Assembly (NCBI GenBank): GCA_001642005.1
Contig: LWCA01000110.1
Coordinates: forward strand, 1 to 53,215
Reading direction: 5' to 3'
From: Intoshia linei
Lineage: Eukaryota > Animalia > Orthonectida
Length of the DNA stretch: 53,215 nt
Position 1 is the first letter of the stretch. Each line of letters starts with the position of its first letter. Below, piece after piece: positions 1-53,215 of the stretch. The translations under genes were made by a program, and so were the position numbers. Below the pieces are notes generated by a model, which was given only the letters and a program-made list of their open reading frames with translations, searched no databases and was not told the origin of the DNA.

Positions 1-895
1 ATGTATCAATATTATGTGTGTTTTGAAACACTTTTTCAACAATCTAAAATAAATGAATTTTTTTCTAATTAAATTTATAAATTAGAATCTAGATTCGTGT
101 TATTTCATAAATTAAGTTTCTTTTTGTTTTTAAAATTAATAAAAGTCTATACAATTTTTGATGCTTCTATATTATATATTAATCAATATTTTGTATTTTT
201 CCCGGGAAATTACAATCACTAACTATAATCTGAAAAAGGGAAACAAAATAACTATATATTTAAATTTAAAATTTTGTAACACTTGTAAACTGATCAGTAA
301 TCACTTATTGTTATTACTTACAACAATTTATTTTAATTTAATTTGTTAATTTATAAAGGTTAGAATCTTAACACTTGAAAATGCTTTAAACTGTTTAAAA
401 ATTTTTTCATAAAGATTTCTTGTGTGATTTTTTAAAAAAAAAAAATTAGCACATCAAACAAATTTATATATAATTTAACACAAAAGCCCATGAAAATGGA
501 GATTATACGAATATCCTAAATGATAAATATTTGAAAAAATCGAGAAATTTTAATCATAAAAGTATCTCTTTCAATGCTCATTATGTAAAATTCTCAATTT
601 TAATTAAACGCTCATTTATCAAAGATCATAAACAATGAAATGATTTATATAATATTACATTACACAAAGTATTAACACAACTATAGTAAGACAATGCACA
701 TTAAATATTAATTATAATTTTATAGACTAAGTAACAATTTGACAAAGTAACGTAATCTAATGTGATTCAATGTATCCGTTGTTAAATTTTTAAATTGATT
801 ACAGTTGTTTAAAGTAAAAAATGAAACATTCCGTCAGAAATTAATAGTTTTGTAGTTATTAGTAAGTGATATATGAAATTGTATATAAAAATTAC

Positions 896-1407
896 TTGAT
901 CGTAAAAGATTGCTCCAAGTGTGGCAGCAAATATTTGGATAATGATTAGGATAACAACGCTGATGGTATACTAAATAAAAGTTTAAAGAGTGGCAAAATT
1001 TTCAGAATAAATTAATACAGTAAAATAAGTTACGAGTGATATAAAACATTTGCTTTCCTTCCAAGCACCTAAATAAAGGTTGAAATAAATGATGAGATTA
1101 AGCATTACCACAACAGGCTAAAAAGGAAATTAAGGTAAAACAAACCGATACTACTATAAGTATACAACTGAAAGTGTAGATAACGGAATTGTTTTGATCA
1201 ACTTGTATAAGATTAAGGTATTTAATCATATTTTTATCGATTCGAAACCAAATTATAGTGCCCAGTGCTCCAATGCCACAAATCTTAATTGAAACAAATG
1301 TAACTTTTAAATATTAAAAATTTTCATGAATATACCAGAAATATAGCATTGATAATAATGACCAATAATTTGCAAAAATTACAGACCTTATAAACACATG
1401 AACTCAT
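896..1407 (-). CDS. Tetraspanin family protein, 5' part (TM1-TM3, 4 exons); the large extracellular loop and TM4 were not located and probably lie left of the window
   Basis: Spliced translation MSSCVYKVCNFCKLLVIIINAIFL|ICGIGALGTIIWFRIDK...CILIVVSVCFTLISFLACC|GAWKESKCFISL|YTISVVILIIIQIFAATLGAIFYDQ|. It has the TM1 Asn, the 'FLxCCGAxKESKC' tetraspanin signature and the TM3 Gln; introns are GT-AG. Confidence 0.88.
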
Positions 1408-1876
1408 GATTGCAACATTTTCTTGAATAAACAATTTTAATATTCAAAATTAATTCGTTTTGAGTTAATAAAGTAAGTGTATAATGTAACAATGAAATGA
1501 ATACATTATAATCAACTTGTATGTAGTCAACCTAATAAACAGTGTATAATTTCTGGGTACTGACGTTTTTAATCTATAAATATACCTTTATGCTCGATTC
1601 GATTTACACAAAGAGTAATCAAATCTACACATGTACTCATGGGTGAAATTAATGGATAAAGTCTCGGTAGATATGTGGACATAAATTTAAAAATCATAAA
1701 TTCATCGCAACAAATATTAAACATTTATCAACATGTAACCATAATTCATGTTTAGTACCGTATATATTTGAAAAATAGGACAGTGTATATTTATTATATT
1801 TAAATTAACAAATATCACAATTAAACATTAACAATAACAATCAATTAGCTATTTAAACATTTTCTATTTTACAGTA

Positions 1877-4800
1877 TCAGTACTCACTTTCATTTTTTAT
1901 TTTTTGTTTGTTGGCCAGGTCTTTCAAGGTGGTTTCATGTTCTTGCATGTCGCTTTTAATTATTCCTATACTACCTTCATAGTTTTGTTTTGTCCATTTT
2001 AAAAATTTGCCAAGTTTTTTCTTTTTCAAATCTTTTTCAAGGTGAGCAATGTTTTTTGTTTTGAATAGACAGACGGCGGAAGTGGAAAAATTCATTTCCA
2101 TGTTATTTTCAGTTGATGAGTCATTATTGGTGGTAGACATGCATGGATCTGTCGATAATCGAGGTGGTAATCTGTTGGATTCACTGCTGATTGAATTATC
2201 ACTGACTCCATTTAAAACACTTGTTGCTCTAATGGGTTTATAATCTAGAGTAAATTTAAATTATATCATTTTTCATATTACTAGGTTCACTTCTTTCAAT
2301 AATTTCTTTGGTTGAGGTTTGTGGAATTTCTAAGTATTCTGATTTTATAGTTTCGTCTAATTTTTTTAATGTATATATAGATTTTTTTAATTAATCAATA
2401 CCGTTGATGAATAGTTTAAAGTCGGATAATATTGATAGAACTTCTAAAATATTAATTGTAAGTAAATAAAAAATTTATCGCATAAATAAGATTTTACAAT
2501 ATGGTGACTGGTTAAATTAAGGTTTGTGGAAAAATTTAAATTTTTCTTTAAATGGTAAGTTTGTTGACAACTGTTATGAATATAGTCAAAATATGTCGTT
2601 TAGAATATCAAAATTATTCTATTTGCACTTTTTTAATAGCAATATGGCATATACAGTAATATAGGTAATGAGCGCCGTTTAATCTGTTGTAGAATAATGT
2701 GAATATTTTTGATTTTGGTTCAAAAAAAGCACCGTATTTGTCTTATTTATGTTCATATTTTTCAATTCTGTTTTTACTATGAAAAAGTTGGGAAATTAGA
2801 AAAATAAAAATAATAGTGTTCGATACAAACAAGAAATTTCAAAATTCATTGAAATTAAAAAAACAAAAAATAAAAATATGCAAAAAAATTAACACAAAAT
2901 CGATTGGATTTTATACAAATCTAATAAAATTAATACTGCACTGTTTATACTTAACTAGCTTGACTTTTATGTACTACGTACAAACAGCACCTAACTCTGC
3001 CGAGGGTACATTTTTATAAAAAAATAATAAAAAAATAAATTCATGTTAAAAATCTAACTTAAAAATCCCACTATTCACTATTATCAATCCTTTAAAGGAG
3101 TGGTTCCCAAATTTGTTTCAGGTGGAACCATCATATCACATTACTTTTTACTTTAAAATCAATTATTCCATCTTAATTTTTTGTTTGTTAACATTTGCGT
3201 AATGAATTTTAAAAATTGTTATCCCATTTTTTTAATTTATTAGACAGAATGTGTGTATAATATTTAAAAATAAAGTAAAAACAGTCCAATCCTAAAAATT
3301 GTCATAAATAGCATAAATTCCAAAAAAATAAAATTAGTCCAATACTAAAAATTGTCATAAAGGTGTGAGTTTTGGAAATTGAAATTTATATTATTATATG
3401 TAAAAATTGTCATAAATTGCATTCTAAGACTGGTAGTTATTGAAATAAACGGTAACACACAAACAAAAATAGCGTAGCATATTATATAAGTTAAGATAAA
3501 TTACCACTATCTATAGTAGAAGAATCATTCATCACATCAATATATTTCATTTGTTCTTTTGGAGATACATCTTCTTCCGGTGGCATGGTATGGAATTTTC
3601 CATAATCTACGCCCCTGACTTTGGATTTTTGTGTTTTTTGGTCTTTGCATTGTATATAATCACCAACGTTGGTTGTTATAAATGAGCGTCGCAAAGTACT
3701 AAAATTTTTTTAAGATACCACACACATGCGTAATATAATAAAATACAAACCGACAACGTTTTAGATCAGGATGTCAATTATGCGACCTTCAATTGTGGAA
3801 TGTGCGCGTTATAATATAAATTTTTATTTTTATAAAAATTTTATACGTATATTTCTTTTTTTACAGTTTTTTCATAATTACAATTTTAACATAACATTTT
3901 GAGTAAAGATTATTTTGTGCGGCCTGCGTAATAACTTTTTTTCACATTTGGCCCGCCAATCAAATTGAGCCTGACACCCCTGTTTTAGACGACCATTCTC
4001 AATGAAGTCCACATCAATTTTTTTTAGATCCATCAAAAATTTTATAGTTACATTATTTACAGAAATAAAAAAATGATATTTCAGCAATAATAGCAATTTT
4101 TTATAATTAACGCAATTTAATATCTATTTTCCATAATACCACATTTTAATCACATCTTAGATACTCAATATAAAAGTAAAAACAATAATACCCATTTTCT
4201 CCCAATGCATTGAATGTGATTATATGTTCACATATAAAGGAAATATTTAAAGGTGAATAACGTTGATATTACGCAATTTAAATAATAACGTATAAAATGT
4301 TTAGAATCGTGTAGGCTTTCAATGTATTTTTCATGGTTATGAGATTTTTAATTTAGTCTCTTACCGTCTACAGCAGAGATGTAAGACTCAATTTGCTTGG
4401 CGGGCCAAATGTGAAAACAAGTTATTACGCGGGCCGCACATAAAAATCTTTACTTAAAAAATTATGTTAAAACTAACAAATTTAATTAATTTATAATAAT
4501 TTTAATTCATAAAATGAAATATGAAAAAACGAAAATGGAATAAATGTAAAAATTGTAATAATGAATAAATAAATCATGAAAAATATATGAAAAAACTGTA
4601 AAATAAGAATTATATGTATTAAAATTGTTATAAAAAATACAAATTTATATTATAACGCGGGCCGTACGTTCCATAATTGGGGAGCAAATGGCCCGTGGGC
4701 CGCATAATTGACACCCATAATCTCACCAATAAAATGTGTAAAAATGTACGACCGGTTCAATGTTTTTATGAATCTATAATATTAAAAGTGTTACCCTGGC

Positions 4801-6160
4801 CAAGTAATTATGCGGATATGAATCCAATCGAAAACGTTTGGAAAATATTGAAAGATGAAGTGCATGAAGTAAAAAATTCTTCAAAAAAAATTGATATTGA
4901 ATTGATACTTGTATCAATTCATCATTAACCTATCTTTGAAAACCATTTTTTTAAACTTTAATATAAGGTACTACATTTTATGGGTCCAGAGCTAAAAAAT
5001 CGAGAAACGATGACATATACAAGAATGTCTCTACTGGACTATGACCCGGTCCGTGAAATACCAGTACTCAATGAGTACTACTCATGTGACTCTATGATAG
5101 AGTAATAAATAATTTAACTCCAAAACGAAAATAACCCATTTCAAAAAATACTTTAAGCATACCCATTACGCTTTTTTGACTTAAGAACACCTCACTTTTA
5201 GAAAACCTTACAAACCTCAAAGAAATCTACAATTAACCATTTCAAATAATTATATTTAAAAGGGATAGCATCTATTATACTATAATGAAAAAATCATACA
5301 ACAATATTGTATTATGCATATCTTGAGCGGTGTTACAAGAATCAGTCTTCATGCATATTTCACCACTACCCATAGTAGAAGCATTTCCGGTTGTAACAAG
5401 AAAATAGCATTCAAAATGACCAAGTTTTCGAACATTTGATAGCTAATTTGATAATAGATTTTTTAAAGAATGATAAATCCAATTACCTCTAAAATAATAC
5501 TTGGAGATTTAGATTGAAATGTTGCCATGAAAATAATATTTGCTGCAGTGAGTCCTAGCCGATAATCTCCATGTTCAACAGTGCTTTTTTTATCATTTTT
5601 AATTAATTTTAACATGATTGGTGCAGGTAAGGTGACCGTTTTCATTTTTTTGTATTCGCCAGTAGATATAATTTTATTGACGACTTCCACCTGCCACATG
5701 TTGATAAATGTTGAACTGAGGAGTATTTTTTCGCCTTTACATTGTAAACGAACTTTTCGTAACAAATGAAGCCATTTTTCAGCTTCATTGTTATCAGCAC
5801 ATATAAACTAAGAATATTAAATTATAAAAATAAAAAAAAAAATTACCGCCATAATATTTTGACTTATTGTAAAAATCGCTATAGTGTGTACGTGACCGAC
5901 TAATGTGTCAATGGATATACACTCATCAATAAGATTAAGAGTATGGCTAGGTTTTCGTTTATTCATAAAAAGTTTTTCATTTTTATAACAAGATAACTCT
6001 GCAATTTTTTCGTAAGCAGTTTCTTTTATTGTTAAAGCATAGAAGCGCCTTTTTTTTGTCTATTTTAAATAAATTAAAAAAATTTATATTATGAGAATAA
6101 ATAATAATATACCTTCAATTTTTTTAGCCATCCAGTGATGACGACGTCTTCGACAGTCAT
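1877..6160 (-). CDS. Insulin receptor substrate (IRS/chico)-like adaptor: PH domain, IRS-type PTB domain and a short tail; multi-exon
   Basis: ATG at 6160: MTVEDVVITGWLKKLK|TKKRRFYAL...NEAEKWLHLL (IRS-type PH). Then FINMWQVEVVNK...GDYRLGLT...ILE|LSNVRKLGHFECYFLVTTGNASTMGSGEICMKTDSCNTAQDMHNNI, which matches the IRS PTB pattern. Downstream exons near 3505-3699, 2402-2443, 2282-2356 and 1877-2243 join in phase with each other. The junction from the PTB exon to the 3699 exon is not resolved. Confidence 0.8.
2955..3496 (-). mobile_element. Non-autonomous Helitron (short or internally rearranged copy) in an IRS intron
   Basis: The minus strand starts A^TCTTAACTTATATAATATGC...GTTTGTGTG and ends with the hairpin GCTGTTTGTAC-GTA-GTACATAAAAG followed by CTAG^T. 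Both ends match the copy at 49485-50602. Confidence 0.75.
3767..3982 (-). mobile_element. hAT-type MITE, family A
   Basis: Termini CAGGATGTCA / TGACACCCCTG; 8-bp TSD TTTTAGAT (3759-3766) / TTTTAGAC (3983-3990); homologous to 4374-4719 and 43786-44008. Confidence 0.85.
4374..4719 (+). mobile_element. hAT-type MITE, family A, inverted relative to 3767-3982
   Basis: Shares GACTCAATTTGCTTGGCGGGCCAAATGTGAAAA...CGCGGGCCGCACA and the 3' end GCATAATTGACACCC. The termini are degenerate and there is no clean TSD. Confidence 0.75.
4780..4875 (+). pseudogene. Tc1/mariner DDE transposase fragment
   Basis: KVLPWPSNYADMNPIENVWKILKDEV matches the Tc1 motif WPxxSPDLNPIENxW. Confidence 0.8.
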
Positions 6161-7404
6161 GGGTACAGTGAAATTTAGGTAACGATTTTGATGAACATTT
6201 AAAATTCAAAAATAAAAGTAAAGACACAATATAGTTAATTGTATATAATTTATAATCATTTAAATCAATAAGTTGGAATTCTATAAAGGTAACTATAACA
6301 ATATTTGATAAATGGTTAAAATTTATGAAAATACAATTGTAGAATCGCAATTTGCAAATATATCACATTTTATAATCAAATAAAGTTTTTCAGTCGAATG
6401 TTTACTTTTATTGTAGTCATTTTCGTAAATCGGTATATCACATAATAATGATGGAATTGTTTTAAATTTCTATACACCTCCATTATCTTTGATTTATTTA
6501 GGTCAATGATCTCTATTTATTTTTAGTTTCAATTTACAGTGTTTAGTTTCGTCTTTAATTGTCTGCTGACGTGATAGAATAGTAAAATGTACGATTTTGT
6601 ACAATGTAGTGAATACAATAATTTGTAATAAGATGTTTATTGTAATGTATGCCATTTAAAAAATGTATTAACTGGTCAATATTAACTTTTATTAGATTTG
6701 CATTTGCGTTGATCATATTTTTAATTGTAGTACTTAAATGTTATTATTAAATTCTTTTATGTATTTATTAATTTCAAACAATGTTATTACATTTACAATT
6801 TTACAAAATTGATGTACAATATAGGTTTGCGACACGGTTCCAATCACCCACTTTAAAAGTTCTTCAATAATTTACCATCAAAAAAAGTTAATTTAATTTT
6901 TATGTTGATTTTTTCAAATTTCTAACCCTTACATTCTTTACTTATACAAAACTAATTTAGTTAAAAGTGTAGTTTATTTATTTATTTGTCTGTTCTAGTA
7001 TATTTAAGAAAATAAGAGTAGTCGATTTTCAAAATTTTCAATTATATTACTGTTTTTCGAGAGTGATGTTTTATCGCAAATTTCATTTTCATAAATTCAG
7101 TCCTTCAAGGTACAAACCCCAAATATCCTTTTTTTAAAATTCATTTATTATCATTCAATTTAGGAATATAACAAATACAGAATCTGATCAAGATTTTAAA
7201 ATCATAAACATTATCATAGAATTCAAACTAAACAAAGTTCATTTTCACAATCAAAACCCAGATTTATTATTATTTATATTACTTTATTAAAAAATTTAAT
7301 TTAAAAATATCCAGTTAACACTGACATAAAATTTCAATCTGATAAAGTGACGCATTCATGATCAAAAAAGCATTTTGGTATTCATTTTTTTTATTGGAAA
7401 CATA

Positions 7405-8310
7405 TCCTTACTTATTTAATATGCTTTGTTTGTCTGTGTGTGTTATGGTTTATTTCAATAATTACCAGTCTTAGAATTTTATAAAATCCACATTTCTATT
7501 CCATTTTTTTCTGAGGGTGTTAGTAAGATAAATTTCAACCTTCGAAACTAACATCTTACGGGTTAAAAAGCCAAATTGTCATTTTTTTTCAAAATAAAAC
7601 GAGTTTGAGAATTTAAAAAAATATACACTCTTATACGGATATTAAAATCATAAATATTATCATAAATTTAAATTTATAAAAAAATTTCTTAAGGGCCAAA
7701 ACCTCAAATTACTTTTTTTTTTTTAATAAAAACAGCCCTAGAATTTAAAAAAAATTTCAGGTGGTACAGTTGTATCCTGTTAACATACAGAAAAATTTTT
7801 AATCTGAACAAGTGACACCTTCACGACCAAAAATAGTATTTTAGTATTCATATATTTTAAAATAATAACAAAAAATGTGAAATAATTAACTGTCCGAAAA
7901 TTAAAAAAAAAAATAATTCTGATAAAGCTTATTCCAGTTGATATAAATAAAAAATTTCAACCCCAGAAATCTACGCATTCATGATGAATAATAATTTTCA
8001 ATATATTATCAACCAATATTTTTCAAATATTTCGATTAAAATATACATTGAAAATGTAAATATTTATCTTACAATTTCAAAAAAAAATGTGCATTGAACG
8101 TTTAAACATTTCCAATAAAGAAATATGCGTGAAAATCTATATAATTTATTCCTACGCAAATTTTTTTATTGCTTCGTAATTTTTAAATTTTCATTTTCAA
8201 AACATTGTGTATAAAATTTGCATTAAAAGTAATATACTTTGTTATTATTATTTTTATATTTATTACATTCCTTTACAATATTGGTAAAATTCGCTTGATA
8301 TATGTTTATA
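7405..8310 (+). mobile_element. Helitron family copy, 3'-truncated; a further internal fragment lies at about 8485-8610
   Basis: Starts A^TCCTTACTTATTTAATATGCTTTGTTTGTCTGTGTG and is colinear with 49485-50390 for about 900 bp (for example ACCAGTCTTAGAATTTTATAAA and GGTGGTACAGTTGTATC). Confidence 0.8.
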
Positions 8311-8899
8311 AAGTGATATTATTATTTTTTCACTTTAGGGGTGTACTTTACGGGAACCAAGTTGGTACTATAACTGTGAAATATGTTGGGAACCGCTGAA
8401 TTATAACGATAAATAAATATACAATTAGTAATTGAGATAACTAGAAAACTGTTCGACAAAATTTTTGGTAGATTTTTAAAATGTTGGATTAAAATTAAAA
8501 AATAAATATTAATCCTACAATTTCAAAAAAAATGTGCATTGAATGTCTACACATTTCCAATAAAGACATATGGGTGACAATCTATATAATTCATTTCTTC
8601 GCAATTTTTCAATCTCAAATTCTTCAAGAATCTCTGCCTGAAATTATCTGGTCTATATATTAATTTGTAACTATAGTTAATTGTAGTTGTAGTTAATTGT
8701 AACATCAAGTTGATTAAACGCAGTAAATAAAGTACAAAATATATATTATCTAATTTATTTAAAATTTAAATTAATTTATCTGGCATGTTGAATGTAAATG
8801 ATTCCTATAGTACGTACACTGAAGCCTACAACACCATAACTAACTTTTTCTGAGAGAATTACCATCCTGTATATATATGCTCTAAATTAACCGTACAAA

Positions 8900-9330
8900 A
8901 CAAAAACAAAGGTATAAAACAAGAGAGAAATAAAATTAAGGATTTGCCAAATAATTCTGTTCAGTATAATAAACAATTAATAGTTTGTAAAGTTATTTAA
9001 AATATGTATAGATGGATTTGTAAGCATTCTACTCATTACAGAAAACGCACTAATAATATACGAAAAAACCAAAAATACTTTGATACTTCAATCCTGTCAA
9101 TTTTCACTATATTTGGTATACAATTTAAAAGCATATACTATTCAAAATTTAAACATTCTCATGAAATAAGCAAGCAATTATATGAAAAGTTCAACAGATT
9201 ATCTCACCTTAATGATAATACATATAATGAAATGGTTGAATATAGGTAGAAATCCTACTATTATTTTGAATAAACTCAATTCTAACATAAAACGTAAAGA
9301 TATTTACAGTCTAAAGTCGAAAATAAATCG
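8900..9330 (+). pseudogene. Possible degenerate MULE/ZSWIM3-like transposase N-terminal remnant
   Basis: Broken frames give ICKHSTHYRKRTNNIRKNQKY..., HSHEISKQLYEKFNRL and KRKDIYSLKSK, which resemble FAR1/ZSWIM3-type CxH...HxH and KDIxNxK motifs. Stops and frameshifts are present. Confidence 0.4.
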
Positions 9331-9619
9331 TAGAGGTAAAATTAGTTGTTAATATCTTAATAATCGAAAATTTAATAGAGTATGATAGATGAATTAAAAA
9401 CTATTATTAAACAAGAACATAATTATTTACAAGATAATACATGTAGCCATGAGGGTATCGATTTAGGTTTCTTTTAGTTTATATAATGTAATAAACAGAT
9501 TTAGAATCTGTTCAATTGAACAGTGAAGGTAGATGTGATAAAATTAACATAATAGGCAGAAAATGCTAGAGATATGGAAGATGCAGAATATAAAAAATAA
9601 ATTTCTAAATAATTTGTTT

Positions 9620-10257
9620 TCGTTACATAAAGATTTTCCAAGTTGTCTCAAGTATAATTTCCTCGGCATATATACATTTCCCGATTTATAAATAATGTAA
9701 CTGTTTACAGCCAAAATATTCAATAAACCCTAAAACAAACAATGAGGCCATCTTCTAGTTTCAAAAAATTTCCAAATTTCAAAAATTTTTTTCTTGGAGC
9801 TGTAGAAAATCTATTTGGGTAGATTTTATTCGTATTCCAAATACTCACACCATCTTTGCCAGTCATGGATATATCAGGTTCAGGTGCATCACTCTCAGAT
9901 TCTGTTAAACTTTCATTCAAATAACCACTATTGAATTCTGATCCACTAGAAGTATTAAAATCTTCTTCAATGTCTTCGTTCATAATCATAATATAAATCA
10001 GCGAACAAAAATAAAAATTGTAAATTTTTAGTATTTAATAATCAAATTAAAAAAAACTTTAGCGTTAATAATATTTATTTGTAACTTACAGTAATATTAT
10101 ACATATAATTGTCATGTATTATATTTAAGCTCAATTTAAATCTTATAAATAATGTGAAATTTTAATTATTTATTATAGCTTATGTCAAAATATAATATGT
10201 TAATTTATTTTCATTCATAAAAAACGGACAAAAATGTCCTCTGCGAGTAGTAAAGGG
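9620..10257 (-). mobile_element. piggyBac element remnant (one terminus and decayed transposase N-terminus)
   Basis: The minus strand reads TTAA|CCCTTTACTACTCGC (TTAA at 10258-10261). It is followed by acidic ORF 9720-9989 containing GKDGVSIW, similar to the GKDGxxW motif common in piggyBac transposase N-termini. Confidence 0.65.
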
Positions 10258-10513
10258 TTAAAACTAAATGTACAATTTTGTGGGCCGCACCATAAAAAAT
10301 ATAGCCAAAAGGCAAGTATAAATATTTTTCGTCTGGAATCCAAACTCTGGGAGCACGTCAAAAAATTAGAAATGGTCTATTAGTGTTATTTAAAATTTGA
10401 GTGATAATTAAAATGTTTAATAATCTATAGAAATAAAATATGATTGTAAGTATAAAGTTATTTTCTATCAAATTTTACTACAATTTATGATTAAAAATTG
10501 AAAATATATATAA

Positions 10514-11314
10514 ATGGTAAAATCTAAATTAATTTTTCAATTATTTGACCTTATAAATTATACCGCCAATGTTCCCAAAATAAAACATTTGATAACTACA
10601 ACTTTTAAAAAAAGTGACATCAATTTCACATACAGTCATGTAGTAAAGAATGGGGACAATAAAAAAAACTTGAGACCGTTAGATATATTAGAAAATATTT
10701 ATTATTTATATTTACATTTATTTCATTTTTATAATTTAGCTACCTTTATCCCTTCTAAGAGGTGCTATCAATCATCCATTGGTATATTTTTATTTCATGT
10801 GACCCGAGCGTAATTTGGAGATTTGAAATTGAGGAACCACCTCTAATTTCATTACAATTTAATTTTTTTTGAAATTAAAATATTTTGTAATTAATTTTTA
10901 CATTTTTAATTAAATATTTAGTTGGTGGAACTCAAAAATGGAGAAACATACAATGGTATCAAATATTTTCAGATTCTGTATAAATTATAATTAAGGACAC
11001 TTGAAAAATTGTGATAATTGGATGAATATTCATTTATGTGAAGTTATATGCACGTCAAAGGTTTCTAATAACTGATAAAATATTGACAACTTATTATAGG
11101 ACGGTACAAAATTTACAAAAATGCCAGAGTGTTATATCAGAGGAAATACAATAAAATATTTCATTTTGGTTGACGAGGTTCTTCAATCTATGAGAGATGA
11201 AACAAGATTGGAAAAAAAGGCTCATTCTTTACCAAGTAACTATTTAAATTATTTTTGTATATATTTTTAGAAAAGCCAGCTGGAATGAAAATTGGATCCA
11301 AAAAGAAAAATTAA
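10514..11314 (+). CDS. LSM4: U6 snRNA-associated Sm-like protein LSm4 (6 coding exons)
   Basis: M|LPLSLLRGAINHPL|LVELKNGETYN|GHLKNCDNWMNIHLCEVICTSK|DGTKFTKMPECYIRGNTIKYFILVDEVLQSMRDE...|...GSKKKN*. Confidence 0.95.
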
Positions 11315-11412
11315 GGTGTATTTAAACATTTTTTTAATCCGTGTAAATTATTTCAGATACCTAAATAAATGATTAATAATATTCGTTGATTTTTGTGTAA
11401 ATTTTTTCAAAA

Positions 11413-13925
11413 TTATAAATTGTACTTTTTGTACCAATTTCGACCAGTACAATCATTCATCTTGTTGGTTACATGCATACCTTCTTTATTTTTATTTATA
11501 AATTGATTATCCATTGTGTGTCTAGGAAGTCCAGCTAAATTGTCAATTTAATTTTAAAAAAAGTGACTTTTGGAATATAAAGTTTATAACTCAGTTTTAT
11601 TTTTTGTTAATAAATTTATCCTGTCAAATGTAATTTAATTATGACAAATTGATCCACGAAATAAAAAGCAGATTGATTTACCTAAAACATGTTTGGCTCG
11701 AATTATATTGGATGGTAAAGGGACATATTTTATTTTAATTTCTTTTGCAATGTTTGGTTTAAATTTTTCATCTATATTGAAAATTTTAAAAAAAAACAAA
11801 ATTTGTATTACAATTTTTTTCATTCGTTTGGTCCAAGCTTGGAGAATTAGATTTTGAGTTTTTTGATTCTCTAATTTTTAATTAGTAATTGTAATAAAAT
11901 CAACCATAAATGAAAAATTGACTTGATTGATATTTTGGTTGGAGATATTTGCACAGGTGAGGTGGGTAGTATATTCTAAAAATTTTTTATGATTTTGAAA
12001 AAAAATTTATTACGCTGATAATTGCTTTGATTTTAGGCGATTTTACAGAATTTCTCAAAAATTTGTGTTTGAGCGTCTAAATTTTGACATTGTTCAGTAT
12101 CTTCCGATTTAACGTTACATACATGATGGTGTAATCGAAAATTCATGGACATTATACTGGTTCCCAAACGTTACAATATCCAGAATCCTCATTCCGGATA
12201 CACATTATTTTATTATTATAAAAAATTTGATACTCTATTCAATTTAAATTTTCATATAACCGAATTTAGAAACCAGTGCATGGTATTTTTGAAATGTTAT
12301 AATTTTGAAATATTACTTGATGAGCGGATAGACGCATGTCTGGGTTCCACACAATTAATGCATTTAAAAAACTGATCAAATCTCCACTAGCATTGGGCAT
12401 AACTTGAATAAAGGGTGTTTTACTAAGACTAGGCCATCGGAAATGCATCATTTTGGATAATTTAATTCCTTCAGCCCATGTAAACTAAATTATTAATTTT
12501 AAATAAAAGTTTCTTTAATTTTATTATTACAATTGTATAATAATTATTTACTAATTACAAATTCAATTAAATATTAGTTTTATTCTAAATAATTTCATAT
12601 CTTACCTGAAATGGAGTTCCCAGTAAACCGCAAATCTTGTAAATCATATCGATTTCATTGTGTCCAGGAAAAAGTGGTCTTAGAGTATATACTTCAAAAA
12701 TGACACAAGCAGCAGCCCACATATCAATAGCGGCGGTGTAGTTAACGGACCGCAATAAAATTTCTGGTGATCTGTACCTTAAAGCATAATAAGATATAAA
12801 TAAAAATTAATAATACATTATGTATCACCTGGAGTTTAACCATGATTTTTAAATTTGATTCGTAAAATGCCAGTAAAATTCTTACCCGTGCCAATACACA
12901 TTTTACGGAACAAAATATAACCATAACTATATTTTAAACCAATCATTCTCAACATGTTCACAGCTGTTTTTTAGGGGAATATGAAAAATTTTATAGTTAA
13001 ATTATTACCGCAATAAAATAAAATTTCTTAATACTCAATTAAATTAAAAATATTAAACATTAAAAACTATTTTAGGGAAATTTGGCCAAGATCACAAGCC
13101 CGAACCGGTTTACAATTATATAATATACCATCTAGTTGAAACATATTCAGTATATGGAGGTTTAGAACGAATTTCTCGTGCTAATCCAAAGTCCGCAATT
13201 TTAATTGATTGAATTCCATTGTGGCACAACAAATTCTCTGGCTTTATGTCTCTTTATTAAAATAATAATTAGATGCCATAACTTTTAAAATATCAACAGA
13301 AAAACTAACTTTTCATTAAATTTATAGTGTTCAAAATCTTACAAGTTACTTTTAGCTACCTCAACCGCATTTAATTTTAAACTTGATAAAAGGCTTTAAT
13401 TTTAATGATGAAATTTTAAATTTAACCAACCATTTACGCTTTGCTACCGTTTTTATGATTCATTTAATTACCTATGAAAAACTCCATTTTTATGCATAAA
13501 ATCTAGAGCTAAAAATAATTGATGAGCTATAGATCGCACATTTTGTTCAGAGAATTTCGTTTTTCTAATTTTATTAATTCAACCTTGAGTATTCAAGTAT
13601 ATACTAACCTATCGCTAATAATTTGATACAAATTGGCATGCATGTGTTCAAATACAAAGTACAATATATTATTTTCTCGGATAACTTCCTTTAATTTTAT
13701 AATATTTCTATGATTCAATGTACGCAAGACTTTAACTTCACGTAACGAGAGACAGTCGGACCAAGAATAAAATTTTCTCTTTATCCTGCAAAAAAATTAA
13801 AACTCTAGAGACTTTAAAAGTAACCGCTTGATAGCTACTTTACCCTTGGTTTCTAAATGAATGGCTAACATAACGATACCATAAGCTCCGTCGCCAATTT
13901 GATTAATTATTTGATAACGATTCAT
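11413..13925 (-). CDS. MAK: MAK/ICK (RCK family, DYF-5-like) Ser/Thr kinase, multi-exon
   Basis: [18 protein letters not shown]...VAIKR|[18 protein letters not shown]...FHR|DIKPENLL...[24 protein letters not shown]|[10 protein letters not shown]...LRPLFPG. The C-terminus [10 protein letters not shown] resembles the MAK/ICK tail GRxDWxxKY. Confidence 0.9.
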
Positions 13926-14125
13926 AAATAAATCAGAACTAAATTGTATTTATCTAAGAAACAGAAAACACTGAAATGGAAAATACGAGATTGAAATAAA
14001 CTAAAATCTGGAATAAAATTAATTTATTTTTACACCTATACAAATCAAATATATGCGGTTGACTGCACAATCTATCGCTCTTAGTAGTAAAAAATATGTA
14101 CACTTGTTTGAATTTACAGGTGAAA

Positions 14126-17100
14126 TCAGGTAAAATCGACACGTGGCCGTTTAGCCGGAGGTATTTTGTTTGTTTCGAGTGGTGTTTCGTTGTTTATATT
14201 ACAGTTTGTAAGTGTATCAGCGTCTGCATTAAGAGGGGTGTTAATATTTTGAGAAATAGAATCAGTAGCAGTGGCAATGTTTATATTGTCTGTCAGACTT
14301 TGTAAAATGTCCAAGTTGTTTTTTTCGTCAATTTGACAAGTTTTACTAAGAGTAGAAGTAAGAAGAGAGTCAATTTCTTTCTTTTTTTTTTCACTGTCAG
14401 CGGGTTTATCTTCATCGTCAGATTCTTCATCAGAATAATCAACTAGATTGCTTAATTTTGGCAAAATTTTGAGTTTAAGAGACCCGATACACGATTTCTT
14501 TTTCGGAAACGGATGTGGACTATTTCCTAAATTGAATGTAATTTTTCGGTTTTTTACAGACATCAACGAATCTTCTTCCTCAGTCTTAAATTGACATCTT
14601 GGTTTAAAATCATCTTCAAAATCATCAATATTAACATTTTTAGACTTGGAAAAAAGAAAGTCGTCGTCATCATCATCATTTAATTTGGAATCAACTTCAA
14701 GAGATTCTTCTTGGTCGAACCATAATTCCTCCTCGTCGTCAATTAATTTATATGATTTTTTAGAGACATTGGACGTAGATAGACTATTTGACGCTAAAGG
14801 AGGTTCATTATTTCGATATCTCTTGACACAGTCATCCATTCTTTTAAAAGTCGACACATATGTCAAAGACGATACACTATCCGTAAAATGGTTATCAATA
14901 ATGTAAGTCAAAAGAAAAAAAATCTTTTCAGTAATCATGTACTCAAAGAAATCAATTATTGCTGAATCAATTAAATTATTTTGATGTTCATTTTCTAAAA
15001 AACATTCAAAAACACATTTTAACATTCCTTTATCAACCAAATATTTATTAAAAGAATTGTCTTTTTTTGTAATAATTTTTCTGACCAATCGAATTACTGC
15101 AAGTTTTGTGAATTTAAACTTTGATTGAAAAATTACAGTAAGTTTCCCAATAATATCATAATCCATAATAAAAACCTTTGCTTGAAACGGATGAAAATCT
15201 ACGCAATACAAAAGAAGCTCAGCAATGATTGAAATAACTTGAGCATTAAAATAATTATCTATAAAATTTTCTTTCAATTCTGTAAGAGGTTTATTGAATC
15301 CTTGTTTGCCTTTTTTGAAAAAAACTTTGACAAAATCAGATCGATCCATTTTAATATAACCATTCATTGAGTCTGGGTCAAGTAGATTTTTGAAAATGTG
15401 TAAAATGTTAATTCCATTGCTCATGCCTGATTCCTGGTCGCTAAACATTTTATCCAGTAAAAGTTCCATGAAATTCGTTTCGACGTCATTTTTATCTTGA
15501 TTTAATATGTAGTTTCTTATTAATGAGCAATTGTATTCTGCGCACTGGCTTAAAATTTCAACTATAACACAATCAAGATTCATTTTTTCGTCTTTTAAGT
15601 TGTATTCCAAAACTTGAAAAAAACCACATTTTATAAATTTATCATAGAATTCGTTGCGTTTATCTATATTCAAATTAACCGCAAAATTTGTCAATTCTCG
15701 AACAAATAATAAACAATTATTTCGTTTGGTCAATAATTCGTCTTCCGATTTGGGTTTGACGCAAGTTTCGATGGGATCGGAGCTGAGAGTTGGGACGATG
15801 CTCGGAATAGGACAAGAGTCTGGCGTGTTTGGAGTTACGCATTCTTCAGTTTCGCTAGCATTTTCTAGATTGTAGTTTTCCAAGTCAGATGCATCGCTTG
15901 TATTGTAGACATTATCGTCTGGAAATTCTGAACGGGAAGTGTCATTATCCTCCTTTCCAATTAAAATATTTGTTAATCGTCTGAAAATCAATTTTTCTTG
16001 CTAAAATTTTAAATCAATTTAAAAAATGTATCTTTTTACACTATAATTAGCAAAACATTATACAGATTATTTTATTTATGACTGTTTTTAGGATTGTACT
16101 CATTAAAAAAATCGGATCATAAAATTGTTTCTAAAATTCTTTACACAAATGTTAACAAAATAAAATTAAGTGGAATAATTCACTTTAAATTTAATTTAAT
16201 CAGAAATGGCCGGGTCATAGTGAAAAAAGTTTAGGAAACATTCCTTTAAATGATTTGTACAAGTGAATGTAGCAATTGTATGTAAGATTTTATTATTTTA
16301 TTTATTTTTTTGGAAAAATAAAAAAGTCCGCCCTCGGTAGATCTAGGTTCTGTTTGTACTCCGTACAAACAGTTAATCTAGATATATAACAAATAAACAT
16401 ACCAAAACCAGGTTGACAATATCCACCTTAATACTAGCAATTTTTGAAGTTAAATTTGATAAAGCATGTTCTTCAAATAAATTTGTCACTGGTGCAACAA
16501 TATCATACAAAAATTTCATATTATATGCTTTATGAATATTTTCAAACAGTTTTTTGTTTGTAAAGTCAATACACTTTTTAAATTTTACTTTCTTTGTCAA
16601 AAAGTCTCTATAATTTCGTTTTTCATTAAAGTCTGGATTGTATTCCAATGCACCAATTACATGTATAAATATCCCATCTTCAAATATTAAATCAAAAAAT
16701 TCAGTTCGGTTAAAGAATATAATGGACTAAATGATAAATAAAGTAATATTTTTAGATATAATCAAAAAATATTCTGACAAAACAAGTAGAAAAAAGAAAT
16801 ATAAATTAAAAACTTTAAAACAACCCAGCTAAAATAGTTACAATTTAAAACGGGGTCTTCAACGGGTCGTATATCTACCCTGGGCGTTTTGAGATATTTT
16901 ATTAAATTCAAGAAAAATTAATTAAATTTACGTTTAATTCAATATACATACATTTTTATAATTTATTCATTTTGATGTCAATAGAAAAATATTTTTTGAA
17001 GTTTTTTTGTTATTAAATCTAATGATGCGACAATTCCTAAATTTTCAACGATGCCGACTCCGATGCGATTCCAAATATCTTTGATTGAATCAAAAAAGTC

Positions 17101-18326
17101 GTAAAAATGGTAAAATTTTGCTTATTCCGATTCCTAAAAAATAAGATTTCAGCGAATCCCGATTCCTTGGAATCATCGCATCTCTACTTAAATCCAAACA
17201 TTTTTACTAAAAATCAAAATTTACCAACAATTAAGGAAAAATCCCACTTTTACCAACCCTTTAGTGAAAAATGCAGCTTTACCTACATTTTAGGAAAATT
17301 CCATTTTTACTAACTAATAAAAAAAATTCCACTTTAACCAACCTTTAATGGAAGAATCCAGTTTTACAATCCATAAGGAAAAATACAATTTTAAGGCGAG
17401 AAATCAGAATGTGTGGATTTTATCATAAGAGTAATAAGAAACAAAACGGTCAATTTGTTTCATTTCGTATTTTTGTAAAAATGTTGTAGTCTGATTCAAA
17501 TAATTCAACAAAAACAAAATATACCGAAAAGATATCATAAATTTTTTTAAGATTATCTGTATCTTCCAAATCATCAAGTTTTTTAAAAAGATCAACAAGA
17601 TCTGTAAAATATTTTGGAGTAATAAGATTAATATATCTATCTCGAAATATAGAATTTCCATTCAAAGTGTATAAAATTTCGGTAATATTCTCAATCTTAA
17701 CTTCAGGTAGACTTGCAGGTGCTTCCAAGTCGTCATCAACTGTATCATTGGTTGCATCTCCGTTTTCTTTTTTGATAACCTATAAAGTAAAAATAGATTT
17801 AATCAAATCTTCATCAATCTTTAAACTCTTTACAACGATCATTAAATTTTCATTATATAGATCATCATTAGATTAAAATTTATAAAAAATTTTCAAAACA
17901 AACCAAATTGATGATATCAAGAATTTCATCACATCCATCGCTACTTTGAAAACTATATTACATGTTAAATACAAATTAAAAAACTGAAAAGTAGTCACCT
18001 CAAGGCATATTCTGTTAAATCGTCTGATGTCCAGACGATTAATGATTGCTAAACATTAAATGAAATTGTCAAAAATAAAATTACGCGTTGTTTTTCATAT
18101 TGTTTACTGGGATCTATTCTCACTTTGATAATTATATCGTCTAGTAAAAATTTAAACATGCATCAAAAGGAAATGGAAATTTACCGTCTTTTTCACTTTT
18201 CATAACCAATTCTGTTGTATCATCCATAGTAGCAATAACAGAAATAAACCCAGTTCCACTATCGTCCCAACATCCATCCTTGTTCATAGTATACAATTTG
18301 ACACGATATTTACAGTTGGTAGTCAT
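14126..18326 (-). CDS. PPP4R3: Protein phosphatase 4 regulatory subunit 3 (SMEK/falafel)
   Basis: EVH1-like start YRVKLYTMNKDGCWDDSGTG; ALEYNPDF...RNYRDFLTKKVKFK; a long ARM-like last exon; C-terminal LVDYSDEESD motif and NLS-like PPAKRPR. Confidence 0.92.
16328..16381 (+). mobile_element. Helitron 3'-end fragment in a PPP4R3 intron
   Basis: CCCTCGGTAGATCTAGGTT, then the hairpin CTGTTTGTAC-TCC-GTACAAACAG, then CTAG. Confidence 0.65.
17020..17186. mobile_element. hAT-type MITE, family B
   Basis: Imperfect TIRs TAATGATGCGACAATTCC / GGAATCATCGCATCTCTA; 8-bp flanks ATTAAATC / CTTAAATC; internal CCGATTCC-like subterminal repeats. Confidence 0.7.
17215..17393. repeat. Degenerate ~30-bp minisatellite, about 6 units
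   Basis: Recurring TTTACCAAC...AAGGAAAAATCC-like units. Confidence 0.7.
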
Positions 18327-19285
18327 CAAGTTTCTAGGTAATGCTGGATATAATGTGCAAATGTTTTTAAAAAGTGTGTAAAATGTTCAGATAAATATTA
18401 AAAAATTAATCAAAATGTACCAAGAAAATTTTAGTTTTAAATATTAAAATTAAGTAAAATATCAATGAGAAGTAATTTACTCAGTTTTCATTTCAATCTA
18501 AATTTATTGATGAAGCTATGGAATTTAAGTATTTAATACATATTTAATTAGTGTAACTATTGGAATTTACGCATTGTTAAAGGAAGTACGCATTTGAGCT
18601 GTACCAGTATTGCTAAAATGATTTTGATAAATTTCAATCAGTGTTGAAATGTTTGAAGACTTTACATAAATTAAAAAAATGGACTTGCTTTTTGAGATTT
18701 TTATACATGTATGATGAAGGGTCATTTCTAAAGGCAGTGACCATATTATGGGCTCAAATTTTTTTGCAGTTGTCTACCAAATATAATGGTCATTTTGTAA
18801 CGTAGTTTAGGTATAACTAATTATTTTATTTTTCGTAAGACATAATTGTAATGTTACACTCTATGTCAGTCAAGAAATAAAAATATTAACTTTACACAGT
18901 ACATAGGGTACTTAAATAAAGTGGCCGGAAAAATAGGTACTATTACTTAGTTTATTTGGAATAAATTTTAAGCCAAAGATTTTTAGTTGATTAGTCACAT
19001 TGTCATTAGTGTAAATGAATACATTTATTATATTTATTCATGTATACGTTTATAAAAACAAGAAAATTTTTTCAATCTAAAAAAACGCAAAATCTACCAA
19101 TGTAGACTAATTGTAAGCCAGTTAATTGGCAGAATATGGACAATTACGGCAATTATTACATGTTTCAATAATTTAATGTCGCGGAAAACTTTACTTCATA
19201 TTGTATTTTTTAAATAAAGTGATATTTAAACTAGTAAATTATTGTATCAGATTATAAACCTATTATCGTAATATAACGAGAAAAT

Positions 19286-21610
19286 ATGAAGTAATTTTTA
19301 AATATATCTATTCTCAAAATAATCTATTATCAATTTTACAGATAATATTTTTATTTGTCAAAGATTTCATTTTAACAATTATTTTCCATTTTAGGACAGA
19401 TATTTGTGTTTACAGCGGATTTAAAATTTATCCTGGTCACGGAAAAAGGATCATCAAAATTGATGGAAAAGTATTTTTTATTTATTTCATTCCATGTTTG
19501 TCATGTCATGTATTCATAAAGTTGGTATTTACGTGTAAAAAATTTTAGCAAAAGTTTTAAATCTTTTCTTCCTGAGTCAGTTAAAAAAAATCTCGATTAA
19601 TTTGAGTAATTTTTATCTAAAAAACGTACCTAAATAATCAAACCTTAAATTCGTGTCTAAATGAATAATTCACCAATTATTTTTATTTTTTAGGTTTTAA
19701 ACTTTATTACAAACAAATGTATGCGTTTGCAAGAAAAAAAGAAGAATCCTCGGGATGTTAGATGGACAGTTTATTATCGTAGAAAGCATAAGAAGGATGC
19801 CAGAGATGATCATAAAAGACGTCGCGCTCGAGTTGTTGTTAAAACAGAACGAGGCGTGCAAGGTGCTTCATTAGTTGAAATTGTTTCAAAAAGACAAGAA
19901 AAGCCAGAAATTAGAAAAGCGCAAAGAGACCAGGCTATTTCGTAATTAAATTAAATTAAGCCATTGGCTTTTAAAATTTCTCTGGAAATAAAATTATTGG
20001 GTTTACTAGCAGGTTCTAAAAATAATTTTTTAGGATATTACATTATATTATTTTAACACGATAAGAATAAATTTGAACCTAAATAAATAAGAACGAGCCT
20101 GGCATGCTCAGACACTTGAAAATGAAAAAAATTTCGAAAAAGATGCATAGTATCATACAACCACTAAACACTCCTACTAAGGACGTGGTTCCAGATTGGG
20201 GTGCGTGAGATTCAAAAAAAATTTATTAACCTAATTTATTTTTAATATTTAATATCGAGTTTCCAGATTTTGGGAATTTATCACAAAGCCTAGACGACTT
20301 CTAAGGCATGTGCACAATACTAATACGTCTTGGTATTGACTTTCAATATTAATACTGTTGATACATTTTTTGGAATTATATACTTGAAACGTCATATCCA
20401 ACATCAGCTTTAGCATCTAGGGTTTTTTAGAAATTTTTTTTAAAACCAAACTTTCACGGGAGTTTTTTTAAGATTTTTATTGAACCATACTTTTAAAAGG
20501 GTTTTTAAGAATTTTTTTGAACCTAACTTTTAGGGAGGTTTTTTTAGGAATTTTTTTTTTACGATTAATACAATGAATCAAATTATAAAATAAAGATCTG
20601 TTTCATGTTATTATTATCCCAATATCAATTGTTTGTTTTTTGAAAAAAATTTTTCAAGAATATTGGTATTGTCAATACTTTTTTGGTATTATGTACATGC
20701 CTAATTGATAGGTATAAAATTTTTTACGACAGCCCCTCTTGAAATTTTAGTTAAAAAAAATTTCTTAAAAACCCCCTAAAAGTTTGGTTCAAAAAAATCT
20801 TTAAAATGTAAATTGAAACAAGACTAAAAATGTCAATTTTTTGAAATTCATGAATATTCTCTTTTTTATAGCGATATATGTATTTATTATTTTCATGAGT
20901 CAACTTGAAATATTTTCAAAAGAAAGTTTTTTAGTCCTAACATTTGAGATTTGATCTTTAGTATTGGATGCATGATGAGAAGCATATATTTATAGTTCAG
21001 TTGAGAAACATGAAATTGTTTTGGAAAAGTGATGAAAATTTCACAAAATTTAGCTTTTATAGTAATAGAAACATAAAAAATCAAATTTGTTTTTATACCA
21101 ATACCATAAAATTATTGGTGTTGCACATGTCTACTACCTCTACATTATTATTTCAAAAATCCCATTTTTAGCGACCTATTAATATTAAATACCATTTCAA
21201 ACCGTCAGGGAAAAATACCCTTTTCCAATATTTTTTGGAAAAACACGTTGATAAGATTTTAACAAATAAATTATTTATAAATTGAGAAAAAACCTTGAAA
21301 ATTTAAAAATTGAAAAAAATTTTTTTATAAATATTTTGAAATGGGGTCCGTTCACTATTTTAATTGGGAACCACTGCCATAGGCTTCTACTGTCTTGACT
21401 TGACATTTTATACATAACCCATAAAGTAGTTCAATTTAGTAAAATATATTTTTATAAATACTATATTATAATGTTATTTTTAGTGACGCAAAAAAGAAAA
21501 AGATTAATAAGGCAAACGAGAAAAAGAAACAAAAATCTTCTGAACAGTATTCGAAAAAATACAAAAAACAAGATAAGGCCCAAAAATCTTACAAAATGAA
21601 AAGAGTATAG
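19286..21610 (+). CDS. RPL24: 60S ribosomal protein L24 (eL24), 4 exons
   Basis: MK|TDICVYSGFKIYPGHGKRIIKIDGK|VLNFITNKC...KKNPRDVRWTVYYRRKHKK...GASLVEI...KPEIRKAQRDQAIS|DAKKKK...KRV*. Confidence 0.96.
20304..20702. mobile_element. TIR-bounded MITE-like element in RPL24 intron 3, with internal minisatellite
   Basis: AGGCATGTGCACAATAC / GTATTATGTACATGCCT (15/17 inverted match); no TSD found. Confidence 0.55.
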
Positions 21611-21681
21611 AGATTAAAAAATTTGATGTACCTAATTAAATTTTGAAAAAATTTATTTACATGTAGAAAAATAGGGTCGAT

Positions 21682-22429
21682 TTATGAAGAGAGGTTCATT
21701 TTTTCGAGAAGACTTTTCAAAGTCACATCGAGAATTTCTTCTTGTTCAAGAGTAAGTGGTGTGTATCCCAATTTTTGAGCTTTTAGTAAACGTTTTCTAT
21801 GTCGTCTACTGCAATTAAATTGTCGATGGTCTATTTTTCTATGTAATTTTAATTTGGACATGAGAACACGCTGCCCGGTCGATGTGTATTTTTCTTCGTA
21901 AAGCGTTTCGAGAGGTTTAATTTTAAAATTTAAATTTGGTTTGTCAGGTATTATGGTTTTTTTAGCATCAGTTTTACTGGGTTTATTGGAAAGGTTTAAA
22001 TTGCCTTCTTTGGCCAATTGGTTATATTTTTTACTTTTAAATGGTACAAATTCAGTCTTTTCGGGTCCGTCATTTTTGAGAATTAAAATACCGGAATTAC
22101 GACGTCCTCTATATTTTTTGCAAAATTGTAAATCTGCATCGCTTTCTACGGCGATACTTGAACGTCTCTTTGAATTTGAAACCTTGTGTGAATTATTTTC
22201 ATTAAATGGATCATAGTCAACAACCATATGCATTATGTCTTGTACAGATTCTTTTAATTCTGTGATTATACAATTATTACAAAATTAAAATTGTAATATG
22301 TAACAAAAATTTACCCGTGACTTGAGTATCGATAGTTTGATTCATCTCATCGTGATCAACCGAAACACTGTTCTCTTTCTTCATTATTCTCATTGAACGT
22401 CGTCGGGAAGACTTTTTCAAAATGTTCAT
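21682..22429 (-). CDS. Tantalus/PRR14-like domain protein (2 exons)
   Basis: MNILKKSSRRRSMR...QVT|ELKESVQDIMHM... joins ORF 21682-22233. The C-terminal NFKIKPLETLYEE...VLMSKLKLHRKI resembles the Tantalus domain core LETIFEE...SxxKxKR. Confidence 0.65.
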
Positions 22430-22962
22430 TATTTTTCAATTATAATTATAGTGATTAAATGCATAATGTGCGCCATTACTAAATTCAGTTGCTAAACTCA
22501 CAATAAATTATTTACTTATTATAAAATATTCAGCGTTGGAAAGTTCAATTATTCAAATCAGAATGCATTATAATTACAATTGTATCAAAATTAAAATTGG
22601 GAAACAAAATTATTGACCAAAGTGAGAACTATATGACACAGTATTGATTGGCTGACAAACTAGTTTTATTATATGTAGTCTAAAATTAATTAAATTTAGA
22701 TCACTGACCAGACACTACGCAAACACCAATAATAGAGGCTCGTGTTGTATAAAAAAGCTTATCAACTCAATATCATCACTCAAATCTCCAACTGGATCTG
22801 CTGTTTAGTTATCGTGAAGTATATTAAAATTATTTATCTGTTGCCTAGATTTTATAAAATATTAGTTTAGTTTTCAACTTTAGAAAACAGACGCTAGTCT
22901 AAACTGGATTGTTAATTATAAATTTGGTTTCTTAACTTGTTAAATTTTTAAATTAAATATCA

Positions 22963-25070
22963 ATGGCCAAAAAAAGATTAGGATGTAAGCACTACTTTAG
23001 AAAGTGTAAAATCATTGTAAGTGGGTAGCTAAAATTACCTTTACCTTTATTTACAGGCGAATTGCTGCAATCGAGCATTTTGGTGTCGTATGTGCCACGA
23101 CGATGCCTGCTCACATAAAATCAACCGACGGGAGATTAAACTAATTATTTGTCAAAAGTGCAATATTGAACAAGAAGTAAATTAAGTCATTTTTTATATT
23201 TTATAGTATTTTGTAGGTTTCCAGTACTTGTAAATTTTGTAATACATGTTTTGGCAAATACTTTTGTCGAAGATGTGTACTTTATGACGACGTCGACAAA
23301 AAGCAGTACCATTGTAATAAGTGCCGCAGTTGTAGGTAGTGTTTTATTTTTTTTGTTTTATGGACTTTTAGAGTTGGAGGTAGAGATAACTATGAACATT
23401 GCTGTAAATGCGGCATGTGTATTTTAATATCCTTCTTTGATAAACATCCGGTAATTTATATTAATTTTTATTTAAAAACTTTATTAACGTTAACTTTTAT
23501 AATTTAGTGTATCCCAGATTCAGCATTCGGTAATTGCACTATCTGTTTAGAGTCACTCATGGAGTCACGAAAACAACTATCTATTAATCCATGTGGGCAT
23601 ATTTTACACAAGTATGTTAATATTGTTTAAAATTTAAATCAAGGAAGATAAAATTAAGCCATGCGATAAGTTTTTTGATGACGTTGTGTCATTGTTTGAC
23701 TCTTGGTAACAGACGGCATGGTCATCATTTTGATGGACAAGTTTCAAATTGAAATCAATGTCTAAGACATTATATCTTAGTTATTAAAGTTTTACTCATT
23801 TAAAATACTTTTAAACAGAAATTGATGATTATTGAACCTTTATCCGACAGTGCTCCGTTTTTGTTTAAATTTTTGATTTAAGCCTTGAATGAAGAAGGAA
23901 TATATAATTGTTACTTTAGTGACACGTACAGGATTAAAGCGATTTATTAAAAAAATCGTGGTGGTCCATGGTGGAAAAAGTTTGAGAACCACTGACCTAA
24001 ATGTTGACTATAAATCACACTATTAATTTTAACTTTTTTTAGTAGGGTGTAGAAATATTTGATAATTTTTGTGATATAAATATATAGAAAGTAATAACTG
24101 ATTTCATTATTGGTCCAACTTATCTAATTTTGATTTAATTTAAAATGTTTCAAAACAGCTGAACCTATCGTACTGTAAAACCTCTTTGGGTCTTGATAAA
24201 AGTATTGTAAAATGCTGGCCTCATTATTCCAAATTGAGCACTAAATTATTTTCTTGGATATCATATCTATTGGTGTTTCATGTCACGAGCCTTGAGAGTT
24301 GGTTAGTACACAAAATAGTTATGATATTCAAGAATTTAATTTTTTTAATGTTCAATATAGTAAAATAAGGTCCTATTTTAAAAAAGTTTCGTCGAGGCCA
24401 TCGAAAGATGGATGTCGAGTACGATAGTTATCAATAAGTACGCTTGAAACTAAAAATTTTTCTAATTTACTCCATGAGAGCTTAAAAATTAATTTAAAAT
24501 CTTCTGTCCTACATTTTAATATTTTCGACATACCACTACATTTTAAAATATATTTTTTCAACTACGTCGCATATCGCTACTTTGGAACATTTGATCTAAA
24601 TTTTAGTATTAATTACTTACACTAATTTAGTTAGTTCAGAATGAATACAATTTTTGAAAATTATGTGTTTGACATTTTTTTGACAAGTGGCCCATGGTGA
24701 AAATTTTGAGAACGGACATATCTAAGGATTTGTGAGTTGTATGATTGTTGATTTAAATAATGTTTATATTTATGAAATTGTATAATTAAATATAATCTAG
24801 AATATGCGAAAAGAGAATGATTCGATCAGGGTATTATTTTTCAGTCATTTTAATATTTTTAGAAAATTTAACTGTCCCATCTGCAATCGCTCAATTGTGG
24901 ACATGCAAGCAATATGGCGATACTACGACCTAATTTTAACGCCCGATACATTTTCAGATGAAGTTATCAATATAGTCTGTGCAGACTGCAATAAAAAATC
25001 CAACGTCAAACGAAATTATTATGTTAACAAATGCAAAAAATGCGGATCATTTAACACTGCTATAGATTGA
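22963..25070 (+). CDS. RCHY1: RING finger and CHY zinc finger protein (Pirh2), E3 ligase
   Basis: GCKHYFRKCKII|ANCC...CRMCHD...FGKYFCRRC...KQYHCNKCRSCR|VGG...CTICLE...PCGHILHK|...CPICNRS...CADC...KCKKCGSFNT: CHY, CTCHY, RING and zinc-ribbon domains. Confidence 0.95.
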
Positions 25071-25168
25071 ATTGTAAAATTATGTAGATAAACTCATTTT
25101 TACAATAAATGTTGTTAAAAATTAAAAAATTTTTATTATTAAAATCTTACAATCGTGTATTTACAATC

Positions 25169-28100
25169 TTACAAATTATATTTGCACAGAGCGGTCAATG
25201 GGTATATTTTGACATTTCCACTTGGAAGGGTAATTACAGCATGATCTCCATCCATTCCAATGACATTTACAACGTCCCCGCGTTGGATTTTGTGGATAGT
25301 ATAAGCAGTGTCTCCAATTTTTGGGAGAACTGGACCCAAAACATTTTCCGATAGGTGGTACGTTGCAGAATTAATCAATACAGTACATTTCTTTCCTAAA
25401 ATATTTTGAATGACGCCAATTTTATAGACAATTTCTGGAAATTCGCAATTTGTCATGACTTGAACAAACAGCCCAATAGTGATCCAATCATCATAATCTG
25501 CATTTTTAATGGCCGATTTTTGTTTATCATTACTGGATTCTTTTAAGGCTACATCTGAATCGATAGACAAATCGTCATTTTTGTTGACATATTTAGGCGT
25601 GGAAACATCGTAAATATTAGAATCCCAAACAGGAGATGTAGGTTGATGACTAGGAGTAGCTCCACCATAATGAGGGGTAATTCCATCAATTTTAACATTA
25701 TCTGGAGTGTTTGTTTCAATTGAGCCAGGTGTTTGATAAGACATCATAGGAGTCATTCCACTGTGCATTGGAGTTTGGTCTCCGGCGATAGGGGTTTGTC
25801 CGCTGTTTTGAACTGGCGTAAATCCACCTGAATTTGGAGTAACTCTACTAGTCATTGAATTATTTACATTAATGGGAGTGAGTCCCAGATTATGGTGCTT
25901 GTAAGACCGCTCGTCCGAGTTTATAGACATTCTACTTTCTGACAAGGGTGTTTGATTTCCCATGTGTACAGGGGTCCGCCCACCAGTTATAGGTGTCTGT
26001 GAACCAAGAGGAGTTGCTCCACCAATCATTGGAGTGTGCCCTTCGGCAATAGGAGTCTGTCCGCCAATTAAGGGCGTGTGACCACTCATGTATGATTGAC
26101 TTCCAACCATTGGAGTTTGACTGCCCATCATAGGGGTATTTGCATCGTAAATTGGTGTTCTAGATCTAATTTTTACATCAAACCGTGACTGAATTGAAGG
26201 TAAGATATCATCAGACGCTGGAATTCCACTTTGTACACGGCATATGGTGCCGTCGTCATTAATAATACGCACACGTTGTAAATCGACCATAATTGTCTGA
26301 TTCTTAGCATCCAAATCCATTTTAACCGTAGTATCACCCACATCCTTAATATACCCACTATACCCCTTGTAAGGACCTTTGATAATTTTGACACGCTTTC
26401 CAATAATTTTGGTATTTCGTCGTTTTCCCGATAAATATTCCTTAACATTACTCGAATCGTCCGTAGCATGAATATTTGGGGATTTCATGTATTGAAACTT
26501 TTCTTCAAATGATGAATTAACTGTCTTGAATACTGGAGCATTACTAGTTCCATATAAACACAAATTATGCGCAGAGAAAGATACTAACCCAGAATTGACT
26601 AAAACATCCGTAAATTTAACAAAAGCAAATCCACGAAACATGTGAATAATTTTGCCTCTCTTACCTTTATATTGCCCACTAGCAACACAAACGATATCTC
26701 TGGCAGTAATTCTATTATTTCCACTGTCTATAGCGACGGGAGGTCTACGAGGATAGCAAAATGGTAAAATTTCATTTTTCTTGATGCGTCCGCACCTATT
26801 ATGCATATCCAAAACTTTAACATGATGTTTTTCTACTTGAATCACTATGCCAACATTTTTATTTGTCAAACGAACCACGTCTCCATATTTATATTCGGAA
26901 CCTTCCACAGCAGTGTCAGATTTATAACACGATAATTGAATATCTCTGCACAAAACCTTGATTTCTTGAAGACTATTATCAGACAATACAATACCGGTCG
27001 GTTCTTCAACTTTAATTAATAAACCAGATTCAGATTTATATCTACCTTGCAACACACGAACATGGTCACCAACTAAAAAGAATCTTCGCAGTTCTGATAC
27101 ATCAAATTCTAAATTTTCAATCAATTTTTCATGGTCCGGGGTGATTGTTACAACATTTTCATTAATTTTCACAATTTTACCCTCTAAATTTTTTAATTCA
27201 CCTTCAGTGACTATAACACGTTCTCCTTTAATAAACGCATACTTGTTTTGGTAGTTTGTTTGGTTTATGCTGTAATCAGAAATTATAGTGTCAACCAAGT
27301 CTTCGCATTCATCATCATCGTTTTTGACATTAAATAGAGTTAATTCGGACAATTCTGGAGTAATTCCTTCGTGTAACAATAAGCTAGCTTTAAAACTTTT
27401 AATCAAAAACCCATCTGCGTCATAGGTGGACCCTTCAAATTCGTGCCCACTAGCCAAAATTGAAGCACGCCCTCCAATACTCTCAATTTTTTCAACATCA
27501 AAAATTTTCTGAAATGGTCTCGTTTTAACTCTAATCGTATTTTCAGTTTTCATTACACCTCTCATTTTATCATAATCAATACGAGGCAATAATTTCAACA
27601 GTACATCATTTTTGTTCATATTTACTTCAATTACCTTGGCTAAATCGTTTTTATATTTCCCAGACTTAATACGTACCCACATGTCTCGTTTAATGTTTTT
27701 CATTGGGAAAATAGTTGTCATGACATCAACCATTTCATTAAGAGGGACCAATTTGGTATTAAACTTGAAAAAAGCACTGATTCCTTCTATACCATCATTG
27801 ACTTGAGATTTTAAATTAGCTTCCATGTAAAGATACCCCTTAAGGTTATCCTTGATGATAACTGAACAATATTTGAATTTACCCTCATATTTAATAAATT
27901 TCCTAAGCAGTAATAACGCTGCTTTACGTTCTTCACCAATTCTACATCGCAATACCCATAATTTTGGATCATCCATTCCAGGAATATTACGTTGTTGGGA
28001 AATTGACTTGCTTATGACTGGAGTACATGTAGGACTGTCAAATTCGTCAATCTCATCGTCGTCGTCTTCCTGGTGAGCGTATTTTTCTTCCAAGTACTTG

Positions 28101-28390
28101 ACGTTTATTTTATCACGGCGACTGTAATCTGTGTAACCAGTTTCTAGTTTGCGCTTTTCAGTAGATATTTGTTGGTCCATGTATCCGTCTTCCTCGACCA
28201 ATTCATCTTCTTCGTCGTCTTCTGCAACGTCGGCTTCGTCAATAATGAAATCAGATTTGAATTTTTTTAAGTTTGGTTCCGTTTCATCATTATCCTCACT
28301 TTCTAAACTATCGTCCATTTTTGATTCCAGTTCACTGTCGGTATCACTCTAGAATACGATTAAAGTGGGTTCAAATTGTAAATTTACCAT
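25169..28390 (-). CDS. SUPT5H: Transcription elongation factor SPT5 (ATG mini-exon plus one ~3.2-kb exon)
   Basis: Acidic N-terminus, NGN domain (DPKLWVLRCRIGEE...KGYLYMEA), several KOW motifs and G-x-x-T-P CTR repeats; M|SDTDSE across the intron 28351-28387 region. Confidence 0.97.
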
Positions 28391-29227
28391 GTTTAGCATT
28401 TTTGATTTATATAATTTTAATTTCAAATTGAATCAACTTTAAATGTTACTTGGTTACAAAATGTATTTTATTTACAAGTGAATATTTTTCAGTCATTTCG
28501 AAATAAATACTAATTGCCAATCAGTAAATACTAGTATGTATTAGTAAATAATTAGTATAGTATGAAGCGTATTGGGGTAGTCGTGACAAATTTTTATCTC
28601 CCGATTTATCCCTAATTGATATCGATAAAGAAACATTAAATTAATGAAACAAACACCTCAGTTATGTATTTGCTTTGTATTTTGTCTGTCGAATTAATTT
28701 CAGGTTAAAATTTAGCCTAGATATGAGCGGGCCAAATTATTTATTGTATTATAGTTTGAGCCAAAATTATATTAGATTGAGTCTAGACCAGTTGCTATTA
28801 AACTTTTTTGTGGACAATGGTGGAATCCTTACAATAAAAAGACCTGAGTCACAGAGATGTGACTAATGGCCATATGGCATTACTAATAATTAAAGAAAAA
28901 AACTTTATATGTATTCAAAATTTTAAAAGGCACATCCCAGTTTGAGAACCACCTTACTGAACAACTAAAATTTACATAAAATATTGGTGATTAAATGTTA
29001 AAATACGCTGTGATCGGAAAAATATAAATTTGTTAAATTTAAATTTTTTCTGTAAATCAACTGGATAAAATTGTCTGAGAATAATTACTAATTAGAGTAA
29101 TAAAAATGTAAATGCAATTAATTTTATTTTCAAATTAAAGCCATCTTTATTTTTGATAATATTTATTGAAATGATTCAATTCAGACTCAATTCTTTCTGT
29201 GTCTCTTACATAAAAATATAAATTAAA

Positions 29228-32404
<3,177 letters not shown>

Positions 32405-32435
32405 TAAAATTTATGTGTTGTATATTTACTAACGG

Positions 32436-32607
32436 ACGGTTCCACCTGAAACAAATTTGGGAACCACTCCTTTAAAGGATTGATAATAGTGAATAGTAGG
32501 ATTTTTAAATTAGATTTTCAACGTGAATTTATTTTTTTGGTATAATAAAAGAGTGCCCTCGGCAGAGCTAGGTGCTGTTTGTACGTAGTACAAAACAGCC
32601 AAGCTAG
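32436..32607 (+). mobile_element. Helitron 3' fragment just downstream of the NSUN4 stop codon
   Basis: Near-identical to the reverse complement of 2955-3128; hairpin GCTGTTTGTAC..GTACAAAACAGC followed by CTAG^T. Confidence 0.8.
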
Positions 32608-32979
32608 TAAATATATAAAATGACCACAGATTTTATAATAGATGCAGTATAACTTTTTTAAAATACACGAAGAATGCAATACAATAATAATTATTATTGT
32701 ATCACATCATTATAATATGATAAGTATGTTATATTTAGGTATATTAAATTTGAATTTAACTTTTTACCCCAATTTGTTGGGCAGTAATATATAAACATAA
32801 TAAAATCTGTTAGGGACACCACATGGAAATATTTGTTATAAATTATGTTGGGGCGTAAAAAATTCGTAAGGATAAAAATGGACCATGACACTTAAATGAT
32901 TGGGAAACACTGGGTTAGATCTTAGGTTAGGTTTTATTTTAATCGAAATATTTGTTAATAATTTATTAAAAATTATTTT

Positions 32980-33441
32980 TCACCGGGAATGCGTAGATTT
33001 TTGGTGTTGAAATTTTGCATTTACATCAACTGGAAGAAGCTCTATTAGAATAATTTTTTTTTTTTTAGTTTTCGGGCAGTTAATTATTTCATATTTTTTG
33101 TTTTAATAAAATATTTTGGAAAAAAATATATGAATATTAAAATGATTTTTTGACCGTGAATGCGTAACTTATTCAGATTGAAAATTTTTGTGTGCGTTAA
33201 CAGGATACAACTGTACGCCTGCAAATTTTTTTAAATTCTAGGGCTGTTTTCATTAAAAAAAAGTGTAATTTTGGGTTTTGGTCCTGAAGATATATTTTTT
33301 TAAATTTATATTTATGATTATAAATGACCCTGGAAAAAACTTTAATTGAAATATGGACTTTATAAAATTCTAAGAGTGGTAGTTATTGAAATAAACGATA
33401 ACACACACGCAGACAAACAAAGCATATTATATAAGTAAGGA
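32980..33441 (-). mobile_element. Helitron 5' fragment
   Basis: The minus strand begins A^TCCTTACTTATATAATATGCTTTGTTTGTCTGCG and is colinear, with a deletion, with 7405-7980. Confidence 0.8.
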
Positions 33442-33675
33442 TTTTAGAGAATGTCTTTTCACACAAATTGTTCCAAATATTGATAGCATACAATATGTGT
33501 ATCTTGAAAATTTTATAAAATAAATAATAAATATAACGTATAATTACATTATTACTCTTTTTTATAATTCTAGGATACGTTTCATTTTTAAAAAAAATGG
33601 ATAATTGGGGTTTTTGACATTAAAAACTTAATTTCTGAATACAATTGAATTAAAATAATTTTAATATAACAATAA

Positions 33676-34855
33676 TTACAAGACAATACTTGAAATTGTT
33701 CCCAAACACAACCCAATTGCATGTCCAGATAGAGTTGAAATTAAACCAGTTTTCGGGTAAATCTTTAAATTTAATTTTACATATACATTTTTTATATTTA
33801 CATTAAATTGCATTGTATATATTTTTTAAACATTAAGATTCATAAATACATAATGTATAAAATCTCTGTAAATTAAAAATTTGTAACTTTTCACTGTTTC
33901 ACGGATATTGGACAGTACTTATTTTATACAATAATCAGGGTTCGTCAAATTAGACCATATATCCCTTGGGAGGAGGGACAATGACATATTTTTAGATGAT
34001 TAAGATATTTTGGCCGAGAAAAAGTTTATTAATATTTCATAGTCCATGGGATGTGTATATTGCAAACGAGGAGCGATAACTAAAAAAGTGTATAACCTTG
34101 TTTTAAAATTTAAAGAAAATCTTATTTTTGGGCAGGTTGGTATTTGAATTTGCTTATGGTCAACGACTTGTTATAAATCCCGGGATATTCTTGATTGGAA
34201 AAATAATTAAACAAGATTGTATTCAGACGTAAAAATAAAAAATACATTCCAATCAACACTCCAATCTAAAATCAATGAAAACGGTCCAAATATTGTTCCG
34301 ATGATAGTGAATACAGCTACAAGCATGAAAAATATTTCATTTTCTGATATTTCCAATTTTTTGCTAAAATATAATTAAATTAAATATACGCGAGTAAAAT
34401 TATTAACACATACAAAGGTGTAAATAAAATGTGTCTACATTTTTCGTAATTAATTTGGCACAATCTTGCATATGTGGATAACAAAACTGTTAAAACTATA
34501 GAATATCCGATTGATTCAATAAATTTACTAAATTTTAATCATGTTCATTTAAGTTTAAAAATACTCTACAAATGGAGCACCAAATAGTATCAAAATGATG
34601 TGAAAGACGGGAATATAAAGTAATGATTTTACAATTTTCTAAATAAAATATAAATTTGAAAAAATAAAACGAAATATTTATTACCGAACCGTTTTTTGTA
34701 AATTCATTTAAATTCAAGATAATCATTGTCACTAATTGCACTGAAGCCGTCAACAGTGAATAAAATAAGATACGTTGATGTGAAAAGTACAAAATTAGAT
34801 AAATTAAAACAAAATCCACCAAAATCCAAAATATATTCAAAATATCTCTTTTCAT
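33676..34855 (-). CDS. PIGF: GPI ethanolamine-phosphate transferase accessory subunit PIG-F (5 exons)
   Basis: VFHIILILFGAPFVD|KFIES...IGTIFGPFSLILDWSVDWN|IYP...SGHAIG matches PIG-F FHxIxVLxGAP and GAxxGxxxxxLDWxxxWQxWP. Confidence 0.85.
33936..34200 (-). mobile_element. hAT element 3' end with decayed transposase C-terminus, in a PIGF intron
   Basis: Terminus ...AATTTGACGAACCCTG; broken frames EYPGIYNKSL and RLQYTHPMDYEIL resemble a hAT dimerisation region. Confidence 0.45.
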
Positions 34856-35288
34856 GTATATTATTGGAAAAATCGGGCTGAAAATGAAAACTGTAGCTAC
34901 ATAAAAATAAATTTTATTGTATTTTAAAACTATTTATTTCAAGTACGTTTATGTCTGGGAATTGAATGTTAAAATTAACCAAACAAATGCAAATGTTTAT
35001 TAAAAAAGAACGCTAATTATATTTATCAATGTAGTGATTCATGGAATCTGGTTGACAGTAATTTCAATGGTTCATTTTACGGTAAAATTCAATTGATTAC
35101 CAACAATAATACACAATGACAAATAAATGTACGATTTTTGATTCATAATTATTCAATTACAATTCACTGTTATATTAATTTTAAATTAACAGATGATTAA
35201 AATTAACAACAAAATGTATTTTCAAATTTGTAATGAAAATAAACTTAAATTAAAATTACAAATCATATTATCGAGCAAAATAAAAAAC

Positions 35289-36860
35289 ATGGGAAAAGGG
35301 AAACTATTAAAGAAATTTCCAAATCAAAAAAAGCATAAAAAATTAAACAATTCGATAAAACCAAAAAACAAGACAAAGAAGAAGGAAAAAATAACTGCTG
35401 AAAAAACAATTTTATTTAAAGCAAATTTCAATGAATCTAAAATTGATCAAGTTTGTAATTTGAATTTTAATTCTCATTATTTAAATAGAATGATTGGTCG
35501 AACGAAGGAGTTGTATATTTAGGGCATATACCACATGGATTTTTTGAAAATGAAATTAAATCATACTGTTCTCAGTTTGGAAAAGTTTTGCATGTTAAAT
35601 TGGCACGTAATCCAAAGGTTCATTTTTATTTTACAATTTTTTAAATTTATTACCAAAAGTATGCATTATTACTAATCTATTAGAATAAGTAAAATTTGCA
35701 TTTACATGTCAATAAAGAGTTACAGATTTTCTAAACTGACAAATATGATTTGAATTAAATTTTTGAAAAACCAAAATTGATTTTTCTTTTAAATTTTCAA
35801 GTTTTTTTTAAGCACATGATCCTCTTTTGAGTCGAAAGTGTACTTTTTGCCTGGATTTATTATATAACTCATTTTATATTAAAAGCCGAAATAATTGAAA
35901 ATTTTAAATTTTGAAAAAGGTGTACTAATTTTCACAACTGGTCCGGTCCAATTGGTTTTTTCTTCCATAGTAAAGTGGTCCGTTTAATCTGTCGCTAGTA
36001 GCGAATCGCTACTTATGTTTCAATATTCACGACAGTTTATAAATTTTAGCTTATATTACATTAAACGGTTAATTATATTAATTAATATTTTATAATTTAG
36101 ACCAAAATGTCACAGGGCCATGCATTTGTACATTTTAAATCGATGGCAGTGGCTAAGGTGGTTGCACAAAACATGAATAATTATCTAATGATGGACAGAG
36201 TTTTAAAGTGTAAGTTTAACATTGATTCATTTTTGCTGACAATTCAGCCATCTATTTACAAGATTTTCAATTAACATTTATCAGTGATTTTATTGTAATT
36301 TTCGTACCGATATAAAAAATTGATAAACTTAAAAATTAGTTTTTTCTGATGAATAAATTAGGCAATATAATGATTTACAAAAATCAAACACAGTTGAGAA
36401 TTCTCAACATGATCCGATCATGATATGGACCCCTGGGTCCTGGACTATAAAAAAAATAGCTTTTTGAATTATAATTATATTCAAGTTTATTTTAAAGTAT
36501 CATCCATGATAAATGAAAACTGTTAAGGTTGAGAATGCCTGCCATAAACCCGTTAATAGTTTTGTAAGAAAATTACCCTAAGACATAAAAATTTATATCA
36601 GTGTCGCATAAAAAAATATTTTATTTTTTATACTTGGAACTTTTTAAAATGTTTTAATTTTATAAAGTGGTCCAATACGCACAAACGGTAAGCGAGACTG
36701 AACAAACACTTACATTTAATATTTAAATTACATAAATTTAGGTCACGTGATTCCTAGTTTTGATGTAACACCTGAATCATTTAAAAACAAGGAAGCTGAA
36801 AATCACATTAAAATATTTAATGATAGATTTGACGAAAAAATAAAAAATTGTAAATTGTAA
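35289..36860 (+). CDS. NIFK: Nucleolar RRM protein NIFK/Nop15 (4 exons)
   Basis: Lys-rich N-terminus; GVVYLGHIPHGFFENEIKSYCSQFGKVLHVKLARNPK|TKMSQGHAFVHF...VAKVVAQNMNNYLM...LKC. Confidence 0.92.
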
Positions 36861-36868
36861 ACATAAAA

Positions 36869-38270
36869 TTAAACTTTTTCCTTCAATTGTACTCGATATT
36901 GAGTGAGCCAGTCCTTTTTAACCGGAGATTTATGATATAAAACTGGTTCATTATAAAATTTTTCGCAGTTTAGATTTGATAAATTTTGATTCATAAAATG
37001 ACAAATTTCTAGAGGTGTTTTTTTTGATTTGTAAAATTTCGTTATAGGATTTTGAATAGGTGGGTTAATTTGAGTTTTTGAAATTGGATAATTATTCACA
37101 TTTTCTTTATTATACCTCCAAAATTTGATTAATGCGTCATCTCCAGCTGTAACCAAAATTTCACCATTATAATGAGTTGACGCTACACAAGCAGCGTCCA
37201 GGTTCGTAGAATGAACAGATTTGGATATGACATTAGTTTGATTAAATTGTCTTTCTAGTAATGAAACAGCAATCATATTACCGTTAGATGAACCAAGAAA
37301 TAAAATTGAGCCATTGTAATTCAAAGTGCTCTTGGAAAAGTAACTAATCCTTGAACTATGGTTAATACTTGAATGCCGCTCCCATTCATTGCTTTGATTT
37401 AAAACGATTTTAACAATATTGTAGACACAAGAGACGTATATTGTATTCATTTCTTGATTAAAAACCATATTTACTGGAGAAAAGTCGGTTCTCACGTTTT
37501 TGCGTTCAAACATTATGGTATCAAGGTCAACGGACTGCAGATTAGATGACGCGTTGACTTGCTTATTTTGTAGTGAAATTGTTTTCAATCGTCTTGCGTC
37601 CCATAGTTTAAGTTTACAATCTCTAGATCCGCTAGTCATGAATTGTAAAATGTTGTCACTCGCTTTTTTAACACATGTAACGCTGCAATTGCTTTTAATG
37701 GGTTTTTGTCGTTTCTTGAATATTACGTCGTGGCTATTTTCTAGGATAAATGTTGGATTTTCAGTTCGTGTATCCCATAAAATTATATTGCCGTCTCTAC
37801 CTCCACCAATTAAAACATTTTCATCAAGAATATCTATTGTTTTAATGCTGCATCGATGATTACTCATCATATTTACACTTTTATGTGAGTTCACGTCCCA
37901 AATTGCCATTGTATCTGTCGCTGAAGCATTTATTACTCGGTTTAGATTATTTCCAATTCCCCATATAACATCAAACGCAGATCCTCTCGATACTTGAAAT
38001 CTTGTTCTCGACATTTCATTTTCACGACATCCAACGTCAAAAATGTGCAAAAAACCATTATCCTAATTTTGTATTTATTTACAATTAAATTAAAATTACT
38101 TGACTTAACGCGCACAAATTTTTGTAATATTTGTTGAAATTAATATTCAAGGGTACACCTTTTGTGCTTGTTATGCAGTAATCTGTTGAAAATTGTTCAT
38201 TTTTATGACAATTTAATCTATTCAAGTATTTATTCAGGTAATTTTTTTTCCAATATTCAATTTCATCCAT
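36869..38270 (-). CDS. DTL: Denticleless/CDT2 WD40 substrate receptor of CRL4 (2 exons)
   Basis: AFDVIW...WDV...HRCSIKT...GGRDGNIILWDTR...TSGSRDCKLKLWDAR...SYFSKS...TAGDDALIKFW follows the CDT2 WD40 order; a PIP-box-like QNPITKFY lies in the tail. Confidence 0.8.
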
Positions 38271-38400
38271 TTTTCATTTTAAATTACATCAAATGTCCTG
38301 GTATTTATTTACTTTTAAAATTCCGCCATTTATTATCTATAGATACAAATACTTAAATTGCTATGAATTAATAAATTTTTAGTTTATATTATTATTCCAA

Positions 38401-38408
38401 TTTGGCGC
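38401..38408 (+). promoter_or_regulatory. Consensus E2F site in the DTL/RACGAP1 divergent promoter
   Basis: TTTGGCGC (TTTSSCGC) in a very AT-rich 192-bp spacer; related TTCCGCCA at 38321-38328. Confidence 0.6.
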
Positions 38409-38462
38409 AATTTTTAACAGACAACATTTTACAAATTGAATTCAATTATTTTTAACTTTACA

Positions 38463-41400
38463 ATGGATACAGCTAGCTTTAAAAAAGTTCAAGAAATTTT
38501 GACAGTTTATACCAATGCTGCAGAAACTATAATTGAAAATCGATTAAATGCCAATAGAGGTTTTTATTTGTACATTTTGATTGATTTTGGAAATTGGAAC
38601 TTGGAAAAAGTTTTTGGAATTTACATTTTTTTAGATTTCAATCGAGTTGTAAAACATTTAAAGAAAAAACATGAAAAATCAATTGTAAATCTGAACGAAA
38701 AGTATAAGGAAATGAAGAGTGATATTGAATCTACCAGTTGTAAACTTAATCATGCAAGGTAATTTATTTGGTCTTGGACTTATATTTATGGACTTGTATT
38801 TGGTACTCTAATTAGTGGGTTACAAACAAAATATTTTGTAACGCTTCATGTACATTGCGGCAGCGTGATAAAAAGAGATTAGCCAATTGTTTAAAACCAC
38901 CAAATAAACCTTTAAGTTGATTTAAATTAAGTTGTCCTTTGACCGGTTGAAAGGTATAAAAATTTTTAAAATGCTGCATTAGGCACATTCTATATTATTT
39001 CACTAATAGATGGTTCTATATAAAATATTTATAATCATTTTAGGGAACAGTATTCGGCTGAAATTGAACGACGCAGGATTATTCAAAATCGATATAATCG
39101 ATTGGTATCAATTTACTATACTGACATTGGGAGATATTTTTATCACTAACGGAGATTAATTTCACATTTTATACATTGAGTCGAAATTTAAAAGTTACTC
39201 ATAAAATGTGGTACAAAGGAATTTAATGGTCATTTACATTTAAGTTATTATTATTCACAATGTTTTGTAGGAGAGTTGTACAATGTACATTTACATCGGG
39301 TGAGGATTATAGAGATAAAAATGATACGGTCATGTCATATATTTATACACGGTTTGACGCTCTTAATTTGTCTTGTTTAGAGGAAACAATTGAAACAAGC
39401 AAAACTAATTTTATTTTCGGATACTAGTGAAGTTTCTCAAAAAAATTTGCGAAAATTGGCTTTTCTTAATGAAACAGCTCACGAAAAAACTCATGAAAAG
39501 TAATTTTTAATATTCATGGATATACATAATTTGTGGAATCTCAAAGGATTTTATATTTAAACGATTTATCTTTAAATATAATTAAAATTAATATATTTAA
39601 TATTACTGTCCATAATTTCTGAGAATACTGAATATTTTTCATCACATTAAGATGATAGAAGAAAGTTGTATTCTACACTGTAATAATTGTTTGAACTTAT
39701 AAGTTGTGTTTTTTTGTTTCTAGAATTAATGGTATTTATGACGATTTTTAGGGTATTAACACTACATATCACTCAAAAAAGTTTGGGTTATAAACCATGT
39801 TTTAATAATATTAATGTTTATACAGTGCTTTTATATTTGGTTTTGCACTTTTCAACAAAGTTTTTATGCTTTTCAAAGTAGTTTTTGCATTGTATCTATA
39901 CATCAATAAAAAATAAAAAAAGAGATATTTACTCTAATTCAATTATGATACAATTTATTTACAATTACAGGTATTTCTTATATAAATTTGACACGTGAAA
40001 TTTTAAAATTTTATTTACGTTAAATCAGGCATTGTTAACCCTTTTTCGCTGTGGATCCCCAAAAAATTAATAATAATGACAATTTTTAATGAATCATTAC
40101 ATTTGGGTGAAACGCATGATGGTCAAAAGACATGGAGTACTCTATTTTTGCGAGGTGATAAACTTGATGAATTATTAATATTAACCTTTAATCCGTCAAT
40201 GTTCCTAAAATCGAACATGTTTTTCAGGTATTGTTTACAGTACATTATTAATTGTTTATTACATATTTTATTAGATCAATAAAAAGTCTATATTATCTAT
40301 CATCCCTGTGAAAAATTAATATTTTATATCCCTTGGTTGATGTTTCATAGAATTATGAATATTGACTGATTTTTTGTCCCATTTTCAATTTGAAATTTAA
40401 AGCTTTTTTTATGACTAGAAACTTGGCTCGGTGATAAATTTTAATAAAATAATTAAATAAAACGATGCTTTTAAAATAGAACAATGGAGGTTTCCTAATA
40501 AGTTTTTACACTTGTAAGTAATTTATTTTTACATGATTTTAACGTTTTATATTAGTATTTCTGCGCCTTTATGTTTTAAAAACGACTTTATGTTACTGAA
40601 AATGTCTATAATATGTAATAAATGTATATAATTTTCATAGACCCCGTTGAGAATGGCTGCGTTAAATTGATAATGAATGAATCAGTATTGTTTAAAATCA
40701 AGAATTTTTGCTATGAATAGAGAAAAAATTTCTTATAAATGAATCGTAAAATATACTTAATTGAAAATGAAACATGAAGAAAGTTATTCTGCTAAATATT
40801 TATAAAACTAAAATAAATTTACACGTCGAAAAGTTATATAATTTAGTTACATTATCAATTAAATAATTCGTTAATAAATCTGTTAACATTTTATCCCATA
40901 ACTCAGTATTTTTAAGGGTTGGTAAAAGTGAATTGTTTATGTAAGATTTTTGATTCAATATAATTTTTTCCTAGAATTAAGATGATGCCCTCGCCAGTGA
41001 GATATACTATATGTACGAAGTACATAAAGGTCAAGGTATTGCGACTGTATTATAAGAAGATTTTTTTGATATAATTGATAGAATTTAATTTTCGTAAACT
41101 TTGAAAGTTATGCAAAATATTATTTATCGATTAACTCGCTATTAACGAAAAATACATTATCCGATCTAACTACGTGTATGTCAAATGGTTTCACATTACT
41201 GATTTAAATATTGTAATTATGAAATGTATGATTGAAGCGTAGTATTAATACATTAATTTTAGCCTTGACGAATCGGGTTCTGTTTTTTCTGATATTGATT
41301 ATGATCGAACAATGGACATCGACATGGATATGGATTCATATTCTGAAAAACCTTTCGAAAAGGTATTTTGATTGATTAATATGACGATCTATGGAATTCT

Positions 41401-44400
41401 AACACAGCCGAAGTTTATTCCTTCGTTATTAAGGCCCAGACTATTTTCTTCCCCAATCTGTGATTCCTATAATTGACGATTTTATGTATAAAATGGAATC
41501 TTTTTTATTTTTTGACCTTAGGAAACTATAAAAAGATTTTAGCCTTGTATTGGTTGACTAATATTATATGGTATATTAATATATAAAACTTATTGGTATA
41601 TAGCGAATTTCCAAAGCACGACGCAGTTCTCGACATAAGCGTACAAATGATTTTATCGAAATTGTTGCTCAAAAGGAAATTGGAAATTCTAAAAGATTTT
41701 GCATGAACTCACCAACAGATAGGGAAACAATGACTTCTTCAATTAGTACATCTAGGTATTATTTAAAAATATTAAAATATTATATTTGTCTAATATCCGT
41801 AATAATAATATGAGCTAACCCGTAGATGCGGTTTTAAATTTGTTATATTTGTGTTTGAAAAAAATAATCATGATAAAATCATTAAAATCTTTTGGATACC
41901 ATGAGATCTAAAGTAAAACTCCATTCCATCTTTTCCTTTCATTCGTTTATTTATTTTTTTAATACAACACCAGATATGTATGTAGTGTTTGTACATGTAC
42001 ATTATATGTAGTGTATAATGTCAACTCATTGATTTTTAATTTAAAACTTACTTTTAATATAAAAAAAGAAAACAAAAGTGACCGTTTTATAAATGTTCAC
42101 TTTTGAAAGGTTCATCTGTATACTACAATAAATTTTAGTCTCAATACACTGCGAAGGTGCAATTCTGGTAGATCTTTAAATAAAAAGCATAATTTGGTCA
42201 ACAAAATGATTATTAAATTGGAACCATGCATAGCTGTATTGTTTAATATATTTTTGTTTTATATGTGCATTTAGTGTGGTAAACGTATAAAATTTGGAAA
42301 AAATGCAGTAAGATGTACAGGTTTATTACATTAATATTAATATAATGTACATGTTAATTATTAAGTTTCAAATAATATTTTATTTAGAATGCAAATCTAT
42401 TGCTCATTCTGATTGTAAAACTAGACTACCTCTTCCTTGTGTCCCTCTTCACCAAGAAAATTATCCTACCTCAGCGAAACGAGTATAATTTCAAAAGTAA
42501 TCATACATTATATATTTTTAGTATGCATTGGAACAATTTGTTTCTAATGAACCACCATTTATTCCAGCCTTTGTGGTATATTTTATTGCAATTTCAATTA
42601 TTTCTTTTATTTAAGATTGGTTAATCTTAATTATTTTTTTATTAGACACATTGCGTCAAAGAAATTGAAAAAAGAGGAATGTATGAAAAGGAAATTTACA
42701 GAATATGTGGGTATGATAAATAATTTTTTTTGAATATGATATGGGCATATTTGTGATTTTTTATATTATAAAATTACATATTAATTTTATAAATTTAGAT
42801 CAAAAAAATCTGTTGATACATTAGTTGAAAAATACATAAGAGGTGGAGGAACTCCTAGTCTGGTATGATTAAATATATTGTATATTTTTTTTTATTTTTG
42901 TTAATTTTGTTTTTAGTCTACCTTTACAGATATTCATACAATCGCTAGTGCTTTGAAAAAGTTTTTACGTGAATTAAAGGAGCCATTATTGACCTTTCGG
43001 TTATGGAGTTCTTTTGCGACAGCAGCTGAAATGTTGGATTGTAGTGAACGGGAAAGTACTTTGTGTTCATTGGTGGCATCTTTACCTAAACCAAATAGAG
43101 ATACTTTGTCTTATCTTGTTTTGCATTTACAAAGGTTTTTTCAATATTTTAATTCGGTTTCGCTAACGTTTTTTTTTACTTAAAATTTAACTTAATTTAA
43201 ATTGAATTAATTTATGTATATATGTAAATCAGTTGATTCATATGCAGTTGATTCTGTTGTATATGACTGTCGTTCAATATTGACTTGCGGATTTTGATTA
43301 GAAATGATAACTCGGTTTAACGCCAATTTTTTATTAATATCATTTTTTTTATTGGGATTCACTGGCCAGTGAATTTTGTCTGATTTGTAGGATTTAACTT
43401 TATGTATTGTAAAATAATGTATATTCTTTAGAATAGCAGAAAATTTGGAGTCAAATACTTCTAGTATGAACATTGCAAGAGTTTTTGGACCTAGCATGAT
43501 TGGATATTCATCTTTAAATCCTACTACATCAGAAATAACTTCTGAAACAGATAAACAACACATGGTAATTCATATGAGTCATTGCAAATTTTTTCATTTA
43601 GTTTTACATTTATTTAAACTTTTCTATTTTAGATAACTCAGCGTCTAATGGCTATATCTTGTGACTATTGGCTGGAATATATCGAATCTCATGAAACTGA
43701 GTATTCTGGATCAAATTCTAGCAGTATTTTTAAATTATTTTATTATCTACATCAGCATTTCCCAATCTTGCGATTCCGTATATACCAGGTGTGTCAGACT
43801 CAATTTGCTTGGTGGGCCAAGTGTGAAAAAAAAATTTACGCGGACCACACAAAAAGAATCACTACTCAAAACATTATGTTAAAACTAACAGTTTTAATTA
43901 ATTTATAAAAATTTTAATTCATAAAATGAAATAAGAAACAATAATAATGAAATAAGTGTACAAATAATATTAAAATTATAATCATGAATTTGTCAATTTG
44001 ACATCCTGGTATATACATAAATATGCTATACATATTCTTCGCGTTTTCGTGGTTGGCACATGCTTATCTACAATATGATTTTTTCAAACTTTTGAATATA
44101 GATAGTTCACAGTGAACAGAAAATTCTCATTTTTCAGAGGCCGGGAGAAACTTATCTCACCATATCCTACCAATTTCAGAAAAACGCAATTTTTAATTTT
44201 TTTAATAACTGAGCGGGAGCTTTACTGTAGATGCAAAAATTCTTAAAAAATAATATCACGAATTGGGATTCACTTAGTGAATTTTACCACTCTTGCTTGA
44301 AAACCCGAATATATAAATAGTTACTAAATATACAGTGACAAGTAACAAACCGGAGCCACGATAAAATTAAACAAATTATAATATTAGTATGCTTTCTATT

Positions 44401-44786
44401 ACCCTATTTTTGAGTAAATCAGAAAAAAATAATGTATGGTATTGTCACATCACAATGTACATTGTACATGTAATTCTCGATCAGTTTAGTTTAATTATAA
44501 TTATAAATATATAAAAATTTTATTTATATGCTTTTCTTTGGAAAAATTTGGTCCCCTGGTATATATTATATTTGAAATGAAAGGGATTAATTACATTATT
44601 TTTATTGGTTTATAATTACACGATTGATTAATCATATTTTTTACGCATTGATAAAGTTTTAAAATTATTTTTAATTTAGTCAAGTACTTACTTGGACCTA
44701 TTATAAACAATGAAAACAATAAAGCAATGCCCAATGGTTACAGGAAAAAGAAAAATATACTGGGAACTCCAAATTTATCTGATTAA
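38463..44786 (+). CDS. RACGAP1: Rac GTPase-activating protein 1 (CYK-4/MgcRacGAP), multi-exon
   Basis: Coiled coil (KLNHAR|EQYSAEIERRR); acidic SDIDYDRT; C1 domain HNLVNKMIIKLEPCIA|CGKRIKFGK...C...HSDC...PLPCVP; RhoGAP domain HCVKEIEKRG...IYRICG...LKKFLRELKEPLLT...NRDTL...NIARVFGP. Confidence 0.93.
40026..40659. mobile_element. hAT-type MITE, family D, in a RACGAP1 intron
   Basis: TIRs CAGGCATTGTTAAC / GTTGAGAATGGCTG; perfect 8-bp TSD CGTTAAAT (40018-40025 and 40660-40667). A related terminus GGTTGAGAATGCCTG ends at 36541. Confidence 0.85.
43786..44008 (+). mobile_element. hAT-type MITE, family A, in the last RACGAP1 intron
   Basis: CAGGTGTGTCA...TGACATCCTG with perfect 8-bp TSD GTATATAC (43778-43785 and 44009-44016). 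Confidence 0.9.
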
Positions 44787-44978
44787 TTTTATTAAAAATA
44801 AACAGTAATTTAACCAAGTGTGAATTTGTTACTTGATTTCTGTAATATAGGTTTTATAGACTATTGTTTGTTTTCGTTACAGTATACATTTATTTATACA
44901 GAACAAATGCACATGGTCGCATGAATTATTAGAGTATGTTTAAAAATTGAATTTAAACATTTAAATTTTTAATGTTAA

Positions 44979-47900
44979 ATGTTAAACTGCTCTTCGGATG
45001 CTATTTTAATGTTTGGTAAATTTATTGTATTCCTTTGCTAATATTAAGATTTCCTAGTTAGTGCCATAGAAAGGGACAATGTGGTGTATGTTACTAAATA
45101 TGCTCCGAATCTTGACTGCATTAATCGGTACTTAATATAATTCATGTATTAAATTAAAGGTTATTCTCAGATTGACTCGTTTTGATTTGAGTTTACTCGA
45201 TATGGCGTTATTGCTTGATCACCGACAGGTTATTGAAATTTTACAAGAAAACGGAGCTTTTCGATCAGTTAAATGTATGATTTATTTACTAAAATTTGAA
45301 TTTCATAATTACTGATACCGTTTGAAGTTTAAACACCCTTGAAATACTTTTAAAAAAAACACAATGTTCTATTATTGTATATTTTACTGTATAACCTTAC
45401 AAAATAAAATACATTATTTATCATGTATTAAGTGGCGTTTAATTTAAAAATAATTTTATGTTTGTAAACGCATATTTACTTTACTATCTATACGAGTCAT
45501 ATAAGTAGTACTCTTTCCCACATATTTGATAAATACTGTAACGTTATTTATATATACTTTTAGTGTTTTTATTAGGAAATACAAACGGTTATTTAGTTAT
45601 ACGTGACTATAATCAATATTCTTCATAACCTTTTTCTTTTGTTTAACAAAACGTTTTTAAATTTTCAATCCATTATAACTTACATGAGGGATAATTATGA
45701 TATACTAAATGAATACTAAAAATCAGATTGCTCAATCAAGCGTTCATCACATCTTAATTCATTAACAAGTAAATAGTGTTAAGGGTTAGAGTAGAACTAA
45801 AAGCATTTATGATAATAATATATAAATTTTGTTGTATTAAATATAATATTAACTAATAAATATAACTAAAATATATAAATATTAACTTAAATCAGACAAA
45901 AATTGTCCAAAATCTCGTTACGAGCAGTTGAAAATAGTTACAATTTACACAACAGAAAAGATACAAACCATCAAAGACTGTACTGTATACGAATCAAAAA
46001 GCAGCAATTCTTTATTCGAGGTAGATACATTTTTTATTAAAAATTTCCATTTTTTAAAGTTTTGGTCATTTCGAGATTACCATACCAAATAATTATGGGT
46101 ATAATGATCACCGATAGGAATTTTGTGTTTATAATTTATTTATTAGTAATAAGTTACCGTTCCTAATTTAAAAAAAATATTTATCTATTGGATATTTTGA
46201 GGATAGGCTCGGCTTTTTCTGTTAATTAATTGCACGTATTTTTTCATGTCTATACAAATAAATACTATTTGTCTAAATTTTAACTACGTTTTTGAGCATA
46301 TTTAATTTAATATGCAAAATAAATAATACATTCCCCAAATTTTTTTAACATTTCATATTTCAAAACAAACAAGTACCAAGTCAAATATCATATATGGTAA
46401 TAAAAAAGTGATAAATGTAAACTTGAAAAAGATTTCATCAACGATTCAAACCAAAAATAAATTTATAATTTAGGAATATTACGATACAGTACAAAAATTA
46501 AATCATGACTTAAAAATATTAAACAAAATGATGACAAATTTGGAATGTGCTATTGGTACATTTAAATATTATTATTTACAAGTTTTACTGTTATGTACTT
46601 CGTACAAACAGCATCCTAGCATTTAAGGAAAATTATCCTCAACCTATTTTTAAAGATTTTCAAGATTTCCTAAAATGTTCCCTTATAAACCCTACCAAAT
46701 TTTGATCCTAAAATTATCTTCAAAATCGGTCAAAAAGGTTTTATAAATATTTGGAAATGAGAAACTATAGTTTAGACTTGAGAAAGATATCAATCGAGAA
46801 AATACAATAAAAATGTATATTTTATTTTATTAAAATACTTAAGTTTTCCACAAATGTTCAACTTATCTACTGCTTACATGTACCTTTATGTAGTACAAAA
46901 TGGACAATCTCCAAATATATTTAAATAAATAAAAACTTAAAAAAATGTACCCCTACTTTAACCCTAAACTGAGCCACTTAGCGACCTCGAGAAATTATGT
47001 GAGGCATCACATTCTGATAATTTCGTCACAGTGGACAAAATCTAATGTCGTTTGATCAAATGTTTTTAAAAGTACTCATTCGGTGCGCCGTGCTATATAA
47101 TTAATATAATAACTTGAAAAATTTAGATCAAGTTCCAAAAATAAACATAACAGATGGATTATTCTACAGAAATGGCATAATACTATTTTTGGAAATTTTT
47201 TCAAATTTTTACCTATTTGATTTTGAAAGTAAATAAAATGTTTATAGTTTTAATTTTAATTAGTCATAGTTATAGACCAAAAGGGTAATCAAAGAAAAAG
47301 TTTAGAAAAACTAAAGTTAATCAATAACACTCATTGTGTTTTTTTGAAAGAGTATAAATTGACTGACACAATATATATTCAGTGTAATACAATTGGAAAA
47401 ACGGTGGTTTCAAGTCCTGAATTTATTCCCAATTTTGGGGGAAATTACACTGAGTTTGATGAAATAGACCAAAATAAAATCAGAAACAAATTGGAATATT
47501 ATTTAAACACCTTGAATCATATTCAGTGTATGCTTTACAAATATTTTTACATGATTTGAGTATATTTGTTTTTTAAAGTAAATCACACTTTTTAGTCGAA
47601 GAAACAGATAATGACAAATCAGTAACAAAGATGATGCACCATTTTCAACCAACTCGAAATTTATCAAAGAGGTAAATTTCAGATTTAAAAATAAAAAATA
47701 AATCAATTGGAATTGGATTATAATTAGAAATATAAAATTTAAATTAATTGTAAAGTACCTTGTAAATATTGTAACGAATGCGGGGGTGTTTTAATAAATT
47801 TACAATTGTGTATAAAATATGCGCCAAATGAAAATACTGTGCCAGGTAATTATGAAATTTACCATGCAAATAAAAAATATATACAAGTTGTATTCATTTG

Positions 47901-50900
47901 TTGGCGCAATGTATAATTTTTGATAAACAGGTAATATTATTATCGTTATCAATATTTTTAGAGTTTTGATATACTTTTGTATTTACTTTTTCAAGGTTTG
48001 CGTTTTATTATTTAGAATTATGGAAAATTATGAAATTTTCAAACTTTTCAATAGTGTTAATAATATTATTTTACACTATAATATCATTTTATTATTGCAT
48101 TTTAATTATTTTGACAAAATTTAGAGGATTACAGATTGGATACATTTCTATTAGAAAAAACAAATTATCTCGATACAAAACTTTGTTTTTAAATTTATCT
48201 CAAGACATTGACCGAGAAAATTTAAAACATTATTTTCGATATTTTTTTCGGCTTTGTCTAAATTATGATTGTGTACAAAAATTAATAAAAAGGGAATTAA
48301 CTCTGAAGAATTACGCTTTTCATAAGAAAATTTTATTTTCTATTCAAAATTTACAGGTATTTTTTTATATTTTTATTATTTGTATGCACAAAAATATTAT
48401 TATAACAGATTTTGGTGGCCCTGGAAGGTTTAAATCAGTGTTTCCTAACCAATTGTGTATCATCGCTTATAAAAACTATTGCTCTATAATCTATGATCTA
48501 CAATCTGTAGAGTCTACACCTTTTTCGATTCAAATTTGACATGATATGACATTGAATTTTTTTAATTTGAACTTCAATATTTAATTAAGTTCAAATATCT
48601 ATAATTAATTTTAGAAGACAATTGGAAAAATTAATATTGGTATTCCTTATTGGAATTATTTGGATTTCAACGACGCTGTTATATTTTTAATTATTGATAA
48701 AGACCCAATGATTGTAGATAAACTATCTAATCAATATTTTCGAAATAGCCACCTTTTTTTACAGGCTAGCATTTTACAATCAATTAAGGTTTTTTTTGAT
48801 ACATTTTAATTTATAATTTTGTATATATAAAATATAATATGACATGTAAGATACATGCCCTACAACAGTGATGGGAAAATCTGGGTTTGTGAGTCAAAAA
48901 TGACGTCGCATTTTTTTAATACTTGAATTTGTCTAGAAAAAAACTATTAAACAAATAGATTCGATGAGTAAATAAGGTTAACTTTCGTAGCTTATTTATA
49001 ATACCTTAATAATAATTTAAACATATATTAGGGTGTCTACTTTTTTTATTAAAAAAACGCATTTTTGTATTTATCTACTAAAAAACGAAATCGGTTAATA
49101 TTTACCCCATCAAATGTAATTATTGAAATTCATACAAAATTTTTAAGATAAATGTAAGATATAAATTATTATATATATATTATATAATCAGCTTTAATTT
49201 GTTTATATGGATATATATTATATTATATGGATTTATATGGACCTTTGATATGTTTACCATGCTGTGTGGACCACTTTATTTTTTAAATTCATTTCTAGCT
49301 AATTTATTTTGGTTTTTAATAATGTTTAAATTTCTCATAATTAACCCAAAAAACTACACATCAAATTTATTATAATATACAAATTAATTAAGTAATTGTA
49401 AACTCAAAATAAATTTCGTAAAAACCAAAATAAATGAGCTAGAATTTAATTTAAAAAAACAACTTTGAACAATAAATTTATGAATCCTTACATATATAAT
49501 ATTCTACGCAATATTTGTTTGTGTGTGTGTGTGTTCCACTTTATGTCAATAACTACCAGTCTTAGAATTTTATAAAGTCCACATTTCAATTACATTTTTT
49601 TTAGGGGATAAGATAAGATAAATTTCAACCTCCCAAACTCACACCTTACGGGTCAAAAACCCCTATTGTCATTTTTTTGAAAATCAAACAATTGGAGAAT
49701 TTAAAAAAAATATATACGGTGATACGAATTTTAAAATCATAAATATTATCATCAATTTAAATTTAAAAAAAAAATATCTTTAGAGCCAAACCCACAAATG
49801 ACCCTTTTTTTTAATTAAAACAACTTTAGAATTTAAAAAATGTACAGTTAGTGTACGGTTAGGTGGTACAGTTGTATCTTGTTAACACACACGAAAAATT
49901 TTAATCTGAATAAGTGACGCCTTCACGGTTAAATAAACTATTTTAGTATTTATATATATTTTTTCCAAAATATTTTATTAAAACCAAAAATGTCAAATAA
50001 TTAATAGTCTGAAAATTAAAAAAAAAAATTATTCTGATAGAGCTTATTCCAGTTAATGTAAATACAAATACGATATTATCAGCAAATATTTTTTCAAAAG
50101 TTTGAATTAAAATTAAAAATATTCATCTTACAAATTTTAAAAAAAATGTTCATTTAACGTATACACATTTCTAATAAAGAAATATGGGTGAAAATCTATA
50201 TAATTTATTCCTTTGGAATTTTTTTCATTGCTACGCAATTTTTAAATTATCATTTTCAAAACATTTTGTTTAAAATTTAAATTAAAACTACAACGACGAT
50301 CACTAAAATTAATACAACTTTGTTATTATCATTTTTATATTTATTACAATCATTTGCAATATTGGTAAAATTCGGCTGAATGTTTATAAAACCTGCAACA
50401 AATTTGGGAACCACTCCTTTATAGGATTGATAATAGTGAATAGTAGGATTTTTAAGTTAGATTTTCAACGTGAATTGGGATTGATAATAGTGAATAGTAG
50501 AATTTTTAAGTTAGATTTTCAACGTGAATTTTTTGTGCAATAAAAATGTGTCATCAGCAGAGCTAGGTGCTGTTTGTACGTAGTAAATTACAGTCAACCT
50601 AGTGTTATATAATATATGTGTATGAAACATTAAATTTAGTGCATTTCGTATCAACATTTTAATATGCAATTACTTTCGGATGGATTATATGCCATGTACC
50701 TCAATTCGAGTTTTACTATAGATGGAACATATAATATTATGATTAACCCTCTCGAACCTCACCATTTACCAAACGTAAGTTTTAATATATGAATAACAAT
50801 TTAAAAAGACACGGGTTTTCCACAGATAATGATTTCCTCATGAATTCAAATTTGTTTGTCTGGATCAAATCATATTTGAATCCACATCGACATTGATTAC

Positions 50901-51582
50901 TTGAATGGATATATGTTAATGATACATTTAGGTGCTAATTAGAGAAATTCCATTAATCAGCAAGTATTATAAATTAATAATTTTAATAAATTAAAACATA
51001 GTAAAGAATGGAGTTCACTTTTTGATAGAAATCAACAAAATATATTTAAAACTTTTGTGTACAATTTAATTATGCCATTTTTAAAACAATATTCGATAAG
51101 TATTTTACATTGTACCATGTAGTTTTACTTTTTAGATAACTGCGATGAAATTTACATTTATGATAAATTGATACATTTAAAGAAAAATGTAAAAGTCATA
51201 TTACTCTACAAAATGTCACACTCACCTACTCAATCGTGCGAAGAACTTAATTTCATCAATCTTACTACTTTCGAAAATTGTAATATCAAAATAATTATAA
51301 TTAATAAAATTCAGATTATGCGTACATGTACTACAATTCAACCTTTAAAATGTTTTGCAATACAAGTTACGATTATTACTTTTATGAGAAAGTTGCAAAG
51401 GTAAATTGAAATTCATATAAAAATGATAAACCATTCAGAAATCATATTCCCAGGAGTTGATCAAATTGAAAAATGATATTACAACAACGTGGAACCAATT
51501 CCAATGGATAAAACGTACACTAGAAAGCATAAACACCAAATACTCAAAACGATATAAATTTGAATTACAAGACAACATATAA
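44979..51582 (+). CDS. ANKFN1: Divergent ankyrin repeat and FN3 domain protein (ANKFN1/wide awake-like), multi-exon
   Basis: Ankyrin pair MFVSAIERDNV...INR|LTRFDLSLLDMALLLDHRQVIEILQENGA; later IYIYDKLIHLKKNVKVILL...FINLTTFE and TTWNQFQWIKRTLE resemble conserved ANKFN1 C-terminal blocks. The middle exons are only partly resolved. Confidence 0.65.
46579..46620 (-). mobile_element. Helitron 3'-end fragment
   Basis: Reverse complement GCTAGGATGCTGTTTGTAC-GAA-GTACATAACAG...CTTG matches the family 3' hairpin. Confidence 0.55.
49279..49458. repeat. ~39-bp imperfect inverted repeat (probable AT-rich MITE)
   Basis: TTTTTTAAATTCATTTCTAGCTAATTTATTTTGGTTTTT / AAAAACCAAAATAAATGAGCTAGAATTTAATTTAAAAAA. 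Confidence 0.6.
49485..50602 (+). mobile_element. Complete non-autonomous Helitron (1118 bp) in an ANKFN1-like intron
   Basis: 5' A^TC, early (TG)n tract, subterminal hairpin GCTGTTTGTAC..., 3' CTAG^T, no TSD; internal ~55-bp tandem duplication at about 50424-50531. Confidence 0.85.
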
Positions 51583-51647
51583 TATAAAATATAAAAAAGA
51601 AAAAATTTTGTAAATATTAATAAAATTTAATGAAAACATGGACAAAT

Positions 51648-52797
51648 TTAAGCAGTTTTATACTTTTTTAAATTACCCTAAAAATTGACTTAAATCATCA
51701 AAATAAAATAAAAAACCATATAATGTCGTTTTTCAATCGAGGTTTGGAATCTACCGTGTCCGAATTTACTGCTTGTATCGATAAATTTCAAATTGACTTT
51801 TTCGAGTGCAGATGGAGTGACTGGGGGATTCAATGACTAAAAAATATGTTAAAAAATATCAAATTATAATGAAACTTTTCTCAAAGTTAAAACGCGTTTT
51901 CTACAACCCATTGTACATCCTTTCAGTAAAATGAAATCGTTTTTAACAACACCATAGTGTGGAAACCCACCCATCGGCGTTATTGATTTTTCAGTCAAAT
52001 CAAATTCTGTGGATGCATTGTTTGTATCAATTTTTCCATCAACGACTTTATATCCCTAAACATTAATGTGTTTTTGATTAAAAGAATAACCTGTCCGATT
52101 TTATAAATTTTTTTGTTTATTTCAGTTCTATGGTGGTATCCTTTTTGACCAGCTCTAGCAACAGAAAAAGCTACCCTAGATGGATGCCACGCACCAATAC
52201 AAGCCACCTTACGTAAACCTTTGTGAGTTTTTCTTGGCAACTTTGTGACGTGCCATCTGGAAACAACACCTTTAAATCCGTGGCCTTTTGTAACTCCGCA
52301 TAAATCAACCATTTCATTTTGTTGAAAAACTTGACCAACGTTCACATTGCGTTCCATCATTTTTCTAGCCCATTTTACCTTGTCAACAATTGTTCCTCCG
52401 TTTAATTGTACTTCCATTATGTTGTCCTTCTTTTGACGCAAACCAATCAATTTCATCTATAAATAAAATATACATTTAAATGGAGTGTTACCTGAGAGTG
52501 TGCAAGTACACGTATAACTGAACAGTATTTACTCAATTTATCATAATTATGTTCAACGTCGGATAAACCTTCAGGTGACTGATATTTTTTGGAATATTTA
52601 GAGTAAGATTTTTTCTTTGATTTCAACCAATTGCTATAAAATCTTCTCCTGCAACCATCACTTAAATGTTCAGCCATAATGGTTTTCATTGATTTTAAAC
52701 CATTTGGTGTTTCATAATAGCCAACTATACCAACAATTACCATTGGTGGAGTTTCTATTACTGTTACTGCTTCAACTGTTTCTTTTTTGTTCAATTC
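51648..52797 (-). CDS. RPL3: 60S ribosomal protein L3 (uL3), 3' exons; the 5' exons lie right of the window
   Basis: [16 protein letters not shown]...EVQLNGG...[13 protein letters not shown]...[20 protein letters not shown]...MGGFPHYG...[16 protein letters not shown]. Confidence 0.98.
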
Positions 52798-52966
52798 TAA
52801 ACGAATAATTAAGTATTGAATCCATTTAGAAAACAAAATGTTCATTTTCTATTAATCAGATTGGTTTTATTATCGTTCCATGTGCGACTCACCGTAGATA
52901 ATTAAATAAATAATTTTTAATAAAACTCAAACAGTCATTTCAATAAAAAATGTTCATTATTTACAA

Positions 52967-53017
52967 TAAAACGAAAGGTTCATGATTTTCAGAAACACGG
53001 ACCTTTAGTGTCATCAG
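52967..53017 (-). ncRNA. U18/SNORD18-like box C/D snoRNA copy with canonical guide spacing and a degenerate box D
   Basis: Minus strand cTGATGA-cactaaa-GGTCCGTGTTT-CTGA-aa-ATCATGA-acctttcgt-TTTA. The guide is antisense to conserved LSU rRNA GAAACACGGACC. Confidence 0.7.
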
Positions 53018-53062
53018 ATGCAAATAGGTATTAAAATTAAACAGAAATGTAAAAGAAAACAT

Positions 53063-53114
53063 TCAGATTAAAAAGTTCATTTTTAGACGAAACACAAATT
53101 TTAAATATCATATC
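53063..53114 (-). pseudogene. Decayed copy of the U18-like snoRNA
   Basis: gATATGA-tatttaaa-ATTTGTGTTTCGT-CTAA-aa-ATGA-actttttaat-CTGA; the guide and boxes C, D' and C' are mutated. Confidence 0.65.
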
Positions 53115-53150
53115 TAAGAAATTAATATCGAAAACTAAATTTCCTTACAA

Positions 53151-53204
53151 TCAGACGAAAAGTTCATCATTTTCAGACGAAACACGGACCTTAAATATCA
53201 TCAT
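53151..53204 (-). ncRNA. U18/SNORD18-like box C/D snoRNA with all four boxes perfect, in an RPL3 intron, sense to the host gene
   Basis: ATGATGA (C) tatttaa GGTCCGTGTTTC gt CTGA (D') aa ATGATGA (C') acttttcgt CTGA (D); 12-nt perfect complement to LSU rRNA GAAACACGGACC. Confidence 0.85.
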
Positions 53205-53215
53205 AACTAAAAACT

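Follow-up and report, generated by a model that had tools for sequence, protein, structure and literature searches.

A tandem array of U18-type box C/D snoRNA units in intron 2 of the RPL3 gene of Intoshia linei

Intron 2 of RPL3 in the orthonectid Intoshia linei contains a tandem array of at least eight full snoRNA-shaped units, each about 90 nt long and all on the sense strand of the host gene. We consider it highly probable that this array is the only U18/SNORD18-type guide locus of the genome, that its copies are mostly decaying, and that an intact unit acts as a methylation guide. The window analyzed here, a stretch of 53,215 nucleotides, is contig C1546 (G000:C1546) in full, and its right end stops inside the array.

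Host gene and layout of the array

RPL3 lies on the minus strand of the window. Exons 1 and 2 are missing from the window and both were found at the end of a second contig, C2396 (fetched as L006), where exon 2 (L006:4274-4466) begins SHRKFSKPRHGSL and is followed at L006:4467 by the GTAATT donor of intron 2. A genome search for RPL3, run per exon and by reference, located one copy each of exons 2 and 3 in the 41.6 Mb assembly. The joined reading frame of exon 2, which ends at L006:4466, and exon 3, which starts at window position 52796, was translated. Because these two exons are single-copy and lie one on each contig, the ends of C2396 and C1546 face each other across intron 2. The end of C2396 is likewise inside the repeat, and the assembly break splits the array. 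For annotation, this means that the two contigs, each with a part of the split RPL3 gene, should be joined at these ends. The automatic annotation of RPL3 in the assembly is likely to be truncated because of this split. Exon 1 apparently consists of the ATG alone, followed by an intron of about 71 nt and exon 2 (L006:4141-4466, G000:C2396). The host gene and its introns are laid out as follows.

L006:4467-5069 (G000:C2396): 5' part of RPL3 intron 2, with donor GTAATT
52797..53215, minus strand: window part of RPL3 intron 2, reaching the contig end and ending in the exon 3 acceptor
52797..52966, minus strand: 3' tail of intron 2, with faint remains of one more half unit, ending in acceptor TTTAG
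52492..52796, minus strand: RPL3 exon 3 (host gene), identified by translation; single copy in the genome
52457..52491, minus strand: RPL3 intron 3, 35 nt, the size reference for the spacers
52056..52090, minus strand: RPL3 intron 4, 35 nt

Intron 5 of RPL3 is 39 nt long. The GC content of the window is 27% and introns are about 35-70 nt, which fits the intron sizes quoted for I. linei (PMC6543705). Beyond the 3' end of RPL3, a non-coding unit of 54 nt occurs twice with 98% identity at window positions 50424-50530.

The donor of exon 2 (L006:4467) and the acceptor of exon 3 (window 52797) bracket units A to I of the array. C2396 carries units A to E plus the beginning of a sixth, F, and the window carries G, H, and I. 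The preliminary description of the window had placed three units in one intron on the RPL3 sense (minus) strand, with G intact, H decayed, and I having an intact guide and a broken box D. Our minus-strand reading agrees with these positions and with each state of preservation. The suggestion that the array extends past the right edge was also borne out, since it continues on C2396 with five more units. The full units are listed below.

Unit A, on C2396: type 1; box C CCATGA, box D' CTAA
Unit B, on C2396: type 2; box C TGATAA; an internal deletion fuses two TTTCGT stretches
Unit C, on C2396: type 3, decayed; 94% identity to H
Unit D, L006:4881-4931: type 1, four boxes intact; box C 4881-4887, box D 4928-4931
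Unit E, on C2396: type 2; box C TGATAA
Unit G, 53151..53204, minus strand: type 2, all four boxes intact; box C 53204-53198, guide 53197-53177, box D' 53176-53173, box C' 53169-53164, box D 53154-53151
CGT in unit G, 53177..53179, minus strand: between the guide core and box D'
Unit H, 53063..53113, minus strand: type 3, decayed; box C TGATAT, box D' CTAA, box C' shortened, box D CTGA
Unit I, 52967..53017, minus strand: type 1; box C 53017-53011, guide 53010-52993, box D' 52992-52989 intact

Unit G contains, in order, box C (ATGATGA), a 21-nt spacer with GGTCCGTGTTT, box D' (CTGA), box C' (TGATGA), a 9-nt spacer, and box D (CTGA). In unit H the frame is kept, but mutations have altered the guide core and left boxes C, D', and C' degenerate. 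Unit I retains box C (CTGATGA) and box D' (CTGA); its C' reads ATCATGA, and box D has been lost, with TTTA at 52970-52967. Across the array, boxes C and D are both intact in G and D, and one or both are damaged in A, B, C, E, H, and I, so that six of the eight full units have damage to at least one box. D' CTGA together with C' TGATGA is found in D, E, and G, and unit I has this D' alone. The terminal stem of unit D is 6-8 bp. The array has the form of an intronic cluster, with two or more candidate snoRNA genes in one intron on the host sense strand.

Three types of unit can be distinguished: A, D, and I make up type 1, B, E, and G type 2, and C and H type 3. Identity is 83-99% among units of one type and 53-85% between types. 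The types follow one another in the order 1-2-3-1-2-3 ... 2-3-1, forming a higher-order repeat of about 270 nt, and in the window G, H, and I are spaced 87-98 nt apart. Tandem Repeats Finder missed the array because the three units in the window are only 53-71% alike. Unit E resembles a chimera, with a 5' half of type 2 and a 3' half of type 1. The trinucleotide CGT before box D' is present in B, C, G, and H and absent from A, D, E, and I. Its occurrence in both type 2 and type 3, which are about 60% alike, indicates that it is older than the last amplification. There are weak traces of further half units on the flanks of the array; local alignment of the 3' tail with unit D gave p of about 0.045 against shuffles, and the tail had no Rfam match up to an E value of 10.

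A simple overlap of the two contig ends was considered and rejected: the window matches the terminal 75 nt of C2396 with two mismatches, yet about five positions, the 3-nt CGT indel among them, distinguish unit E from unit G. E and G are thus either distinct copies, in which case the repeat order gives at least 10 units, or alleles, in which case there are 7. The differences between these near-identical units lie in the boxes and guide flanks and not in the spacer, a pattern that gives no sign of purifying selection on the copies. No third contig bearing the repeat was found in the 41.6 Mb assembly.

The stretches between units have a regular length. After type-1 and type-2 units there are five spacers, each exactly 35 nt in length, and they share this length and their ends with RPL3 introns 3 and 4.

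53114..53148, minus strand: 35-nt spacer, starting GTAAGG and ending TTAG
L006:4678-4712, 4749-4783, 4934-4968, and 5024-5058: the other 35-nt spacers, GTAAGG...TTAG

This resemblance to introns is partly explained by the terminal stem, because CTTA and TAAG also form its two halves. An ORF-joining screen of the window showed a mild excess of candidates of 34-37 nt.

U18 identity and rRNA target

SNORD18 was the best Rfam family for six units, as expected if these are U18-type box C/D copies as the preliminary description proposed (I, 29.4 bits; E, 28.9; D, 28.1; G, 25.7; A, 21.7; B, 18.4). The value for unit I is the top SNORD18 score in the genome. E values for SNORD18 were 0.011 and 0.088 for units G and I when 3.2 kb was searched, and went down to 0.0045 on about 1 kb and to 0.03 on the whole genome. 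The Rfam check that had been proposed therefore supported the family assignment and fell short on the score, since no unit reaches the 41 bits of the SNORD18 gathering score, which counts against a U18 explanation; at the gathering threshold the whole window had no Rfam match. The shortfall comes mainly from a shorter 3' half. The guide and D' of the SNORD18 consensus, UGGUCCGUGUUUCUGA, are identical to the guide here. The array is best described as a putative U18-type functional homologue and not as a SNORD18 member at the curated threshold.

We searched the 41.6 Mb assembly for the guide 12-mer GGTCCGTGTTTC and found eight occurrences, six of them in this intron, one in rDNA antisense, and one on contig C430; the reversed control 12-mer occurred once in the genome. 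The C430 copy has no boxes and was attributed to chance. The same applies to a 25-bit SNORD18 match on C1376, which is an 8-mer without boxes in an aspartic-protease intron, and to guide matches with one mismatch elsewhere, where the mismatch always falls in the guide or D'. RPL4 was examined as a possible host, and neither its cytosolic locus (C1234) nor a mitochondrial-type L4 (C1085) had a snoRNA-like Rfam match. An ordinary satellite recurring through the genome is excluded, since only contigs C1546 and C2396 match the unit. By these searches, RPL3 intron 2 is the sole predicted U18-type locus in the 41.6 Mb assembly.

The target that the preliminary description required of the organism's own LSU rRNA is present: the LSU rRNA on contig C1 contains CCCGTCTTGAAACACGGACCAAGG. 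The guides pair with LSU AAACACGGACC of the same genome through 11-12 Watson-Crick pairs (C1:1822-1833). Unit D forms 11 Watson-Crick pairs from D' onward and places the fifth nucleotide opposite C1:1827. This is the A of AAACACGG, the U18 site, which corresponds to human 28S Am1313, yeast Am647, and Arabidopsis Am660 (PMC3511168); the yeast equivalent is also numbered A647/649. Unit G forms 12 Watson-Crick pairs and one G-U pair with C1:1821-1833. Its duplex begins at position 2-3 from D', as usual, and has C1:1824 at the fifth position. The CGT thus moves the fifth-nucleotide prediction by 3 nt, from C1:1827 to C1:1824. The fifth-nucleotide rule gives C1:1827 for the type-1 units and for E, and G, B, C, and H point 3 nt upstream. 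In human, the neighboring site Am1310 (old numbering) is assigned to SNORD126 (PMC9941101). The Rfam consensus of SNORD126 (RF01168) and the array share the guide core, and SNORD126 is the third-best Rfam match for unit G at 19.8 bits against a threshold of 55, a weak score that does not imply homology.

There was no credible target for a second guide before box D, where the spacer is 9 nt and the best duplexes have at most 9 pairs with several G-U pairs. A search for new rRNA targets of the mutated type-3 guides (C and H) gave nothing convincing. We also noted that CACATGGAAC at window positions 52875-52884 (minus strand), in the 3' tail of the intron, complements LSU GTTCCATGTG (C1:2681-2690), the region targeted by yeast U24. 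A U24-like snoRNA in this tail was rejected: the complement is 10 nt long, but neither a D nor a D' box is suitably spaced from it, Rfam gave no match, and it is probably due to chance. Just upstream of CACATGGAAC there is a donor-like motif, GGTGAGT. The assembly has the rDNA proper in pieces on small contigs (C1 and C3331). A degenerate LSU copy around the U18 target, TTAAAACACGGACAAAAG, lies inside a larger contig (L016, G000:C368:15502-19513, at about 1480-1560) and is probably an rDNA-derived pseudogene.

Predicted function and competing explanations

Expression, snoRNP assembly, and methylation, as we infer them from the sequence, would proceed as follows. The array would be co-transcribed with RPL3 and would exit the pre-mRNA in the spliced intron. 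A unit with intact C, D', C', and D would bind the box C/D core proteins, and trimming would leave an RNA of about 55 nt. The guide upstream of D' in this RNA would pair with LSU, and fibrillarin would methylate the adenosine that corresponds to human 28S A1313 and yeast A647/649. This 2'-O-methylation would most likely be guided by unit D, which is predicted to have the canonical register and a terminal stem. Unit G appears intact as well, with its register shifted, and the remaining units would be duplicates at various stages of decay that may have arisen via unequal crossing-over and gene conversion. Polycistronic snoRNAs of plants and yeast are released by endonuclease. Should G assemble as well, the D-to-G stretch would be protected, and either an endonuclease would be needed or an RNA with snoRNA ends would persist. 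If D alone assembles, ordinary trimming would suffice. The need for endonucleolytic processing put forward in the preliminary description would therefore lapse if only one unit assembles a snoRNP. Besides the Rfam scores, several points weigh against the proposed U18 guide. The predicted RNA would be unusually short, as boxes C to D span 51-54 nt, and its second spacer, of 9 nt, appears to have no target; E and G seem to differ without selective constraint; and unit I, which is nearest the 3' splice site, is broken.

How many units work is a separate matter. It is quite possible, though we rate it somewhat below an even chance, that D on C2396 is the sole functional unit, that the others are pseudogenes, and that exonucleolytic trimming of the debranched intron is enough with no special processing. 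Damage to most of the full units fits this explanation, as do the canonical register and best terminal stem of D and the animal rule of one snoRNA per intron (PMC2780460). Against it stands unit G, which is likewise intact in its four boxes and, by binding core proteins, would protect the D-to-G stretch. G is also the basis for supposing that there are two working guides in the intron, with type-1 units (D) directed to the U18 site and CGT units (G) to the adenosine 3 nt upstream, equivalent to human A1310. In such a subfunctionalized array the units would be separated after splicing or kept as RNA with snoRNA ends. The usual duplex start of G with C1:1824 at position 5, the presence of the CGT in four units of two types that puts its origin before the last amplification, and the weak match of G to SNORD126, the family to which human Am1310 is assigned (PMC9941101), all speak for two guides. 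We nevertheless find the idea doubtful, as three of the four CGT-bearing units are plainly dead and the SNORD126 score is far from its threshold. In addition, TTTCGTCTGA before D' in G repeats the stretch before G's own box D, and the CGT may be a neutral product of conversion. Unlikely, in our judgment, is the fuller proposal that two intact paralogues differing only by the 3-nt D' shift methylate adenosines 3 nt apart, both being released from one intron with the 35-nt spacers aiding their separation. If this were true, one intron would serve two sites that need two unlinked genes in human (SNORD18 and SNORD126).

Two further explanations would deny the array a guide function or give it another role. 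The whole array could be a dead relic or a local satellite in a reduced animal that has lost U18-guided methylation. The scores below the Rfam threshold, the decay of most copies, and the lack of visible constraint between copies are compatible with this, but two units combine four boxes with a perfect guide, the rRNA target is intact, the host gene is highly expressed and has the units on its sense strand, and U18 is conserved across yeast, plants, and human (PMC3511168). We regard a dead relic as very unlikely. The units could also be cryptic or poison exons and the 35-nt spacers real mini-introns, with alternative splicing leading to unproductive RPL3 transcripts or to a partitioned array. 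This idea comes from the five spacers of identical length with donor- and acceptor-like ends as in RPL3 introns 3 and 4, and from the mild excess of 34-37-nt candidates in the ORF-joining screen. It meets several difficulties: removal of the spacers would join the units and not free them, an included unit brings a TGA in frame, the CTTA and TAAG at the spacer ends are the two halves of the terminal stem, and the best unit, D, has no acceptor upstream. We found no coherent splicing scheme that frees the units, rejected the splicing model for the spacers, and give mini-introns very little credence.

We thus favor an array of mostly decaying U18-type copies in which an intact unit, most likely D, would serve as the guide. 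One intron here shows the birth and death of snoRNAs, with amplification of a three-unit block, a chimera, an internal deletion, decay of boxes, and a 3-nt register shift. The locus also places the sole predicted U18 guide of an animal with a very compact genome, in which the usual intron, at about 35-70 nt, could not accommodate a snoRNA. If both intact units are expressed, the intron would offer a natural test of how an animal resolves several snoRNAs from one intron and of how a new methylation site arises through a shift of box D'.

Comparison with known systems

The array resembles U18/SNORD18/snR18 (RF00093, clan CL00047) in its box C/D form, in a D' guide core GGUCCGUGUUU followed directly by CUGA, in the target adenosine of the LSU rRNA (human A1313), and in its position in an intron, on the sense strand, of a translation-related host. 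It differs in its host, in having many copies in one intron instead of one per intron, and in a predicted RNA about 15 nt shorter than the Rfam model that scores below the threshold. The U18 hosts named in the preliminary description hold, as chicken U18a, U18b, and U18c are in introns 2, 5, and 6 of RPL4 (PMC2653536) and yeast snR18 is in EFB1 (PMC9351541). RPL3 as host is thus different from both vertebrates and yeast. To call this a host switch, as had been done, is an overstatement if the term means more than that difference. Host and intron positions of ancient snoRNAs are generally unstable, and differences are the rule (PMC3511168). The relation of unit G to unit D is like that of SNORD126 to U18, the guide cores being near-identical and the target lying 3 nt to the 5' side of the U18 site. 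The SNORD126 gene is unlinked and has a different host, whereas the putative shifted guide here is a tandem paralogue with a 3-nt CGT.

Several snoRNAs per intron have been documented in rice and Drosophila (PMC2780460), and tandem intragenic duplication is a recognized route to snoRNA paralogues (PMC2653536). The intronic clusters of rice and Drosophila melanogaster likewise have several snoRNA genes on the same strand of one intron, often as locally duplicated isoforms. In contrast, the array described here consists of at least eight copies of one family, arranged with a higher-order period of three units, and is mostly decayed. Two snoRNAs that share an intron can also end up in a sno-lncRNA, as shown in mammals (PMC4234469). 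In sno-lncRNAs, such as those of the PWS region and of mouse Rpl13a with SNORD33/34, two snoRNAs shield the intervening stretch of intron, and this is a possible fate of the D-to-G stretch. Such RNAs are known from mammals only. SNORD115 and SNORD116 are also tandem box C/D units from local amplification, but there each unit has its own intron in a non-coding host with short exons between, whereas here all units are in one intron of a protein-coding gene.

Lineage-specific U18 hosts and introns with several snoRNAs are both already documented, and the locus is a real but fairly ordinary case of duplication and relocation. What appears particular to it is a single-family array with a higher-order period in a protein-coding intron, a putative register-shifted paralogue, and a very short predicted RNA.

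Follow-up and report, generated by a model that had tools for sequence, protein, structure and literature searches.

The RPL3 gene of an orthonectid-like animal with a very small genome contains, in its second intron, a tandem array of U18-like box C/D snoRNA units; one of them, U7, has all four boxes at consensus together with three extra bases (CGT) in front of box D'. By the D/D'+5 rule, applied to the species' own 28S rRNA, these bases move the predicted site of 2'-O-methylation from A836, the nucleotide addressed by the canonical copies, to A833. We read U7 as a real retargeting, in which a U18 guide moved to A833, and give this reading slightly less than an even chance. U7 would descend from a duplicated U18 gene and encode a box C/D snoRNA, processed out of RPL3 intron 2, that functions now or did so until recently; the three nucleotides between the antisense element and D' would shift the fibrillarin "ruler" from A836 to A833, while the canonical job on A836 would fall to an intact C-type unit, U4, located in the same intron on contig C2396. 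Two U18 paralogues would thus cover both of the sites that humans cover with SNORD18 and SNORD126. The anatomy of U7, its host gene, its complementarity to the species' own 28S rRNA, its canonical partner and the lack of any other such guide in the genome were read directly from the assembly; expression, snoRNP assembly and methylation at A833 we infer, the last of these from the D/D'+5 rule.

Host intron and organization of the array

The window is a stretch of 53,215 nucleotides, corresponding to the whole of contig C1546 in a 41.6 Mb assembly. RPL3 was searched exon by exon: the Ribosomal_L3 match within exon 3 spans 52492-52794, and the following exon corresponds to profile positions 170-287. 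Exon 2 (Ribosomal_L3 positions 2-65) is found at the end of a second contig, at C2396:78273-78465, where it is followed by GTAATT and then by further U18 units as far as the last base of the contig. Because the genome contains one cytosolic RPL3 gene, split across C2396 and C1546, the ends of the two contigs are taken as the two halves of RPL3 intron 2; on this evidence, the assembly gap falls inside the U18 tandem array and the ends of C2396 (+) and C1546 (-) belong together. The joined region comprises window positions 52797-53215 and C2396:78273-79068 (Table 1).

The array is a higher-order repeat of the form C-A-B, with a period of about 256 bp and at least eight units in a single intron; further units may be present in the assembly gap. 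The final 110 bases of C2396, which span U5 and the beginning of U6, match the first 113 bases of the window's reverse complement at 94% identity; the two ends may represent neighbouring repeat units or two haplotypes, and U7 may be an allele of U5 instead of a fixed gene of its own.

Table 1. Features of the U18 array and of its host gene (window positions, unless contig C2396 is indicated)
Feature	Position	Strand	Description
RPL3 exon 3	52492..52796	-	Pfam Ribosomal_L3 profile positions 67-167, E=1.8e-39
RPL3 intron 2, 3' part	52797..53215	-	Phase-1 intron; runs off the contig end
U9	52967..53017	-	C-type unit, canonical spacing; C' TCATGA, box D changed to TTTA
U9 box D position, TTTA	52967-52970	-	
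U9 box C, CTGATGA	53011-53017	-	
U8	53063..53114	-	Decayed B-type unit; box C remnant only; C' with deletion; D' = CTAA
U7	53147..53209	-	Box-intact U18 paralogue, A-type, +3 spacing; Rfam SNORD18 and box check
U7 box C to box D	53204-53151	-	
U7 box C, ATGATGA	53198-53204	-	
U7 spacer TATTTAA		-	Between box C and 12-mer
U7 12-mer, GGTCCGTGTTTC	53179-53190	-	
U7 antisense element, GGTCCGTGTTTCGT	53177..53190	-	Pairs with 28S UGAAACACGGACC
U7 GT	53177-53178	-	After the 12-mer
U7 extra bases, CGT	53177..53179	-	From alignments; equally readable as GTC at 53176-53178
U7 box D', CTGA	53173-53176	-	
U7 AAA		-	Between D' and C'
U7 box C', TGATGA	53164-53169	-	
U7 spacer ACTTTTCGT		-	Between C' and D
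U7 box D, CTGA	53151-53154	-	
U1	C2396		C-type; box C destroyed, D' = CTAA
U2	C2396:78702-78760		A-type; box C ATGATAA; guide joined straight to TTTCGT+TTGA, D'-to-D interval deleted
U3	C2396		B-type; decayed, CGT present
U4	C2396		C-type; all boxes perfect, canonical spacing, 6-bp terminal stem
U4 box C, CTGATGA	C2396:78880-78886		
U4 guide	C2396:78894-78905		
U4 box D', CTGA	C2396		
U4 box C', TGATGA	C2396		
U4 box D, CTGA	C2396:78927-78930		
U5	C2396		A-type; canonical spacing; box C ATGATAA; C' TGATGC
U6	C2396		B-type; start only, at contig end

Three units, U7, U8 and U9, are located on the minus strand at the end of the window. In U7 the C, D', C' and D boxes are all perfect: the unit reads GTGTTTCGT followed by CTGA, and its internal boxes (CTGA, AAA, TGATGA at 53164-53176) are able to form a K-loop. 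The string TTTCGTCTGA occurs twice, at 53173-53182 and at 53151-53160. The unit is marked by the junction GUUUCGUCUGA and by the specific string GUUUCGUCUGAAAAUG, whose canonical-spacing counterpart is GUUUCUGAAAAUG, while GTTTCGTCTGA marks a +3-type unit. U8 reads TTTGTGTTTCGT+CTAA at 53083-53105; its guide has changed from GGTCC to AATTT, box C and C' contain deletions, and its CGT, which is kept, lies opposite that of U7 in the gap-affine pairwise alignment. U9 carries the 12-mer of U7 at 52992-53003, the final C of which is the first base of its D' CTGA (52989-52992); having lost box D, it is presumably dead.

All four boxes match the consensus in just two of the eight readable units, U4 and U7, and disabling lesions are present in the other six. 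The strings, the coordinates and the 3-nt difference given in the preliminary description all hold on the minus-strand reading of U7, U8 and U9, as does its remark that TTTCGTCTGA also precedes box D. It had used the copy at 52967 (U9) as the canonical-spacing copy of the window, which is presumably non-functional for want of box D; the search that it proposed for another intact canonical U18 in the genome led to U4 on C2396.

The two intact units are 51-54 nt long from box C to box D (53151-53204; C2396:78880-78930), with a 9-nt spacer before box D; they have no usable second guide, and their compactness is unusual among eukaryotic C/D snoRNAs. Just downstream of RPL3, at 51232-51298 on the minus strand of the window, there is a weak box C/D-like Rfam match to TtnuCD3 (20.8 bits, E=7.6) that includes an internal UGAUGA; it may mark a further small snoRNA or be meaningless.

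Target prediction on the 28S rRNA

According to the D/D'+5 rule, established knowledge that reportedly goes back to Kiss-Laszlo in 1996 and Cavaille in 1996, the methylated nucleotide is the one paired with the fifth guide nucleotide upstream of box D or D'. Contig C1 contains the SSU 3' end, the 5.8S and the LSU rRNA, and reads ...CCCGUCUUGAAACACGGACCAAGG; with LSU numbering from the Rfam-defined 5' end, GAAACA corresponds to G831 to A836, and A833 and A836 are bases 1824 and 1827 of the contig. We take A832 to correspond to the m1A645 site. Five guide nucleotides upstream of D', the rRNA partner is A836 (yeast A649, human A1326) in U4 and A833 (yeast A646, human A1323), that is GA[A]ACACGG, in U7. 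A836 is at D'+5 in U4, U5 and U9, and U7 is without the A649-equivalent spacing of the U18 family. The yeast equivalents are fixed by the DNAzyme arms that place A649 as GAAAC[A]CGG (PMC3938493). In human 28S rRNA, Am1326 (old numbering 1313) is assigned to SNORD18 (PMC5597630) and Am1323 (old numbering 1310) to SNORD126 (PMC9941101), methylation of A1323 being partial and variable (PMC9941101; see also PMC9226514). Thus, three points of the preliminary description hold up: its D'+5 arithmetic, now with the guides aligned to the species' own 28S rRNA, its yeast numbering relative to A649, and its statement that human A1323 is methylated with a different guide.

U7 and the 28S rRNA form 12 Watson-Crick pairs and one G·U pair at positions 2-14 from D', with a U·U mismatch at position 1. 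The inserted bases prolong the helix (C-G831, G·U830) and do not interrupt it; indeed, RNAduplex gives -23.2 kcal/mol for U7 versus -19.5 kcal/mol for canonical U4. Both the pairing with an extended helix and the four consensus boxes favour retargeting. The 9-nt spacer of U7 before box D has no complement longer than 7 nt in the rDNA contig, which is partial and covers the SSU 3' end, the 5.8S and about two thirds of the LSU model.

It is improbable that U7, although expressed, still guides A836 (perhaps the neighbouring nucleotide too) as a redundant U18, with the extra nucleotides looped out or the D' register shifted. What speaks for it is that two adjoining sites, A649 and C650, are attributed to yeast snR18, a sign of some register flexibility in the D' region of U18. 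DNAzyme names in PMC3938493 agree with this attribution. However, the inserted C and G complement the rRNA (C-G, G·U), so that a continuous helix to position 2 is favoured, and there is no alternative xUGA motif at the canonical distance. Classical spacing experiments, in which changed spacing reportedly moved the methylation site, also argue against such a redundant guide.

The CGT could also be an assembly or sequencing artefact of a collapsed repeat, as the array breaks the assembly and both contigs end inside it; this is very improbable, given that CGT is found in U7, U8 and U3 on two contigs, that U2 (C2396) is compatible with it, and that the neighbouring substitutions differ from unit to unit.

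Genome-wide and family searches

The 12-mer GGTCCGTGTTTC occurs eight times in 41.6 Mb, with six copies in the array, one antisense of the 28S gene and one stray, versus a single occurrence of the reversed control pattern; the match of the U7 guide to rRNA is therefore not a chance one. Searches of the 41.6 Mb with the 12-mer, with a 13-mer allowing one mismatch, with the RF00093 model and with BLAST of the array revealed no U18-type or SNORD126-type guide beyond C1546 and C2396; BLAST identified no copy of the array elsewhere in the genome. The genome encodes fibrillarin and an Rrp8-type (Methyltransf_8) methyltransferase. The lack of a separate SNORD126-like guide, together with the presence of these two enzymes, favours the retargeting of U7.

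Stray guide matches on C430 and C1893 lack C/D boxes and were ruled out as snoRNAs. The match at C430:10775-10787, CGAAACACGGACC, complements the U7 guide perfectly over 13 nt, inserted G included; it lies in AT-rich, apparently non-coding surroundings with no C/D boxes or obvious gene, and is probably due to chance. The string AGGTCAGTGTTTC is present at least 10 times on different contigs (e.g., C361:14494, C1055:15587, C1336:4027), far above the control pattern, and probably belongs to a dispersed repeat that has nothing to do with U18.

With Rfam at gathering thresholds nothing was found in the window, SNORD18 being recovered in E-value mode only. The SNORD18 (RF00093) scores are 25.7 bits for U7, 28.1 for U4 and 29.4 for U9, all below the gathering score of 41 bits, and the alignment of U7 prints "cgu" as an insert before D'. 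The array as a whole is so short and so diverged that the SNORD18 model does not suit it, and the position of all copies below the model's threshold weakens the case for retargeting. SNORD126 (RF01168) scores 19.8 bits on U7, below its gathering score of 55, with an alignment limited to box C and the antisense core.

Decay, possible selection and history of the units

Of the 14 flank and spacer sites in the 5' half, 8 distinguish U4 from U7, against 0 of the 16 alignable sites of box C and the 12-mer (one-sided Fisher p=5e-4 for constrained versus other 5' sites, with counts taken from the alignment). An unchanged box C and guide in a diverged 5' half hints at selection and favours retargeting. 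The 3' half of U7, spacer DNA included, shows 2 differences from U4 in 38 sites; since this near-identity extends to spacer DNA without a known role, the units are mosaics, and some of the conservation could be due to recent exchange.

B-type units have the 5' flank of U7, its TATTTAA spacer and its CGT in common, and their guide and boxes are eroded by G/C-to-A/T changes, showing the look of an unselected copy. The loss of guide and box G/C positions in units with the same CGT is a further point in favour of U7 as a retargeted guide. U3 and U8 share lesions, so that the B-type erosion predates the C-A-B amplification; likewise, CGT occurs in B-type units of both contigs that decayed long ago, so that it is older than the amplification of the three-unit repeat and is not a fresh event. 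The picture given in the preliminary description, of a guide in the act of gaining a new target, finds partial support. In the simplest history, the +3 form would have appeared early, the B-type copy would have been released from selection and decayed, and the A-type copy, now U7, would have been kept. In U5, canonical spacing comes together with the C-type CCTTTCG spacer, a combination that points to conversion from the adjacent U4.

As for the origin of CGT, box D, wherever a unit has kept it, is preceded by the string TTTC-GT-CTGA, and short conversion or slippage from the D context into the D' context (TTTC-TGA) would give exactly the observed change. Such exchange between D' and D contexts does happen in the array, as U2 shows: it is an internal deletion derivative such as recombination between the D' and D copies of the TTTCGTCTGA context in a +3 unit would leave behind. 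The earlier proposal that the insertion was copied within the gene thus gains support as a mechanism, short of proof, with the D context as a possible template.

The same array invites a reading in which U7 is a neutral by-product of tandem amplification, not yet decayed and forming little or no stable snoRNP, and in which the 3-nt indel arose by slippage or by short-tract conversion between TTTC..CTGA contexts and has no effect on rRNA; we regard this as appreciably probable, if below one half. Most units are dead, and an intact U7 may simply be at a stage before decay; U2 documents recombination between the D' and D contexts; and in a 3' half almost identical to U4 even in the spacer, intact boxes need no selection. 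In addition, the terminal stem is weak (-1.2 kcal/mol for the U7 flanks versus -4.1 for the 6-bp stem of U4), and U7 is possibly allelic with U5, whose C box is defective. The abundance of dead units, the mosaic 3' half, the stem and the possible allelism all weaken the retargeting reading; a good terminal stem can be dispensable for intronic snoRNAs. Against neutrality stand the perfect conservation of box C and guide within a deeply diverged 5' half, the contrast between U7 and the heavily decayed B-type units with the same CGT, and the survival of exactly one intact unit per spacing type.

Comparison with known systems

Intronic location in a gene of the translation machinery is shared by U7 and SNORD18/U18/yeast snR18 (RF00093), whose hosts are RPL4 in vertebrates and EFB1 in yeast; both have the guide at D' and the antisense element GGUCCGUGUUU against the universally conserved LSU GAAACACGGACC. 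Unlike SNORD18, U7 has three extra bases before D', which move the predicted site from the A649 to the A646 equivalent; it is very short (54 nt from box C to box D), it is hosted by RPL3, and it belongs to a tandem array. U7 is clearly homologous to the canonical U4, U5 and U9; since it and the canonical copies, with which it shows 83-94% identity, are units of one tandem repeat, it is best placed as a U18 derivative by descent, outside the defining spacing of the family. SNORD126 (RF01168) has the same predicted target nucleotide as U7, and its antisense core, GUCCGUGUUUC, overlaps; however, the alignment is confined to box C and this core, and U7 has the U18-type GGUCC and lies within a U18 array. 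If functional, U7 is thus to be seen as an independently arisen SNORD126 analogue, alike in geometry and outside the SNORD126 family.

Target migration by indel has been described in archaeal C/D sRNA families (Pyrobaculum sR56/sR57, sR127), where, as proposed for U7, gene duplication and an indel of 1-3 nt in or beside the guide shift the methylated nucleotide within the same rRNA region (PMC6009581). The archaeal cases rest on several species, whereas U7 belongs to a eukaryotic intronic array known from the sequence of one genome. The kind of event is therefore already known, and the A833-equivalent target is not new to biology.

How the rRNA methylation map shifts from lineage to lineage is for the most part deduced from comparisons of finished guides. 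Should U7 be functional, a parent guide, a retargeted daughter and several dead siblings would lie within about 1 kb, a single mutational step would be visible together with a plausible internal template (TTTCGTCTGA before box D), and the result would be convergence on a site served in vertebrates by an unrelated snoRNA; retargeting by indel would become directly testable in a eukaryote, as a neat example rather than a new principle. If U7 is non-functional, the locus would be an ordinary decaying snoRNA gene array, of value in explaining the assembly break and joining the two contigs. That this orthonectid-like animal independently built a SNORD126 analogue by a 3-base insertion in a duplicated U18, with selection keeping one intact copy per spacing type, is a tentative proposal whose chance we put somewhat short of even; if true, it would be a clean eukaryotic case of target migration by indel in which the ancestor, the derivative and the dead intermediates can all be seen together.

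Metagenome guides with the same geometry

A metagenome scan for TGATGA..GTCCGTGTTTC+NN+CTGA returned 12 loci. Five were rejected as snoRNAs, being GC-rich chance matches, while the other seven lie on AT-rich contigs (L023, L025/L027, L026, L029, L032, L034) and form part of complete C/D snoRNAs that have C' and D boxes and, in many cases, a terminal stem; some are multi-copy, with two copies on L025 and three in tandem on L034. None of the +3 snoRNAs has an Rfam match at gathering score or is recognisable as SNORD126; the guide region of the one on L032 resembles the SNORD126 consensus, and scores below the SNORD126 gathering threshold. As unrelated metagenome snoRNAs show the same +3 geometry, guides predicted for the A646 equivalent exist in several unrelated eukaryotes, and the site appears to be widely used. 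These seven credible guides and the methylation of the predicted site in human (Am1323) favour the retargeting of U7.

Like U7, the metagenome guides have GUCCGUGUUUC, 2 nt and CUGA downstream of box C, and the same predicted target. They differ from it in the bridging bases, which are A and then A, C or G; the first of these is Watson-Crick paired with an rRNA U that U7 meets by a G·U wobble. With its U18-type GGUCC and its place in a U18 array, U7, if functional, arose independently of the metagenome guides, which start with AGUCC or UGUCC; these have longer, unrelated second halves, and none of them adjoins a canonical U18.
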